Part shown: in pieces, positions 1 through 64,000 of the stretch | Position numbering within the stretch: position 1 is the stretch's first letter | Layout of the letters: the number at the start of each line of letters is the position of its first letter | From: an uncultured Gemmatimonadota bacterium | GTDB lineage: Bacteria > Gemmatimonadota > Gemmatimonadetes > Palauibacterales > Palauibacteraceae | NCBI GenBank assembly: GCA_913043255.1 | Contig: CAJWLK010000001.1 | Span: 407,045-471,044, forward strand | Length of the DNA stretch: 64,000 nucleotides | Direction of reading: 5' to 3' | Translations under genes and position numbers: made by a program | The notes under the pieces: model-generated | Databases searched by the model: none | What the model was told of the DNA's origin: nothing | What the model saw: only the letters and a program-made list of their open reading frames with translations

Positions 1-1343
1 TTTCTTGGACAGGCGACTCACGATCAATCGTCTACCAGACAATTGATGGGCTTCGTCGTGTATGGCTCGATAATGGTCGCATTGACGAGATCCCGCTGGA
101 CTTATCGTGGCAGCGGACCACGAAGGAGAGTTCAGTCGTTGTCCACGCGGCACGTGTGTGGGACGGAGAGTCTGACGACATCGACCAAAATGTCGATCTA
201 ATAATTAAGGGGAACCGGATTCAGTCTATCGTGCCACATAATGAATCGAACCATGTGGGTGAGGTGGTCGATGCGAAGAACCAAACGGTGATTCCGGGAC
301 TTGTTGATATGCACGCACATCTGGGCTATGGCATAGGGGAAGCCTTAGGTAGAGTCTTTCTCGCCTATGGTGTCACGACGATCCGCGACCCCTCATCAGA
401 CTCCTATGAGATCCGTGAGCGTCGTGAGGCCGTTGAAGCTGGGCGACGCATTGGTCCGCGCGAGTTCGCGACGGGACGAATAATGGATGGGTCTCGAATC
501 TACTATAGTATCGCCTCCTCACTCGGGCCGAACGGACATCTTGAACTCGAGCTCGATCGTGCGGAGAAGCTCAACTATTCGCTTATCAAAACATATGTTC
601 GGCTCCCAGATCTCATGCAGCATCGCATTATCAATTTTGCGCATTCAATCGGGATCCCAGTCTCAAGTCACGAGATTTATCCATCGGTCGCGCATGGAGC
701 GGACCACGTCGAGCATATTTCTGGGACAAGTCGCCGTGGGTACTCTCCAAAAGTGACCGCTATGTACCGAACCTACGAAGACGTGATCTCGCTCCTGACG
801 GCCTCTGGGATGACCATCACCCCAACTATGGCGCTCATGGGTGGGTGGTGGAAGGTGGTCGGAGAGGATCCGAATTGGATTAATGATAGGCGATTTACAA
901 CCCTGTTTCCCGCCGCAATGATCGAACAGATGCGAACGCGGGCAAGGTCGCGGGGACGAACAACCGGTATGGATTCAATGCTCGCATCTGCCGGTGAAAC
1001 CGTAACACGTATCGTCCGGGGCGGCGGCCGCGTCGTAGCCGGAACGGACTCACCTATCATTCCTTACGGGGCGGCGCTCGTCGCTGAAGTCGAAAATTAT
1101 GTATGGGGTGGACTCACTGAGGTAGAGGCACTGAAGACGGCGACATCGGTACCCGCTGCAGCGCTTGCGATGGAGGGGGAGATCGGCACTCTCCGCGGCG
1201 GTGCGTTGGCCGATATGCTGATCGTCGACGGCAACCCACTCCAAAACATCTCCGATCTCCGCCGGGCACGTATCGTGATTAAGGGTGGCGAAGTGTTTTC
1301 AATTGAAGAACTAATGTCGCCGCCTAGAGCACTAATACCCTAA
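1..1343 (+). CDS. Amidohydrolase-family metal-dependent hydrolase, 5'-partial. The frame is open from the window start, so the listed ORF at 156 is not the true start.
   Basis: HxH-type metal motif (VIPGLVDMHAHLGYG) and amidohydrolase-like C-terminal region; no stop codon upstream of 156 in frame. Confidence 0.75.
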   Translation, partial: SWTGDSRSIVYQTIDGLRRVWLDNGRIDEIPLDLSWQRTTKESSVVVHAARVWDGESDDIDQNVDLIIKGNRIQSIVPHNESNHVGEVVDAKNQTVIPGLVDMHAHLGYGIGEALGRVFLAYGVTTIRDPSSDSYEIRERREAVEAGRRIGPREFATGRIMDGSRIYYSIASSLGPNGHLELELDRAEKLNYSLIKTYVRLPDLMQHRIINFAHSIGIPVSSHEIYPSVAHGADHVEHISGTSRRGYSPKVTAMYRTYEDVISLLTASGMTITPTMALMGGWWKVVGEDPNWINDRRFTTLFPAAMIEQMRTRARSRGRTTGMDSMLASAGETVTRIVRGGGRVVAGTDSPIIPYGAALVAEVENYVWGGLTEVEALKTATSVPAAALAMEGEIGTLRGGALADMLIVDGNPLQNISDLRRARIVIKGGEVFSIEELMSPPRALIP

Positions 1344-1423
1344 GTGTATCGGTAGAAGTCCTAGAAATTGTTGGCGACTCGGTCCGGCGGCTCAAGGATG
1401 ACGGTTGGTAATCTGCTGGGAAA

Positions 1424-3082
1424 TTAGAATGCGACCGGCTCCTTAAACCGCCCATATACACGCTCTAGTACAATACGAATTTCGCCAAGTGTCGCATAAG
1501 CTCGCACGGCGTCGAGTAACGGAGGCATAAGGTTTTCATCCGCACATGCCGCAGTTTCAAGCCGCTCAAGCGTCTCTTCTACCGTCCCCGCATCCCTACT
1601 CGACCGAAGTTCGGTTAGCCTCTTCTCCTGACTCTCCGCTGCTTCCTCTCCAATTCTGAGAATTTCGATCGGGGACTCCTCATCATCGATAAAGCGATTG
1701 ACACCAACAATGGTTTGTAACCCTTGTTCAATTTCATCCTGCGAACGGCGGGCGGAAGCAGCGATCTGTGCCTGGAAGTATCCGCCTTCGATACCCGGCA
1801 CGACGCCTCCTATCTCATCGATATCGCCAAAAATAGCTTCGGCTTCGGCTTCGAGGGCATCGGTAAGCGACTCCACGTAATAAGATCCTGCAAGCGGGTC
1901 AATCGTATTCGTCACACCGGTTTCATACGCCAAGATCTGCTGAGTGCGTAGTGCAATTTTCGCGGCCTCTTCGGTTGGTAGGGCCAGCGTTTCGTCCATC
2001 GCATTTGTGTGAAGCGATTGAGTTCCTCCCAGCACAGCTGCCATCGCCTGGTAGGACGCTCGCACAATATTATTGTGTGGCTGCTGAGCTGTTAGCGAAA
2101 CGCCTGCGGTCTGGACATGCGTGCGAAGCTGCAGGCTCTTGGGATTCCTGGCCCCATACACATCACGCATGTGACGCGCCCAAATGCGTCGTGCGGCACG
2201 AAGCTTGGCAATCTCCTCGAAAAAATCATTATGGACATCCCAAAAGAATGAAAGCCGCGGAGCAAAGCTATCTACCTCGAGGCCACGTTCAATCCCCGAT
2301 TCGACATACGTGAACCCGTTCTTCAGGGTATACGCCAGCTCCTGCCCGGCGGTCGCTCCAGCTTCCCGGATGTGATAGCCCGAGATCGAGATTGTATGGA
2401 ACTTTTGGGCATTCGATGACGACCACTCGAAAATGTCCGTGATCACCTTCAGAGCAGGCTCAGGTGGAAAGATCCACGCATGTTGAGCCTGGTACTCCTT
2501 CAAGATGTCATTCTGGATCGTGCCGCGGAGCTGATCGAACGGCACGCCCTGCTTTTCTGCGGTTATAAGCAGGAAGGCGTAGAGCATGAGAGCCGGCCCA
2601 TTAATAGTCATGGACACAGACACCTGATCGAGTGGAATCCCATCGAATAGGGCCTCCATATCCGCGAGGCTCGAAATAGCCACTCCGCACTTCCCGACTT
2701 CACCTTCCGAGCGTGGGTCGTCCGAATCATATCCCATGAGTGTGGGAAAATCGAAAGCGACTGAAAGTCCGGTCTGGCCTCGCTCGAGCAAGTACTTATA
2801 GCGCTCGTTTGTCTCGTGGGCCGTCGCAAAACCCGAGAACAACCGCATCGTCCACAGCCTCGTGCGGTACATCGAATGATATGGGCCTCGTGTATAGGGG
2901 AATTCCCCAGGCAGCCCTATGTCATCAAGATAACGTGACCCGTCAAAATCTAGTGGAGTATAAAGCGGTTCAATGTCGCGACCAGAGATGCTTCGAAAGC
3001 TCGCGTCCTCTCGCTCAGGGGTTTGCCGAAGCACGGCCCCCCAGAGTTCGAGTTGGTCACTAAGATTCCCCTTGTCAGTCAT
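1424..3082 (-). CDS. Methylmalonyl-CoA mutase family, catalytic (TIM-barrel) subunit only; no B12-binding domain.
   Basis: 552 aa with strong mutase-like conservation ending at the end of the barrel domain; MeaB is encoded immediately upstream. Confidence 0.85.
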   Translation of the reverse strand: MTDKGNLSDQLELWGAVLRQTPEREDASFRSISGRDIEPLYTPLDFDGSRYLDDIGLPGEFPYTRGPYHSMYRTRLWTMRLFSGFATAHETNERYKYLLERGQTGLSVAFDFPTLMGYDSDDPRSEGEVGKCGVAISSLADMEALFDGIPLDQVSVSMTINGPALMLYAFLLITAEKQGVPFDQLRGTIQNDILKEYQAQHAWIFPPEPALKVITDIFEWSSSNAQKFHTISISGYHIREAGATAGQELAYTLKNGFTYVESGIERGLEVDSFAPRLSFFWDVHNDFFEEIAKLRAARRIWARHMRDVYGARNPKSLQLRTHVQTAGVSLTAQQPHNNIVRASYQAMAAVLGGTQSLHTNAMDETLALPTEEAAKIALRTQQILAYETGVTNTIDPLAGSYYVESLTDALEAEAEAIFGDIDEIGGVVPGIEGGYFQAQIAASARRSQDEIEQGLQTIVGVNRFIDDEESPIEILRIGEEAAESQEKRLTELRSSRDAGTVEETLERLETAACADENLMPPLLDAVRAYATLGEIRIVLERVYGRFKEPVAF

Positions 3083-3238
3083 GAAAAACCTCGTTTTCCA
3101 CTACGATTCAAAGCTGCAATAAGCCTAATCTAGTCTACTCTGAGATCCAACACCCCTCTATCACAAGATCGGCACACCAATAGCCTATTGCTAATGGCCA
3201 CACCTAATCTCACCCAAGCATCCTACCCTCGCTTGCTA

Positions 3239-4210
3239 CTACGACCTATCTCCACCCTTCCACTTGTCGTAGAGCCTTTGTGCGATTGAATAGGGGGATT
3301 CTTCGATGGATTCTTCGATGGATGGCGCCGTTCGCCATACTTTTTCCGCGTCACGCTTCGTTCGCCTTAGGAGCGCATCATGTGCCCGACGAAGTCGACA
3401 CTCAGCGCGTCGGGGTTCTAGCAACCCTGATTCATTAAGCCAGTTGAAGTGGTTGTCGAGTCCGTTTGCAAGTTCCTCTATTCCACTTTCCTCAAGTCCG
3501 ATCGTCTGCAAGATGGGGATCCGCCAACCGTCTTTACTCGCCGGCGCAGTAGTGTCAGCACGAACTGACATGATGATCGCAAGCTCTTTCTCAAGCCGGT
3601 CAGCGCCGGGGCGGTCCGCTTTATTTACCACAAAAAGATCCGCCACCTCCATGAGTCCTGCCTTCATCGCCTGAACCCCATCTCCAGATTCTGGAACAAG
3701 TACAACCGCCGTCGTATCGGCGGACGACGCTATATCTAGTTCGGACTGACCCACTCCGAGCGTCTCAATGACAATTCGATCGTAACCTGCTGCATCCATG
3801 AGATCAGAAGCTTCTCGCGTCGTCGTTGAGAGACCTCCTAGTGAACCACGACTCGCCATAGATCGAATGAACACACCTTCCTCGCTGGCCAATTCATTCA
3901 TCCGGATACGGTCTCCGAGCAGCGCACCCCCCGTAAATGGGCTTGTGGGATCCACTGCAATAATGCCCACGGTGAGCGACTGTTGGAGATAGTGACGTGT
4001 CAAAGCAGCTGTGAGTGTAGACTTTCCCGCACCCGGGGGACCCGTAATGCCGATTCGGCGTGCACGACCGATACGGTCATCTAGATGATCAAGCAGATCT
4101 TCAAATCCGTCTCTTTCATCTTCGACATATGAGATAGCACGGGCGAGCGCTCGCGGTTCACCGGCCACGATACGTTCACTAAGATCCATCACGTTGAGCC
4201 TTGGGCTCAT
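3239..4210 (-). CDS. meaB: Methylmalonyl-CoA-mutase-associated GTPase MeaB/ArgK
   Basis: P-loop GITGPPGAGKST, NKAD motif and typical MeaB length; 4-nt overlap with mgtE. Confidence 0.88.
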   Translation of the reverse strand: MSPRLNVMDLSERIVAGEPRALARAISYVEDERDGFEDLLDHLDDRIGRARRIGITGPPGAGKSTLTAALTRHYLQQSLTVGIIAVDPTSPFTGGALLGDRIRMNELASEEGVFIRSMASRGSLGGLSTTTREASDLMDAAGYDRIVIETLGVGQSELDIASSADTTAVVLVPESGDGVQAMKAGLMEVADLFVVNKADRPGADRLEKELAIIMSVRADTTAPASKDGWRIPILQTIGLEESGIEELANGLDNHFNWLNESGLLEPRRAECRLRRAHDALLRRTKRDAEKVWRTAPSIEESIEESPYSIAQRLYDKWKGGDRS

Positions 4211-5571
4211 AGAAGAAACGCGCTCGCTAGCCCAAGAAGCAAAAGAAAACCGAACAGATCTGTGAAAGTCGTAACAAAGATCGATGAAGCAACCGCCGGA
4301 TCTGTCCCAATGCGTTCGAGAACGATGGGAAAGAACGCACCGAGGGTGGATGCGACTATGAGGTTACCCCACATCGCGATCATTACGACAATTCCAAACG
4401 CAGGGTCGGTACCGGGAATCAACGATGCGGCAACAGCTATGAGTCCTCCGATCACCAACCCGTTTACGAGCCCAACTACAAGCTCTTTACCAACGGCTGA
4501 CCACCGTTCAGTCTGCGTTTCATCCGACAGCGCAATGCGCCTAATGGTCACGGCGAGCGCTTGTGTGCCAGCGTTTCCACCCAAACCCGCCACTACCGGC
4601 ATCACTGCGGCAAGCATAACGAGCTGTTCGATTGTATCTCGATAGGCCCAAACGACAAGTGCGGCGACCGAAAGTGTAAGCGAATTCACGATCAGCCATG
4701 GCAGGCGACTTCGGATTGCACCTAAGGTAGTTCCTCGAAGCTGTTCTTCATCTGATACAGAGGCGAACCGGAGAATGTCTTCTGTCGTTTCTGCTTCGAC
4801 AACATCAATGACATCATCAAATGTGATACTACCCACAAGCTTACCACTGTCATCTACGACTCCAATCGACGCCAGATTGTAGCGCGAGAGAATCTTACCA
4901 ACTTCTTCCTGGTCCATATCCACAGGAACGACGGCCACCGGTTGTTCTAACATGTCCAGGATTAGCGTCGTGGGAGCTGCGAGGACCAAGTCACGAAGCG
5001 TTACAACACCTTTTAATCGATCGCGATTGTCCACCACAAAGACCGTATATAAATCTTCACGATCGTTAGCGTGCTCACGTAAACTCTCGATCGTTTCATG
5101 AGCGGTGTCTTGGGCTCGGACCACAACCATCTCGCGCGTCATGATCCCACCTGCTGACTCTTCAGGATATTCGAGCAACTCGCGGATCTCTTCGGAGGCG
5201 GGGACTGAGTCGAGGATTCGTTCTTGTTCATCCGGCTCTAGATCGCCGATGAGGTCAGCCGCATCATCGTCGGCCAATTCTTCAACGAGTTCAGCGATTC
5301 TAGCCGGCTCCATTTGAGCAAGAAGCTCCGCCGGGTGCTCTTCCTCCTCCATCTCAGCAAGTGCTTCTGATGCAAGAGGCGCCGGGACAATTTCCAACAA
5401 AGTCAGTCGCTCTTCAGCGTCTAAATGCTCGACGAGATCTGCAAGATCGCTGGGGTGTAGTGGTTCGACGAACGCAATAACAGGCTCTGCCGTTCTTTGG
5501 GCCAGCAGCCGTCGAATCTCGCTGATCGCTTCGCGAAGTTCCTGTTTGGAAGTTTCGGACATGACTTTCAC
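4207..5571 (-). CDS. mgtE: Magnesium transporter MgtE
   Basis: Acidic N-terminal domain, tandem CBS domains and a C-terminal MgtE membrane domain. Confidence 0.88.
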   Translation of the reverse strand: MKVMSETSKQELREAISEIRRLLAQRTAEPVIAFVEPLHPSDLADLVEHLDAEERLTLLEIVPAPLASEALAEMEEEEHPAELLAQMEPARIAELVEELADDDAADLIGDLEPDEQERILDSVPASEEIRELLEYPEESAGGIMTREMVVVRAQDTAHETIESLREHANDREDLYTVFVVDNRDRLKGVVTLRDLVLAAPTTLILDMLEQPVAVVPVDMDQEEVGKILSRYNLASIGVVDDSGKLVGSITFDDVIDVVEAETTEDILRFASVSDEEQLRGTTLGAIRSRLPWLIVNSLTLSVAALVVWAYRDTIEQLVMLAAVMPVVAGLGGNAGTQALAVTIRRIALSDETQTERWSAVGKELVVGLVNGLVIGGLIAVAASLIPGTDPAFGIVVMIAMWGNLIVASTLGAFFPIVLERIGTDPAVASSIFVTTFTDLFGFLLLLGLASAFLL

Positions 5572-5693
5572 GGCTCGTGAGAGCCTAGGCCTGAGCAGAC
5601 TGCGCGCTAGAAACTGAGGTGACAGTTCCGCGGCAGACCGCGTAATTCGAAGACTTCAAACTACGCGGAGGTTCGAAGAATGTCAGGCGATTG

Positions 5694-6185
5694 CTACTCC
5701 GAGAATGAGAGATCAGTCAGAATTTGCTCTTGGAGCTTGAACATCTCGCATTCATAGCGACCCTTACCCTCGGGATGTTCATAGCCCATCAAATGTAGGA
5801 CGCCATGAATCACGAGGCGTAAAATCTCTTCGGAAGGATTGATCCCTCTGAACCTCGCGTGACTCTGAGCAACTTCAGGACAAACGTACACGTCCCCTAA
5901 AAATTCAGGACTATTGTCTGTGTACACGTCATTCGAGGCGGTCGAATCCTCAAGCGAAAAGGCAAGAACATCGGTGACACGATTGATACCGTGGTATACA
6001 CGATTCAGTTCCTGAATATGATCCCGTCCGACAAGCGTAATGGAGATCTCAACCTGATCAGGAAGACCATCGGGAACAATTCCATTTTCTAGCGCTGCCC
6101 GACTGGCCGATTCCATCCACGGAATAAGATCTCCGGACGTCCCTGTAACGTCATTTACTACGATCGCCGGGATCAATCTGCTCAC
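5694..6185 (-). CDS. ybeY: rRNA maturation endoribonuclease YbeY
   Basis: HGVLHLMGYEH zinc-binding motif; ~160 aa. Confidence 0.9.
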   Translation of the reverse strand: MSRLIPAIVVNDVTGTSGDLIPWMESASRAALENGIVPDGLPDQVEISITLVGRDHIQELNRVYHGINRVTDVLAFSLEDSTASNDVYTDNSPEFLGDVYVCPEVAQSHARFRGINPSEEILRLVIHGVLHLMGYEHPEGKGRYECEMFKLQEQILTDLSFSE

Positions 6186-8641
6186 CCATCCTCGTCACTA
6201 ACGCGACCAGAGGATTCAGTTGGCGACTCTAGTTTTGGTGGTGGACCAGTATCGCCGTGTGCCGCCAAGTCAAGGTCAATCGCAATCTGTGCCTCTTCGA
6301 GATCTTCTAATACCTCAAGGGAAGAGTCAGTCCCAGCCGACCCTATCAAAGTATGGTTAGAATCCTCAATGGACCGCGAAGATAACGTGTCCGATTCGGC
6401 AATCACGGGTGTTGGATAGTCAATGCGGCGATGGTAGAGCCCCGTTAGGACATGCGCAAATTCGTTTTTTACGCGCCCCAGGTCGCGGAAGGTTAGGCCA
6501 CACTGGTCTAACTCTCCTTGTTGCGCTCGATCTGTTACGAGTCGATCAATCAAGGCTCGAATACGTTCCGGACTGGGATCGGTTAATACACGTGATGCAG
6601 ATTCTACCGCATCGGCCAACATTGCGATGGCTGTCTCTTTGCTCTGAGGCTTGGGACCGGGATATACAAAGTCATTCGGATCAAGGTCCGTAGCCCCCTC
6701 CCCTTCCGTTGCTTTTTCAAGGAAGTAGCGGATTTTTTGTGTTCCATGGTGCTCACGGATGAAGTCCTGAACGATCTCAGGCAGATGCGCCTCATCGGCA
6801 AGCCTCAATCCTTCACGAACATGTCCGCGCAGAATCTCTGCACTCTGTTGAGGTTGAAGCCGGTCATGTGGGTTAAGGCCCTTGGCCTGATTCTCGATAA
6901 AGTACTGAGGTCGCTCGAGCTTACCGATATCGTGGTAGTAGACGCCTACGCGTCCGAGGAGAGAGTTCGCATCGATTGCCTCACAGGCAGCCTCAACCAA
7001 GTTGGCCATGTTAATCGAGTGTGCGTAGGTGCCAGGGGCTTCCCGAGCCAACCGTTTGAGGAGCGGACGGTTCATATCTGCTAGTTCGAGCAACGACTGT
7101 GTCGTGGTTCGGCCGGTAAAAGTCTCCAAGATTGGAAGCACCGCACCCATAGCGATGGCTGTGCACGCCGTGGCATTAGCGAAGCCGAAAAACGCAGTTG
7201 TCGCGACTTCTCGAAAACTGTAATGCCCAGTCATGTCGAGTATCACACCGGCCACCACGTATGCCCCGCTGATAGTGGCAATCAGTATCCAACTCTGTGA
7301 CCGAGTGTGCACATGGCGCACAGTAAATGCAGCAGTCACCCCTCCAGCACCCGACAGCATCGCGACTACTAGACCATCAAACTGTGGCTGCCCAAGGAGG
7401 ATACCGGCGATAATTGCGATAACTACCAAGCCTAACAGACTGTCGAACAACGCCGCAGCGAGCAAACCTGCGAATGCGACTGGGATTAAGGCGGGAGAAC
7501 TTTCGGTACTCGCAACCACGCCCCCCACAACGAGGACAATGAAGACAAGACCAATCAGCACCGTGAAGCTACGGATGTCTTCGTAAATATCTCGGTGAAA
7601 AGTGAACGTCGCAAAAACTAAGATAGCTAGTAAACTCACCACCAATAGAACCATTCCCAACCCATACCAAACACCAGACACACCCAATGCTCCTCGCTTG
7701 ACGAGCTCGTCTGAATAGGCACGCAAACGTTGGTAATCAAGCTCTCCCACTATCTCATTTTCGGTAATGATACGTTCATCTCGCATCACGAAACCGCTTG
7801 ACGTTGGAACAGCATTTTTTCGAAATTCGCGAGCCTGACGAATCGCTTCAGCATCACGGCGAAGCGTCGGCTCCGCTAATTGGAGGAGGAGCTGGTTGAA
7901 GAGTTGAATCCCTACTTGAGAGAGGCGTCCGGTCACTCGTGCGTTTTCATTTCGATAAAATTCATCCATCCTCATGATGGTGCCAAGCTGTTCAATCCGA
8001 TCATCCGGACCCTCTCGAATCACTACACTCCCCGAGGCCATGTTTTGCACATCCCTACCTCGGATCACACCTTGCCGAAGTCCTTCAAATGCAGCCACAA
8101 TTTCGCTTCCAAGTCGGTCCCTGCGGAGCTGATCTGTGAGAAAGGCGAGTTGGTCGTCCGTGACGTAAGTAGCACCCGCTTCAGTCACGATTTCATTGAT
8201 ACCGCCTTCAACAAGCTCTTCACTTTCCGCCGGATCAAGCCCATCCTCCAAAGCTATGGCCAGCGCGGAGACTTGGATCGAATCAATGCGAGCAAAGAAG
8301 GTTTGAACACGTGCTATTGCGCTATCAGCCTGCCATGGTTCTGAGGCGAGGATAGGAAAAACACTGGACTGGGCCTCGATCTGCTCGGAAAGTAGTTGCT
8401 GTGGATTTTTGGGTACCTCAAACTCGAATTCTGCATCCACCGTCTGCCGCGCCAGATCTCCTGGCTCAATTCCGTCAAACTCTGGCACTCCAGCTCGCGG
8501 GAAAAACCACGGCACTATGACCGCTATCATTAGAATAATGAACGCACGGACACCGTGGTGAATCCACATATCTTTTGCCCCCCCCACCGGGGGCCGATAA
8601 ATAGGATACAAAGATTCACGCAGCTTACGTAAAAGACTCAT
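6182..8641 (-). CDS. 7TM receptor with intracellular HD phosphohydrolase (PgpH/YqfF-like)
   Basis: Large extracellular N-terminal region, 7 TM helices and a C-terminal HD domain (YYHDIGK); conserved phoH–yqfF–ybeY gene order. Confidence 0.85.
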
Positions 8642-9699
8642 CTGTCTGAATCCCTATACGCTCGAATAATCTCTTTCACTAACTGGTGTCGAACTACATC
8701 AGCTTCATCCAAGTAAACAAACTCAATACCATTCACACCCGAAAGAATGCTTTCTATCTCAAGCAGTCCCGATTTTTCAGGCTGTGGAAGATCAATCTGA
8801 GTTTTGTCTCCGGTAATCACCGTCTTCGAATTAGGACCCAATCGCGTCAAAAACATCTTCATCTGCGCAGTAGTAGCGTTTTGTGCCTCGTCGAATATTA
8901 GAAACGCATCCGACAAAGTCCGTCCGCGCATATATGCGAGTGGTGCTACCTCGATCACAGCGTCTCCAATGGCTTTGCGGACTCGTTCCGGCGGCATCAT
9001 ATCTTCAAGTGCGTCATAAAGTGGTCGCAGGTAGGGATCAACCTTTTCTTGCATATCCCCAGGAAGGAAGCCGAGCGTTTCACCTGCTTCCACTGCAGGG
9101 CGTGTCAGAATGATCCGACGGACGCGGTTCCTGTTTAAAGCCTCTACGGCAGCGGCTACTGCCACATAAGTTTTACCCGTACCCGCAGGTCCAATACCAA
9201 CCACAATATCATGCGTTCGAATGGCTCCGAGATACTGATCCTGTCCTGGAGATTTGGGACGGATTGCACGCTTAGCACCGGCAAGAGCCACCTCAGATTG
9301 TCTTTCATTTTCATCAGAGGAGAGATCTTCAAAAGTTTGATCCGGAGCCATCTTGAGGAATCGCTGAACATCTACAGCATCGAACTGTCGCCTCATGCGA
9401 GCATACCTGATCATCCGCAATGCCGCCCGTGACGCAACGTCAACGTCCATCGCACGACCTGAAAGGATGAGTGTCTCACGGCGAAGGACTACACGGATGT
9501 CACACTGGCGAGCTAGTGTCGTGAAGTTCAAATCATTCACGCCGGCCAGAAGCTGTTGGTCTGCACCATCGATTGACAGATGGCGCTCGATCTCATCTGG
9601 TGTGTTGACGTTCAGATTTTGTTCTGGCGTGGCGCTAATACGTTCTCTCCCATTTCCCCATCTGCTGGGTAGCCCCTCCCAGAGGGATTTTACTCCCAA
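8638..9699 (-). CDS. phoH: PhoH-family ATPase (YbeZ-like)
   Basis: Walker [14 protein letters not shown] and PhoH-like C-terminal region. Confidence 0.88.
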
Positions 9700-9711
9700 A
9701 TATGTCTTAGA

Positions 9712-11520
9712 CTAATCTAGTGATATCCCCAACTCAGCGAGTTCGGATGGATCCACTTCTGAAGGAGACTGCTCGAGCAATCCCCTTGCCGCTGCCGTCT
9801 TCGGGAACGCAATAACATCCCTGATTGACGGCGATCCAACCATAACAGCGATCAGCCTATCTAATCCAACTGCAAACCCCCCGTGCGGTGGAACCCCATA
9901 TCGAAAGGCCTCCAGTAGAAAGCCAAAACGAGCTTCGATTTCTTCATCAGAAAGACCAGTAGCCGCTAAGATGGCACGCTGAACCTCAGGAAAATGGCAC
10001 CTTATGCTTCCACTCGCGAACTCCATTCCATTGTATACGATATCGTATGCGCGAGCCGTGACCGAGAAGGGGTCTTCATGGATTAGCTTGGGATCGGGGT
10101 CGACAGGCATCGTGAAGGCATGTTGAGCGTGTACCGGAAGACCAGTTTCAGGGTCTTTATGAAAAAGCGGGAATTCTGTAATCCACAACCATCGGTCCTG
10201 ATCCTCATCGATTGCGTCGAGTTCTCGTGCAACTCTTCGACGAATCAAATCAAGTGCGGGCGCAGTCTCCTCATCACGTCCAGCAACAAGGAAGACCAAA
10301 TCTCCTTCTTCCACACCGTGAGTTCCTTCGAGCTCAGCCGAAGTTTCCTCCCCAACTACTTTTGCAAGTGGCCCAGACCAACCAGACTCAGCCCGCTTGA
10401 GCCAAATCACTCCTTTTGCGCCAACCTCTTGAGCTAACTCATCGTAGTGATTAATTCGAGATCGTGATAAAACCGTTCCTCCTTTAACCACGATGCCTCG
10501 CACTCGACCATCCGCTGCAACTACCGCATCAAAAATCCCAAACCCAATATCCGTCAGAGTATGGGTAAAATCGCTGAGTTCCCATGAAATTCGCAGATCG
10601 GGTTTATCCGTCCCGAAACGCTCGAGTGCCTCCGCATACGGCAAACGCTCAAAGGGTGCGCTGACACTCGAACCAAGACCGTCATGCCAAATTCGTTGAA
10701 GCATAGTTTCCGCGACTTTGAAGACGTCATCTTGATCGACAAAAGCCATCTCTACGTCGATCTGGGTGAACTCGGGCTGTCGGTCAGCCCGAAGATCCTC
10801 ATCTCGCAAGCATTTAGCGATCTGAAAATAGCGGTCGAACCCGCCACATATCAGTAGTTGTTTGTAAAGTTGGGGTGATTGGGGAAGTGCGTAGAATCGC
10901 CTGTTATGCGTACGGCTCGGCACAAGATAGTCACGTGCACCTTCCGGCGTTTGACGCGTGAGCATTGGCGTCTCGATCTCGACAAACCCTTGCTCTGCAA
11001 GCGAAGCACGTGTAGCGCTAGTCGCCAAGTGACGCATTCTCAGATTGTGTTGCATTTCAGGTCGACGAAGATCTAGTACGCGGTGTCGCAAGCGTAGTTC
11101 TTCGGAAGGCAAATCTTCATCAGGTGGTTGGTAAACGAGGATAGGAAGCGGATCGGACACCGCCAACCGTTCGAGCGTGTCGACCTGAATCTCCACCTCA
11201 CCCGTCAACATTTCCAGATTGGGGTCCGGCCGCTGACAAACAATGCCGGTCGCCCGAATCACATCCTCTGGATTGAGTTGCTCTACAAGATCAAGCACCG
11301 CCTGGTCTGACCATTCAGGCCCGAACGAAAGCTGCAGTATTCCAGTCCGATCTCGAAGATCGACGAAGAAAAGGCCTCCAAGATCACGACGTCGGTGAAC
11401 CCAACCACTGACGCTAACCTCACGCTCTATCCATGACGCATTTAGCTGTCCACATCCAGCGTCCCGATATGCGGTCCGAAGGTCTACCGTCTCGCGCTTT
11501 TCTTGTGACCGACTGGGCAT
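9712..11520 (-). CDS. aspS: Aspartate--tRNA ligase
   Basis: Class II aaRS motifs, N-terminal OB anticodon-binding domain (FFVDLRDRTGILQ), 602 aa. Confidence 0.93.
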   Translation of the reverse strand: MPSRSQEKRETVDLRTAYRDAGCGQLNASWIEREVSVSGWVHRRRDLGGLFFVDLRDRTGILQLSFGPEWSDQAVLDLVEQLNPEDVIRATGIVCQRPDPNLEMLTGEVEIQVDTLERLAVSDPLPILVYQPPDEDLPSEELRLRHRVLDLRRPEMQHNLRMRHLATSATRASLAEQGFVEIETPMLTRQTPEGARDYLVPSRTHNRRFYALPQSPQLYKQLLICGGFDRYFQIAKCLRDEDLRADRQPEFTQIDVEMAFVDQDDVFKVAETMLQRIWHDGLGSSVSAPFERLPYAEALERFGTDKPDLRISWELSDFTHTLTDIGFGIFDAVVAADGRVRGIVVKGGTVLSRSRINHYDELAQEVGAKGVIWLKRAESGWSGPLAKVVGEETSAELEGTHGVEEGDLVFLVAGRDEETAPALDLIRRRVARELDAIDEDQDRWLWITEFPLFHKDPETGLPVHAQHAFTMPVDPDPKLIHEDPFSVTARAYDIVYNGMEFASGSIRCHFPEVQRAILAATGLSDEEIEARFGFLLEAFRYGVPPHGGFAVGLDRLIAVMVGSPSIRDVIAFPKTAAARGLLEQSPSEVDPSELAELGISLD

Positions 11521-11786
11521 CTAGTTAGCAGCCTCCAATGGCTTATTCATCTTCACCTACTAGAAAGGCCTCAGGAGTTCGACCGGCGCAAACAAATCCG
11601 TTAGAAGGAATCGTGGTACGGGAGATCACTGCGTTCGAGAAGGTGGGCACCCTTCCCTCCAGCCTCACCTGAGTGTAGAACAGGCCTAAAGATAGTGGGT
11701 TTCGCACAAAGGCAGCAAGCGTCTCTAGATGGGAATAACGGTTAAAAGATGACTAAAGAAGGATTGACAAAGGTGCCGGATCGCTT

Positions 11787-12872
11787 GTGAAAGAACCGAT
11801 CGTTGAACTTTTAGGCATATCACCCGAAGACGCTCGAGCTTCATTGCGCGCCTTTTTCAAGGCCCGCAATGAAGCGGAATTTCGAACGAAACAGGTAGAA
11901 GAATGGCTCTTTGACCGACACGCTCGAAGTTTCAACGAGATGACAAATTTACCGTCAAATCTACAAGTTGAACTGGGCAATGAATTCTCGTTGACGGAAC
12001 TAGAGTCTACCTACGTTGCCCGTTCTTCGGACGGCACGGTCAAACACCTCTGGCGCCTGGATGATGGAGAAAGAGTAGAGTCTGTACTCATTCCAACAAA
12101 GGATCGTCTCACCCTGTGTCTTTCCTCTCAAGTCGGCTGCGCGCTTGGATGCCAGTTCTGCGCAACAGGGCACTTTGGATTCCGTCGACAACTTCGTCCG
12201 GCAGAGATTGTGGCCCAGTACAGTAACTCCAGTCGAGTAGCTCTCCACGACTTTGAACGCCCAATTACAAATATTGTTTACATGGGGATGGGAGAACCAC
12301 TTGCCAATCTGGATTCAGTCATCAATTCCTTGAACACCTTACATCGCGGGTTCAGGAAAGGGGCGCGCCGTATCACGATCTCAACTGTAGGGTTAGTACC
12401 GGGAATCTTAAAACTCGCTCAACGACCCGAACCTTTTGAGCTTGCAATCTCTCTACATGCACCGCTGCATGAACTCCGGCTTGAACTAATGCCGATCGAG
12501 AAGCGGTATCCCCTACCGGACTTGTTCGAGGCCTTGCGCTCCTTTCAGAGACAGAAGAAACGTCGCATCAGCTTCGAATATACGCTCATTGATGGGGTCA
12601 ACGACGAACCCAAGTTAGCAAGAGCGCTCGCCGATATCGCACGAGGGCTCACATGCTTCGTAAACCTTATTCCATTCAATCCAATCCCAGCAATTTCAGA
12701 GTGGCGGGCAAGCTCGCCTTCCAAAATCGCGCGGTTCTCTGAAGTCCTCACTGAGAGGGGGATTCAAAACGCAGTTCGAAGACCTCGCGGGAGGGACATA
12801 GCAGCAGCTTGTGGACAACTTCGACTCGCACGAAAAGCCGCGGTCAGTGTCAACAAAAAAGAGGGCTTATAA
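11787..12872 (+). CDS. rlmN: 23S rRNA m2A2503 / tRNA m2A37 methyltransferase RlmN (radical SAM), GTG start
   Basis: CxxxCxxC radical-SAM cluster (CALGCQFCATG) and conserved RlmN C-terminal Cys. Confidence 0.9.
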   Translation: MKEPIVELLGISPEDARASLRAFFKARNEAEFRTKQVEEWLFDRHARSFNEMTNLPSNLQVELGNEFSLTELESTYVARSSDGTVKHLWRLDDGERVESVLIPTKDRLTLCLSSQVGCALGCQFCATGHFGFRRQLRPAEIVAQYSNSSRVALHDFERPITNIVYMGMGEPLANLDSVINSLNTLHRGFRKGARRITISTVGLVPGILKLAQRPEPFELAISLHAPLHELRLELMPIEKRYPLPDLFEALRSFQRQKKRRISFEYTLIDGVNDEPKLARALADIARGLTCFVNLIPFNPIPAISEWRASSPSKIARFSEVLTERGIQNAVRRPRGRDIAAACGQLRLARKAAVSVNKKEGL

Positions 12873-12916
12873 TAACTTCTACCCAAACAAGATTGAGCCG
12901 AGGTCGAGAGTCGCGC

Positions 12917-13474
12917 CTATTTGGGAGGTCGGATCTTCGGCCAGTCATGCCCCACAATGATGGTTGCGTCGAGAAAACGATCGACATCTAACGCCACGGC
13001 CACCGAATCAACCCCAATCTTATCGGCGACTTCTCGCCCTGAACCTGTCCGATTTGAGCGTTCCACGATGTGCGTTGCCTGGTAATTGAAGTGATCTGCG
13101 TTTTCAATTCCCACCACATCGAATCCCAAATCCAAGAGCCTGATGCTGACCGTTTGTGCCAGTCCCCGCACGCCGGTCCCGTTCAACACCTCCACCTTGA
13201 TCCGCTCATCAACTGGTGGAGGTAGGCCTAGGTTCTGAAAGTCGTCGTCCGGGGAAACATTTGGTCTAAACCAGTCCCCCAAGGGAGAGTCCTCCCCCGC
13301 CAAAGACGTACCGATAAGGACTCCCGCCCCAACCAGCATTAGCGTGGTGAATATTCCCTGAACAAAAGAGACAACTCTGCGGACACCTGTTTGCGCCTTG
13401 TTCTTGGCGACACGACTTGATTTACTGGACCGTACTCGCGCCCTCTTGGCCACCCGTCGTCCTCCCCCCTCCAC
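12917..13474 (-). CDS. LytR C-terminal (LytR_C) domain membrane protein
   Basis: Basic N-terminus, single TM helix, LytR_C-like domain (VEVLNGTGVRGLA). Confidence 0.6.
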   Translation of the reverse strand: MEGGGRRVAKRARVRSSKSSRVAKNKAQTGVRRVVSFVQGIFTTLMLVGAGVLIGTSLAGEDSPLGDWFRPNVSPDDDFQNLGLPPPVDERIKVEVLNGTGVRGLAQTVSIRLLDLGFDVVGIENADHFNYQATHIVERSNRTGSGREVADKIGVDSVAVALDVDRFLDATIIVGHDWPKIRPPK

Positions 13475-13540
13475 GTCCCACAGCGCTCGGCCTGGCTACA
13501 CACGATTTGATACTTTAGCAGCGTCTGCGCAACCCCTGTC

Positions 13541-14134
13541 CTATTTAAAGCCATCAGTAATGCAACGCCAAAACTCCACCGTAACCTGTGGAATAGGTAA
13601 CCGACGTTCCAAGAGCTTCATGATTTTCGAAGCCGCCACTTCCTCCAATACCGCATGCCAATCCACGGGCATACGTCGTCTCCACTCTGCACGTTTTCGG
13701 ACGATCTTACGGCGCCCGGGCTCAAGATAATCGGCGATAAATAGGGCCTGACCAAGACTGCCAAAACTGGGGTGCCCCGTCGTATGATAAGCAATGGCCT
13801 GGAGGAGTCTTTCGTCTTCGACACCCGATTTCCTGAGGCGTGAAGCGCAGGCCGGACCATGAAGAAGAGGATCTGACCAAACGTCCGAGTTCCCCACTTC
13901 TCTGCGCAGGATATTCGGGTCAACACCTTTTAGTGCATCGTGTAGGATTCCTGCCGCCCGCCACCGTGCTTGCGTATTTTTCTCAAGTTTAAGTGCTCTA
14001 CTCCAATTCCCTAGGAGTCGTCCTACACTTTCGACATGGCTACGACGAGCATCACTAACCACGGCCCAAGAAGGGAGGGTGTAGTCGTAAGCAGCATCAT
14101 GAATAATCGGATGAATTTTTGCTAAATTTGCCAA
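13541..14134 (-). CDS. yqeK: HD-domain bis(5'-nucleosyl)-tetraphosphatase YqeK
   Basis: HD motif (GILHDALK) and YqeK-like C-terminal region (AIAYHTTGHP...FIADYLEPGR). Confidence 0.75.
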   Translation of the reverse strand: MANLAKIHPIIHDAAYDYTLPSWAVVSDARRSHVESVGRLLGNWSRALKLEKNTQARWRAAGILHDALKGVDPNILRREVGNSDVWSDPLLHGPACASRLRKSGVEDERLLQAIAYHTTGHPSFGSLGQALFIADYLEPGRRKIVRKRAEWRRRMPVDWHAVLEEVAASKIMKLLERRLPIPQVTVEFWRCITDGFK

Positions 14135-14301
14135 AGCAGATCAGATCCGGAAATCAAGGTTTATCAGGTAGGCGAGATCCTCACAATATAAGCTCAATAC
14201 CCGCTGTTTTGATCCAGTAATCACCCTGACCCTTCCTCTCAAATCAGGAGATGGCGGGGGAACGGAACTCGAATCTCTTCGTGTGGACAAGGTGAATAAC
14301 T

Positions 14302-14778
14302 TCAGGAGCCTTCTGCCGTAAAATCGCTTCTATTATGCATGCCATCACAAAATGGCTTGTTCTTTGAAGCACCACAGCGACAGAGGGCTGGCCTAGAGAA
14401 TTGGTGTATTTGGCCATCGGGTTTTCCACATTCAATCCTAGCAACCCCATCCAAAAGCAGTGGACCATTTTCAAACAAGGTAACCGCGACGGTTGCAGAC
14501 TTCAGGCTCGAACCATCGTCCACCGCATTGGCAATATCAATAGACTCAGAGGGGTCCTCAAAATCTATTTCCTTATGGGCACCGTCACAGAAAGGCTTGT
14601 TCTTTGAGGCACCACACCGGCACAAAAACACACGAGTTTCGGCCACCGGTTCGTCACCTCCAGGGATACCGATCCGAAGATCTCCCGTGACGAGGAGAGG
14701 ACCATCCGAGTGTACATGCACAGTGCATGCTTTGAGTAACTCTTCTTGTCCATCATCCGCAGGGCTAAAATCTGCCAT
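14302..14778 (-). CDS. Tandem CDGSH iron-sulfur domain protein (mitoNEET-like)
   Basis: Two copies of CRCGASKNKPFCDG(A/M)H. Confidence 0.85.
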   Translation of the reverse strand: MADFSPADDGQEELLKACTVHVHSDGPLLVTGDLRIGIPGGDEPVAETRVFLCRCGASKNKPFCDGAHKEIDFEDPSESIDIANAVDDGSSLKSATVAVTLFENGPLLLDGVARIECGKPDGQIHQFSRPALCRCGASKNKPFCDGMHNRSDFTAEGS

Positions 14779-14787
14779 GCTGAATCC

Positions 14788-15561
14788 TTAAGCTATGCTG
14801 TGAATGGCTTCTGCCAGCGAACTGGCCAATTCTCCAAAAGATGTTTCACTCTCCTTTAACGCCGCGATCAAGGCCGATCCCACAACAACACCGTCTGCGA
14901 CTTTAGCCACGGCAGAGGCTTGCTCAGGAGTCGATATTCCAAACCCTACGGCAACAGGAAGTCTGACGAGTTGCCTAAGTTCACGGACCTTATCCGTGAG
15001 CCCTGGCTCGAGCATCTCACTCGCCCCTGTGACCCCCAGCCTGGAAATATAATAGAGGAAACCAGAAGCACGTCCCAAGATCGTCTCTAACCTGTCGTTT
15101 GTAGTCGTAGGCGCGGTGAGCGGGATTAGGTCTAGGCTGCCTGATGCTAGCCGATTTTCAAGCTCCGGATGCGAGTTCACCGGAAGGTCGGTGACTAATA
15201 ACCCAGCAGCCCCCACTGCTTGAGCCCGTTCTAAAAACTGCTCAATACCCATTCGTAGGATTGGGTTCAGATACGAAAAAATGACTACCGGCGGCAGATC
15301 TTCAGCGACCTCTCCCAGTTGATCAAGAACTGATTCGACCGTGACGCCTTGCTCTAGCGCTTGCCAACTCGAAGCCTGAATCGTTGGTCCGTCGGCTAGA
15401 GGATCACTAAAGGGAACCCCAAGTTCGATTACATCGGCTCCGGCATCAGCAAGCGACTTTAAAAGTCGCGGTGTGTCCTCCGGAGTCGGAAAGCCGCTCG
15501 ACAGAAATGGGATAAACGCAGGCCCACCGATAAAAGCATCTTCTATCCGAGAATTAGGCAT
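14788..15561 (-). CDS. trpA: Tryptophan synthase alpha subunit
   Basis: TrpA N-terminal consensus (AFIPFLSSGFPT) and length. Confidence 0.92.
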   Translation of the reverse strand: MPNSRIEDAFIGGPAFIPFLSSGFPTPEDTPRLLKSLADAGADVIELGVPFSDPLADGPTIQASSWQALEQGVTVESVLDQLGEVAEDLPPVVIFSYLNPILRMGIEQFLERAQAVGAAGLLVTDLPVNSHPELENRLASGSLDLIPLTAPTTTNDRLETILGRASGFLYYISRLGVTGASEMLEPGLTDKVRELRQLVRLPVAVGFGISTPEQASAVAKVADGVVVGSALIAALKESETSFGELASSLAEAIHSIA

Positions 15562-15578
15562 TATGTGGTGTCAGTCTG

Positions 15579-16289
15579 CTAACGCCGTGACATAAAGAGC
15601 CGGAGCACGTACCAAAACATCAGCGCTACAGAAGCGAACAACTGCAATGCAGCCGATACGTGTCGGTCGTCTGGATAGTGGAGCAGGATCTTAGACGTAT
15701 CGAAAAGGATCGCAGCACCAGCGAGCCCAATCATAGCGACAGAGAACCAAGTCCCAAGCTCAAAGCCGAATAATACGCCGGCCACAATCGCTACTAACGC
15801 AATCACCATACCAAAGCCAACGATTCCTCGTAGAAAAGAGAAATCTTTACGCGTGACAAAAACAACAGCGGTGAGTCCGCCAAAACCAAGCAGTGTCACG
15901 ACGGCAGCGCTCGAGATGGCCCCTGGCGCATAGGAGAATGCTAAGAAAAGAAGCGGACAAAAGATCAGTGCTTCAGCCACGATAAACCCACCTAGTGCCC
16001 CGTACTGTGCCATCTTGCTGTCGGCTTGAGCCGCGATCCGGGTAGCGAGCCAACTCACAACGACAAAGCCACCCAACACAAGTAGCCAGTTCACGCCGAG
16101 CATTGAGAGCGCGATCCTCTGTGCTACACCACTCCGGAATAGCATCACCTCAATCAACGTGAATATCGCAATCGAACCGAACAAATGACTGTAGGTTCGA
16201 GCTAAAAACTCAGCTCGATCCGCACTCAACGCAGAATGTGTTCGGGGTGCTCCCCGGCTGACTTCATAGTTGGTATTCACGTTGGTCAC
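15579..16289 (-). CDS. Bax-inhibitor-1/YccA family membrane protein
   Basis: Seven predicted TM helices and BI-1-like C-terminus. Confidence 0.75.
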   Translation of the reverse strand: MTNVNTNYEVSRGAPRTHSALSADRAEFLARTYSHLFGSIAIFTLIEVMLFRSGVAQRIALSMLGVNWLLVLGGFVVVSWLATRIAAQADSKMAQYGALGGFIVAEALIFCPLLFLAFSYAPGAISSAAVVTLLGFGGLTAVVFVTRKDFSFLRGIVGFGMVIALVAIVAGVLFGFELGTWFSVAMIGLAGAAILFDTSKILLHYPDDRHVSAALQLFASVALMFWYVLRLFMSRR

Positions 16290-16415
16290 TCTACCGATTA
16301 AAGAATTGAGCTACATGCAGGCTGCTCGAAGTTAAACCTCGTGGCAAGAATTGCCAGATTCTTACCAGCGCAATCCGGTCATTATGGGATTAATAAGGAA
16401 GCCAGAGATAGAGAT

Positions 16416-17159
16416 TTAGAATATTTCAACCTCATCACCTCCCAGTGTCTGGATTCGCGCCACAAGCTTTGGGTCAGAACCTTGATCAACTTGAAGATCG
16501 AGATTTAGCACGCTGAGCATGCATCGCACGCTCGCAGGATCAGGGTGTTCGGCCCGAAGAGAAATCAACTGCCCTACGGCAGGCGACGACATACCAGGGT
16601 GTTTTGTGCTCCCCCAATCGATCAAGAATGGGACCAACCCCTGACTTGGAAATGCCATCGGATCCGTAAAGTCCCAGGCGATCTCTTCACCATTAGGCTG
16701 AGCCCGCTTCCCAGAGCGAACCTGGCCAAGTGGTACATCCTGTGCATTCGCCTTGGCAACCAGTTCTTTTAACCCACTCCCTTTGGCCGCCCATGTCACG
16801 AGCCTGGGCTTGACTAGTGTCTCGATGCCAAAGAGTAATTGTTCTGTTTCAGACTCGGAATCCGGGTCAGGACCAAGCAGTTCCACATAAGTTTCCGGGC
16901 CCAGTGATAACAGATAGTTCGCCGTGCCCCACCGTGGGTGGCGCCCTCCATAAACTGGTCTCACTCCGAAGACTTCCGTGATCCAGTCCACACCTGAGGC
17001 GAGGTTCGACACACCTATAACCAAGTGATCGAGAGATCTCGGCACCAACTGCTCCATTCCTATAGTCAAACCTTCACGTGTATCAGTCTGCCCACAGCCG
17101 AGAAAAGAAGGACCAACCATCGCGGCAGCAGAGGCAGCGAGGAAATCACGTCGCTTCAT
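16416..17159 (-). CDS. VOC (glyoxalase/bleomycin-resistance fold) protein with a Tat signal and lipobox
   Basis: N-terminal RRDFLA twin-arginine motif with FLGC lipobox; VOC-like domain. Confidence 0.6.
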   Translation of the reverse strand: MKRRDFLAASAAAMVGPSFLGCGQTDTREGLTIGMEQLVPRSLDHLVIGVSNLASGVDWITEVFGVRPVYGGRHPRWGTANYLLSLGPETYVELLGPDPDSESETEQLLFGIETLVKPRLVTWAAKGSGLKELVAKANAQDVPLGQVRSGKRAQPNGEEIAWDFTDPMAFPSQGLVPFLIDWGSTKHPGMSSPAVGQLISLRAEHPDPASVRCMLSVLNLDLQVDQGSDPKLVARIQTLGGDEVEIF

Positions 17160-17215
17160 AGGGTAACTCCAACCAAAGTCGTATGCCTAACTAAACCTCG
17201 GCAGTTGAATCAACC

Positions 17216-17749
17216 TTAACTATCTTCCAAATCAACACCCAAGCCATCAGCGATCCGATTAACAAATGCGAAGTATGCCGTGATCGCACAAATATCATGG
17301 ATTGCGCGGTCGTCAAATTCGTGAGCCTTTAGAACATTGACATCTGACACAATCACATCACCCGGTGTCAGCGTAAGCTTGGCAGCATAATCCAACATGG
17401 CTAATTCAGCCTTACTCACGCGAGCAGTCGTGTAGTCCTCGGACAACGCTCGAATAAGAGAATCGCTGTCATCCGCTTGAGCTCCAGACAAAGCGAGTAA
17501 TCGACGGAGACCCTCTCCGTGATGCACAATTCAGTAATGGCAACCATTTAGTGCCGAAACCATTACGGCAATCATTTCCCTCTGGATACGGGTGAGCGGG
17601 CTCTCTTCATGCATTAGCTCACGGTAAAGTTCATAGTGAAGTGGAGTAACACGACTGTGTACACCGTGAATTTGGATGATGTTATCGGTGTCCATCACCC
17701 TATCCTCTTCGGGAATGTCGGAGGGGTCTGTATAAGCGATGTAGGCCAA
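17216..17749 (-). CDS. AhpD-like / carboxymuconolactone-decarboxylase-family peroxidase, predicted selenoprotein. TGA at 17531..17533 is read as Sec, fusing the 72-aa and 103-aa ORFs. The start is uncertain: TTG at 17749, or ATG at 17698 with a GAGGA RBS.
   Basis: The two ORFs share a frame and are separated only by TGA-ATT. The TGA sits where the second Cys of the family CxxC...H motif belongs (NGCHY-U-IVHH). A hairpin lies 10 nt downstream. Confidence 0.7.
17504..17520 (-). promoter_or_regulatory. Candidate bacterial SECIS core hairpin (ACGGAGA-GGG-UCUCCGU) 10 nt 3' of the in-frame UGA
   Basis: 7-bp perfect stem with G-rich apical loop; spacing typical for bacterial SECIS. No covariance-model check was possible. 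Confidence 0.5.
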
Positions 17750-17806
17750 TACTAACTCTCAGTGTTTAGGAAGAAGCGACTGCAAAGTTTCTGGATGGTT
17801 AAGAAT

Positions 17807-19048
17807 TCAAGAGTCGAGCAGTCGCACCACTTCATCAACATCCTTATCACCCCTACCGCTTAGGCAAATCACAACAGTTTTATCGCACCACAGTTCAGCC
17901 TCCCTGCGAAGACCGGCAAGCGCGTGGGCACTCTCAAGTGCTGGGATGATACCCTCGAGGCAACACAGGTCTTGGAACGCGGCCAGTGCTTTATCATCGG
18001 GGACTGCTTCGTAGCGGACCTGTTCGGACTCTTTAAGCCAAGCGTGCTCAGGTCCGACGCCAGGATAATCAAGACCCGCCGAAATGGAGTGTGCGGGCAT
18101 TACTTGGCCACCCTCATCCTGGAGAAGATAACTATAATTACCATGAAGCACTCCGGGCTCACCAGATGCTATAGATGCCGAATGAAGTCCAGTCTCGATA
18201 CCGTGCCCTGCTGCTTCGATACCGACTAACTCAACCCGATCACGTTTAGAAGCCCGTCGATTGTTTTCCAAAAATGTTGTGAAAATACCGATCGCGTTTG
18301 ACCCTCCTCCGACACAAGCAAAGACAGCATCCGCTGTAATATCTCGTTCCATAAGCTGCATAACGGTCTCATCTCCAATGACGCGCTGAAAATCGCGTAC
18401 CAGAGCCGGATACGGCGCGGGACCAACTACCGAGCCAATGATGTAATGAGTCGTATCGACGTTCGTGACCCAATCTCTAATGGCCTCGTTCGTCGCATCT
18501 TTGAGAGTGCGGCTACCGCTTGCAACAGGAATCACCTCCGCACCTAACAGTTGCATCCGTTCCACATTTAATGCCTGTCGGCGCATATCCTCTTCACCCA
18601 TGTAGACGGCGCACTCAAAGTTTAGTAAGGCGCAGGCAGTGGCAGTCGCAACTCCGTGCTGACCCGCCCCTGTCTCTGCGATGATCCTCGATTTTCCCAT
18701 GCGCTTGGCAAGTAACCCTTGGCCAATTGTGTTGTTAATTTTGTGCGCGCCGGTATGGTTCAAGTCTTCACGCTTGAGCCAAAGATCCACACCTCCCAGA
18801 TGCTCTCCGAGGCGTTCGGCTTGATAGATAGGCGTAGGCCTACCCACGTAGTCCGTCAGACTCGCACCTAGCGCATCTCCAAAGGCCGGATCATTACGAG
18901 CTTCCGCCCAAGCTGTGGTTAACTCGTCAAGTGCTGGGATCAATGTCTCAGGAACGAATTGCCCTCCAAATTCACCGAACCAAACCACTTCTTTCGATCT
19001 CTGGATCGTTTGAGCCTTCTCCGAAAGTTCTTGACGTTTTTCCATCAC
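17807..19048 (-). CDS. trpB: Tryptophan synthase beta subunit
   Basis: [11 protein letters not shown] and [11 protein letters not shown] motifs. Confidence 0.95.
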
Positions 19049-19683
19049 ACTGGATCCTTTACTACACTCACAAACTGCGCAATCAGATTCGGCGACTTTA
19101 CACCCGGTGTGTCCTCTACCGCTGAAGACACATCCACAATGTCGGGGCGGACCTTCTCTATAGCCGTACAGACGTTCTTAGTGGTCAATCCCCCCGCAAG
19201 CACCAATCTAGGGCCGTTTCGGTCAAGACCTGTAAGCCAGTCATACGGAAACGTGGACCCGGTGCCTCCGGCTGCTTCCACTGAAAATCCTTCAACGAGG
19301 ATTGCATCTGAAACGGCAGCATAGCGTGCCCACGCGTCAACAAGATCCTGGCGTTTCATTGGACGAATGGCCTTCCAAACCGTAAGGCCTTCGGTACGCA
19401 GCATCTGGCAATCTGAAGGCGATTCAGACCCATGCATCTGCACAATATCGAATCCGGCCACATCTCGGTGAAGGAGAATGTCACTAGGCATAGTATCGAC
19501 AAAGACGCCTACAGCTCTCGTCCCACCATTTAAGACGGCTACTACGCGCGCAGCTTCCTCACAGGTCACACGACGTAACCGCTCTGCGAATACAACACCC
19601 GCGTACTCCGCACCAGCACGGCACGCTGCCCGAGCAGATTCAACTGTCTTAAGCCCACAGATCTTCACTTCAATACCGCTCAT
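19045..19683 (-). CDS. trpF: Phosphoribosylanthranilate isomerase
   Basis: VKICGL N-terminus, ~210 aa; overlaps trpB and trpC by 4 nt. Confidence 0.88.
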
Positions 19684-20516
19684 ACGGTATCGTTCCTGAG
19701 TGCTGACGGTTCCATCTCGCCACTCCTCGGGCGACGGGGGTGTCCGACGAGTGACTCGACCCCAGATTGTGGATCACCTTTCATAAGCCAACCACCAACT
19801 AAAATAGCATCCGCTCCCGCCGAGCCAGCTGCCACTGCATCTTCCGGCGAGCCAATTCCACTTTCAGCAACGGCTACAACCGACGACGGTAGACTTTCGA
19901 TCAACCGAAGAGCCTGTTCGAAATCGACTTTGAAACTCGCAAGATCACGCGCATTTACGCCGATGAGGCGAGCTCCACATTCCAATGCTTTATCAATATC
20001 GCTTTCGTCGTGAGCCTCAACGAGCGCAGCAAGCCCAAGCTCACTCGACAGGTCAAGCAGCTCACGCATTCGATTGTCTGTGAGTGCTCGCGAAATAAGG
20101 AGAATGGCATCAGCCCCAGCCGCGCGAGCCTCATATAGCTGGACCGTATCGAGTATGAAATCTTTCCTGAGGAGTGGAACTCCTACAGCTTCACGTGCCG
20201 ACCGGAGATCTTCAAGTGAACCGCCGAAATAGGTCTCATCGGTAAGGATTGAAATGGCTGCGGCCCCTCCAGCCTCATACACAGAAGCCTGCCCAGCCAC
20301 TTGAGCGTAAGGATTAATGTCCCCAGCCGACGGTGACCGGCGCTTGAACTCAGCGATGACTGAGACTTCAGACGGTCGCTGGAGGGCTACTTCAAAGCCC
20401 CGTAATGGCGGAGCCTTAACAACCTGTGCTTCTAGTGCCTTACTAAATAAAGCCAGGCTCGTAATCTCATCACGCTTCGTCCTGAGTATCTCTTCAAGAA
20501 TAGTTTGCTTTGCCAT
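19680..20516 (-). CDS. trpC: Indole-3-glycerol-phosphate synthase
   Basis: ILEEILRTKRDEI N-terminus and conserved barrel motifs. Confidence 0.9.
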   Translation of the reverse strand: MAKQTILEEILRTKRDEITSLALFSKALEAQVVKAPPLRGFEVALQRPSEVSVIAEFKRRSPSAGDINPYAQVAGQASVYEAGGAAAISILTDETYFGGSLEDLRSAREAVGVPLLRKDFILDTVQLYEARAAGADAILLISRALTDNRMRELLDLSSELGLAALVEAHDESDIDKALECGARLIGVNARDLASFKVDFEQALRLIESLPSSVVAVAESGIGSPEDAVAAGSAGADAILVGGWLMKGDPQSGVESLVGHPRRPRSGEMEPSALRNDTV

Positions 20517-20656
20517 CTATCAAAGCTGCGACTTGAAGCATTCGAAGTCCACTGTAACCAGTTGCGATTCGGCTCTTATTCGGGTATGTTCGGTTCGCAT
20601 TCGGTCCGCAACAGAAGACCACGGCAGGCGATTTCGACTTTTCTCGGCGAGGAGAT

Positions 20657-21265
20657 ATGGCTCTCACAAAGCGGCAACGCGAGATGTTGGACTTTATTGA
20701 GGGATTTGTTCGCTTTCGGGGATACTCTCCCAGCTTTGAAGAGATTGCGCAAAGCTTCGGTTATCGATCATTAGCCACTGTGCATGAACATCTGAGTAAT
20801 CTCCAGGCAAAAGGTTACATCAGGAAAAACTATAATGAAAGCCGCTCGATTGAACTTGTCGATGGCGAACTTCGAGTGGCCGCGGTTGAACTCCCCTTAC
20901 ATGGAAATGTCGCTGCAGGGATGCCAATCGAAGCCATTGAGGACAATGAATCGATTGCCGTTCCGGAAGATATGATCTCGGGATCATTAAACGAGCATTA
21001 CGTCCTGCGAGTCCGAGGAAGTTCCATGATCGAGGAGCAGATCCGCGACGGTGACTATGTGATTGTGCAGTCTCGGAATACGGCCCATAACGGAGAGATG
21101 GTGATTGCGCTTGTTGATGGTGAAAACGCGACGATGAAGAAGTTCTACCGCGAAGAGAATGAAATTCGCCTACAACCGGCGAATTCAACTCTCACTCCCA
21201 TGTATTTTGACCCGAGCAGAATTATGATTCAAGGTGTGGTGATTGGAGTGATCCGACGCTACTAG
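20657..21265 (+). CDS. lexA: LexA repressor (S24 peptidase)
   Basis: Winged-helix N-terminus (LTKRQREMLDFI), Ala-Gly cleavage site and Ser/Lys dyad region. Confidence 0.92.
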   Translation: MALTKRQREMLDFIEGFVRFRGYSPSFEEIAQSFGYRSLATVHEHLSNLQAKGYIRKNYNESRSIELVDGELRVAAVELPLHGNVAAGMPIEAIEDNESIAVPEDMISGSLNEHYVLRVRGSSMIEEQIRDGDYVIVQSRNTAHNGEMVIALVDGENATMKKFYREENEIRLQPANSTLTPMYFDPSRIMIQGVVIGVIRRY

Positions 21266-21420
21266 CAGGACGTCATTTTGACGGAGGACCGCTCTCAATT
21301 ACCAGAGAGTCAACGCCCTGACGGCCACCCACCTCCTACCTTTTTTAACCGTCGGGGCGGAGGTTCCCGTTTCTTTGTCTCCTAGCAACTACACCACCAG
21401 AGGCGAAGAGCACCTCTGGA

Positions 21421-22425
21421 TCAGTAGAGGGTTTGGAGGATATCGAGTTTAGCTGCAGCCTTTCCATCGTCAATTGAAACTTCCGCAGCAACCACCCCTT
21501 CTTCAAGACTTTGCACTTCACCAGAGACCCATATTGCCGCTGCAGCGTTAATGAGGACAGCAGCCCGAGCACCACCAAGCTGTTCCCCTGTGATTACCCT
21601 TCGGACTCGTTCGGCATTCTCTTGCGGTTCGCCCCCGTTAAGATCTTCGGGAGCATACTTGGGCCAACCAAAGTCGGCGGGAAAAATCTCGATCTCGTCT
21701 AAACGTCCATCATCTAGTTGGATGATTGTCGTAGGACCGAGAGGGCTCAATTCATCCATTCCTGGGGCCCCGTGGACAACCATAGCGCGCTCGTGGCCCA
21801 GTTCAACTAAAGAGTCTGCGATGAGACGTTGTAAACTTCTGTGAGCAACACCAATCACCTGGCGGCGCACACCAGCCGGATTTGCTAACGGCCCAAGGAG
21901 GTTCATGATCGTCGTAACACCGAGTTCTCCACGGATGGGTCCAACATGACGCATGGCGGGATGGTGCGAGGGCGCAAACATGAATACAAATCCAGCCTTA
22001 TCGAACATCCGTTTCTGTTCACTCAAATTGAGTTGAATGGGGATACCGAGCGCTTCAAGCACATCGGCGCTGCCACACTTAGATGTGAACGATCGGTTAC
22101 CGTGCTTTGCGATCTTTACTCCGGCACCAGCCGCAACGATCGACGATGCAGTTGAGATGTTGAACGTAGTGAGTGTTCCACCTCCCGTCCCACAAGTATC
22201 CACAAGGTGATCCGTACCTAGTTCAAGAGGAATCATCGCTTTGCGGAGTGCACGGACGCCACCAACAATCTCGGTCGGACTCTCACCTCTAACTTTAAGT
22301 ACCGAGAGAAGTGCAGCCATTTCAACGGGTGAAGCGTTTCCCTTCATAAAGCGATCGAAGGCTGCCTCCGCTTCGGCTGCGCTCAAAGCATCCCCTGTGA
22401 GAATTCGCTGTAAGGTGTCGGACAC
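21421..22425 (-). CDS. trpD: Anthranilate phosphoribosyltransferase
   Basis: GTGGD motif (DTCGTGGGTLTTFNIST) and TrpD N-terminal helix bundle. Confidence 0.92.
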   Translation of the reverse strand: MSDTLQRILTGDALSAAEAEAAFDRFMKGNASPVEMAALLSVLKVRGESPTEIVGGVRALRKAMIPLELGTDHLVDTCGTGGGTLTTFNISTASSIVAAGAGVKIAKHGNRSFTSKCGSADVLEALGIPIQLNLSEQKRMFDKAGFVFMFAPSHHPAMRHVGPIRGELGVTTIMNLLGPLANPAGVRRQVIGVAHRSLQRLIADSLVELGHERAMVVHGAPGMDELSPLGPTTIIQLDDGRLDEIEIFPADFGWPKYAPEDLNGGEPQENAERVRRVITGEQLGGARAAVLINAAAAIWVSGEVQSLEEGVVAAEVSIDDGKAAAKLDILQTLY

Positions 22426-22450
22426 GTATCGACCCCCTTAATCTTCGCAC

Positions 22451-23254
22451 GTGTCGAATTCCAAACCTCTCACGCGCTGTTGGGCTACTGTTCAATATAA
22501 CGGGACCAATTTCCACGGTTCCCAACTACAACCAGACGTGCGCACAGTCCAGGGCGAGTTGGAACTGGCTTTATCTACACTTCTCAACCAATCAACACGA
22601 ATTGACCTCGCCGGACGCACTGATACGGGCGTTCATGCAGCAGCGCAGTCGATTGCGTTTGATACGCCGCCGCATTGGCAGCCAGCCAAACTTCTTCGAT
22701 CACTGAGGGCAATCCTACCAACTGATGTTACAGTCACCCAAATGAACATCGCATCTTCAAACTTTCACCCTCGCTTTAATGCCATAGGGCGACGCTACGA
22801 GTATGCCTTGGCCATCAACGCACCAGATCAACCATTCCTCCGCAATCGAGCATGGATCTTAGATGGTGACATTGATGTCGCCAAGCTGTCGAAGCTCGCC
22901 CTTCTTATCCAGGGCGAACACTCATTCGCTGCTTTTGCAAAGAGCCCACAACCGAGTAATGGAACGATTTGTCTAGTTGAATCGGCACTATGGTCTGCGG
23001 ACTCAATCCCACTGCTTCGCTTTGAGATCGTGGCAAACCGCTTCCTGCACCATATGGTTCGGTATCTAGTGGGAACATGTGTCGAGATCGCGATGGGGCG
23101 ACGCCCACAAAAAGATCTGGAACTTCTAATAGATAATACGATGGCCTCTCGTCCGGTTTTCCCTGCTCCCGCAAGTGGCCTCTACCTAACGGGAGTCCGT
23201 TATCCTGAGGGCTGGAACCGACCCGCAGGAATCCCCTGGCTAGGACCATTGTAA
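22451..23254 (+). CDS. truA: tRNA pseudouridine(38-40) synthase TruA
   Basis: TruA N-terminal consensus (VQYNGTNFHGSQ) and catalytic Asp region. Confidence 0.88.
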   Translation: MSNSKPLTRCWATVQYNGTNFHGSQLQPDVRTVQGELELALSTLLNQSTRIDLAGRTDTGVHAAAQSIAFDTPPHWQPAKLLRSLRAILPTDVTVTQMNIASSNFHPRFNAIGRRYEYALAINAPDQPFLRNRAWILDGDIDVAKLSKLALLIQGEHSFAAFAKSPQPSNGTICLVESALWSADSIPLLRFEIVANRFLHHMVRYLVGTCVEIAMGRRPQKDLELLIDNTMASRPVFPAPASGLYLTGVRYPEGWNRPAGIPWLGPL

Positions 23255-23404
23255 ACCAGGAAGTAAACCTTCAGGACCGTTATGTGTATATTTTTTAAGC
23301 GAGCATGGTGCTTTGAACATTATTGTTTAAATCCAGACAAAGAATTGAATGCGACAATTTTCCGGGCGATCTTTAACAGCATAACGACAAGGAGTTGACC
23401 GACA

Positions 23405-24886
23405 GTGAAGAGGCTTTCGGCACTTTCATTTCTCAGTGGATTGACTTTGCTTTTCTTAGCTGGACTAGGTGTTGGAGCAGTGTTTACAGCACGGTATTCA
23501 GGTACAGTAGCACAACCCGTATATAGTGAGGGAACCCCTACACCTTCCTCTTTTGTCGGCGGAGAAATCGGCGCAGCAATGCCGACACAGTCCATTGCAG
23601 ACATCTCCAACTCTCGACGCACCCCTACGGTCGTAGCCGCTTATCGGGTCAGTCCTTCCGTTGTAAACATTCGGACAATCAGCACAGTACGTAGTAGACC
23701 CAGCATTTTTGATCGTGCCTTCGGTAGCCGAAGTAGACAGGTTCCGGGGTTGGGCTCCGGTTTTGCAATCGATGACTCTGGGACAATACTGACTAATCAA
23801 CATGTCGTTAGGGGGGCGGACCAAATCGAGGTCATCGACGTCGATGGCCAACGCTATGAGGCAAAACTTGTAGGATCGGATGCACTAACAGACCTTGCCG
23901 TCGTTCAAATCCCAGCAGGATTGGTTCCTGCAGCCCCACTCGGAACATCATCAGATCTAGTCGTGGGAGAGCCCGCCGTGGCACTAGGTAATCCGTCCGG
24001 ATTCTCACTCCAAAATAGTGAGGCCACCGTCACCTCAGGTGTTATCAGCGGAGTGGGGCGTGATATTCAGTCACAAAGCGGCCAGGATGTCCTGTACGCT
24101 GATATGATTCAAACTGATGCCTCTATCAATCCGGGGAATTCAGGAGGGCCTCTAGCAAACGCCGAAGGGAATGTAATTGGTGTTAACAGTTCAATATTAT
24201 CTCTTTCCGGCGGATCAGAAGGCCTCGGCTTTGCCATTCCCATTGACCGTGCGCTCCGCGTGGCAAGTGAACTCGCGGATTTCGGGCGAGTTCGTCGACC
24301 TTGGGTTGGAGCTGCGATAATCACCGATCGATCAGACGTAGAATCCATGTTTGGCCGACCCGTAGTTGCAGAGGTATACCCTGGGACCCCCGCCGATGCA
24401 GCTGGACTACAAGTGGCAGACGAGATCACGTCGCTTAACGGACGTGCCGTAAATCATGACCTTGACTGGCAAGTTGGCCTAGTCGATGCTGGAGTCGGAA
24501 CCAACGTCGAAGTGACATATAGGCGAGGGAAACAAGAGCAGAAAACACAACTTCTCATCGAGGAAATTCCCTCTGGCCAAGCTACATTGGTTGAGGTGTT
24601 ATCTGGTCTCGGTTTAGTCACAGTGACCGAACAGATAATTCAGGAGCGTAGTCTGGAAGTCGAGTTTGGCGCACTCATAGTGTCAATTGAGGAAGAAGTA
24701 CAAAGAGTCACTCGACTTAGGCTCGGCGATGTAATCTGGGGGATCAATGAAAACGAGGTGCGATCAGCGGAGGAGGCTAGTGAGTTCTTTGACTACTATG
24801 CCCAAAGCGGTGAAACGCAAGGCTGGGTTCGGGTGCACATCGCGCGCGGCAAGCAATCGGGGGCGCTCACCTTTCGGGTGGGCTAG
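23405..24886 (+). CDS. HtrA/DegP-family S1C serine protease with PDZ domain(s); N-terminal TM or signal anchor
   Basis: Catalytic triad context (GNSGGPL) and PDZ-like C-terminal region. Confidence 0.88.
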   Translation: MKRLSALSFLSGLTLLFLAGLGVGAVFTARYSGTVAQPVYSEGTPTPSSFVGGEIGAAMPTQSIADISNSRRTPTVVAAYRVSPSVVNIRTISTVRSRPSIFDRAFGSRSRQVPGLGSGFAIDDSGTILTNQHVVRGADQIEVIDVDGQRYEAKLVGSDALTDLAVVQIPAGLVPAAPLGTSSDLVVGEPAVALGNPSGFSLQNSEATVTSGVISGVGRDIQSQSGQDVLYADMIQTDASINPGNSGGPLANAEGNVIGVNSSILSLSGGSEGLGFAIPIDRALRVASELADFGRVRRPWVGAAIITDRSDVESMFGRPVVAEVYPGTPADAAGLQVADEITSLNGRAVNHDLDWQVGLVDAGVGTNVEVTYRRGKQEQKTQLLIEEIPSGQATLVEVLSGLGLVTVTEQIIQERSLEVEFGALIVSIEEEVQRVTRLRLGDVIWGINENEVRSAEEASEFFDYYAQSGETQGWVRVHIARGKQSGALTFRVG

Positions 24887-25090
24887 ATCCAACCCAAAAC
24901 AGAAGACATATCTATCCCCGTGAAATGGGCCTTATTCGCCGTATCACGTAAGATGACCGCAACCTTTTCGCTCCACCACGTAAAACGGAAATCGGCTCAC
25001 ACCTTGCCTTACGCCACGGAGTCGCCACATTGGGGCCTTACGGCGACTCCGGTCGCCACGAGAGGCCGCTGAACCGGACCACGCACCCCC

Positions 25091-26521
25091 ATGCCGGAAA
25101 GCCGTTACCCACATCCTCTCATTGATCGCTACGCCTCTGAGGAGATGGCGTCAATCTTCTCGCCCCATATGCAAGCCCTTGCTTGGCGAGACCTATGGAT
25201 TGCGCTCGCTGAGGAAGAACGGGATCTCGGTGTCAAAATCCCTCAAGAGGCAATTGCAGCCATGCATGCCGCTCGAGACAAGATTGACCTGGCACGCATC
25301 GCCGAGATTGAGCGTGACCTCCGGCACGACGTCATGGCACACGTACACCACTTCGGTGAAGTGGCGCCAGAAGCCCGAAAGCACATCCACCTCGGCGCTA
25401 CAAGCGCATTCGTTGGTGACAATCACGGATTAATCCAGCATAAGCAGGGTCTGGCAATCCTAAGAGATCGATTGATTGGCGTTATCTCCGCGATTGCAAA
25501 CTTCGCGGGCGAGCAAGCATCAGCTTCAACACTGGGCTATACACATCTTCAACCTGCACAGCCTACGACAATCGGGAAACGAGCCTGCTTGTGGCTCCAA
25601 GACCTTGTATTCGATCTAGAACAAATCGACACCGTTGTCTCGGAACTTCGTTTTCGAGGAGCACGCGGTACGACGGGCACTGAAGCGACTTTCCTAGAAC
25701 TATTCAATGGAGAGGGAACGAAGGTCGACCACCTCAATAAACGATTGGCTGAGCGCTTCGGGTTTACTGGGTGTTACGATGTCGTCGGGCAGACCTATCC
25801 ACGGAAGGTTGACCAACGAGTCCTTTCAGTCCTCGCGGGCATTGGCAGTTCCAGTGCACGCTTTGGGCACGACATCCGGCTTTTGCAGTCGTTCGGAGAG
25901 ATAGAAGAACCCTTCGGAACACACCAGATCGGCTCGTCCGCAATGCCGTACAAGCGAAATCCAATGCGAAGCGAACGGATTTGTGCACTGGCTCGCCACC
26001 TCTGCGTACTTGAACTCAATACATCTTGGACAGCGTCGGTTCAGTGGTTTGAACGCACCTTGGACGATTCGGCAAATCGTCGAATTTCACTCCCTGAAGC
26101 TTATCTGTCTTCTGAGGCCATCCTTATCCTCGCTCATAATGTTGGAGGCGGACTTGTCGTCCACCCTGCGGTGGTAAAGCGAAGACTTAACCGCGCCCTC
26201 CCTTTTATGGTTACAGAAGAAATCATCCTAGCGGGAGTTCGGAAGGGTGGAGATCGACAAGACCTGCACGAACGTGTCCGACGACATGCTCTGGCCGCGC
26301 GTGAACGACTTGATGATGGTGCGGATGACAACGACTTCTTTATACGAATTTCTGGGGATAAATCCTTTGGGCTGAGCATGAAAGATCTGGCAGATATGGC
26401 TGACCCGACCCAATTAGTGGGCCGTTGTGCCCAACAGGTCGAGTACTTTTTGCGTGAGCGCGTAGGGCCGGTACTTGAAGAGACCGCAAACTTGCGGGCT
26501 GCAGAGGAGGTTCGCGTATGA
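25091..26521 (+). CDS. purB: Adenylosuccinate lyase
   Basis: Fumarate-lyase signature and PurB N-terminus (IDRYASEEM). Confidence 0.92.
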   Translation: MPESRYPHPLIDRYASEEMASIFSPHMQALAWRDLWIALAEEERDLGVKIPQEAIAAMHAARDKIDLARIAEIERDLRHDVMAHVHHFGEVAPEARKHIHLGATSAFVGDNHGLIQHKQGLAILRDRLIGVISAIANFAGEQASASTLGYTHLQPAQPTTIGKRACLWLQDLVFDLEQIDTVVSELRFRGARGTTGTEATFLELFNGEGTKVDHLNKRLAERFGFTGCYDVVGQTYPRKVDQRVLSVLAGIGSSSARFGHDIRLLQSFGEIEEPFGTHQIGSSAMPYKRNPMRSERICALARHLCVLELNTSWTASVQWFERTLDDSANRRISLPEAYLSSEAILILAHNVGGGLVVHPAVVKRRLNRALPFMVTEEIILAGVRKGGDRQDLHERVRRHALAARERLDDGADDNDFFIRISGDKSFGLSMKDLADMADPTQLVGRCAQQVEYFLRERVGPVLEETANLRAAEEVRV

Positions 26522-26576
26522 ATCTCATTATTAAAAAATTAAAAATCGCTAACCACACACTGGGTGTAAGAATCAA

Positions 26577-27536
26577 ATGACAGAAATACCACTTGATGCT
26601 TCGCGTACTATCCCACTTCATGCGATCGACCTTCCCTACCCACTTCTCCGCCAAGGGAAAGTCCGATCCATGTACGACCTCGGGGATCGGATCCTCATGG
26701 TCGCAAGTGATCGGATAAGCGCTTTCGACTGTGTAATCCCAAATCCAATCCATCACAAAGGCGCAGTTCTTACACAACTCTCAGCCTTTTGGTTTGATCG
26801 AACAAGCGCCATTGTTGACAATCATCGAATCGCAAGCTCGCCAGAGTCGATTGCTGAAGCTGCACCAGAACTGGCCGCCACCATCGACACCTGGGCTCAT
26901 CGGGGGATGCTCGTAGAGAAGGCCATGCCGTTCCCCGTCGAATGTGTTGTGCGAGGCTTCATTTCGGGTTCAGCTTGGAAAGAATATCGAGCACATGGAA
27001 CCCTCGCAGGCGAACCGTTACCAGAAGGGCTCAAAGAATCAGAGGCGTACCCAACACCAATTTTCTCTCCATCCACCAAAGCCGAACAAGGCTTGCACGA
27101 CGAAAACATCACGTTTGATCAAATGTGCGACATCATCGGTATGGAACTCGCAACCAAGCTCCGTGATATCAGTCTCGCACTCTACACAGCTGGGCGAGAC
27201 ACGCTCCGGGAACGCGGTATCATCTTGGCTGATACGAAGTACGAGTTCGGGCAAGGATCAGATGGTCGAATCATATTAATCGACGAGGTTATGACACCCG
27301 ACTCGTCACGGTTCTGGCCTGAGTCTCAATACCGCGTTGGAGGCGGCCAGCCTTCTCTCGATAAACAACCGGTTCGTGATTATCTAGAAGATATGGTCGG
27401 GCGTGGCGAATGGGATAAGACGCCGCCGGCGCCTGAACTGTCAGCAGAAGTCGTCCAAACCACCTCTGAAAGATACTTGGAAGCGTTCCGCCGAGTAACA
27501 GGTCATGAACTCTACGAGAGGGAGAACCATGACTGA
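26577..27536 (+). CDS. purC: SAICAR synthetase (long form)
   Basis: SAICAR synthetase motifs, ~319 aa. Confidence 0.9.
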   Translation: MTEIPLDASRTIPLHAIDLPYPLLRQGKVRSMYDLGDRILMVASDRISAFDCVIPNPIHHKGAVLTQLSAFWFDRTSAIVDNHRIASSPESIAEAAPELAATIDTWAHRGMLVEKAMPFPVECVVRGFISGSAWKEYRAHGTLAGEPLPEGLKESEAYPTPIFSPSTKAEQGLHDENITFDQMCDIIGMELATKLRDISLALYTAGRDTLRERGIILADTKYEFGQGSDGRIILIDEVMTPDSSRFWPESQYRVGGGQPSLDKQPVRDYLEDMVGRGEWDKTPPAPELSAEVVQTTSERYLEAFRRVTGHELYERENHD

Positions 27537-27792
27537 AAATTATCTGGCCGATGTGCAGATAACTCCACGAGCAGGGATCCTTGATCCAGTCGGAGAAACG
27601 ATTGCCAGTGCGCTGGGGAACCTCGGATATGAGGACGTAAGATCGGTGCGAGCCGGACGGCTGATTCGACTCGAGATTGCGGCAGAAACTGCACAGGATG
27701 CTCAAACTGCGGTGGAATCAATGTGCGAAGAGTTGATCGCTAATCCGATCATTGAAGACTACTTAGTGACCGTTCGAGACGTGGAGAAATAA
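27529..27792 (+). CDS. purS: FGAM synthase PurS subunit. The start was moved to the ATG at 27529; the track ORF at 27505 overlaps purC.
   Basis: YLADVQITPRAGILDPVGETI is a typical PurS sequence. Confidence 0.85.
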   Translation: MTENYLADVQITPRAGILDPVGETIASALGNLGYEDVRSVRAGRLIRLEIAAETAQDAQTAVESMCEELIANPIIEDYLVTVRDVEK

Positions 27793-28535
27793 TGAGGGTG
27801 GGCATCGTTCGGTTCCCTGGATCGAACTGCGATACCGATATGTATCGTGCCGTCACAGTTGGGCTAAGGGAAGAAGCAATTTTCCTGTGGCATAAATCAC
27901 ACCACCTGGAAGAAGTCGACGTGGTAGTGCTTCCAGGAGGGTTCTCTTACGGGGACTACCTTCGGTGCGGTGCCATCGCCCGCTTCAGTCCAATTATGCG
28001 AGAAGTGATCGAGTTTGCGAAAGCGGGAGGACTCACACTCGGAATCTGCAACGGATTCCAGGTGCTATGTGAAGCACGGCTTCTCCCAGGCGGATTAGTC
28101 AGAAACGCGAGCCTACGTTTTCGATGTCACAATGTCGGTATACGCGTAGAAAATTCTGACACACCATTCACTCGAGCTTACGAACAGGCCCAAACACTTC
28201 ATATCCCAATAGCGCACGGGGAAGGGCAATTTGTTGCTGATAATGAAACCCTAGATGAACTCGAAGGTGAAAACCGTGTGGTTTTTCGCTATGTGGACGA
28301 TTCTAATCAGACAACTCTGGAAGCGAATCCTAATGGTTCAGCTCGCAATATCGCGGGGATCACTAATGCGGGTGGAAACATACTCGGCATGATGCCGCAC
28401 CCAGAACGACACTCCCTAAAAGTCTTGGGCAATACTGATGGACTTGGGGTATTCGAATCTCTTCTCTTGGCTGTGAGCGAGAGGAAACTTGCAGCGAAAC
28501 CTATCCATGAAGGCAAGATGGTAGGGACTCAATGA
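27792..28535 (+). CDS. purQ: FGAM synthase glutamine amidotransferase subunit PurQ
   Basis: Class I GATase catalytic Cys context (GICNGFQ). Confidence 0.9.
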
Positions 28536-30838
28536 TGGAAAGCATGACAGCGTCACCAGTTGCCCGGAGGACTGGCGACCCAGAAATCACATCACATCTC
28601 GTCACAGAACACGGGCTCACTCCTGAGGAGTACGAGTTAATCTTGGAGATTCTCGGGCGTGAACCCACGTTCACCGAGCTTGGTGTGTTTAGTGCGATGT
28701 GGTCAGAGCACTGCGGGTACAAAAACTCTCGACCACTTCTCGCAACTCTCCCCACGAAAAGCGATGCGGTCGTCCAAGGGCCAGGTGAAAACGCTGGAGT
28801 CATTGATGTAGGCGAGGGTTGGGGAGTTGCATTTAAGATCGAATCACACAACCACCCCTCAGCGATTGAGCCATATCAAGGCGCTGCTACAGGATCTGGT
28901 GGCATCCTGCGAGATGTATTCACTATGGGAGCCCGCCCAATCGCAATTTTTGATAGTCTCCATTTCGGCTCACTCGACTCACCACGATCGCGTTACCTAT
29001 TTGACGGGGTCGTACGCGGCGTCGGTGATTATGGGAACTGTGTTGGTGTCCCCACCGTCGGGGGCGAAGCAATTTTCGACCCTGCTTATGAGAAGAATCC
29101 TCTCATCAATGTGATGTGCATCGGAGTATTACCGCTCGAACAACTCATCCGCGGTAAAGCTGAAGGAGTAGGCAATCCAGTCATGGCCGTAGGCGCTCGA
29201 ACCGGACGGGATGGCATCCACGGTGCAACATTCGCATCCGAAGAACTCGACGAAGAAGGGAATGACAGTCGCCCACAAGTTCAAGTGGGGGACCCATTCA
29301 CCGAAAAACTTCTCCTGGAAGCCAGCCTCGAACTCATCGAAAAAGATCTACTAGTTGGAATCCAGGACATGGGGGCAGCTGGCCTCACGTCAAGCGGAAC
29401 TGAAATGGCGGCACGATCTGGGTCTGGCATTGATATCGATGTTTCGCTGCTCCCAGTGCGCGAACAGGGCATGACTCCGTACGAGATGCTCCTCTCCGAA
29501 TCACAGGAGCGTATGCTCTTAGTAGCGAAACCTGAGCACGAGGAAGCAGTCCGTGAGGTACTCGAACGATGGGATCTGCAAGCAGCCACCATCGGAAACG
29601 TCACGGACGATGGGATGTTCCGGGTTCGTGAGGCGGGGGAAGTTGTGGTTGAAATCCCAGTGATCCCACTAGTTGACGAATGCCCGACATACGTACGGGA
29701 GGGGGTCGAAGCACCAGAGGTCCTTGAACTCCGGACCCGTGACCTGAGCGAATACAGAGACTTCACGTCCAATAAAGAACTCCTAGACACACTAAAAACG
29801 CTGCTCGACTCACCCTCAATCGCTTCAAAACGTTGGATTTATGAGCAGTACGACACAACGGTCCAAACCAACACTCTTGAGGGGCCAGGATCTGACGCGG
29901 CGGTGCTACAACTGCCAACAGACGGATGCGCGCTTGCGGTATCAACAGATGGAAACGGGCGCTTTACATATTTAAATCCACGCACGGGCGGACAGGTAGC
30001 AGTTGTAGAGGCAGCCCGTAACGTAGCGTGTTCAGGGGCCCGACCCATCGCGGTTACGAACTGCCTCAACTTTGGGAACCCACTTCGGCCTGAAGTCTAC
30101 CACCAACTTTCCGAAGCCGTCGCAGGTATGGGAGAGGCCTGTCGAAGTCTGAACACTCCAGTAACAGGCGGAAATGTATCGCTCTACAATGAAACCGGTG
30201 GCGAACCCGTGTACCCAACACCTGTTATTGGAATGGTGGGACTCTTGACCAATCTCGAGCACCGCGTCCCCTCATCTTTCCAACATGCAGGAGACGAAAT
30301 TTGGGTGGTTGGTGTGACACGAGAGGAGATCGGGGCAACCGAATATCTTGCCGCAGTTCATGGATTAGTCGCTGGGGAACCACCTGTCGTGGATCTCAAC
30401 GAAGCGAAACAACTTGTCGATTTTCTCGTGACCGCGGCGGAGAACAGTATAGTCCGGTCTGCACATGACTGTTCCGATGGAGGGCTCGCAGTTGCGCTTT
30501 CTGAGTGTGCGATTGGGGGCAAGGACGGTCCAACCGGGTTTGATGTTGCACTTGATGAGGCCCCCTCATCAGTGGTATCAGCAGCAGCGCTATGGTTTGG
30601 GGAGTCACAGTCACGGGTTGTCCTCACATGCACAGATGGCGATGGTAGCGCTTTGTTGCAGCTAGCTGAAAAGCACGGAGTGCGGGCAGCGCGAGTCGGT
30701 ACAGTCGGAGGCGCAGGTGAAGATTGTCAGATCACTGGGGCAAGTTACCTGATTCAAATTGCCGCGGATAAGCTTGCCACGATTTACGAATCAGCGCTTC
30801 CACGTCGGATGACTGAGCAGGCAGGATTGACCTCATGA
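28532..30838 (+). CDS. purL: FGAM synthase subunit PurL
   Basis: 768 aa with AIR-synthase-related domains; coupled to purQ and purF by 4-nt overlaps. Confidence 0.92.
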
Positions 30839-32280
30839 TTCGTAAAATCGAGCCCAATACGCGAGACAGAGCCCTACCTGATTACCATTTGGACAAACCG
30901 CGCGAGGAGTGTGGCGTGGTGGCGGTGAGTGGGTCACCCGCATCGGCAGAGTTAGCATACTTAGCCATGTACGCGTTACAACATCGAGGCCAAGAATCAG
31001 CTGGCTTGGTTACCGTAGATGAAGATGGACGAGAGAAAACCTATAAAGGGATGGGGCTCGTCGTCGATATTTTCGATGACAAAATACTCAAAGAGATGTA
31101 TGGAACTCTTGCTATCGGACATGTCCGATACTCAACCGCAGGAGGCTCAAGCCTTCGTAACGCTCAACCGCTTGTAGTCGACTATCAAGATCAACCACTC
31201 GCACTCGCACATAATGGAAATCTTAGCAATGCTGTTGAGTTGAGAAATCGATTGTCTTCGGAAGGTGCAATCTTCCAGACAGACTCAGATTCTGAAGCAA
31301 TCGTTCACCTAATCGCCCGTTCTCGCAGAGAAGATCAGGACCATAAAATTGACGACGCGCTTTCACAGGTCGTTGGTGCATTCTCAGTGGTGCTTTGTGT
31401 AGGTAACACCGTCTATGCTGCACGAGACCCCCGAGGCTTCCGTCCACTCGTGCTTGGACGGCTCGGCGATGCGGTAATAGTCACTTCAGAAACCTGTGCA
31501 CTCGATATCATTGGGGCCACATACATTAGAGATGTTCGTCCTGGCGAGGTATTAAAAATTCAAGATGGCTCAATCGAAGAGCTTAGACCTCTTCCACCAG
31601 CTGAGCCGAGCGCTTGTTTATTCGAACTCGTCTACTTTGCACGTCCAGATTCACAAGTGTGGGGGTGCAGCGTTGACGGAGCACGGCGCGCATTTGGGCG
31701 GCAATTAGCCCATGAACACCCCGCTGATGCCGACTGCGTGCTAGCAGTACCAGACTCCTCAAATTCTGCTGCGTTAGGTTTTTCTGAAGTAAGCGGTTTA
31801 CCGTTCGAGTTAGCACTCATCCGAAACCATTACGTAGGACGGACATTTATCCACCCGACTCAAGCGGGGCGCGATTTCAGGGTCCGCGTAAAGTACAATC
31901 CTGTTCGCGAACTTGTAGAGGGCCAACGCGTAGTTGTTGTAGATGATTCACTCGTTCGAGGCACCACAAGTCGCGGGCTTGTGACTCTTTTACGTGATAC
32001 GGGCGCGAAAGAAGTGCACTTTCGGGTCGCTTCACCTCCGGTGCGTTTCCCATGCTATTACGGGATCGATATGCCAACACGTGAAGAACTAATTGGTTCG
32101 AACCACTCGGTAGAAGAGATTCGCGATCACCTCGAAGTAGATTCTCTTGGGTATCTGAGTATGGAGGGTATGCGTGGATCCGTGTCGGACTTTGGACCCT
32201 TCTGTGATGCCTGCTGGACCGGAGACTATGCAGCACCACTAGTCGACATTGAGCGCCAAAAGGCTACAGAAGATAGTTGA
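30835..32280 (+). CDS. purF: Amidophosphoribosyltransferase
   Basis: N-terminal Cys (CGVV) Ntn-GATase and PRTase domain. Confidence 0.92.
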
Positions 32281-32461
32281 TCTGCCAAACTTATATGGAA
32301 TTAAATCCGGCTTGAAGAACTCCGGTCACTCTGCCTAAGGATAGATGAGTAATCCACCCCGAGGTAAGACCACCCCTATCAAGAAGAACACGGTTGGAAA
32401 AGACAAATGTCCTCTCCATACCAATCCAACTTATCTGTGCGCAAAACACTGAAATGTGTCT

Positions 32462-33463
32462 TTAATTTCTTGCCAGATACTGCTCGGCGAGCTTAATGAG
32501 GTGTGGACTCCCCAAAAACACTGGGATGCGTTGATGAAGATCCTCAGGATGAATGTTACGAACTGGTTGCTTCCCATCGCTAGCAAGACCACCTGCCTGT
32601 TCGCACACAAATCCCAGCGGCGCAACTTCGTATAGGAGACGAAGCTTTCCTTTGGGGTTGTCGCGGGTTCCAGGGTACATGAAAATGCCACCGCGAAGTA
32701 TAGTCCGATGGAAGTCTGCTACCATCGACCCTACATACCTGGACGAAAAACTGTCGCTTCCATCTTGCCCCCCATGGAACTGGTGGACGAGCTTTTGCTG
32801 ACCCGCAGTCCACTTCCTCATATAGGCTTCATTAACACTGTAAACATTCGTCCCGGGAGAAGGCATCTTCAAGTCAGGATGAGAGAGCACGAACTCGTCA
32901 ATCGATGGGTCGAGAGTAAAACCGTTTACGCCGGAACCACTTGTGAATACAAACATTGTTGATGGTCCATAGTGAACGTATCCAGCCGCACACTGCTCTG
33001 CTCCGGGCCGAAGTACATCAGTGAGTTGGGCATCTCTTCCTTCACTACGCTTCTTTCGGATTGAGAAGATTGTACCAACGGAAATGTTGACATCGATATT
33101 TGAGCTGCCATCTAGAGGATCAATACAGATCACATAGGGGCCTGTTTCATAATGTTTTGGAATTGAGATGAGCTCTTCTGACTCTTCGGAAGCGATCCCA
33201 CAAACACTCCCCCCCTTACTCAACATCTCGACAATGACAGTATCGGCGTACTCGTCAAGCTTCTGAACTTGTTCTCCATGAACGTTCGTATTACCTGATG
33301 CTCCCAAAATATCCGACAAGCTTGCTTTGCGTACCGAATTAGAGATGACTTTAGCAGCAAGACTCAGCTGAATCAGCACATGGGTGAGTTCGTGGGCATC
33401 CTTAAGATGATCTTGCTTCCCCACTGCAAGAAAATCCTCAAGGGTGACGATCGATTCAGGCAA
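32462..33463 (-). CDS. fbp: Fructose-1,6-bisphosphatase class 1
   Basis: FBPase class 1 motifs (DPLDGSSNID). Confidence 0.9.
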   Translation of the reverse strand: MPESIVTLEDFLAVGKQDHLKDAHELTHVLIQLSLAAKVISNSVRKASLSDILGASGNTNVHGEQVQKLDEYADTVIVEMLSKGGSVCGIASEESEELISIPKHYETGPYVICIDPLDGSSNIDVNISVGTIFSIRKKRSEGRDAQLTDVLRPGAEQCAAGYVHYGPSTMFVFTSGSGVNGFTLDPSIDEFVLSHPDLKMPSPGTNVYSVNEAYMRKWTAGQQKLVHQFHGGQDGSDSFSSRYVGSMVADFHRTILRGGIFMYPGTRDNPKGKLRLLYEVAPLGFVCEQAGGLASDGKQPVRNIHPEDLHQRIPVFLGSPHLIKLAEQYLARN

Positions 33464-33563
33464 AAGGTCCTCCTGGTGGTTTAGCCCTAAGTAATTGCTC
33501 AGCCGGAGACCGGGGGTTCACTATAGTTTTGAACATCTTAGGGCAACCGGACACCGTGTAGTA

Positions 33564-33634
33564 ATTGGCCCCCCAGGACTCGAACCTGGATTACCGGCGT
33601 CAAAGGCCGGGGTCTTGCCATTAGACGAAGGGCC
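33564..33634 (-). tRNA. tRNA-Gln (anticodon UUG); CCA not encoded
   Basis: Hand-folded cloverleaf: 7-bp acceptor stem (U1:A72), D-arm GTCT/AGAC, anticodon stem CCGGC/GCCGG with loop CUUUGAC, T-loop TTCGAGT. Confidence 0.85.
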
Positions 33635-33767
33635 AATGGGAAAGCCATCGCTCAGACGGTTCTCCCCGATAAAGGGTAATGTGCGAAGATGGTGGACAAC
33701 CTTCTACAATGCCAACCACGACAAATATCTAAGACCTCGCGCAGTTCACCTGACCGCACAACCTTTG

Positions 33768-34679
33768 CTAAACCGGCAGTTTAACCTCTAACACATCCCA
33801 CCCGTGTTCAACTACAAGAGAACTTGACTCAATGTGAGTGCGAGCATTAGCACACGCATCTGTGTCCGGAAAAATCCCAAAAAGTGCTGACCCTGATCCC
33901 GTCATGCCCGAGCACGAAGCTTCATACTTTCGGAGTTCGTTAACTCCCCGAGCCAAATCAGGATACCGTGAAAACACTGGCCCCTCGAGATCGTTGATGA
34001 CCAAACGCTCCATTGATTCCCACTGAGCGATTCGGGTTGTGCCCGGCAGCGCAGCAGATCCTTGGTTAAGGATTGTTCCTGGCGCATTCGATAACTCATG
34101 CACCCGTGCATCGCGCAACCAACTGTACGCATCCGGAGTGGAAATATGCGCCCCAGAGCAGAGAACCAGTGCCGGGCGGGAGGGTGGGGCTCGCAGAGGA
34201 AGAAGACGTCGACCCCTTTCCCACCCAAGCGCCATGGGAACCTCTAGCATAGAAAACGGAACATCACTTCCCACTTGCCCTGCAATGAGAAGAAGGTCGC
34301 GTTCGTTCAATTGATTCCACCGACGGGCAAGAAGTCGCAGAGTTGCCGCAGCATCAGCGCTACCTCCCCCTAACCCGCTTCCGTGGGGTATCCGCTTCAG
34401 CAGCGTAAAACGGAGTCCAGGCCGCTTTTTATGTCTAAAAACCTGATCGAGAAAGAGTTCTGCTGCCTGCCAACATAAATTATCGGGTCCATTTGGCACG
34501 CCTTCAGAAAATGGGCCGCCTACTTCAATTGAAATGCCTGCTCCCGTTTCTTCTAATGCAACAATATCGGCGAGATCTGTCCGCACAAGGATCGTCTCCA
34601 CACCATGGAAACCAGCCTCATCCCTCTCAAAAACACGGTGTCGGAGATTGATTTTCGCGGGAGCTTGTGTCTCCATCAT
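33768..34679 (-). CDS. ispE: 4-diphosphocytidyl-2-C-methyl-D-erythritol kinase
   Basis: GHMP kinase motif (PHGSGLGGGSADAA). Confidence 0.88.
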   Translation of the reverse strand: MMETQAPAKINLRHRVFERDEAGFHGVETILVRTDLADIVALEETGAGISIEVGGPFSEGVPNGPDNLCWQAAELFLDQVFRHKKRPGLRFTLLKRIPHGSGLGGGSADAAATLRLLARRWNQLNERDLLLIAGQVGSDVPFSMLEVPMALGWERGRRLLPLRAPPSRPALVLCSGAHISTPDAYSWLRDARVHELSNAPGTILNQGSAALPGTTRIAQWESMERLVINDLEGPVFSRYPDLARGVNELRKYEASCSGMTGSGSALFGIFPDTDACANARTHIESSSLVVEHGWDVLEVKLPV

Positions 34680-34733
34680 ACAGTGGATCGAAGAGTTCTA
34701 GAAACCTCTTTTTTCAAAGATATCAAAAGGTTT

Positions 34734-35822
34734 TCACTCCGATTGACTCAGAGTCAATCGATCTCGGTCTGAGTGTATCAAAGAAAGATCTTCAACTTGT
34801 TCCGGATCACTTGCCACACGCCCCACTTCATCGCTATTCCCCAATTCGTCGCGGCTGATGCCCAGTTTTCTCATATACCAAATACCGAGAACTGTTATGG
34901 GTATAAACGTGAGCAAATGATACCCAGCTGCAAAACTAATTATCCGCGAAGGTTCAATATTGTAGATCTCTAAGGCGAACCGCGTAGCGGCTTCGAAGGG
35001 TCCAAAGAAACCGGGGGTAGATGGGATTGCAACCGCAAAGCCTATAACTGTCTGAAGAAACAAAGCTCCTGGGATTCCTGGCTCAAGAATCCCAAAAGCC
35101 AAGAAACCCAAATAGAAAGAAAAAGCATTCCACCCCCATACCACGACAGACCAAAGAAACGCTCTTACGAATACGTGCGCATGCTTCAACGCGCCCAAAC
35201 CCGCTACGAATGAAACCAAGATGATGTTCACCTTCTCAGCAAGTGAACGGGGACCAAACCTATGAAACCATCTTTCGACAAAACGGAGGAATCGATTCGG
35301 ACTGCGCACTAGAATCCCGAGCGTAACCAAACCGATCCCGACTCCGATGACTACGGCAGTGAATATCCCACTGACCGCACCCGACACTGAAGTTTCTCCC
35401 ACACCAAGCAAGATTGCGAAAACCAGAAAGGTTATCAGGACAATTGCATCAAGGAGCCTTTCAACAACAAGGGAAGCCAGCGCAGCACTGATACCCACGG
35501 GCTCGATACGAGATAGAGAGTATGCTCGTGCAAACTCACCGATACGTGCCGGAAGAACATTGTTGACCATAAACCCAATGCATACAGCTGCGTAGCGCGA
35601 TACAAAGGGAAGTTGGTATCCTGTTGGCGCTAGGAGCACCCGCCACCGTATAGCACGAAGATGGAAGGTTAGTGTGGCCACTACAGTGGCAGCGAAAAGT
35701 AACCAAAGATTCGCCTGCCCCAAGTGTCCCATTAGTTCGGTCGTTGATACATCGCGCAGAGCATAAAAGAGCAAAGCGATCGACAGAACGATCCCCAGCA
35801 CGATTGTCACACGTCGTGTCAC
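34734..35822 (-). CDS. UPF0104 / lysyl-PG-synthase-TM-like (flippase-like) membrane protein
   Basis: About 8 TM helices with family-like organisation. Confidence 0.6.
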   Translation of the reverse strand: MTRRVTIVLGIVLSIALLFYALRDVSTTELMGHLGQANLWLLFAATVVATLTFHLRAIRWRVLLAPTGYQLPFVSRYAAVCIGFMVNNVLPARIGEFARAYSLSRIEPVGISAALASLVVERLLDAIVLITFLVFAILLGVGETSVSGAVSGIFTAVVIGVGIGLVTLGILVRSPNRFLRFVERWFHRFGPRSLAEKVNIILVSFVAGLGALKHAHVFVRAFLWSVVVWGWNAFSFYLGFLAFGILEPGIPGALFLQTVIGFAVAIPSTPGFFGPFEAATRFALEIYNIEPSRIISFAAGYHLLTFIPITVLGIWYMRKLGISRDELGNSDEVGRVASDPEQVEDLSLIHSDRDRLTLSQSE

Positions 35823-36574
35823 CCTCGCGCCTCACGGATCAGCTGTCCCATCTCGAAAACAGCTCGTTCCATCCCGACGAGAACAGAACGGCTCACTATA
35901 GAGTGACCAATGCTCAACTCTTCGAATTCTGTGATGGCCGCCACAGGTTGAACATTTTCGTACGTGAGTCCATGCCCAGCGTGGATACCAAGCCCAAGTC
36001 TTACACCCTCTTTGACCGCCTTGACCAGCCTTTCAATCTCACGATCCGCTGTCACGCGGTCGACCGAATTCGCATACTCCCCGGTGTGAAGTTCAATTGC
36101 ATTTGCCCCCAACAAAGCAGCTTCAGTCACTGTAGCAGGATCCGGATCTATAAACAGTGACACTCTAGTCCCTACTGATTGAAGTTGTGTGATGGCTGAC
36201 TTGATCCGATTCGGGTCGAGCGAAAGGTCAAGCCCTCCCTCTGTCGTCAACTCCTCCCGTTTCTCGGGAACGAGAGTCGCCTGTGCAGGAGCCCAAACTT
36301 CCGCAAGACCGAGCACCTCATCCTCTACAGCAAGTTCTAAATTGACAAATGTGCGCACCGTGGACATGAGCAGCTCAACGTCGCGGTCGCCGATGTGACG
36401 TCGATCTTCTCTAAGATGCACGGTAATCCCATGCGCACCCCCGAGTTCTGCGAGCACCGCAGCACGCACAGGATCAGGCTCATCTGTACCCCGAGCCTCC
36501 CGAACAGTCGCGATATGATCGACATTCACACATAGCCGACAATCGGCCAGGTGTGCAAAACTCTCATTCCCCAT
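35819..36574 (-). CDS. pdxJ: Pyridoxine 5'-phosphate synthase
   Basis: LCVNVDHIATVR(E/Q)ARG N-terminal signature. Confidence 0.9.
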   Translation of the reverse strand: MGNESFAHLADCRLCVNVDHIATVREARGTDEPDPVRAAVLAELGGAHGITVHLREDRRHIGDRDVELLMSTVRTFVNLELAVEDEVLGLAEVWAPAQATLVPEKREELTTEGGLDLSLDPNRIKSAITQLQSVGTRVSLFIDPDPATVTEAALLGANAIELHTGEYANSVDRVTADREIERLVKAVKEGVRLGLGIHAGHGLTYENVQPVAAITEFEELSIGHSIVSRSVLVGMERAVFEMGQLIREARG

Positions 36575-36657
36575 CGTGAATATCCCTTTTAGCTCTGCAG
36601 TTTCACAAGCTGTTTCACCTACTGTTCAAAGCGTGAATATACAAGCCTTCTTCCTAT

Positions 36658-37956
36658 TCAGGCCGCATCGAAAACTTCGACGATGAGGCCATTTGTCTCT
36701 CGCCAACGACCAGCTACGGCCGTTGGAACGCGGGCAGTTATCATCATACGTCCAGCTTCATATCCACGCTCGAGCACCTCGCCCACCCGGTACGCCTCTG
36801 CAAGAGTTCGGCCATCGATCACCGGGAAACTCACTCGAACCGTCACGAGGCGTGCACGCATAGCAGCTTGTAAAGCCTCTCTCAGTGAGTCCAGTCCACC
36901 TCGCTCAATAACCGATGTGAAGACCTGCGGTCCTAAGAAGGCAGCGGTGCGCGACCTAAGAGCTTGTTCCTCCGCATGCGTCAGTCGATCAATCTTGTTC
37001 ATTACAAAGAGCACAGGGCGTTCATTTACCCCTGAGGCGACCAAAACTTCGTTGACCGCTTCATTGTGCTCTTCCCAGTTAGGAGAAGAAGCATCGATCA
37101 CATGAAGTAAAAGATCCGCCTCCAACAACTCCTCAAGCGTAGCCCGAAATGACGCTATAAGATGGTGCGGCAGTTTGCGAATGAATCCCACTGTGTCGGT
37201 CAGAAGAATAGGGCCAGGCCCTTCTAAATCGCAGATTCGCGTGGCTGAGTCGAGCGTCGCAAAGAGCCTGTCTTCCACAAAAACATCACTTCCCGACAAC
37301 TCCCTCAAGATTGAAGATTTCCCCGCATTTGTATACCCGACAAGTGCAACGGCGAACTGTTCCTTGCGAGCTTTGCGCTGTGTAGCTCGTCTCTTTTCCA
37401 TTTGGCGGAGGTCACGGCGAAGGTTGGTCAACCTGCGATCGATAAGCCTACGGTCGGTCTCAAGCTGTTGTTCACCAGGACCCCGAGCACCGATACCTCC
37501 ACCTTCTCTGGAGAGGTGTGTCCACATCCGCTTGAGACGTGATCTCATATATTGGAGCTGAGCGACCTCTACCTGGAGCTTCGATTCCGAAGTTTTTGCT
37601 CGTAGAGCGAAAATGTCGAGAATAAGCTCTGTGCGATCCATCGCACGTGTTCCTAGAGCTTTCTCAAGCTTCACCCCCTGGGCCGGAGAGAGATCTTCGT
37701 CGAAGATGGCGAGAGAGGCATCGTGCTCTTTTAAGGCACGAGAGAGTTGTTCAACCTTCCCTTTGCCAATATAAGTTGACGCGTTGGGAGTTCTCAGCCG
37801 TTGAACAACCATCCCACAGACATCTGCCCCAGCCGTGTTTGCCAGTCTAGCTAACTCCTCAAGGTGCTCATCAACCACCTGCTGTGGCATATCGAACGGT
37901 GGCGCTCCCACAAGGATCGCTCGCTCCGCATTTTTCTTTACCGTCAAGTCTCCCAC
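36658..37956 (-). CDS. hflX: GTPase HflX
   Basis: HflX N-domain and G-domain (VALVGYTNAGKSSIL). Confidence 0.9.
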   Translation of the reverse strand: MGDLTVKKNAERAILVGAPPFDMPQQVVDEHLEELARLANTAGADVCGMVVQRLRTPNASTYIGKGKVEQLSRALKEHDASLAIFDEDLSPAQGVKLEKALGTRAMDRTELILDIFALRAKTSESKLQVEVAQLQYMRSRLKRMWTHLSREGGGIGARGPGEQQLETDRRLIDRRLTNLRRDLRQMEKRRATQRKARKEQFAVALVGYTNAGKSSILRELSGSDVFVEDRLFATLDSATRICDLEGPGPILLTDTVGFIRKLPHHLIASFRATLEELLEADLLLHVIDASSPNWEEHNEAVNEVLVASGVNERPVLFVMNKIDRLTHAEEQALRSRTAAFLGPQVFTSVIERGGLDSLREALQAAMRARLVTVRVSFPVIDGRTLAEAYRVGEVLERGYEAGRMMITARVPTAVAGRWRETNGLIVEVFDAA

Positions 37957-39371
37957 TCGTCTCCTTCACGAGCCTTCCGTATCTCCATGAGTCGGCGTCT
38001 TGCTTCGGACTCCCACCCCCTATTGTGTGGGAGATACCAACCATCGGTAGCGACACCATCGGGAAGATAGGTCTGATGAGCCACCGCGTTTTCGGAATCG
38101 TGGTCGTATTTGTAGCCCGCACCATACTCCAGATCCTTCATCAACTGAGTAGGTGCATTTCGAATATGCAGAGGCACTGGCACAGAAGATGTATCGCGAG
38201 CCATCTGGAGTGCTTTGTTGTAAGCTCGATACACAGCATTCGATTTTGGTGCCAGAGCTAAGTAGGTAACCGCCTCAGCTAACGCGAGGTCCCCCTCCGG
38301 ACTTCCGAGAAATTGGTACGCCTCTCGAGCAGCAACTACCAGGTGGAGCGCTCTCGGATCCGCCAGGCCCACGTCCTCGACAGCCATCCGAACGAGCCGA
38401 CGGGCCAGGTACATGGGATCCTCTCCCGCATCAAGCATGCGGGCAAACCAGTACAAAGACGCATCAATGTCAGAGCCACGGATGGATTTGTGAAGTGCAG
38501 AAATCAGATTGTAGTGTTGTTCACCTGATTTGTCGTAGCGAGCAAATCGATGTTGGAGTGCCGCCTCAATATGTTCGACTTCAATAGTGCTCGAATCTGT
38601 CTCAGCCGACACGAGGTCAGCGGCAGTTTCTAGCGCATTAAGTGCACGGCGTGCATCTCCATCGGATTCCAACGCGATTCGACCAAGTGCCTCTTCGTCA
38701 ATCCGGAGATTTCGTGTCCGCAAACCTCGTTCTTCATCGTTCAATGCACGACGACAAATCTCAGCCAGATCTTCTTCACTTAAGGCTGTGAGCACCAAGA
38801 CACGAGTTCGAGACAGGAGTGGGCCTACCACTTCAAAACTAGGATTTTCTGTAGTCGCGCCAATGAGCGTAACCACTCCCTGCTCCACATGCGGCAATAG
38901 CGCATCCTGCTGCGCTCTATTGAAGCGGTGGATCTCATCCACGAAAAGGACGGTTCCTCGGTTTAGGCTCTTTTTTCTTGTTCGAGCCTCACCAATTATC
39001 TCCCTTACTCGCGGGATTCCATCCGTAACCGCTGAGAAACCAACAAACGTAGCTTCTACTCGCCCCGCCAGTAGGCTTGCCAGGGTCGTCTTTCCGCTAC
39101 CCGGTGGCCCCCACAAAATGAGACTCGGGACCCGGCCACTCTCGATCAGTTTGAAAAGTGGACCCTCTTTTCCTACAAGGTTTTTTTGTCCTACAAATTC
39201 ATCCAAGGATCGAGGCCGCATCCGCGCGGCAAGTGGCGCATCATCAGACCAGGGAAAGGTCTCAGTCGAAACAGTATTTCCTTCTTCGGACAAGACTCCA
39301 TCACTGTCAAATCCTCCGCTACTGAAAAGACTCGGCTCATCACGCATCGGAGGACAATGACTCCGGCACAA
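37944..39371 (-). CDS. rarA: Replication-associated recombination protein RarA/MgsA (AAA+)
   Basis: Walker A LILWGPPGSGKTTLA and MgsA C-terminal domains. Confidence 0.9.
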   Translation of the reverse strand: MCRSHCPPMRDEPSLFSSGGFDSDGVLSEEGNTVSTETFPWSDDAPLAARMRPRSLDEFVGQKNLVGKEGPLFKLIESGRVPSLILWGPPGSGKTTLASLLAGRVEATFVGFSAVTDGIPRVREIIGEARTRKKSLNRGTVLFVDEIHRFNRAQQDALLPHVEQGVVTLIGATTENPSFEVVGPLLSRTRVLVLTALSEEDLAEICRRALNDEERGLRTRNLRIDEEALGRIALESDGDARRALNALETAADLVSAETDSSTIEVEHIEAALQHRFARYDKSGEQHYNLISALHKSIRGSDIDASLYWFARMLDAGEDPMYLARRLVRMAVEDVGLADPRALHLVVAAREAYQFLGSPEGDLALAEAVTYLALAPKSNAVYRAYNKALQMARDTSSVPVPLHIRNAPTQLMKDLEYGAGYKYDHDSENAVAHQTYLPDGVATDGWYLPHNRGWESEARRRLMEIRKAREGDEWET

Positions 39372-40710
39372 CTCCTAGCTCAAAGAGGTGACGAGTTTCT
39401 GCGATCAGTGTTTCACATGTATTTTTCCGAGGGTCCTCCAAAACTTTTTTCAACAGGTGCTCCAGAAGAAATCCAACCATGGGCCCTGGAGGGACGCCCA
39501 GTTTAAGAATGTCGTCCCCATTAATGTCCAAGTCTTGAACTTTGAGAGGATGATTCTGAAGCTTCTCTTGGTGTAAAAGTCTCCAAATCACCAAAATGTC
39601 GCTTTCTCTACGCTCCAATTTAGCTGATCGCGCATCGGCAACGTGGAGTCGAATAACATCGCGCCAACTTTCCCCAACCTCTGACAGCCATTGCCGATGT
39701 CTCTTCGGCGAGTCAAGTGCATTAACAAAAGGCAAATAGTGCTCTACAAGATTCCCTATGACCCCACGTTGGGCATTCGAGAACTTTAAGCGGTTTAACA
39801 GAGACAGGCTCGCCGCCCTACGCACAACTGCATCTTCACCTGTCTGGATCAACCAACGCGCTAAGCGGACAAACGGATGTCGGCAGGATATGGCGTCTAT
39901 AGCATCGAAGGATGCATCCCAAATTTCATGACTCGAACTTGCATTTACTAGTTCTGGATACCAATGCGGCAGAACGTCAAACTCCGTGTAAAGGCAAAGC
40001 GCAGAGGACGGCGTCTGGTCTGTAAGCACTTTCATGAGTTCTTCACGAACTCGTTCTGCCGAGAGGCGAGGCAGTCCTCCCACGGCCTCCCGCATTGCAT
40101 TGGCAGTTGACTCCTCTAACTTGAGATCAAACCGACCTGCGAAACGCATACCTCGAAGCACCCTCAAATAGTCTTCCTTAAACCTGCGCGCAGCAGTTCC
40201 TACTGCCCGAAGAACACGATCATCAAAATCAGAAACACCATCAAACGGATCACGCACATCCCCTGTGCGCGGCCTCCAGGCAATAGCATTGATTGTGAAA
40301 TCACGACGAGCCAAGTCTTCTTCGATCGAGTCAGCAAACGTCACCTGGGCGTGTCTACCGTCGGTCTTCACATCTCGCCGAAACGTCGTGACCTCATACA
40401 AATCATCATGACACAATACCCCGATAGTACCATGCTCAACTCCAATGGGTACTGTCCGGGAGAATAGGTTCCCTACCTCTTCTGGACGTGCCTCCGTCGC
40501 AATGTCCCAGTCTTCTTCACGCTTACCCTTTCCCCCGCCACAAGCAGCACGAACAGCCCCACCGACAGCCCACGCTTTAAAACCAGCTTGTTCGAGTCGG
40601 TTAGCAATTTCTATAAAGCCGTCTGGTGGCTTCAGCACGGAAGTGTCAAGCGTCATGAATGTACGGACCACAGCGAAAAGGGACTCATCCGCATAAAACG
40701 CTTCCACCAT
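39340..40710 (-). CDS. cca: CCA-adding / poly(A)-polymerase-family tRNA nucleotidyltransferase with HD domain
   Basis: Pol-beta-like NTase head (GGAVRD...) and HD-type C-terminus. Confidence 0.8.
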   Translation of the reverse strand: MVEAFYADESLFAVVRTFMTLDTSVLKPPDGFIEIANRLEQAGFKAWAVGGAVRAACGGGKGKREEDWDIATEARPEEVGNLFSRTVPIGVEHGTIGVLCHDDLYEVTTFRRDVKTDGRHAQVTFADSIEEDLARRDFTINAIAWRPRTGDVRDPFDGVSDFDDRVLRAVGTAARRFKEDYLRVLRGMRFAGRFDLKLEESTANAMREAVGGLPRLSAERVREELMKVLTDQTPSSALCLYTEFDVLPHWYPELVNASSSHEIWDASFDAIDAISCRHPFVRLARWLIQTGEDAVVRRAASLSLLNRLKFSNAQRGVIGNLVEHYLPFVNALDSPKRHRQWLSEVGESWRDVIRLHVADARSAKLERRESDILVIWRLLHQEKLQNHPLKVQDLDINGDDILKLGVPPGPMVGFLLEHLLKKVLEDPRKNTCETLIAETRHLFELGVVPESLSSDA

Positions 40711-41464
40711 TTACATTTAAAACCTCACCCGTAATGTGACGGGCAGCATCCGACAGCAGAAAACAGATCGGACCCGCAATATCTCGGGCAGTTGCAATCC
40801 TTCCGAGCGGAATCTGGGATAGCGCGCGAATCCGATTCTCTCCACGTAGTGCATCCATAGCCATATCGGTTTCCACCCATCCAGGGGCAACTGCATTCAC
40901 ATTTATCGACTCAGGACCTAGTTCACTTGCAATCGACTTACAGAAGGAGATAATCGCACCCTTAGAAGCCGCATAATGACTATGGTGTGCCTCTCCACGT
41001 TGCCCCGCCGTTGAAGAAACGAGCACTACCCGACCACCGCTATTCATTCTAGATGTTGCTGCTCGTGTGGTCAGGTAGATTGAGGTGAGATTCACCTCCA
41101 ACATCTCGGCCCATTCTTCTGGCTCAAGAGCAACGAGTGGCCGCGGCTGGACATTCCAGATGCCTGCGTTCCCTACAAAACCGTCGAGACCACCGAATTC
41201 CTTATCCACGCGCTCAAACAAACGACTGCAACCATCAGAGTTGGAAAGATCAGCCTCCGCATACCAATGCTGCCCCTGCGGAGCATGCGTATATGCCTCT
41301 TCAATAACCTCCTTAGCCGCTTTAACAGCGCGATGGTAGGCAATACCAATTGAAGCACCTGAAATCGCTAACAAACGCACCGTAGCTCGACCGATACCAC
41401 GAGAACCTCCGGTAACGAGGACTCGCCGACCCGAAAGCCCTGGATACGATAAAAGTTCACCCAC
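40685..41464 (-). CDS. SDR-family oxidoreductase (FabG-like). The start was trimmed to the GTG at 41464; the track ORF extends to 41632 and overlaps the upstream ORF.
   Basis: TGGSRGIG Rossmann motif and catalytic YxxxK (YAASK). Trimming gives a typical ~259-aa SDR with a GGAGGG RBS. Confidence 0.8.
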   Translation of the reverse strand: MGELLSYPGLSGRRVLVTGGSRGIGRATVRLLAISGASIGIAYHRAVKAAKEVIEEAYTHAPQGQHWYAEADLSNSDGCSRLFERVDKEFGGLDGFVGNAGIWNVQPRPLVALEPEEWAEMLEVNLTSIYLTTRAATSRMNSGGRVVLVSSTAGQRGEAHHSHYAASKGAIISFCKSIASELGPESINVNAVAPGWVETDMAMDALRGENRIRALSQIPLGRIATARDIAGPICFLLSDAARHITGEVLNVNGGSVLCG

Positions 41465-41816
41465 GTTCGTCACTGACTCCCTCCAGTAATGCTCCGATGG
41501 AACCGCATGGACCAATTCGTCTGGCCATGTTGATAGTGAAGTTGGCACTACCTCCGAGAGCAGGATCAGTGGCCGCTTCAAAGGCGTACGTGAGCAGTGC
41601 ATCAGCAGCGAGAAGGACGATCGCACTATCACTATCCCCTACGTTGTTTGCGACACTCTCAAAGCCATACAAAGCCGCTTTAGTCATTCCAGAAACCGGA
41701 TGCAATCTATGCCATGGAGCCATCAAATCACGGATGGCTTCTGCCAGATGGGGTGGCACTTCTATTAAATGCCGATCGAGCCAATTTTCGGACGTAGATA
41801 TTGGTGTTGATGACAC
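41457..41816 (-). CDS. Hypothetical 119-aa protein, translationally coupled to the SDR gene
   Basis: Clean ORF between alaS and the SDR gene; its stop overlaps the SDR GTG start (GTGGGTGA); no recognisable motif. Confidence 0.45.
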   Translation of the reverse strand: MSSTPISTSENWLDRHLIEVPPHLAEAIRDLMAPWHRLHPVSGMTKAALYGFESVANNVGDSDSAIVLLAADALLTYAFEAATDPALGGSANFTINMARRIGPCGSIGALLEGVSDERG

Positions 41817-41823
41817 GAGGACC

Positions 41824-44487
41824 TCAGCTCACCAAGTTAGGTACCTTCCCCGTTGCCCATTCGCGGGCAGCTTGCAACCCTTCAGAAGCCAGTTTGGCGT
41901 CACCCACCCCACCCTGTGCAAAATGTGCTCCTCCCCCTCCACCAGAACCGGTAGCCTTACTGGAAATACGAACCAAATCTCCCGCCTTTAACCCTTTCGA
42001 TATTAGATCGTCAGATACGCTGGACAGGAAAACGTGACGATTAACATCAGGGAAAACGACATGAAGTACGACCGCGCCTGATTCAATGCGCGCTCTTAGC
42101 ATATCTCCCAACTCGGGGAGATCGGTTCCTGTGGAAAGTTCGATACGTCCGCAGAGGAAGCGTGACTCATCAGTAGAGTCTTCACCAAGGAGTTGATCCA
42201 ACTGATCGGCAGCCAACTCTCCGCGTTGCCTAGAAACTTCTTGTTCAAGGTCATCACGCTGTTCAAGGAGTCTATCAAGCCGGGGAATAAGCTCGGCGAA
42301 TGGAGAATTCAGTTTTGTTGTCATTTCACTTATCAAGCGGTCCCGCGCCAGACCCCACTCATACGCAGCCTTCCCGCTGAGTGCTTCGATCCGTCGAATT
42401 CCAGCTGCAACTCCAGTTTCCGCAACAATCTTGAATGAGCCTATCTGTCCCGTTGAGCAGACATGTGTCCCACCACATAGCTCTTTACTGACACCTCTCA
42501 CTTCTATGACTCTGACGACATCAGCATACTTTTCGCCAAACAGTCCAATTGCCCCTTCTGCGATGGCATCCTGATAATCACGCTGCGAGACCACTACGTT
42601 CGCGTTGGCAAGAATCATCTCATTAACACGAAGCTCAATCTCGCTCCGTTCGGTTTCGGATACCGGCCCTCGATGACTAAAGTCAAAACGGAACCGCTCT
42701 GGCCCAACAAGTGAACCTGCTTGTTGGACGTGCTCACCTAAGCACTCGCGAAGTGCTGCATGTAAGAGGTGGGTTGCAGTGTGGTTTCGTTCGGTTTCCG
42801 CCCTCAGCGAACGATCGACTTCTGCTACCACAGCATGCGGAGCCTTAGGGAAAACGCCCTCAACAAGAGTTCCCATCACAACCGTATATCCTGGATCCAA
42901 CTGACCTACCGCGTGGACCTCCACCACCCAGTCATCTCCATGAATCCACCCGTGATCACTAACCTGCCCGCCACTCTCTGCATAGAAGGGATTCTGTGAA
43001 AGGACAAGTGAGACATTGCCTTCAGATTGTCCCCATCGAAGAACATCCGCCTCAACCTTTAAATTCTCGTAGCCGACAAACTCTTGAGTTCCACCTCGAT
43101 CACCGACCCGTACGTCGGCCAGTGGATAGTCTAAACTTTTCACACCCGAATCAATCTCATCGGAGAGCCCAGCCCGCGAACGAGTTCGCTGTTCCTTGAG
43201 TGCCTCCTCAAAACTAGACCAATCGATCTCATATCCTCGTTCTCGAGCAATCAGTTGCGTCAAATCTTCAGGAATTCCGAAAGTGTCCTTGAGTTTAAAT
43301 GCCGTGTCTCCTGACACAGTACCCGACCCTCCTTCGGGCATCGCTACGTCAATTTCACCCATGCCTCCTTCAATGGTTGAAAGAAAGAGGTCTTCTTCAG
43401 CGACAGTTGTACTCAACAAATGCTCGCGTCGCGTTGCTAGTTCAGGGAACGTGTGCGACATGTTATCGACCACAATCCCAACTAGTTGGTGGAGCAAAGG
43501 TTCCCTTCGGCCAAGAAGCCAGTAATGTCGAACAGCCCGCCGGAGAATCCGGCGCAGGACATAGCCGCGTTTTTCGTTCGAAGGGAAGACGCCATCGGCG
43601 AGCAAAAACGCGACAGCCCGCGCGTGATCCGCTAACACTCGGAAGGGGACACCTGCCTCCCAATCGTTGGGATCCATAGAATATTTGATCCCAAGAGATT
43701 CCCCTGCCGCCTTAATGAGTGGAAGGAAAAGATCAGTGTGGAAGTTGGTTCCTGAGCCCTGAACAATCGAGGCAATGCGTTCAAGTCCGGCACCCGTGTC
43801 GATGGATGGCGCAGGCAGTGGAACGTCGACCCCCTCAGGAGATCGATCGAATTGCATAAAGACCAGGTTCCAGATTTCCATAAATCTGTCGGCCTCTCCA
43901 GCAACCTCGAACTGCTCATCAGTGATTCGGTCGTCGACTTCTTTTCGAAGATCGTAGTGTAACTCGGAACACGGACCGCATGGCCCTGTCTCTCCCATTT
44001 GCCAGAAGTTGTCTTTATCACCTAAGCGACGAACACGAGAAGGAGGCAGTGGAGTTAGATCTGTCCAAAGTTTGAACGCTTCATCATCGGTATGATGCAC
44101 CGTCGCCCATAACCGATCAGGATCCAGTCCGAGTTCGACGGTCACAAACTCCCATGCAAAGCTAATCGCCTCCGACTTAAAATAGTCACCGAATGAGAAG
44201 TTTCCGAGCATCTCGAAAAACGTATGGTGTCGAGCTGTCCGTCCTACTTCTTCAAGATCATTATGTTTGCCGCTTACGCGCAGGCACTTTTGCGAAGTGA
44301 CAGCGCGGTCAGCTGGTGCGTCTAATTCACCTTGGAACGAACGTTTGAATTGCACCATACCTGCGTTTGTGAATAGCAGCGTAGGATCATCTTGTGGAAT
44401 CAAGGAGCTGCTGGGTAAGTGCAGGTGGCCCTGACGCTCAAAATAGGAAACGAAGCGGGCTCTTAACTCGTCAGTAGTCATCTTCAC
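41824..44487 (-). CDS. alaS: Alanine--tRNA ligase
   Basis: 887 aa with class II motifs, editing domain and C-terminal DHHA1-like region. Confidence 0.95.
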   Translation of the reverse strand: MKMTTDELRARFVSYFERQGHLHLPSSSLIPQDDPTLLFTNAGMVQFKRSFQGELDAPADRAVTSQKCLRVSGKHNDLEEVGRTARHHTFFEMLGNFSFGDYFKSEAISFAWEFVTVELGLDPDRLWATVHHTDDEAFKLWTDLTPLPPSRVRRLGDKDNFWQMGETGPCGPCSELHYDLRKEVDDRITDEQFEVAGEADRFMEIWNLVFMQFDRSPEGVDVPLPAPSIDTGAGLERIASIVQGSGTNFHTDLFLPLIKAAGESLGIKYSMDPNDWEAGVPFRVLADHARAVAFLLADGVFPSNEKRGYVLRRILRRAVRHYWLLGRREPLLHQLVGIVVDNMSHTFPELATRREHLLSTTVAEEDLFLSTIEGGMGEIDVAMPEGGSGTVSGDTAFKLKDTFGIPEDLTQLIARERGYEIDWSSFEEALKEQRTRSRAGLSDEIDSGVKSLDYPLADVRVGDRGGTQEFVGYENLKVEADVLRWGQSEGNVSLVLSQNPFYAESGGQVSDHGWIHGDDWVVEVHAVGQLDPGYTVVMGTLVEGVFPKAPHAVVAEVDRSLRAETERNHTATHLLHAALRECLGEHVQQAGSLVGPERFRFDFSHRGPVSETERSEIELRVNEMILANANVVVSQRDYQDAIAEGAIGLFGEKYADVVRVIEVRGVSKELCGGTHVCSTGQIGSFKIVAETGVAAGIRRIEALSGKAAYEWGLARDRLISEMTTKLNSPFAELIPRLDRLLEQRDDLEQEVSRQRGELAADQLDQLLGEDSTDESRFLCGRIELSTGTDLPELGDMLRARIESGAVVLHVVFPDVNRHVFLSSVSDDLISKGLKAGDLVRISSKATGSGGGGGAHFAQGGVGDAKLASEGLQAAREWATGKVPNLVS

Positions 44488-44517
44488 CTGTCCGAATCTT
44501 CGTTTTTCCCAAACCTT

Positions 44518-45162
44518 TTAATGTAGTTCTTCGGACCACCGGGTATCGATCCACTTCCGTACATTTTCCGAGGAAAAGCCACGACGGGACAGGTAACCGA
44601 ACAACCGTCGGCGCGCCACTCCCTTATCCAGATCATCTAGTTTGGATGCTCGAGCCGAAGCTACTTGTTGTAAAAGCTCATGTTCGTTTACGTCTTGCTC
44701 CATCATGGCGCTCTCAATTCCATCATCCGCGTCGCAGGATGATACACCCCGCGATAGGAGATCAGCTTTCATTCGTCGCACACCGCATGGACGAAGACGA
44801 ATACGGTCGCGCGCAAATGCTGCCGCAAAATTCCGGTCGTCAAGATACCCGAGTGTCGTTAAACGATCGATCGTCTGTTCGATCGTCTCCTGCTCCAATT
44901 TTTCACGGAGCAGCCTCAACTCAATCTCACGACAACTTCGTGGTCGTACTGAAAGGTAGCGTAGCCCGACACGCATCGCCTCTGCGAGTTCTGCTGTGCT
45001 CTGCAAACTAGCAAGATCGGTTTCGTTAATCGTAGAACCGATGGTCAAACCGAGCCGCGCAATATCCTGGTCGGGGAGTAGAATGCATGAAGCGCCGTCC
45101 ACCTGGATTTCTATCCAACCAGACCGGCGCTTAACTGGGGAAAGTGCAGTTACACTGGGCAC
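44518..45162 (-). CDS. recX: RecA regulator RecX
   Basis: Three-repeat helical protein directly downstream of recA. Confidence 0.8.
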   Translation of the reverse strand: MPSVTALSPVKRRSGWIEIQVDGASCILLPDQDIARLGLTIGSTINETDLASLQSTAELAEAMRVGLRYLSVRPRSCREIELRLLREKLEQETIEQTIDRLTTLGYLDDRNFAAAFARDRIRLRPCGVRRMKADLLSRGVSSCDADDGIESAMMEQDVNEHELLQQVASARASKLDDLDKGVARRRLFGYLSRRGFSSENVRKWIDTRWSEELH

Positions 45163-45217
45163 AAGAGCCTATCTCTCGTAATGCACCTCGACGATACGGA
45201 TTCGCTCATCCGTCGAG

Positions 45218-46291
45218 TTAAGCATCTCCCGAGACGACTGCTTGAGCCGTCTTTGCAGTTTCAGTATCATCACTGTCTGCTGAGACAGACATGCCTAGTT
45301 CTTCACGAATCAACGCCTCAATTTCTTCGGCAATGTCCGGATTTTCGCAGAGAAACGCCTTAGAATTTTCCCGCCCTTGCCCGAGTCGCAGGTCATTGCC
45401 ATAGGAATACCACGCTCCCGCTCGGTTTACTACGCCAATCTCCTCACCCATATCAATAAGTAGCCCTTCGCGACTCACTCCGCGGTTAAACATTATGTCG
45501 AACTCAGCCTGCTTAAAGGGCGGGGCACACTTGTTCTTCACAACCTTAACTCGCGTACGATTCCCAATCTGGTCATTCGCTTCTTTGATCGACGCGATAC
45601 GTCGGATGTCCAGGCGCAGCGATGCATAAAACTTGAGTGCACGGCCACCACTCGTGGTTTCTGGGCTTCCATACATGACCCCGATCTTTTCACGAATTTG
45701 ATTTGTGAAAATCACAGCTGTGTTTGACCGACCTATAGCACCGGTAAGCTTTCGCAATGCTTGGGACATAAGCCGAGCTTGAAGACCGACATGTGAATCT
45801 CCCATCTCACCTTCGATCTCCGCACGGGGAACAAGTGCGGCAACTGAATCAACGACGACGACATCTAAGGCACTTGATCGAACTAACACTTCGGCAATCT
45901 CAAGTGCTTGTTCTCCAGTATCTGGCTGGGAGACGAGGAGGTTCTCAATATCGACCCCTAACTTCTGCGCGTACCCAACATCAAGGGCATGTTCGACATC
46001 GATAAAGGCAGCAACCCCACCATCTTTTTGGGCGTTCGCAATCACCTGGAGCGTCATCGTTGTTTTTCCGGATGATTCTGGGCCATAAATCTCGGTGACA
46101 CGGGAACGAGGCACTCCTCCAATACCCGTAGCGTAATCTAAATTGAGCGCACCTGTTGAAATGGCAGGAATCTGGATCCGTGCACCTTCATTGCCTAAAC
46201 GCATAATGGCCCCCTTGCCATGGGACCGCTCAATTTGGTCTACCGCTAAGGACAATGCCTTTTTTCGTTCCTTATTCGTCTCCACACCCAT
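45218..46291 (-). CDS. recA: Recombinase RecA. The start was moved to the ATG at 46291, which has a GGAGAG RBS; the track ORF begins at an upstream TTG.
   Basis: Walker [11 protein letters not shown]1/L2 loops and near-universal conservation. Confidence 0.95.
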
Positions 46292-46568
46292 TTCACACTC
46301 TCCAAAGTTCACGAGCTCGCAGATTCCTACGTCGGACAGCAAGCTCAGCTACCAAGCGATACTAATTGAGAATACTACGGATTCTTACCTTTCGCAATTT
46401 ATTCGGTTTTTAGGGCAGTGAGGGGGGGGCACATTTCGGGCCCTATTCGGTTTTTCCGTTCGGTTGAGAATATGAATCATTAAATAAGGGGGGATATCAG
46501 GTGCCTCCCCCCTCTTAAGTGCTTAACCGCGCGTAGAGTCACTTCGTAAATGAGCGTGAAGCTTAAGC

Positions 46569-46940
46569 TTAAGGAACCTGAGACACCCCAATATCTCTCA
46601 TAGCTCCACACAGGTGGCAGAACGATGAACCCTCACCCAACATCGCCCCGCATGAACCACAGTTATTTGAAGGACCAGATCCCATGCGAATCATTTCCTC
46701 CTCGTCACGAGCAAGAAGGGCTGTTCGTTCAAGACCCGAGCGTGTGAGTTCATATTCCTCAGAGGTAATTTTTCGGGTCTGATAATCGAGTTCGAGATCA
46801 CGTAGCGCTTCAATTGCGGCATCACGGCGTTCAGCAGGGACCAACACTGTTCCCGTATCTTCTCCGGCGCGAAGTGCAGCCCAAACTATTGTCACCAAAA
46901 GGATAAATAGAATCCCTCCGAACAGCACGAATCCGGTCAC
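46569..46940 (-). CDS. Small membrane protein with a C-terminal zinc ribbon (CxxC-x13-CxxC)
   Basis: N-terminal TM helix, charged linker and C-terminal CGSCG...CHLCG motif. Confidence 0.45.
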   Translation of the reverse strand: MTGFVLFGGILFILLVTIVWAALRAGEDTGTVLVPAERRDAAIEALRDLELDYQTRKITSEEYELTRSGLERTALLARDEEEMIRMGSGPSNNCGSCGAMLGEGSSFCHLCGAMRDIGVSQVP

Positions 46941-47452
46941 GATGTTGACCGCCTACGTGCCTCTGCCAGTTCAACCGCACGTGCGACTGCCTCACTGGGA
47001 CTAGATGCAAGCTCTTCCAGAACGTCATTAGGCAAGGCGGTTTCAAGGCCAATGAGGGGCACGTGAAATTTCCGACAGAATGCGGCTTCACTAAGTGTCC
47101 CCCATTCACCGGCAATGGCGATCACCGCTTCAGATGATCTTACCACCAATACGTTCCTTGCCTCACCCAGTCCCGTTGGGAGGGGGATCGATATGCCAGA
47201 AGCAGCATCAGCGGGATCGGAACCAGGAAGAATGCCGATGACGACACCTCCCTCTTGGGCAGCACCAACCGCCGCCGCCGCCATAACACCACCGAGCCCT
47301 CCGCACACGACTATGGCCTCTGCCCGGGCGATCGCCGATCCAACTTCTTTCGCCAACTCCCCCACCGAATCCGAAACTGATCCGGAGCCGATCACACCAA
47401 TTCGAAGTGGTTGGTTCAGTGTACCCTTTTTAGAAAACCACCCAGGGCTCAC
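46937..47452 (-). CDS. TIGR00725/LOG-like (Rossmann, DprA/LOG superfamily) protein
   Basis: IGVIGSGS glycine-rich motif followed by VVCGGLGGVM. Confidence 0.7.
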   Translation of the reverse strand: MSPGWFSKKGTLNQPLRIGVIGSGSVSDSVGELAKEVGSAIARAEAIVVCGGLGGVMAAAAVGAAQEGGVVIGILPGSDPADAASGISIPLPTGLGEARNVLVVRSSEAVIAIAGEWGTLSEAAFCRKFHVPLIGLETALPNDVLEELASSPSEAVARAVELAEARRRSTS

Positions 47453-47453
47453 T

Positions 47454-47888
47454 TCATCGCTCCAAGATCAAAGTGACCGGACCATTATTGATCAATTCCA
47501 CCTCCATCATCGCCCCAAAGTTCCCTTCTGCTACAGGTCCATATTCCCGGCACAGTCCAGTGAACTCCTCAAAGAGTGGGCTCGCGGCCTCAGGTGCCGC
47601 AGCACCTACAAAAGACGGCCGTCTACCACGATTCACATCTCCATAGAGAGTAAACTGTGATACCACGAGCATCTGGCCGCCTATATCGGTTGCACTGAGG
47701 TTCATTTTTCCTTCAGCGTCAGGGAAGATCCTAAGACCCCATAATTTCTCAGCCATCCACCGCAGCTGATCATGTCCATCCTTTGATGCGAACCCGACGA
47801 GCACCAGCAGCCCGGTCTCAATCATTCCCACAACTTCACCCTCTACTCGAACCTGTGCTTTGGAAACTCGTTGAACGACAACACGCAT
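47454..47888 (-). CDS. dtd: D-aminoacyl-tRNA deacylase. The start was moved to the ATG at 47888.
   Basis: N-terminal MRVVVQRV and SQFTLYGD motif. Confidence 0.88.
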   Translation of the reverse strand: MRVVVQRVSKAQVRVEGEVVGMIETGLLVLVGFASKDGHDQLRWMAEKLWGLRIFPDAEGKMNLSATDIGGQMLVVSQFTLYGDVNRGRRPSFVGAAAPEAASPLFEEFTGLCREYGPVAEGNFGAMMEVELINNGPVTLILER

Positions 47889-48130
47889 AACTATCAAAGA
47901 CCTCAAACAAAGCAAGTGTACCTAAGGTTTCCCACATCTAGAAATAAAACAGGCACTTTCAAAAAATATCACTGACCCTCATGTCTCATCGAATGACTTA
48001 ACATCATAATTCATATTACACGATTTTTATACACCTGACCCATATATTTCTCAATCACTTTTTAAAGAAATACACTTACAAAACACCTGAGAGGAGGATC
48101 ATCACGAAGTCAATTATTACTTTTTTACAC

Positions 48131-50137
48131 TTAGAGAGTTTGCCCCGTCAAAATTGACAGATCAGCCAAGGAACGAACCTCAAAACGAGTCGCAGTCTGG
48201 TCGAGACGAGCTAGCAAGCGGTTAAGTAATGCATCTTTTGGAAGAGTGCGACGCAAACCATCAACCGCAGCTACAATGATCAATCGCTCGCGGGCACGTG
48301 AAAGTGCAACATTCAGAAGGCGCGGAAAATCTGGATTGCGACGTTCATCTAAAAACCAACTTCTACTAGGTGGCGCATCAACTGTGTCAATAACCACGAT
48401 ACGTTTCTCACGACCTTGAAAACGATGTATGGTACTCACCTGAACACCTTGTGGTGCCGACTTACCTAAACGACGTCGTACAAGGTCTTTAAGGTGTGTC
48501 GTGTGTGCCCGGTAGGGAGATACCACACCAATATCACCTGCTCCGACTCGACCAGCCTCGGCGAGAAACTCCAAAACCACTTCGGCATGAACAGAATTCC
48601 GCCGAGAACCGTCAATACGTTCAACCGATGGATCAAGTGAAGAAGTATCGAAGATCACTATTTGGTCGCCGATGGGTAGACCTCGCGTCATCTGCGGCGC
48701 ATCGGTCAACCGCCCGTCATAAAAGAACTCACTCACTATCTGTCGAATATCGGGCGCCATTCGGTACTGAACATCAAGCATCGCGCACAAACCATCGTTC
48801 GGAGATGGCAAGGCAATATGTCCTTTATCCGTCGACACAACGCCTGTCTCGTGAAAGAGGTCTCGGCGAAACCAACGGCGGGCCGCAGGACCACGGCTAA
48901 TTACCACCGGAGGCAGTTGTTGAAAATCACCAACGCCCACCGTTCGGCATGAAGTCCTCGAGGCTGCAAGAGCAAGGTATGGCAAGGGAACGGTACTTAT
49001 TTCATCGACAATGAGGGATTCATAGTGCAGACTGCGAAGTTCTTCCCGTACGGATAATCGGGCCAATGTCGTTAAAATAACCTCCGCCTCCTCAAGCATT
49101 TGAGCTGCCTGTCGAGAAATCTCAAAGATAGCACGACTAGCTGCACGTGCCGCCTCTCCATCACCATGAACCCCAGCTAGAGCGAACAATCGAGCTGCTC
49201 GAGATCTTGGCCTAGATCTATCGTGAGCCACCGAAGCAGCCCTCGGACGCTGTCGTACACCAAGACGACCCTCAATGTCTTTGAGAACCTCGGCTATTTT
49301 GCCCGCTCCCGCTTCAACACGACGGGCAAGACAAGCCTCAAAATCAAGCCTTGGATCGATAGCATCCGACCTAATATCGGAGCCCACACGCAGAATCCGA
49401 CCCCCTTCTAACTGAGCAGGATCAGCGACCCTGCTCAGTCGCCTTGCTACTTCATCTACTGCTCCATTCGTGGCCGCCGTAATAAGCACCCTCCCCTGAC
49501 GTGCTAGCTCAAGGGCTGCTCGCGCTACAAGTCGAGATTTTCCTGTCCCCGGGGGGCCCCAAACAAGCTGAACATCACTTCCAAGAATTCGACCAAGTGC
49601 GGCACTTTGTGGCCCGTTCAAGTCCGATGAACTGGCGAGGACAGATGGTCCTACCCCCAAGCTAGGCGGCTCTATCCCGAAAGTGTTAAGAACGGTTTTT
49701 GGGAAAAAGTTCTGTGGCTCTGCTGCAAGTTCTCTTAGCCGGATTGACAGTTCACACAAAAGCCATGTCGGATCGAACTCTAGCTCGACCCCATTGGGGC
49801 TGTCACCGATCCATTCAATCAAATCCAACTGCAGTAGGCCCGAGGAACGGTCAAATGCCACGACATTTCCCAAACTCTCTCGCCCCCCAGTACGAAGACG
49901 TACGTGATCATCGGCTCGAATGTCGTACATTCCTCCCGTAATCTGAAATTCATACCGGTGGCCAACACCTGACTCGCGGCGTACCCAACCGGCGAGGGTA
50001 GAAATAGGGCTGTCCAACTGACGTCGAGTCAGATCTGTCTGGATTGCTTCAATCTCTTCCTCGATCGCGAGTTGGCAGTCCGCCAACAAGAGGTGGAGCG
50101 GCCCCAGGGAATCAGGAGCAGCCATGTCAGACGCCAA
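48131..50137 (-). CDS. Superfamily-1 Upf1/DNA2-like helicase with a ~190-aa uncharacterised N-terminal domain
   Basis: Walker A GPPGTGKS, DE box (LIVDEIS) and motif VI (VALSRARERL). Confidence 0.75.
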   Translation of the reverse strand: MASDMAAPDSLGPLHLLLADCQLAIEEEIEAIQTDLTRRQLDSPISTLAGWVRRESGVGHRYEFQITGGMYDIRADDHVRLRTGGRESLGNVVAFDRSSGLLQLDLIEWIGDSPNGVELEFDPTWLLCELSIRLRELAAEPQNFFPKTVLNTFGIEPPSLGVGPSVLASSSDLNGPQSAALGRILGSDVQLVWGPPGTGKSRLVARAALELARQGRVLITAATNGAVDEVARRLSRVADPAQLEGGRILRVGSDIRSDAIDPRLDFEACLARRVEAGAGKIAEVLKDIEGRLGVRQRPRAASVAHDRSRPRSRAARLFALAGVHGDGEAARAASRAIFEISRQAAQMLEEAEVILTTLARLSVREELRSLHYESLIVDEISTVPLPYLALAASRTSCRTVGVGDFQQLPPVVISRGPAARRWFRRDLFHETGVVSTDKGHIALPSPNDGLCAMLDVQYRMAPDIRQIVSEFFYDGRLTDAPQMTRGLPIGDQIVIFDTSSLDPSVERIDGSRRNSVHAEVVLEFLAEAGRVGAGDIGVVSPYRAHTTHLKDLVRRRLGKSAPQGVQVSTIHRFQGREKRIVVIDTVDAPPSRSWFLDERRNPDFPRLLNVALSRARERLIIVAAVDGLRRTLPKDALLNRLLARLDQTATRFEVRSLADLSILTGQTL

Positions 50138-51572
50138 AGGAATTCAGCCGAGAAGCCTGGATTGGAGTTCGGACCAGCTTTCCCAGGCATTGCACGCTGC
50201 TAGCAAGTGGACGATTGAGTATCGGGACGGCATTGCCGAACTCCCCGTGTTGCCTCAAGTCCAACCCGGCGACATTCGTTCCCATCTCGCACAAAAACCA
50301 CCGTCGGAAGGAGAGCCTTTCGAAAAGGTTCTCGCAGATTTTGACAAATATATCGTTCCCGGTCTCACACACTGGAACCACCCTGGTTTTCTGGCCTATT
50401 TCTCTAGCTGTACACGCGGCCCTAGCGTGGCGGCCGAATTGCTCATCGCTGCGGTAGGGGTAAACGCAATGTTGTGGCGTACGTCCCCGGCCGCGACCGA
50501 AGTCGAATTATTAGCAGTAGACTGGCTGCGACAAGCAGTCAATCTTCCAGAAGTATACTCGGGGCTCATCTTCGACACCGCATCGACATCAACCTTTACA
50601 GCACTTCTCGCGGCTCGAGAACACGTGGGTGCCGACATTCGCGAAAACGGTCTGACCGATGGACCTCGGCTCATGCTCTACACATCAGAGCAATCTCACT
50701 CCTCGGTGGAGAAGGCCGCCATTGCAGCAGGCCTCGGACGCAAATCCGTCCGAAAGATCAAGGTTGATGAGAGGTTCCGGATGCGGACTGACGCACTCGA
50801 ACAAGCAATAACGGAAGACCGCCAGAAAGGAGCTCTACCAGCCATGGTCTGCGCTACGGTCGGGACCACATCCACCGGCAGCGTAGACCCCGTCAACAAG
50901 ATCGGCGAAATAGCACGAGACCACGGAGCTTGGTTACATGTCGACGCCGCTTACGCGGGTTCAGGAGCGCTACTGCCGGAACTAGCGTCGAACTTCGCAG
51001 GGTGGGAGAGTGCGGATTCGATCGTAATCAATCCGCACAAATGGATGGGCACATCTTTGGATTGTTCAGTATTATTATATCGAAACTCAACGCCCTTCCG
51101 CTCCTCACTCGCTCTAACACCTGCATACTTAGAATCTGAGCAGCCCAATTCCAACCTTATGGACATAGGCGTACCACTCGGACGGCGGTTTCGAGGACTG
51201 AAGCTCTGGGTACTTTTCCGGTGTGTAGGGATAGCGGGGCTAGCTGAAAGTATAAGGAATCATATTGAGATAGCCGAGGCGGCTGCTGCGAGGTTAGATG
51301 CTAACCCCCGGTTCAATCTCGCAGCACCCGTTTCATTCAGTACGGTATGCTTCCGAGCGGTAGGTTTAGGTGACGTGGAGGCAGAGGATCGCTGGAACCG
51401 TGATATTCTAAGTCGAGTAAACGCAGAAGGACGTGTCTTTTTATCACACACGGAGCTTGAAGGCCGATATACTCTTCGACTATCTGTAGGGAGCGTAGAC
51501 ACTGAGTCAAGGCACGTTATGGAGGCGTTAGATGCTCTGGAGCGTGCGGCCAATGATCTGATACCCGGATAG
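50124..51572 (+). CDS. PLP-dependent group II decarboxylase (aromatic-L-amino-acid / tyrosine decarboxylase-like)
   Basis: PLP-Lys motif NPHKW and DDC-like N-terminal region (LPVLPQVQPGDIRSHL). Confidence 0.85.
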   Translation: MSDAKGIQPRSLDWSSDQLSQALHAASKWTIEYRDGIAELPVLPQVQPGDIRSHLAQKPPSEGEPFEKVLADFDKYIVPGLTHWNHPGFLAYFSSCTRGPSVAAELLIAAVGVNAMLWRTSPAATEVELLAVDWLRQAVNLPEVYSGLIFDTASTSTFTALLAAREHVGADIRENGLTDGPRLMLYTSEQSHSSVEKAAIAAGLGRKSVRKIKVDERFRMRTDALEQAITEDRQKGALPAMVCATVGTTSTGSVDPVNKIGEIARDHGAWLHVDAAYAGSGALLPELASNFAGWESADSIVINPHKWMGTSLDCSVLLYRNSTPFRSSLALTPAYLESEQPNSNLMDIGVPLGRRFRGLKLWVLFRCVGIAGLAESIRNHIEIAEAAAARLDANPRFNLAAPVSFSTVCFRAVGLGDVEAEDRWNRDILSRVNAEGRVFLSHTELEGRYTLRLSVGSVDTESRHVMEALDALERAANDLIPG

Positions 51573-51618
51573 GCCAGTATAAGCATGGCCACCATCGACT
51601 AGGCATCTGGAGACCACT

Positions 51619-52329
51619 GTGAAGATCAACATGAGAAACGCAGCACATTATTTCACGATTAAGATGGGCCGAGTTCTAGCGACCCTTGCCACAATCACTC
51701 TACTCGGGTGCGTTGTAGAAGCAGAGAGTGCGCAGGAGAGGTCCATAGTTCCAAATGACATGAGGATCGCTGGTGAGCGTGCTGATAAAGGCCGGATCAA
51801 GGGCTCCGACGACGCACCGATCCGTATAGTAGAGATCTCCGACTTCCAGTGCCCGTTCTGTCGGCAATTTTATAAAGAAACGCTTGGGAAGGTAGACAGT
51901 GCATACATTGAGACCGGAAAGGTTAACTACCTGTGGGTCTCATACGCCAATCCCGGGCACGGCCAGGCGTTCTCTTCATCTGAAGCCGCATTTTGCGCAG
52001 GAGCAGTCGGAAAATTTTGGCCAATGCACGACATTTTGTTCGAACGACAAGATGAGTGGAGCGGGTCGTCGGACCCCTACTCGCTCTTTCTAAAATATGC
52101 AGAGGAAATCAACATCGATCAGGAATCATTTGGAACGTGCGTACGCAACAGTTTGCTAGCGCCATTACTTATTCGCGACCATACGACCGTAACGCGCGCG
52201 GGGATATCAAGCACACCCTACTTTATCTTAGCCGACAGTGTAGCACTCCGTGGTGCGGCAGATTTTTCCACGTTTTCTGATGCCATCGACACTCTATTGG
52301 TCATCAAAGGTGTGCGGGATCAGAATTAG
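51619..52329 (+). CDS. DsbA-family thiol:disulfide oxidoreductase lipoprotein
   Basis: CPFC active site in a thioredoxin fold; signal peptide with LLGC lipobox. Confidence 0.8.
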   Translation: MKINMRNAAHYFTIKMGRVLATLATITLLGCVVEAESAQERSIVPNDMRIAGERADKGRIKGSDDAPIRIVEISDFQCPFCRQFYKETLGKVDSAYIETGKVNYLWVSYANPGHGQAFSSSEAAFCAGAVGKFWPMHDILFERQDEWSGSSDPYSLFLKYAEEINIDQESFGTCVRNSLLAPLLIRDHTTVTRAGISSTPYFILADSVALRGAADFSTFSDAIDTLLVIKGVRDQN

Positions 52330-52347
52330 ACGCCCCCTAAGTCTTCG

Positions 52348-54582
52348 TTAGCGACCTAAGCGCATCGATATGCGCTCCAACGAGTCGGCACGACCCGTCC
52401 CTTCTGTTACTTGGTAGGCTCGATCAAGTTCAAGCCCATGTAACAAATCAACGGTCCCTGAGCCGGGCCATCGGATATCTACATTGATAACTCGCAATGC
52501 GGGACCGAGACCAATCTCCTGTCGAACTGGGTTTGCACCGAAACTCCCACCCGTCCCAACAACCCTGTGAATAGTCCGAATACCTTCCCCATCCTCTACC
52601 GTGATTGAGATCCGTGCTCCAAGCCCACTACGATTAGCCTTCTGTCCTACGAGGGTGAGCACAATGAAGCGATGATCAGATCCCGGGTTCTCATAAAGTG
52701 CGTTCGGTGACAAATCGCCTTCGTTTGCGCCACCGAGCACAATGTGAACGTCAGTGTCACCATCGTTGTCAATGTCCGCGAAAGAGACTCCATGCCCTTT
52801 GTCCAGTGCACCAAATCCACCGGCACCCGTCACTTCCTCAAAATGCCCACTCTTGTTGCGGAACATTCGGTTGGGCATTAACTGTCGAAAATCAGGATCC
52901 CCTGTCCCCACAAACAAATCCAGCCAACCATCATTATCGACGTCTCCGAAGTTCGATCCCATCGCATACATAATCCGATCAAGACCGCGAGGGGCAGTCA
53001 CATCCTCGAACGTGCCATCTGCGAGATTTCGGTAGAGCCTTGGGAGTTCGGCCTCATGCTTCTCTCCCACATATTCTCTGACTATGTCCGCCGTCTGAGC
53101 TTGGTATCCGGCAGCAAACAGGTCCAGATGTCCATCGTTATCAAAATCCCAAAACCAGGTGGGGAAACTATGGAAAGGACCAGCGACTCCGGCCTTCTCC
53201 GTTACGTTGTCGAAATGCCAGTTTCCAACTGTGTCTGCCCCAGCGTTATGGAATAACAGGTTGGAACCCCGTAGAACTGAGACATAAAGATCAGGACGCC
53301 CATCGTTATCATAGTCGCCCCAATCGACACCCTTTACAAATTGTGCAATATCGAGGCCGACCAAATCAGCGATCTCTTCGAAGGTGCCGTCCCCTTTATT
53401 TCGAAACAACTCAGAGCGGTGCATAGCTCCGTCCCGCGATTCGTTGCCAACAAAAAGATCAAGCCAACCATCTCCATCAAAATCGGCCCAGCTTCCAGTT
53501 TGCGTAGGGTGCTCCGAATATATGCCTGCTTCGTACGTTACGTCTGAGAACGTACCACCATCGTTACGCAACAACGAGTTAGGAAACCCTTGGACGAGCC
53601 AGCCACCTCGGAGGACGAGCACGTCTGGATCCCCATCGTTGTCATAGTCGGCTTGTACAATGTTAAGACCACCAACAAGACCTTCTAAACCAACTTGAGA
53701 TGTGCGCTCAACAAATCGCTCTGCGCCGTCACTTTCGAAGTAACGTAGTTGGTCAAACAACCCACGTGAGGAAGCCATCACGTCAAGAAACCCATCACCA
53801 TTGAAGTCGTCCACAATGCCTCCACCTGAAATTGATACGGCATCCAGACCTACCTCAGTTGCCACGTTCCTAAACCGCTCCAGTTCCCCAGACCCTGTAA
53901 GGCTCGACCTTGGTATTCGATAATCACTGTGCACGCGATCAGGCCATTCCCCAAGAGCCATCATCGTGAGGTTAAGAATCCACTGGGCTCGAAGGTTATC
54001 AGGATCTTGCTCAAGAAGGGCACCTTGCCAAATGACTCCGCGTTCTAGGACAACACGGGCCGAATCGGACACCGGGTGAGGGACGGACGGTGGGACCTCG
54101 GGCCAACACGGATAGGCCCGCACAAGCTCAGATGATCGGGTTCTACGGAGTCGACCTACTGGACATGCCAACTCAAGCCCTCTCCGGAATAAGGCGATCC
54201 CAGTGTACTCATCGAGCGACCGACGGAAACCAGGCATCGGTTCCGCTTGTGCATCAATCAAGATCTGGCGGATCAATAAAAATTGCTCGAGCGCTGGCCC
54301 AGTAAGTCCGGCGTTCATCATTTCCTGGGCAATTGCGCCCTGGCGGAGGATCATCGCTTCCGGGACCGGAGGAGGCTCTTGATCATTGAAGAGCCGGAGC
54401 CGAGCCATATTGAGTTGTTCGTCCAACATTGGGTCGACTGATTCAGCCAGCACTTGCAGGCGCTCAGCCATACGGATTGTACCTTCAGAACCGGGCATAG
54501 CATACTCTGGCTCAGAGAGATTACCATCTCCACACCCGATGAGGAGAATCGACAAACTCGCTGCCACTATAAAAGGCTTCAC
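52348..54582 (-). CDS. CRTAC1-family lipoprotein (FG-GAP/VCBS repeats plus ASPIC/UnbV domain)
   Basis: Repeated D-x-D/N-x-DG calcium-loop motifs, C-terminal UnbV_ASPIC-like region and LIGC lipobox. Confidence 0.8.
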   Translation of the reverse strand: MKPFIVAASLSILLIGCGDGNLSEPEYAMPGSEGTIRMAERLQVLAESVDPMLDEQLNMARLRLFNDQEPPPVPEAMILRQGAIAQEMMNAGLTGPALEQFLLIRQILIDAQAEPMPGFRRSLDEYTGIALFRRGLELACPVGRLRRTRSSELVRAYPCWPEVPPSVPHPVSDSARVVLERGVIWQGALLEQDPDNLRAQWILNLTMMALGEWPDRVHSDYRIPRSSLTGSGELERFRNVATEVGLDAVSISGGGIVDDFNGDGFLDVMASSRGLFDQLRYFESDGAERFVERTSQVGLEGLVGGLNIVQADYDNDGDPDVLVLRGGWLVQGFPNSLLRNDGGTFSDVTYEAGIYSEHPTQTGSWADFDGDGWLDLFVGNESRDGAMHRSELFRNKGDGTFEEIADLVGLDIAQFVKGVDWGDYDNDGRPDLYVSVLRGSNLLFHNAGADTVGNWHFDNVTEKAGVAGPFHSFPTWFWDFDNDGHLDLFAAGYQAQTADIVREYVGEKHEAELPRLYRNLADGTFEDVTAPRGLDRIMYAMGSNFGDVDNDGWLDLFVGTGDPDFRQLMPNRMFRNKSGHFEEVTGAGGFGALDKGHGVSFADIDNDGDTDVHIVLGGANEGDLSPNALYENPGSDHRFIVLTLVGQKANRSGLGARISITVEDGEGIRTIHRVVGTGGSFGANPVRQEIGLGPALRVINVDIRWPGSGTVDLLHGLELDRAYQVTEGTGRADSLERISMRLGR

Positions 54583-57500
54583 CGCCCCTCTCCCGGCCTC
54601 ACGACGATTTCACGTGTGTTTGGTCGAACGTCATACGTCTCCTCACTCCCATCGGGCCATCGGACTCGTAAACCTTGTGCCGGTTCGCGTAGCCCGAAAA
54701 CTTGGACCACATCATTCTTTGACCAGTATCCTGACCCTGCCTGAATCTCGCGAAGTGGACCCCAACCAGAGTCATATACAATGCGCACCGAAGCCCCAAC
54801 CGCCTCAGGATTCAAGCCTGTTCCAACGAGCCGCACACGAAGGCCCGGCGTACCTCCAGCACCCTGAAAGATGGCCACCTCCTCACCATTCTGTCCGACA
54901 GCAAGGTCCCAGCGTCCATCTGCATCGAAATCCGCAATAGCTGCACCACGTGCATCACCATATATCGCAATCCCGCTGCGATCGGCACCTAAACGCAACA
55001 AGTCACCTTCACCATTTCCCAAGAGAAGCTCACCACGCCCAGCATCGTGACGCGACACTCCTTCTGGAGTTGCGAAAAAATTCTGTGCAACAAAGAGGTC
55101 TTCTGCTCCATCTCGGTCAAAATCAGCAATCACCACACCAAATGCGGGGGCATGCTGCGTGGCGGACGGTAAGGGATGAGCTTGAAAAGACCCTCCGACA
55201 TTAAGGAATAAAGTATGGTCTAACGTGACAACTTCCGCCTCGTAGATGTTGGTCCGCCCAACTCCGAGCAGTTGATCGACAGTCGCCCGAGCAAAAGTCC
55301 CGTAGGTCGGAGCAGCGCGTCGTATGAAGGGTAGAGTTGCGGACAATGCCGAATAACCACGAATTGGCACAACCGCCCCACTAGAATCTGTCTCCGATTC
55401 AATAATATCCGTTAGGCCATTACCATCGAGGTCGGCAGCATGGATACGGATGGGCCGCCGAAGTGTCGGTGTGTGGCCTGTATTTCGACCCCAGTTCGTA
55501 ACAACAAGATCAGGTAGACCATCACTGTTCAGGTCTCCAGTTGCTATGCCGTTCCAACGGCCAGGCAGCGTGCCAAGACCCCATCCATCCGTCACTTCTG
55601 AGAACTGTCCTCCGTCATTACGCAATAATCGAACAGGTCCCCACTCAATGGCCAAGATAAGATCTGGGTCTCCATCGATATCGACATCAGAAAAAACTGC
55701 GCCGGAGACAAGACCAATCCCATCGAGTACGTCCGTGGCCACAGAATCTTCAACCCATTCGCCATCTTCGTTCCGAAACATTCGCGAACTTGAGGGGAGT
55801 GGGTAGGCGCCCGGAATCGCACGTCCTCCAAGGAATAAATCCAGATCGTCATCACCATCAATGTCTGCGAGTGCCAGTGGACCTGTAGCGGAAGTAGACG
55901 CAGGGATCTTCAAATCAGGTCCTTGTGAGATAAGCATGACCGACGGAATCGTTGCAATCTCAGATGGCGTTCGAACCTCCCAATTACTAACACCAGCGAT
56001 CAAGTTCGTTCCCTCTACTGTCGGAACGGCTAAAATCCCCGTCTGGTCACCTGGCGCCTTACTCCCAACCCCAATGGGGGCAAGCAACCGACGGCGCTCT
56101 GTTCGCATCAGAAGCGTCTGACCGCCAGTTGCGGACGCAATCAATAAATCTGGATCGCCGTCCCTATCCACATCTTCCCAGCTGAGGCCTGGCCCAAGTC
56201 GAGACAATTCAACAGGGATGAGCGGTTGACGGGCCAGCTCGTCAAACTCCGATTCGATATGACGTCCACCACCCATGGGTCCGCTGAACAACGGTCTCAG
56301 CACTTCCGAATCGTGTGTAACTGGAAGAATTGACGGTGGGAACACTTCGTATGCGTTGTCGACCTCGACATTCATCTCTTTCTTGATTCCAGATGGCCAT
56401 GTAATCACGAGTTCTGCTGCATTACTTGTGCCCATAGCAAACGTCAATGAGGGGTCCGAAGCGGACAGATACATCCCGCCTGAGGTGATCTGTCTCGTTT
56501 GGCGGGGTGTAGCACCTCCTTTTAGGACTGCACGAGCTCCGATCGCTTGAGTGTTACCTGAGCGATCAAGAACTCGAACAGATATACGTGGTCGACCTGC
56601 GTCGTTACGAAGTATGAGAGGGCGTTCGTCGAGCCGCGTTATTACGAGATCCCGATCACCATCTCGATCCAAGTCGGCTGAGGCAATCCCGTGACTCACA
56701 TTGGGTTCAGTCCCGTAGGCCCAACTATCAGCGACCTCGAACGTGCCATCGCCCGTGTTTCGAAAAGCGATGTTTCGCACGTCGAGAGTTGGAAACACAC
56801 CGAGTTCTCTTCGCCAATCAACTTGGATTTGGCCGGTACGCAGAGCTTCTTGCGTATCACCATCAAGGGGATCCCATGCATGACCGTTAGTAACAAGCAG
56901 GTCTTCATAGCCATCTAAGTCTACATCGAGGAACATTGCTCCCCAGGTCCAGTCGGAGGCTGCAATACCAGCCCCTCGCCCAACCTCAGCGAATGTACCA
57001 TCTCCCCGATTAAGTTGAAGCGTATTTCTTCCCGTGGGTGCGCGCATATCAGCTCGACCCGGTGGCGTCCTCTGTACGACAGTTCCAACCGCTTGCCCAC
57101 GTCGGCGAATCTGATCACGAGCCAACATTTCAGTTGTAATAAAATCTGTGTCCCCATCGCCATCTACGTCCGAGAAGTCGACACCCATTGAAGAAGCACT
57201 GGTCGTCCGCAACTCAAGCCCAGACGCAGCACGAAACCAACCGCCCTGGTTGATCCAAAATCCGTCACGGCTCCCGAAATCGTTAGCCACGTAAAGGTCC
57301 GGGTCTCCATCATCATCCGAATCAAAAAATCGGGCTACGAGCCCCCAGTCGCGTGGAGTTTCGGCTATCGGGACACCTGCAGCAGTGCGGAACATCCCCT
57401 GGGTCATATCAACAAGTGTGAAGTGACCTGACCCATCGTTGAGATAAAACTCGTCGGGATCTGCAAGTTCAAAACGAAGTGATCGGTCGCCCACAAGTTG

Positions 57501-58244
57501 AAGACGATAATGGGCATCGTAGGGAGGTGAGACGATCAACTCATCTCCGACCCGTTGAACATAGCCCCGTAGATTTCGTTCAGCGGGGCTGAACAGATCA
57601 TCACCCTGGATGTTCTTATAGTTGGTGAAGTAAGCATCAAGATCTGCGTCTCCGTCGATGTCAGCTAAAGCAAGGGTATTTGTCCCATACTGCGGCTCAA
57701 ATCCAACGGAACGTTCCTCGAATACTCCAGTTCCATCATTAAAGAGAAGGGTGTTTGATCCGGCGTGGACAGAGACAAATAAATCCAGATCTCCGTCGCC
57801 ATCGGCATCCGCAAACACGGCCCCACGTGATAAACGTCCTGAAAGTCCCGTACTTGAAGTCTGCGTCACGTCCTCGAAACGCCACCCTCCCAGATTTCGA
57901 TAAAGGACATTCGGTTGATCAAGTAAACAGAGGTATATATCTACCCACCCATCCCCATCGACATCACCCAGGGCAACCCCAGTCCCATTGACGAGAGTCC
58001 TATTCTCAAGCCTGCGTTCGTCCGAGATGGACGTTGCCGCCTCAATCCCCGATATCGCGAGACGAACCGGTGTAAACTGTCCCTTCGCCACACCTTCGTA
58101 GCTCAAGGGCCGAGAACGATATCCGTCGGCCTCTATCCACTCAATCGAAACTTTTACAGGGGCTGGTTTGCACGTGAGGGAAAGTACAACCGCGAGCAGT
58201 GCCAGGTACGGAACAAAACCTTTATTCACAGTCCCGTTACCCAC
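54579..58244 (-). CDS. Large CRTAC1-family protein with duplicated FG-GAP/VCBS plus ASPIC/UnbV modules
   Basis: 1221 aa with two repeat-plus-UnbV units; signal peptide; 4-nt overlap with the downstream paralog. Confidence 0.8.
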   Translation of the reverse strand: MGNGTVNKGFVPYLALLAVVLSLTCKPAPVKVSIEWIEADGYRSRPLSYEGVAKGQFTPVRLAISGIEAATSISDERRLENRTLVNGTGVALGDVDGDGWVDIYLCLLDQPNVLYRNLGGWRFEDVTQTSSTGLSGRLSRGAVFADADGDGDLDLFVSVHAGSNTLLFNDGTGVFEERSVGFEPQYGTNTLALADIDGDADLDAYFTNYKNIQGDDLFSPAERNLRGYVQRVGDELIVSPPYDAHYRLQLVGDRSLRFELADPDEFYLNDGSGHFTLVDMTQGMFRTAAGVPIAETPRDWGLVARFFDSDDDGDPDLYVANDFGSRDGFWINQGGWFRAASGLELRTTSASSMGVDFSDVDGDGDTDFITTEMLARDQIRRRGQAVGTVVQRTPPGRADMRAPTGRNTLQLNRGDGTFAEVGRGAGIAASDWTWGAMFLDVDLDGYEDLLVTNGHAWDPLDGDTQEALRTGQIQVDWRRELGVFPTLDVRNIAFRNTGDGTFEVADSWAYGTEPNVSHGIASADLDRDGDRDLVITRLDERPLILRNDAGRPRISVRVLDRSGNTQAIGARAVLKGGATPRQTRQITSGGMYLSASDPSLTFAMGTSNAAELVITWPSGIKKEMNVEVDNAYEVFPPSILPVTHDSEVLRPLFSGPMGGGRHIESEFDELARQPLIPVELSRLGPGLSWEDVDRDGDPDLLIASATGGQTLLMRTERRRLLAPIGVGSKAPGDQTGILAVPTVEGTNLIAGVSNWEVRTPSEIATIPSVMLISQGPDLKIPASTSATGPLALADIDGDDDLDLFLGGRAIPGAYPLPSSSRMFRNEDGEWVEDSVATDVLDGIGLVSGAVFSDVDIDGDPDLILAIEWGPVRLLRNDGGQFSEVTDGWGLGTLPGRWNGIATGDLNSDGLPDLVVTNWGRNTGHTPTLRRPIRIHAADLDGNGLTDIIESETDSSGAVVPIRGYSALSATLPFIRRAAPTYGTFARATVDQLLGVGRTNIYEAEVVTLDHTLFLNVGGSFQAHPLPSATQHAPAFGVVIADFDRDGAEDLFVAQNFFATPEGVSRHDAGRGELLLGNGEGDLLRLGADRSGIAIYGDARGAAIADFDADGRWDLAVGQNGEEVAIFQGAGGTPGLRVRLVGTGLNPEAVGASVRIVYDSGWGPLREIQAGSGYWSKNDVVQVFGLREPAQGLRVRWPDGSEETYDVRPNTREIVVRPGEGR

Positions 58245-58920
58245 CGTCTCCCCGAAAAACTGCTCGCATTCCTTCGACGGTCTTAGCAGCTACGGTCGCA
58301 CCTCGGCTGAATACTGCGGTCAGTTCACGCTCGCTAATACCAACAAGTGGAACCCCGAAGCTAAAATGAACTGCAATCCCAGCAGGTCGCACAGTTCCTC
58401 GTCGATCAGTCCACTCATCGGAGGATTCGAGTGCCCCTTCTATATGAACTTCAACCGCATCCGAATTTGACCCCACCTCTTGTGCGATGTCGGTCAGTCG
58501 AGTCGCAAGGGCTTCGTTGCGTGTTGGATCCGACTCTCGCTCATCAAGCCACAAAGCGGGAGGGGAGACGTCTACGTGAACGAACGCCAACATCACTTCA
58601 GGGTTCAGTTCCATCCGATCCTGTCCAATCAGCCCTGGTTTGGACCCCGTCAGGTATGTTTCGAAACCTTCCAGCCCAATATTCGCTAGGGCGAGCGCCA
58701 ACTCGTCGACCACAAGTTCAATCAGCGCAGATGGCGCATGAAGTGTGTCTAAGGCGCCAGACTCTAAGATGTCTAGCTCTGATTGATCGTATGCGAGCAC
58801 GCGGAAAAACCAAGAGAGGGGTTCTTGACGACCCTCGAATTGGTCGCGAACACCCAGGCCCTCCCTTCGAAGCGCGCTCAACATTAGGGAACTGAGTTGG
58901 TGTCGTGTAAGATCAGCCAC
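58237..58920 (-). CDS. Hypothetical acidic cytoplasmic protein (227 aa), translationally coupled to the large CRTAC1 gene
   Basis: Clean ORF with an 8-nt overlap with the downstream gene; no recognisable motif. Confidence 0.45.
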   Translation of the reverse strand: MADLTRHQLSSLMLSALRREGLGVRDQFEGRQEPLSWFFRVLAYDQSELDILESGALDTLHAPSALIELVVDELALALANIGLEGFETYLTGSKPGLIGQDRMELNPEVMLAFVHVDVSPPALWLDERESDPTRNEALATRLTDIAQEVGSNSDAVEVHIEGALESSDEWTDRRGTVRPAGIAVHFSFGVPLVGISERELTAVFSRGATVAAKTVEGMRAVFRGDGG

Positions 58921-59018
58921 AGCTATTGAATCCTCTAGTCCATCCGGTCGTCCTCTTCACATCAAAAGGATAACCGGGCTAATAAGCCCGCGCGTAAGGT
59001 TCGAACCTGGTCCAAAAA

Positions 59019-59594
59019 CTAGCCAGCGATCATGATGTGGGCTGTGGCTAGCCCTGAGTGCATGAGCCATGGACCGTCGCTGGGTCTCGTAGGCAAACCA
59101 AGGTCTTCCGACTGCGCATACGGAACGTAGATGACGGTCCGTCGGTTAGCGGTGACAGTATCACCTGACCAACCTCCTGGCGCATTGATTTGGAATAAGA
59201 GTCCATAGGAAGGCATCTCTAGTGTTCCCGCAGCAATCTCTCCCCGTCTCTTTTGTACATTTTCAGCACCATCGACACCCTGCTTACGCAACTCACGCCC
59301 TCGGGCCATATACGGTTCGAGTGACTTATGATAACAAGTTGCACGGAATCGGTCGTCCGATGGATCGTCGGCGATGCACACAAACGTTCCCGACCCTTCT
59401 CGTAGCGTAACCCATTCCCCACCTTGGTCTCGGATCACTGTGGCTCCATCCTTCTCTGCATCTTGAAGTGGAGACACGCTGAGCGAGATCACGTCCTGGC
59501 CCCGCAGGCCTGGAGGTGTAATCATGGCAACCGTAAAGACCACAAACCCAGCCGATAACAAACGACTCGCACACCTTTGAAAAGACCCAAACAT
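59019..59594 (-). CDS. Hypothetical secreted protein (191 aa)
   Basis: N-terminal signal peptide; no recognisable domain. Confidence 0.45.
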   Translation of the reverse strand: MFGSFQRCASRLLSAGFVVFTVAMITPPGLRGQDVISLSVSPLQDAEKDGATVIRDQGGEWVTLREGSGTFVCIADDPSDDRFRATCYHKSLEPYMARGRELRKQGVDGAENVQKRRGEIAAGTLEMPSYGLLFQINAPGGWSGDTVTANRRTVIYVPYAQSEDLGLPTRPSDGPWLMHSGLATAHIMIAG

Positions 59595-59835
59595 GCGATT
59601 CTCCTCGCATCATGGATTCAACTTATAGGGCAAGGATGATGAATAGGCCCCACCAAGCGGGGGAACGCAATAAACCAAACGTCGTTGCGCGAAACACTCA
59701 ATCCCCTCAAGATTCGCGGCCGGATCTTTCGGTTAAGTACCAGATCGGAGAACCGATCACTCGAAACGGAGAGTTGATGGACCAAAATAAGTTGGAATGC
59801 CGAGATGAAGACTTCCTAGAAACGAGGAGCTGCTC

Positions 59836-60957
59836 GTGAGCGTTCGCATCTGTGTCCCCTGCGAAACCACATCAGGTGAAACTCGAGTTGGGCTCTCTCC
59901 TGACGCGGCAAAACGTTTGGCGTCGGAAACGGTCTCAATTGCCATCGAGACCGGTGCAGGGGATGCGGCGGGATTCCAGGACGCTGACTACTCAGAGGCC
60001 GGAGTTGAGATCGTCCATGACAGGGCAAGCTTGCTCGGGGGAGCTGACGTTGTTCTGAAGGTGGCTCCGCCCATGAACGGAGAGCTCGACGAAATCCGTG
60101 AAGGCGCCGTTCTCATTTGTCTTCTGCGACCTCACGAAAACGCGCCTCTGTTTGAACAACTTGCGACACGAAACATTACAAGTCTTTCTCTTGAACTGGT
60201 GCCACGAATCACTCGGGCACAATCCATGGATGCGCTTTCCTCACAGAGCAACTTGGCCGGATACAAGGCTGTAATTCTTGGGGCTGACAACTTGGACCGG
60301 ATCTTCCCGCTACTTATGACTGCCGCGGGGACTTTATCGCCGGCCCGTGTCCTAGTTCTCGGAGCTGGCGTGGCAGGGCTCCAGGCGATTGCAACCGCGA
60401 GACGTTTAGGAGCGGACACGTGGGGCTATGACATCCGCTCAGCAGCAAAGGAGCAGGTCGAGAGCCTAGGGGCGAAATTTGTTGACCTTGAAGAAGACCA
60501 GGCGAAAGACGCAGAGACTGAAGGGGGCTACGCCAAAGTGCTCAGCGAAGATGAGCAAGCGAGAAAGAGAGAGCTATTGGCTCAACATCTAGCTAAGGCC
60601 GACCTAGTGGTTACGACCGCTCTCGTCCCCGGAAGACCAGCCCCTGTACTCATAACAGAGGATATGGTCGCTTCCATGAAACAAGGGTCCGTGATTGTCG
60701 ACCTTGCTGGAGAGGCGGGTGGCAACTGCGCATTGAGCGAAGGAGGAGAGACAGTCGTCAGCGGTGGTGTGACGATTCTCGCGCCTCTGAACGTACCTGC
60801 TTCGTTGCCCTATCATGCGAGTCAGCTATTGGCGCGGAATTTGTCTTCTCTGGTAAAAACATTGATCCATGAAGACGAGATTGTTGTGGATCTTGATGAC
60901 GATGTGATCGGCCCGTGCTGCGTGACTCACGCCGGCGAAATTCGGTTCAATACGTGA
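59836..60957 (+). CDS. pntAA: NAD(P) transhydrogenase subunit alpha part 1 (AlaDH/PNT domain), GTG start
   Basis: AlaDH_PNT N- and C-domains with dinucleotide-binding GAGVAG. Confidence 0.9.
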   Translation: MSVRICVPCETTSGETRVGLSPDAAKRLASETVSIAIETGAGDAAGFQDADYSEAGVEIVHDRASLLGGADVVLKVAPPMNGELDEIREGAVLICLLRPHENAPLFEQLATRNITSLSLELVPRITRAQSMDALSSQSNLAGYKAVILGADNLDRIFPLLMTAAGTLSPARVLVLGAGVAGLQAIATARRLGADTWGYDIRSAAKEQVESLGAKFVDLEEDQAKDAETEGGYAKVLSEDEQARKRELLAQHLAKADLVVTTALVPGRPAPVLITEDMVASMKQGSVIVDLAGEAGGNCALSEGGETVVSGGVTILAPLNVPASLPYHASQLLARNLSSLVKTLIHEDEIVVDLDDDVIGPCCVTHAGEIRFNT

Positions 60958-61033
60958 AAACTAACAACTTGATGCGAACAAACTCTTACGTCAGACCTAC
61001 AATAAGAGAGCACATTCACACGAGGTTTATCGA

Positions 61034-61327
61034 ATGACCGGAACACTGCTAATTGGACTTTATGTGTTCGTGCTTGCGATGCTAGTCGGGCTCGAACTCA
61101 TCACGAAAGTTCCTCCGACACTTCACACGCCACTCATGTCAGGATCGAATGCGATATCAGGGATCTCGATCGTGGGAGCATTGCTCGTGGTGGGGAGCGC
61201 AGGTGACTCCCCCTTGATGCGTTGGATAGGACTGGCTGCATTGATTCTCGCTACGATTAACGTCGTGGGGGGCTTCGTCGTAACTGACCGCATGCTTCAG
61301 ATGTTCAAGAGCAAGGACGCAGGCTGA
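61034..61327 (+). CDS. pntAB: NAD(P) transhydrogenase subunit alpha part 2 (membrane)
   Basis: 97-aa protein with 3 TM helices between pntAA and pntB. Confidence 0.88.
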   Translation: MTGTLLIGLYVFVLAMLVGLELITKVPPTLHTPLMSGSNAISGISIVGALLVVGSAGDSPLMRWIGLAALILATINVVGGFVVTDRMLQMFKSKDAG

Positions 61328-61330
61328 GCC

Positions 61331-62722
61331 ATGGATTTCGGAACAGTGACTCCACTCGTCTACCTACTATCCGCGGTCCTCTTCATCTTCGGGATAAAGC
61401 GACTCGGACACCCGGAGACAGCTGCTAAGGGCAATAGGCTCGCCTCAGTCGGGATGCTACTCGCAATCCTGGCCACGTTACTAGACCGACAGATCCTTGA
61501 CTTCACATGGATCATCGCAGGACTGGTTGCCGGCGGGCTAATCGGCCTCGTTATGGCGAAGACCATAAAGATGACGGCTATGCCAGAAATGGTCGCCGTT
61601 TTCAATGGATTTGGCGGCGCAGCTTCCGGATTAGTGGCCACCGGTGAGTACCTTCGCATCATGGACATGGGTGGGACACTCGCAATCGATGCCGGTGTCT
61701 CTATCATGGCCGGAACTCTGATCGGCGCGGTCACATTCTCCGGCAGTATGATCGCATACGGTAAGTTGCAGGGCTTTGTCACCGGCAATGCCGTCTCGAA
61801 TCCTTTCGTCCGACTATTAGCAATCTTGCTCGCCGCTTTCGCAATCGGCTCTGCAGTCTACCTAGTTGGATTTGGTGGGGATTTACCTTTCTACTGGTCG
61901 CTTGTTGGATCGGCACTAATCCTAGGAGTGCTATTCGTAATCCCAATCGGCGGGGCAGACATGCCCGTGGTCATAGCACTACTGAACTCTTATTCGGGGC
62001 TTGCTGCCGCTGCCGCCGGATTCGTGCTGGAAAACAACGCGCTCATCATCTCGGGAGCACTGGTGGGCGCCTCCGGACTTGTCCTTACGAACATCATGTG
62101 CCGAGCCATGAACCGATCTTTGGTCAACGTTCTTTTCAGTGCGTTCGGTGCGGGCACAGCATCTGGTGTGACTGGAGATGACGGCGATAAAGTCGCGACA
62201 TCCATCGAGGCCGAAGATAGCGCTATGATTCTCGGGTACGCGTCACAGGTCGTTTTTGTGCCAGGCTATGGCCTCGCGGTCGCGCAAGCTCAGCACAAGA
62301 TTCGGGAACTTGCCGATCTTCTCACAGCTCGAGGCGTGAACGTTAAGTATTGCGTACATCCCGTTGCTGGGCGGATGCCGGGCCACATGAACGTACTTCT
62401 CGCTGAAGCAAACGTGCCCTACGATCAATTATGTGAACCCGAAGATGTAAATCCAGACATGGAGAACATCGATGTTGCCGTCGTGGTCGGTGCAAACGAC
62501 GTAGTGAACCCACTAGCACGAGACGATGCATCAAGTCCGATAGCCGGAATGCCAATCATTGAGACCGACCGAGCCAAAACGTGTATTGTGATCAAGCGAT
62601 CACTTTCGGTTGGCTATGCTGCGATCGATAACCCCCTCTTCTACAAAGAGAATAACCGCATGTTTTTTGGTGATGCGGCTGATGCACTAGGCTTAATCGC
62701 CGAAGAGGTGAAACAACTGTAG
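61331..62722 (+). CDS. pntB: NAD(P) transhydrogenase subunit beta
   Basis: Membrane N-terminal domain plus NADP(H)-binding dIII domain. Confidence 0.92.
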   Translation: MDFGTVTPLVYLLSAVLFIFGIKRLGHPETAAKGNRLASVGMLLAILATLLDRQILDFTWIIAGLVAGGLIGLVMAKTIKMTAMPEMVAVFNGFGGAASGLVATGEYLRIMDMGGTLAIDAGVSIMAGTLIGAVTFSGSMIAYGKLQGFVTGNAVSNPFVRLLAILLAAFAIGSAVYLVGFGGDLPFYWSLVGSALILGVLFVIPIGGADMPVVIALLNSYSGLAAAAAGFVLENNALIISGALVGASGLVLTNIMCRAMNRSLVNVLFSAFGAGTASGVTGDDGDKVATSIEAEDSAMILGYASQVVFVPGYGLAVAQAQHKIRELADLLTARGVNVKYCVHPVAGRMPGHMNVLLAEANVPYDQLCEPEDVNPDMENIDVAVVVGANDVVNPLARDDASSPIAGMPIIETDRAKTCIVIKRSLSVGYAAIDNPLFYKENNRMFFGDAADALGLIAEEVKQL

Positions 62723-62787
62723 AAAAGCAGACTGTTTAACTGTGACCAACAAGTCGGCCAAGGCTTGGTCTGCGGAATCGAGCAATT

Positions 62788-64000
62788 ATGACACTCGACA
62801 GACGTGCATTCCTCACCGTCGCCAGCGCTGGGTCAGCAAGCACCCTTACGTTGGGACTGGCAGGGTGTAACCTCAGCAACAGTGGCGACACCGAAGACAA
62901 AAGTCTGAGCGACTACCCAAACGATCCAGATGCAATTGAGGCACTCTACCGAGACAACATCTACACCCAACTTCTAGGAGTAAGACCTCACCTTCCCACA
63001 CACGAACACGTATCTAGATTGGGTGGTGGGCGAATGTCAGAAGAAGTCATAGCAGCCATGGCTCAGGCAAACGAATTTTTTGTAGACATGCATGAGCTGA
63101 TGGCAGCTGCGGGCGAACGGATTGCAGAGCTTGCAGGAGCTGAAGCAGCCTTGGTCACGGCTGGCGGTTTTTCGGCCATGGTACTCGGGGCAGCCGGGTG
63201 TCTCACAGGGACAGATCCAAAACGGGTGCACCATCTGCCCCACCCTACATGGGATCGCACTGAGTGCCTGATTCAAACACCCCACCGCTTCTCTTATGAT
63301 CGCGCATATAAAGATGCTGGAATGACCATCGTCGAAGCAGAGACCCGGGATGAGTTTGCGAAAAAAATCACTGAGCGGACAGCAATGATTGCCGCGCTTG
63401 TTACCGCTGAACGGCAGGCACTCTTCGCACCACCAACACCCTTGCACTGGGCTCCTGCGCCCGGCGCTGAAGTAATGAGTGTGCGCGAACAAATCAAATT
63501 GGGAAGCGACGCAGGGGTCCCAGTTCTTGTGGACATGGCCTCGGATCTCCCAACCAGAGCCAACTTAGGGGAGTTCATCGAAGCCGGAGCTGATTTGGTT
63601 GTGATCAGCGGGGGTAAAGGAATTGGCGGACCGCAGTCAACGGGCATTCTCGCCGGTCGGGCCGACTTGGTCGAGGCAGCGCGGCTCAACTCCTCTCCCA
63701 ATGACGGAATCGGACGCGGGATGAAAGTTGGGAAGGAAGAAATCGTCGGGTTAATCGTAGCGCTTGAGAGCTATGTGGCCAGCAATTTTGACGATTGGGT
63801 GGACGATTGGGGTAAAAAGGCACAGACGATCGCCGCCAAACTCCAGGATGTGCCTGGTCTCACTGCAGAAGTCGTCTTAAACACGGCAGGTTACGAAGAC
63901 GTTGAGATAACGTGGGACCCCAATGTGATCCCTCTCACAAGCGACGAAGCAAAGGCAGAACTCATGAGTGGAGAACCTCGCCTCGCCTACCTTATGACGA
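62788..64000 (+). CDS. SelA-like (PF03841-fold) PLP-dependent enzyme, Tat-exported lipoprotein, 3'-partial (runs off the window). It is absent from the ORF track because no stop codon lies within the window.
   Basis: Hand-translated. Twin-arginine motif DRRAFLT with LAGC lipobox; core GADLVVISGGKGIGGPQSTGIL aligns with E. coli SelA [21 protein letters not shown] (PLP-Lys). Confidence 0.6.
   Translation, partial: MTLDRRAFLTVASAGSASTLTLGLAGCNLSNSGDTEDKSLSDYPNDPDAIEALYRDNIYTQLLGVRPHLPTHEHVSRLGGGRMSEEVIAAMAQANEFFVDMHELMAAAGERIAELAGAEAALVTAGGFSAMVLGAAGCLTGTDPKRVHHLPHPTWDRTECLIQTPHRFSYDRAYKDAGMTIVEAETRDEFAKKITERTAMIAALVTAERQALFAPPTPLHWAPAPGAEVMSVREQIKLGSDAGVPVLVDMASDLPTRANLGEFIEAGADLVVISGGKGIGGPQSTGILAGRADLVEAARLNSSPNDGIGRGMKVGKEEIVGLIVALESYVASNFDDWVDDWGKKAQTIAAKLQDVPGLTAEVVLNTAGYEDVEITWDPNVIPLTSDEAKAELMSGEPRLAYLMT

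Follow-up and report, generated by a model that had tools for sequence, protein, structure and literature searches.

In the window, i.e. the whole 64,000-nucleotide stretch of contig CAJWLK010000001.1 from an uncultured Gemmatimonadota bacterium, two short open reading frames (ORFs) lie on the minus strand between trpB and trpA and are separated by a TGA codon. The locus raises the question of whether this TGA ends a gene or is read within one as selenocysteine (Sec). As judged by comparison with homologous sequences, positions 17749..17216 of the minus strand very probably form one gene for a 177-residue AhpD-like (TIGR01926) protein, in which UGA73 is recoded as Sec. The two features on which this assignment centres are:

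17216..17749, minus strand: coding sequence of the predicted AhpD-like (TIGR01926) selenoprotein; 177 codons plus a TAA stop (17218..17216), with a TTG start at 17749..17747
17531..17533, minus strand: in-frame UGA, predicted Sec codon for residue 73; second position of the C70-H-Y-U73 redox motif and the TGA column in homologues

The minus strand from 17749 to 17216 is a single frame, and the TGA at 17533..17531 is its sole interruption. The upstream ORF (17749..17531; 72 aa, TTG start) has the C-terminal end ...REMIAVMVSALNGCHY, and the downstream ORF (17527..17216; 103 aa, GTG start) is in the same frame, with only the TGA and an ATT codon between the two. This arrangement is as described in an earlier note on this DNA, made from the sequence alone. 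Joined, the ORFs read ...ALNGCHY-TGA-IVHHGEGLRRLL... and end at the TAA at 17218..17216; the junction given in the earlier note, LNGCHY-[TGA]-IVHHGEGL, was found within these 177 codons. In the alignment, homologues have N-termini of the form MA[YF]I, matching the start of the 177-codon ORF. TGA is the stop of 21 of the 42 long ORFs in the window and is the commonest ordinary stop there; hence, the genetic code is standard and UGA73 is a local exception. Tryptophan is specified in the window by 206 TGG codons.

For profile scoring, Cys was placed at the TGA of the fused protein. TIGR01926 (peroxidase-related enzyme) was passed with 109.9 bits (curated cutoff 81.8), and residues 39–173 correspond to positions 47–174 of the 178 in the profile, a match that spans the TGA. 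The fused protein had been proposed to belong to the carboxymuconolactone decarboxylase (CMD)/AhpD family, and this assignment held, PF02627 (CMD/AhpD domain) scoring 38.1 bits against a cutoff of 23 with the match running across the TGA. TIGR00778, the core domain shared with AhpD, gave 42.5 bits (cutoff 27.8). Scores for two further profiles fell below their cutoffs, namely canonical AhpD TIGR00777 (19.8 bits, cutoff 191.95) and NF041238 AhpD_rel_CFYUT (57.1 bits, cutoff 175). The match to the latter is confined to its C-terminal half (profile positions 212–337 of 357).

The solved structures 2pfx, 3c1l, 6k40, 2oyo and 2prr, all of the Cys type, were matched with E values from 4e-23 to 3e-16. 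In the three alignments with 2pfx, 3c1l and 6k40, the motif C-x-Y-C-x-x-x-H of these proteins corresponds residue for residue to C70-H-Y-[TGA]-I-V-H-H77. The TGA column is also the second Cys of C-x-Y-C-x3-H in the Cys-type homologues P0006, P0008, P0010, P0011, P0036 and others, and in the DNA of Cys-type homologues the Cys at this column was verified as TGC or TGT. The earlier placement of the TGA at the second Cys of C-x-x-C-x3-H is thus borne out by the Cys-type homologues and by the structures 2pfx, 3c1l and 6k40. The residues concerned fall within one segment:

17519..17578, minus strand: catalytic helix-turn-helix segment with Glu58 (17578..17576), Cys70 (17542..17540), Tyr72, predicted Sec73 and His77 (17521..17519)

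Among 22 aligned sequences, E58 and Y72 are invariant and C70 is nearly so, and the HH that follows the TGA is invariant among 82 sequences. The proton relay of Mycobacterium tuberculosis AhpD consists of Glu118, Cys130, His132, Cys133 and His137, and that of Pseudomonas aeruginosa PA0269 of Glu36, Cys48, Tyr50, Cys51 and His55 (PMC3141380). The spacing E-12-C-x-[HY]-C-x3-H (PMC3141380) recurs in Glu58/Cys70/Tyr72/Sec73/His77 and is identical to that in both proteins.

A search of protein collections yielded ~700 relatives. Of the best 120 matches, 71 cover only the C-terminal 51–59% of the query, being fragments of ~100–110 aa or slightly longer. Such entries bear the signature of gene callers that missed the Sec codon and restarted right behind it. 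The 'full-length' entries have Cys or Trp at the Sec column. In the one Trp entry that was checked, P0002 (locus L007), the DNA reads TGA; hence, the Trp in this entry is a translation-table artefact.

At the level of DNA, TGA occupies the column in all 80 of the nearest loci from one-genome-per-species representatives, in the context C-x-[YF]-TGA-x-x-H-H. These loci span more than 10 phyla and derive from Gemmatimonadota, Acidobacteriota, Planctomycetota, Calditrichota, Marinimicrobia/Fidelibacterota, Chloroflexota, Eisenbacteria, Zixibacteria, Desulfosarcina and others. A complete chromosome of Candidatus Palauibacter (NZ_OZ250143.1, locus L009) also carries the TGA form. In a metagenome scan that was seeded with Cys-type proteins on purpose, 68 of 79 loci had TGA versus 11 with TGC or TGT. 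The peptide 3' of the TGA is conserved at 50–65% identity, and the pattern HH..L.. downstream of the TGA is kept in 147 distinct Sec-type sequences. None of the neighbouring genes is conserved throughout the 80 genome loci, as even the largest cluster comprises only 6 of them, and thus no redox partner could be inferred. As a separate observation, the Sec form predominates in this subfamily.

Downstream of the TGA, the transcript can fold as follows:

17504..17520, minus strand: upper stem-loop of the predicted SECIS, ACGGAGA GGG UCUCCGU; perfect 7-bp stem and 3-nt GGG apical loop
17497..17527, minus strand: extended stem-loop of the predicted SECIS; 31 nt, interrupted stem of 13 bp, -11.4 kcal/mol, z = -2.55

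The hairpin starts 10 nt after the TGA and its loop 17 nt after it, so that the perfect 7-bp hairpin with a GGG loop reported earlier at a distance of 10 nt was recovered, at 17520..17504. Its 17 nt fold with -8.4 kcal/mol (z = -2.5), a stability reached by 2 of 200 dinucleotide shuffles. The extended stem adds two lower helices of 3 bp each; the C at 17524 in the 5' arm is left unpaired, and the C at 17503 in the 3' arm bulges out. These lower pairs are partly conserved in the family, pair 13–32 in 51, pair 12–33 in 56 and pair 11–34 in 15 of 82 sequences. The SECIS of Escherichia coli fdhF is a SelB-binding hairpin within the coding sequence directly 3' of the UGA. Besides this position, features common to it and the window hairpin are a small apical loop containing G with G or U as the next base, and a base bulged out beneath the upper stem. 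The window hairpin differs from it in sequence and in being the shorter structure, and binding of SelB to the window hairpin is predicted.

The first fold, of 61 nt, had z = -0.52 and was indistinguishable from shuffles; hence, a single-sequence fold is weak evidence by itself. The comparative data lift the hairpin above chance. In the published model (PMC13188914, Fig. 2 legend), a bacterial SECIS has an apical loop of 3–9 nt on an upper stem of 4–16 bp. Of loop positions 1 and 2, at least one is G, the next base usually being G or U; the UGA-to-apical-loop distance is 16–37 nt and the minimum free energy (MFE) is -7.5 kcal/mol or lower. The window hairpin lies within the limits of this model (bSECIS) in all four respects, with its GGG loop, 7-bp stem, 17-nt distance and -8.4 kcal/mol.

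A fitting hairpin is present in 146 of the 147 distinct Sec-type sequences, with loops of 3–8 nt and stems of 4–12 bp. Among these 146, the distance from UGA to loop is 16–17 nt in 118, and 139 have a G at loop position 1 or 2; CGGGU, GGG and CGGGA are the loops seen most often. On the hairpin alone, 56 of the 147 reach the MFE limit, an undercount since only contiguous stems were scored and lower stems were ignored. It was also observed that the SECIS sequence is almost invariant across phyla and appears to impose the peptide HHGAGLR.

Other searches for structured RNA gave negative results. RNAalifold returned no consensus structure for the gap-free alignment of 82 sequences, Rfam at gathering score found only tRNA-Gln in the whole window, and a permissive Rfam scan of 17400..17600 gave only a chance match to mir-154 (E = 5.6); the Rfam result speaks to the lack of a matching family, not to a lack of function. 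Elsewhere in the window, none of the 36 other in-frame TGAs that have redox-like neighbours and lie outside long ORFs is followed by a hairpin fitting the bSECIS model.

The hairpin lies within the conserved peptide HHG(A/E)GLR, and hence part of its conservation is at the protein level. Selection on the RNA itself was therefore tested. In the 82-sequence alignment, the six core pairs are each kept in 73–94% of sequences (86–94% for the five inner pairs), and over the whole structure 72.6% of cells pair, as compared with 33–47% when partners are slid by 1–3 columns. The closing pair covaries (CG 22, AU 13, GU 5), and one of its two sides is a synonymous Gly site.

Codon usage was compared between the stem and the invariant Gly, Leu and Arg of the C-terminal N-R-x3-G-L-G motif of the same genes. 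Gly is encoded by GGR in 124 of 128 cases in the SECIS versus 97 of 274 in the control, Leu by CTC in 129 of 144 versus 47 of 137, and Arg by CGT in 109 of 132 versus 12 of 137. Fisher P values for this bias are 1e-23 to 1e-37, with related sequences treated as independent, as they are in the pair counts. Eight Cys-type genes keep on average 3.6 of the six core pairs, as compared with 5.6 in the Sec forms; they use GGT, CGC, CGG and CTG, show no SECIS codon bias and have lost the GAGLR peptide too. The loss of pairs, codon bias and GAGLR peptide in Cys-type genes ties the hairpin to the TGA. Taken over the aligned sequences, the data argue for selection on RNA structure beyond the encoded peptide. 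The position and G-rich loop of the hairpin had been likened to those of a bacterial SECIS, and this likeness is substantiated by the agreement with the bSECIS model in four respects and by the constraint at synonymous sites.

Genes for Sec incorporation were sought in the window and, via a matching 245-kb ENA contig, in ~9 kb beyond its right end. ARAGORN found only tRNA-Gln, and no tRNA-Sec, in the window or the ~9-kb extension. An NCBIfam scan of all window ORFs of at least 300 aa except trpB, which was left out and identified by a precomputed Pfam PALP match, revealed no selA, selB or selD, and none of the three was found in the ~9 kb to the right. PurL gave only a weak match to selD, attributable to ordinary paralogy. 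The gene directly after pntB matched Pfam SelA weakly and scored 39 bits with TIGR00474 (cutoff 267.9); it encodes a DgaE/selA_rel-type PLP enzyme rather than a selenocysteine synthase, starts at ~62788 and runs off the window end. The conserved UGA and SECIS suggest that the Sec machinery is present elsewhere in the genome, the corollary drawn in the earlier note. Two scans of the window for a second selenoprotein gene found none; the TGA that lies in frame at 61325..61327 is the normal stop codon of the small pntA subunit, which precedes pntB.

Four other explanations of the TGA were weighed. The gene might be a pseudogene, i.e. a once Cys-containing AhpD-like gene in which TGC or TGT mutated to a nonsense TGA. 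In its favour, the TGA is one nucleotide from either Cys codon, and gene callers split the gene into the 72-aa and 103-aa ORFs. However, the same TGA is shared by 147 distinct sequences spanning more than 10 phyla, and the 104 codons downstream are open and conserved, whereas a nonsense allele would not be kept in this way and the reading frame beyond it would deteriorate; the persistence of the TGA together with the conserved downstream frame rules out this explanation for practical purposes. The hairpin, with a synonymous-site constraint specific to TGA forms, likewise speaks against a pseudogene, which is very improbable. An assembly or sequencing error at a true TGC is conceivable for a metagenome-derived sequence and had been named earlier as a possible refutation. 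However, the identical TGA and peptide context occur in six other independent ENA assemblies of the same lineage as the window, from different samples (L001–L006), and a 93%-identical Gemmatimonadota metagenome-assembled genome (MAG; L008, CAYZOT01) has the same TGA. The TGA is thus genuine, and an error is the least probable explanation of all. It is also very improbable, to about the same degree as a pseudogene, that the locus encodes two real small proteins of 72 and 103 aa, or that the code is reassigned with TGA read as Trp or Gly. The C-terminal fragments that make up 71 of the best 120 matches and the several full-length entries with W would agree with such readings, but a single Pfam/TIGRFAM domain and a single catalytic motif extend across the TGA, and the solved homologues are single chains. 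Against reassignment, the W entry P0002 is TGA in DNA, TGA ends 21 of 42 long ORFs beside 206 TGG codons for Trp, and the window yielded no further plausible in-frame TGA.

There remains read-through that is independent of a SECIS or does not insert Sec, by a near-cognate Trp or Cys tRNA, or with Cys inserted via Cys-tRNA(Sec) at scarce selenium, so that the protein would contain little or no selenium. In its favour, the Sec machinery was not located within the window and ~9 kb to its right, and sequence alone cannot reveal the inserted residue. Against it stand the conserved hairpin, which has the geometry and G-rich loop of a SelB-dependent SECIS and is constrained only in TGA forms, and the position of the TGA at a Cys/Sec redox site, within a family that is already counted among the selenoproteins (PMC13188914). 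Such read-through is improbable, less strikingly so than the three explanations above. The earlier preference for a Sec-containing peroxidase over a pseudogene or two small ORFs is therefore supported by the family, the Cys/Sec column, the SECIS and the TGA found in 80/80 genome and 68/79 metagenome loci.

Recoding of UGA73 as Sec would proceed as follows. When a ribosome reaches UGA73, the hairpin starting 10 nt downstream would act as a bacterial SECIS and recruit SelB-GTP-Sec-tRNA(Sec), and Sec would be inserted in place of termination. Sec73 would then replace the second Cys of the AhpD C-x-x-C within the proton relay formed by Glu58, Cys70, Tyr72, Sec73 and His77. The protein may cycle between a selenolate and a Cys70-Sec73 selenenylsulfide, and this cycle could reduce peroxide or an oxidised partner protein of the peroxiredoxin type. 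SelB-dependent insertion, the presence of selenium in the protein and the nature of its substrate or partner are thus predicted from the sequence features. The selenoprotein papers cited here report no experiment demonstrating selenium in a member of this subfamily.

The earlier statement that AhpD-like proteins are a known bacterial selenoprotein family agrees with the literature (PMC1088965, PMC2398784, PMC13188914). An AhpD-like protein (COG2128, CxxU) was described in 2005 from Sargasso Sea data as a selenoprotein family new at the time, on the basis of 27 sequences and with a figure of the SECIS (PMC1088965). In the GOS survey, 'AhpD-like 1' ranked fourth in abundance among selenoprotein families, with 299 Sec and 902 Cys sequences (PMC2398784). 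Reviews of 2022 and 2026 explicitly list the AhpD-like family (COG2128/YciW; TIGR01926, CxxU, one Sec) (PMC9312934, PMC13188914), and it serves as the example family of BSepDB (PMC13326102). The window gene shares with this family the TIGR01926 match, Sec (as predicted) at the second Cys position, a short hairpin of the SECIS kind that follows right after the UGA and has a G in its apical loop, and a marine metagenomic habitat; a contig with the pntB of the window and the same neighbouring genes is from a Tara Oceans sample. Nothing essential differs, the window copy being found in Gemmatimonadota between trpB and trpA. The window gene has every testable defining feature of the AhpD-like CxxU family; it was thus identified correctly, as a gene of a kind known before, with no novelty at the family level. 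Gemmatimonadota are not mentioned in the cited selenoprotein papers, and literature searches gave no direct statement of Sec use in this phylum.

Comparison with other relatives places the gene further. The Cys-type TIGR01926 proteins 2pfx, 3c1l, 2oyo, 2prr and 6k40 ('alkyl hydroperoxide reductase AhpD') match over nearly the full length, but they have Cys where the window gene has UGA and need no SECIS, and in this type the stem and HHGAGLR are lost. M. tuberculosis AhpD and P. aeruginosa PA0269 share the proton relay Glu-12 residues-Cys-x-(His/Tyr)-Cys-x3-His (PMC3141380), PA0269 having Tyr at the third relay position like the window protein (PMC3141380). The window protein differs from both in chain topology and size, in having predicted Sec rather than Cys, and in the absence of an ahpC neighbour. 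NF041238 AhpD_rel_CFYUT, an alkylhydroperoxidase-related (seleno)protein, corresponds to 'hypothetical protein 1' of the Sargasso Sea; it shares the AhpD-type domain and C-x-x-U with the window protein, but proteins of its family have roughly double the length, and the window gene does not belong to it.

Of the marine selenoproteins described to date, AhpD-like CxxU proteins are among the most abundant, and the window gene adds little new for biology. Its value lies mainly in annotation. When the gene is called correctly, the catalytic N-terminal half, to which Glu58 and Cys70 belong, is regained, and this lineage of Gemmatimonadota is marked as one that probably uses selenium.

A broader reading of the family is possible but doubtful. 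In that reading, the subfamily would be essentially Sec-obligate (147 Sec versus 8 Cys nearest relatives), a near-invariant SECIS, ACGGRG-CGGGU-CUCCGU, would dictate the peptide HHGAGLR, and the gene and its SECIS would have spread as a unit through more than 10 phyla, marine Gemmatimonadota among them. Were this reading correct, the gene could conveniently serve to mark Sec-using lineages that have gone unrecognised, and it would exemplify an RNA signal fixing a protein motif.

AhpD-like CxxU genes are systematically mis-annotated in public collections, and some NCBI entries of 100–109 aa bear the name 'peroxidase'.

Copies of the gene from Planctomycetota-type loci (L033, L027, L052, L063, L038 and L056; columns 14-30 of alignment A2) include divergent forms of the predicted SECIS hairpin. 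At this position, some Pirellulaceae and Mariniblastus copies build the stem from other sequences, such as GGCCAAG/CUUGGCC or GUCGC/GCGAC, and have an apical loop of the GGUCU type. Multiple compensatory changes preserve the hairpin in these copies, and the encoded peptide is changed there too.

Loci with TGC or TGT at the column of the in-frame TGA (Cys-type; L088-L093, L147, L151 and L158-L160) were compared with those carrying TGA (Sec-type). The peptide that follows HH is variable in the Cys-type proteins (GGNLR, VAGLR, GVWLR, ADAFG, KAGLV and others), and G-A/E-G-L-R is retained at this place in the Sec-type genes. From these alignments, the protein sequence seems to be constrained by the SECIS, in addition to the SECIS being constrained by the protein. 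Genes for AhpC-TSA, Redoxin or Thioredoxin-domain proteins are located near Cys-type homologues (L088:5065-6543, L093:1-35 and neighbours), as are ECF sigma/anti-sigma pairs. These neighbourhoods hint at an oxidative-stress regulon; such a neighbourhood was not seen around the Sec-type genes.

The selenoprotein gene of the window is enclosed by a tryptophan-biosynthesis cluster (14788..20516, minus strand).

Genes of the tryptophan-biosynthesis cluster, in the order of transcription
19680..20516, minus strand, trpC
19045..19683, minus strand, trpF
17807..19048, minus strand, trpB
between trpB and the Glyoxalase_3 gene, minus strand, AhpD-like gene
16416..17159, minus strand, Glyoxalase_3 protein, N-terminus twin-arginine-like (MKRRDFLAASAAAMVG...LGC)
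15579..16289, minus strand, Bax1-I/YccA-type membrane protein
14788..15561, minus strand, trpA

trpB is found next to the AhpD-like gene in only 4 of 80 related genome loci, all four belonging to close Gemmatimonadota relatives.

In public collections, several 'full-length' homologues (P0001-P0005, P0014, P0020, P0026, P0061 and P0110) have Trp at the Sec column. The DNA encoding P0002 (L007:340-342) includes a TGA codon at this position, and translation of L007 under table 11 differs from the stored protein; hence, Trp in P0002 is a translation-table artefact. The remaining Trp entries are presumed to have the same origin. C-terminal fragments covering 51-59% of the query account for 71 of the 120 best matches, and some of them carry the NCBI name 'peroxidase'.

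A 432-aa gene directly following pntB (62788..64000, continuing past the window end; L174:11458-12756 on a matching contig) has a weak Pfam SelA match. Its product scores 146 bits against TIGR01437 (cutoff 385) and, judged by sequence, is a DgaE/selA_rel-type PLP ammonia-lyase-like protein. Its identification as selenocysteine synthase was rejected given a score of 39 bits for TIGR00474 (selA) versus the cutoff of 268, and its presence does not argue for Sec machinery. Upstream, an in-frame TGA at 61325..61327 separates the 97-aa PNTB_4TM (small pntA subunit) gene from pntB; despite the look of a split ORF, this TGA is the normal stop codon of one gene lying next to another.

Three window proteins (the 103-aa fragment that follows the selenoprotein TGA, PntB and their neighbours) have identical, identically ordered counterparts on the 245-kb ENA metagenome contig ERZ27286493 k119_1158635. 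A contig from Tara Oceans (ERR599156, PRJEB1787) also carries the PntB region, and the nearest named genome is the uncultured Gemmatimonadota MAG CAYZOT01 (93% protein identity). The source is therefore a marine Gemmatimonadota bacterium. Two large adjacent ORFs of 744 and 1221 aa (52348..58244, minus strand) gave no NCBIfam match; the precomputed Pfam matches for them on the matching contig are to FG-GAP_3/UnbV_ASPIC repeats.

Follow-up and report, generated by a model that had tools for sequence, protein, structure and literature searches.

A recA promoter with two putative LexA-type operators, rather than a structured leader, as the probable content of an intergenic spacer in an uncultured Gemmatimonadota bacterium

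Introduction

Runs of G and C, paired direct repeats and palindromes crowd the DNA in front of recA in an uncultured Gemmatimonadota bacterium, and this locus raises the question of whether they form part of a regulatory RNA, of a promoter, or of neither. The original prediction favoured a transcribed recA leader of the riboswitch or attenuator type with mutually exclusive hairpins, and held that the region carries regulatory information in addition to, or instead of, a classical LexA box. Here, we analyzed the region within the whole stretch of DNA that surrounds it (64,000 nucleotides; hereafter the window) and in related loci. On the basis of sequence comparison, and with a probability that we put at roughly 0.65, positions 46292–46568 comprise the 3' end of one operon followed by an SOS-regulated recA promoter with two putative LexA operators, and not a structured leader.

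LexA-binding motifs vary by phylum and include direct repeats, such as GTTC-N7-GTTC in Alphaproteobacteria (PMC4951493, PMC8565304). In Balneolaeota, a direct-repeat LexA motif (TTACACATATTTTWTACATA) that was found from lexA promoters and covers lexA and recA has been validated by gel shift (PMC7739468), and the lexA and imuA promoters of Verrucomicrobia carry tandem LexA sites (PMC4951493). For Gemmatimonadota, the literature that we searched yielded neither a LexA motif nor a description of the SOS regulon; coverage of this literature was incomplete, and the lack of a motif is to be read as absence of evidence only.

Results

The recA spacer lies within a conserved gene order

Positions 46292–46568 form a 277-bp intergenic spacer between recA and an ORF located upstream of it on the same strand. 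The coding features that frame the spacer are:

45218..46291, minus strand: recA coding sequence, 357 aa, taken from the ORF list; RecA_N and RecA_C Pfam matches are on record for an identical product
46298..46303, minus strand: Shine-Dalgarno sequence GGAGAG, 6 nt before the ATG, read off the sequence
46569..46940, minus strand: upstream gene for a conserved 123-aa protein, the last of the dtd - LDcluster4 - small-ORF cluster, taken from the ORF list

The product of the upstream ORF has no Pfam match, and the ORF is called as a gene of 117–124 aa in all syntenic relatives. Downstream, recA is followed by recX and alaS, and the order dtd - LDcluster4 - small ORF - recA - recX - alaS is conserved in relatives. 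The best matches to RecA in reference genomes are Gemmatimonadota metagenome assemblies (80–86% identity), the nearest named relatives in a large protein collection belong to Candidatus Palauibacter, and identical contigs were found in Tara Oceans and other marine metagenomes, the samples TARA_SAMEA2622823 and TARA_SAMEA2622837 among them. On these grounds we take the source to be a marine member of Gemmatimonadota with kinship to the Palauibacterales. A metagenome scan with RecA gave a top match of just 76% identity, and the close relatives used for comparison were gathered through exact-protein look-ups. RecA is 98%, 95% and 89% identical to that of the window in L167, L164 and L168, respectively. 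Eight independent assemblies encode an identical RecA; six of them have an identical spacer, and the other two (L177 and L181) are 99.6% identical to the window over 4 kb. The spacer of the latter two differs by five substitutions, which leave the operators, promoter, UTR and local hairpin described below unaffected.

One pair of direct repeats marks two operator-like sites

All strings listed in the original prediction are present, with three coordinates off by one base (the end of GAGGGGGGGGCAC, the first TATTCGGTTTTT and the first TTGAGAATA). The copies of TATTCGGTTTTT lie at 46400–46411 and 46444–46455, those of TTGAGAATA at 46366–46374 and 46464–46472. By our own arithmetic, about 0.004 12-mer pairs like that of TATTCGGTTTTT are expected in 370 bp, and we therefore do not attribute this pair to chance. 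The TTGAGAATA 9-mer pair, with about 0.26 expected, is not significant.

In a repeat search, the TATTCGGTTTTT 12-mer proved to be part of a longer direct repeat of 25 nt, the copies of which are 76% identical and each include TTCG-N7-TTCGG. The two TATTCGGTTTTT copies constitute the 3' halves of two 18-bp TTCG-N7-TTCGG sites 44 bp apart, each of which reads CCGAA-N7-CGAA on the recA strand:

46390..46407, plus strand: proximal putative LexA-type operator TTTCGCAATTTATTCGGT (TTCG-N7-TTCGG), inverted relative to recA and holding the first TATTCGGTTTTT; matrix score 24.4, the highest in the window
46408..46433: variable inter-operator spacer that L164, L167 and L168 do not conserve, with the G8 run 46422–46429 (a C8 run in recA-strand RNA)
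46434..46451, plus strand: distal putative LexA-type operator TTTCGGGCCCTATTCGGT, upstream of the proximal one and holding the second TATTCGGTTTTT; matrix score 19.2

The separation of the operators equals four times the 11-bp half-site period, and the placement of a second recA operator at exactly this distance would suggest cooperative or looped repression.

We searched the 64-kb window for the exact pattern TTCGNNNNNNATTCGG and obtained four matches, two before lexA and two before recA, where 0.22 would be expected; none of 100 shuffles attained four matches. Many of the scored sites had also served to train the scoring matrix, which makes its results partly circular, a limitation that the exact-pattern test does not share. 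The recA and lexA promoter sites are the four highest intergenic matrix matches in the window, and the matrix scan returned no further intergenic operator match there. An equally strong matrix match at 1958–1975 falls within a coding region, from which it follows that chance matches to the motif do arise. Among 24 sites, the base preceding TTC changes from site to site, with conservation shifted to the G or GG on the 3' side. The classical LexA boxes CTGT-N8-ACAG, GAAC-N4-GTTC and TGTTC-N4-GAACA each gave at least three mismatches, which leaves no gamma-type or Gram-positive-type box. The suggestion that the repeats, in place of a classical LexA box, carry regulatory information is thus supported, in that the TATTCGGTTTTT copies are halves of a putative non-classical direct-repeat operator shared with the lexA promoter.

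The predicted recA promoter lies downstream of the G/C tracts

The intergenic alignment of relatives places the following elements on the recA side of the spacer:

46392..46397, minus strand: −35 hexamer TTGCGA, within the proximal operator; the intergenic alignment shows no variation in the block ACCGAA.AAATTGCGAAAG
46369..46374, minus strand: −10 hexamer TATTCT, the core of the first TTGAGAATA copy, 17 nt after TTGCGA
46292..46362, minus strand: 5' UTR as predicted from the conserved −10 position, about 70 nt long and containing a hairpin (GAGCUUGC/GCGAGCUC)
46464..46472, plus strand: second TTGAGAATA copy, probably fortuitous, being not significant against chance and having no usable −35 upstream

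The combination TTGCGA-17-TATTCT, of the sigma-70 type, is the sole predicted promoter conserved among the relatives: −10 variants (TATTCT, TATTGT, TATAGT, TATACT or TATCGT) occur 17–18 nt past TTGCGA in the window, L001–L004, L164–L170 and L175–L182, and no conserved promoter-like element was found further upstream in the intergenic alignment. A rule-based promoter and terminator scan made no call on the recA strand; it missed the recA promoter, which matches the E. coli consensus at just 8 of 12 positions. Since the conserved promoter is positioned there, transcription of recA is predicted to start at about 46362, downstream of all G/C tracts, all repeats and both operators.

The 5' UTR is well conserved in the intergenic alignment and ends in GGAGAG-N6-ATG, with the block GGAGAG.GTGAAATGGG invariant in an alignment of five sequences. 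Its hairpin is kept in four close relatives, with two pairs altered on both sides; z-scores of −0.97 to +0.10 indicate no significant stability. The second TTGAGAATA copy is replaced by TATTCGCAA in the 99.6% identical strain and by TTTTCTCAA, TTTTCTTAA or TTTTCTAGG in relatives. Considered and rejected were a second promoter built on the upstream TATTCT (46472–46467), which is without a −35 and loses the A at position 2 in relatives (TTTTCT), and a palindromic operator AGAAT-N7-ATTCT between −35 and −10, which is confined to the genus-level clade and missing from L170 and L001–L004. A point against the promoter reading is that read-through from the upstream operon would carry the G/C tracts into RNA.

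The same motif occupies the lexA promoter

The window also encodes LexA, and its promoter region contains the other two matches to the exact pattern:

20562..20605, plus strand: lexA promoter, with −35 TTGCGA at 20562–67 and −10 TATGTT at 20585–90
20567–84, plus strand: lexA operator 1, ATTCGGCTCTTATTCGGG, between −35 TTGCGA and −10 TATGTT
20588–605, plus strand: lexA operator 2, GTTCGGTTCGCATTCGGT, overlapping the −10
20657..21265, plus strand: lexA, found by tblastn with E. coli LexA (E = 2.9e-29); the 202-aa product is of the canonical cleavable type, with VAAG as its cleavage site, the serine in GSSM and the lysine in MKKF

Matches to PF01726 (LexA_DNA_bind) and PF00717 (Peptidase_S24) are on record for a protein identical to the window LexA (P0001). 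The two operators are 21 bp apart and lie immediately upstream of lexA, where a LexA operator serving autoregulation would be located, and the −35 hexamer of this promoter is the same as that of recA (TTGCGA). At both genes the operators overlap predicted promoter elements, namely the −35 at recA, and the −35/−10 interval together with the −10 at lexA. The two-operator layout recurred in all seven further lexA loci examined (L161–L163 and L171–L174), which carry four distinct LexA proteins 70–86% identical to that of the window. Among the lexA promoters examined, the half-sites are invariant and their spacers vary. From the shared occurrence at these two genes, we infer LexA as the binder of the sites by guilt by association.

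The motif recurs upstream of recA across Gemmatimonadota

We extended the comparison to recA loci of the phylum and beyond. Of the Gemmatimonadota-type loci, 32 have at least one site upstream of recA, and the site is found in all 31 that score 20.0–26.0; among recA loci of other phyla, 135 of 136 score 10 or less. Upstream of recA, the half-sites TTCG and TTCGG are invariant and the 7 nt between them vary. Within the Gemmatimonadota loci scanned (170 kb), all matches above 17 to the partly circular matrix lie upstream of recA or lexA. Orientation depends on the clade: in Gemmatimonadales-like genomes the site reads along the recA strand between −35 and −10 (e.g., TTTCGCTTTATGTTCGGGTATTATACT), a position also seen in relatives of Gemmatimonas aurantiaca, and in the clade of the window it runs the other way, overlapping the −35 (ACCGAAyAAATTGCGAAAG).

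The distal operator has a narrower distribution. It is kept as TTTCGGATTTTATTCGGT in L164, L167 and L168, at distances of 44, 44 and 43 bp (44 bp in the window), and is limited to the closest relatives (RecA 89–100% identical, one genus-level clade), being absent in L170 and L001–L004. Conservation in relatives, at issue for tracts and repeats alike in the original prediction, was thus found for one repeat family and not for the G/C tracts, to which we now turn.

The G/C tracts pair on folding and vary between strains

On the plus strand, GAGGGGGGGGCAC (46420–46432) contains the G8 run 46422–46429, AGGGGGGA (46487–46494) contains a G6 run at 46488–46493, and GGTGCCTCCCCCCTC lies at 46500–46514. 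RNA of the recA strand accordingly has one G-run (46514–46500) and two C-runs (46494–46487 and 46432–46420). Complementary G8 and C8 tracts had been proposed, and the tracts do pair in folding; GGTGCCTCCCCCCTC, the supposed C8 partner of G8, is however C2-T-C6 (CC-T-CCCCCC) and not itself a C8 run. A further listed element, AAGCTTAAGCTTAAG at 46559–46573, overlaps the TAA stop of the upstream ORF (46571–46569, minus strand). The whole window holds 17 runs of at least six G or C, three of them inside these 93 bp, a cluster for which a Poisson estimate gives an expectation of about 0.005. The complementarity of G-run and C-run is trivial once such runs exist, and an 8-bp inverted repeat is unremarkable (about 0.6 expected).

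When recA-strand RNA was folded, the alternative local and long-range pairings both appeared, as anticipated. The long-range stem between the G-run and C8 comprises 13 bp and one bulge; the 111-nt segment that forms it reaches −35.6 kcal/mol (z = −3.0), and the stem is used in the minimum-free-energy fold of both the 111-nt and the 296-nt RNA (z = −2.7 for the latter). In the alignment, the G/C tracts are absent from the syntenic relatives L164, L167, L168 and L170, and the position of C8 is occupied by unrelated sequence in L167, L164 and L168 (GACCCCCTCGCG, GAATGTGGTGGA and TGAGATATGAAC, respectively). In L177 and L181, two substitutions convert GTGCCCCCCCCTC to GTGACCCCCTCTC and break C8 with the G-run unaltered, i.e., without compensation; another destroys the upstream TTGAGAATA copy. 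Across all eight assemblies with identical RecA, the intergenic region measures 280 nt without indels, and C8 is intact in six.

A scan of 45900–47000 against Rfam up to E = 10 returned merely two irrelevant weak matches outside the region, and neither a conserved aptamer nor a leader peptide was found. In the RNA, the elements follow in the order G-run, C6, U-tail, about 55 nt, and then C8. In an attenuator, the anti-terminator would have to be transcribed before the 5' arm of the terminator or overlap it; here, C8 emerges only once the terminator-like hairpin and its U-tail have been made, which is the wrong order. A plus-strand G-quadruplex at 46413–46440 was also considered and set aside, as it fits a relaxed motif only and is not conserved. 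We regard the G/C tracts as dispensable, being noise at the level of the strain or, at the most, a terminator private to it, and the C8/G8 run as a variable spacer without demonstrable function.

A local hairpin past the upstream stop codon

The shorter of the two pairings forms a compact element near the end of the upstream operon:

46487..46514, minus strand: hairpin AGGGGGGA-N11-TCCCCCCT followed by TTATTTAAT, a candidate strain-specific terminator, separated by 55 nt from the upstream stop codon

The hairpin (AGGGGGGA-N11-UCCCCCCU; −17.4 kcal/mol, z = −2.0) has a mostly G-C stem of 9 bp, an 11-nt loop and an interrupted U-tract as its tail (UUAUUUAAU). The rule-based terminator scan allows loops of 3–8 nt and made no call here, the loop being too long. 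The hairpin falls within a segment of about 85 nt that is absent in L164 and L167; L168 has an unrelated segment of about 85 nt at this place. No second copy of a segment of about 160 nt was found in the window or the fetched loci, and a mobile or repeated element was rejected on this ground.

The hairpin is possibly a terminator or insulator of the upstream operon, for which the case is weak, and a neutral insertion is nearly as likely. We consider it possible, though somewhat doubtful, that the 85-nt hairpin segment and the G8 run are functionless, neutral variation between strains and that the hairpin terminates nothing. The region just past the stop codon is hypervariable (L168 carries another insert there, L164 and L167 carry none), the long loop and interrupted U-tract depart from a typical terminator, and the window shows no excess of simple terminator-like sites (58, with about 56 expected). 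Against this, the mostly G-C stem of 9 bp and the UUAUUUAAU after it stand where a terminator would be expected, at 55 nt from the stop codon and just before the next promoter, and the hairpin is intact in the 99.6% identical strain despite five substitutions elsewhere in the spacer.

Discussion

Our analysis points to a recA promoter under SOS control. In the mechanism that we propose, the LexA encoded at 20657–21265 would bind both recA operators. Occupancy of the proximal site would block the −35 and repress recA, and the distal site would increase occupancy through cooperative binding. Upon DNA damage, RecA would be activated, LexA would cleave itself, and recA and lexA would both be de-repressed. 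The broader proposal reaches beyond this locus: Gemmatimonadota LexA may read a TTCG-N7-TTCGG direct repeat so far undescribed for the phylum, in the register of the alphaproteobacterial box and with shifted specificity, an orientation that flips between clades and a second recA operator in one marine genus. We consider the odds for and against this proposal about even.

Other readings of the spacer deserve weighing against this promoter. The repeats might be real operators of a regulator other than LexA, e.g., a winged-helix response regulator of the OmpR/PhoB type. Such regulators typically read direct repeats with an 11-bp period, and the site here is a direct repeat of that period and not a palindrome. 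However, in the approximately 234 kb examined across the phylum the motif is specific to lexA and recA promoters, the coding-region match at 1958–1975 aside; its overlap with the predicted −35 and −10 is the geometry of a repressor; and LexA motifs that are direct repeats in a TTC-N8-TTC register are already documented. We therefore judge another regulator unlikely.

Far less probable still is the transcribed recA leader, in which the G-run would pair with either the nearby C6 or the distal C8 as in a riboswitch or attenuator. In its favour, each pairing is plausible on thermodynamic grounds, minimum-free-energy folds contain the long-range stem, and the three G/C runs are clustered, but this reading is largely refuted by non-conservation: the stems are already missing at 89–98% RecA identity, and a 99.6% identical strain carries two uncompensated C8 substitutions. 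There is also no Rfam match, the conserved promoter and with it the predicted start lie downstream of all tracts, and the C8 competitor, transcribed after the hairpin and U-tail, would be unable to pre-empt the hairpin. An equally slim or even slimmer chance is left to the idea that G8/C8 is a contingency tract whose slippage shifts operator phasing or read-through and so tunes recA between cells. An 8-nt homopolymer does sit between two operators that otherwise keep a 44-bp spacing, and it had been flagged as slippage-prone; yet its length is equal in all eight identical-RecA assemblies, with no indels (these being consensus sequences, which hide minority lengths), the only variation consists of run-breaking substitutions in two of the eight, and relatives hold the 44-bp spacing without any homopolymer.

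Compared with known LexA systems, the putative operators resemble the alphaproteobacterial LexA box, with which they share the direct repeat, the 11-bp period, the TTC-N8-TTC register and the location at recA and lexA promoters. The sphingomonad recA loci that we fetched carry TGTTCCACTCTTGTTCT, whose TTC-N8-TTC register is that of TTTCGCAATTTATTCGG. Unlike in the alphaproteobacterial GTTC, the 5' base is T, A, C or G here, and the 3' flank (TTCG, then TTCGG) is conserved instead. Measured against GTTC-N7-GTTC, the recA sites read TTTC and ATTC, with two mismatches each, and fall outside the half-site definition. The orientation of the Gemmatimonadota site relative to the gene, moreover, flips between clades. 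The Balneolaeota motif offers a parallel as a phylum-specific direct-repeat LexA motif, but its half-site is unrelated, and the Gemmatimonadota motif is known from computation alone.

The E. coli lexA promoter contains two SOS boxes. Like this promoter and those of Verrucomicrobia, the promoters described here have two operators each, 21 bp apart at lexA and 44 bp apart at recA. In multi-operator SOS promoters the sites are usually adjacent or overlapping; the 44-bp arrangement at recA is wider, with its distal site well upstream of the −35. The local hairpin, in turn, resembles a Rho-independent terminator in its G-C-rich stem, its U-rich tail and its position shortly past a stop codon and before the next promoter, but differs in its 11-nt loop, its interrupted U-tract UUAUUUAAU, its lack of conservation and the absence of enrichment of such sites in the window. 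Similarly, one G-run with two possible C-run partners, mutually exclusive on paper, recalls attenuators and riboswitch platforms, from which the region departs by a competitor located 3' of the terminator, the lack of covariation and of an Rfam match, and the position of these elements upstream of the conserved promoter.

For the original prediction the outcome is deflationary, as there is no new RNA switch before recA. The consequence is modest and of specialist interest, extending a known pattern and overturning nothing. What emerges as a by-product is a well-supported candidate LexA motif for Gemmatimonadota, a widespread and rarely cultured phylum. This motif adds a data point on the repeated shift of LexA from palindromic to direct-repeat recognition, and it opens hundreds of Gemmatimonadota metagenome assemblies to in silico prediction of the SOS regulon.

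Motif matches at the lexA promoter and inside genes

Outside the recA promoter, matches to the putative LexA operator motif TTCG-N7-TTCGG were found in the window in the following places, the scores being those of a position matrix built on such sites:

20562-20605: lexA promoter, tandem pair of TTCG-N7-TTCGG sites with 21-bp spacing
1958-1975, plus strand: motif match TTTCGCGGCCTCTTCGGT, matrix score 20.1 (strong)
46263-46280, plus strand: a third, weak resemblance to the motif, TTTCGTTCCTTATTCGTC, without the GG (score 10.0)

lexA and a trpC-like gene on the minus strand (19680-20516) are divergently transcribed. The tandem sites of the lexA promoter have TTGCGA at their flank and overlap TATGTT, and this two-site layout recurs in seven related lexA loci with a spacing of 21 or 26 bp. 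The other two matches lie in coding sequence. TTTCGCGGCCTCTTCGGT falls within a minus-strand 552-aa ORF (1424-3082), which by eye we take to resemble methylmalonyl-CoA mutase, and is probably a chance occurrence; such a strong match within an ORF shows that motif matches do occur away from promoters. TTTCGTTCCTTATTCGTC covers recA codons 4-9, 127 bp from the proximal operator, and was probably imposed by the RecA N-terminal sequence T-N-K-E-R-K.

Transcription signals and spacers around recA

Consensus sigma-70 promoter matches were rarer than in shuffled sequence (26 against ~44 expected in 60 kb of the window), and simple terminator-like hairpins occurred at chance level, with no excess, across the whole window. 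Together, these results indicate that scans for E. coli-type signals are ill-suited to this genome. Two further features were noted:

47916-48130: AT-rich spacer, 215 bp, ~34% GC versus 52% for the window
within 46292-46362, minus strand: hairpin GAGCUUGC ... GCGAGCUC of 8-10 bp in the predicted recA 5' UTR

The spacer separates dtd from a 668-aa ORF (48131-50137, minus strand; in our impression resembling a helicase) and presumably serves as promoter region for the dtd - LDcluster4 - small-ORF cluster. At the other end of this cluster, the ~85 nt directly 3' of the small-ORF stop form a strain-level insertion/deletion hotspot, as judged by comparing 46515-46568 with the close relatives L164, L167 and L168: the post-stop segments of the window and L168 differ and are mutually unrelated, and L164 and L167 have none. 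The hairpin in the predicted 5' UTR leaves the recA Shine-Dalgarno sequence uncovered. Four close relatives retain it, with both partners altered at two of the pairs, and it was no more stable than shuffled sequence.

Operator orientation across Gemmatimonadota

We compared operator orientation in the fetched loci L005, L012, L030, L031, L058, L081-L083, L099, L135 and L148 with that in the window, L001-L004, L084 and L164-L170. Relative to recA, the asymmetric operator points in opposite directions in different clades of the phylum: some carry it between -35 and -10 on the strand of the gene, and others carry it inverted over the recA -35. In L030, two sites share one strand at a distance of 25 bp.
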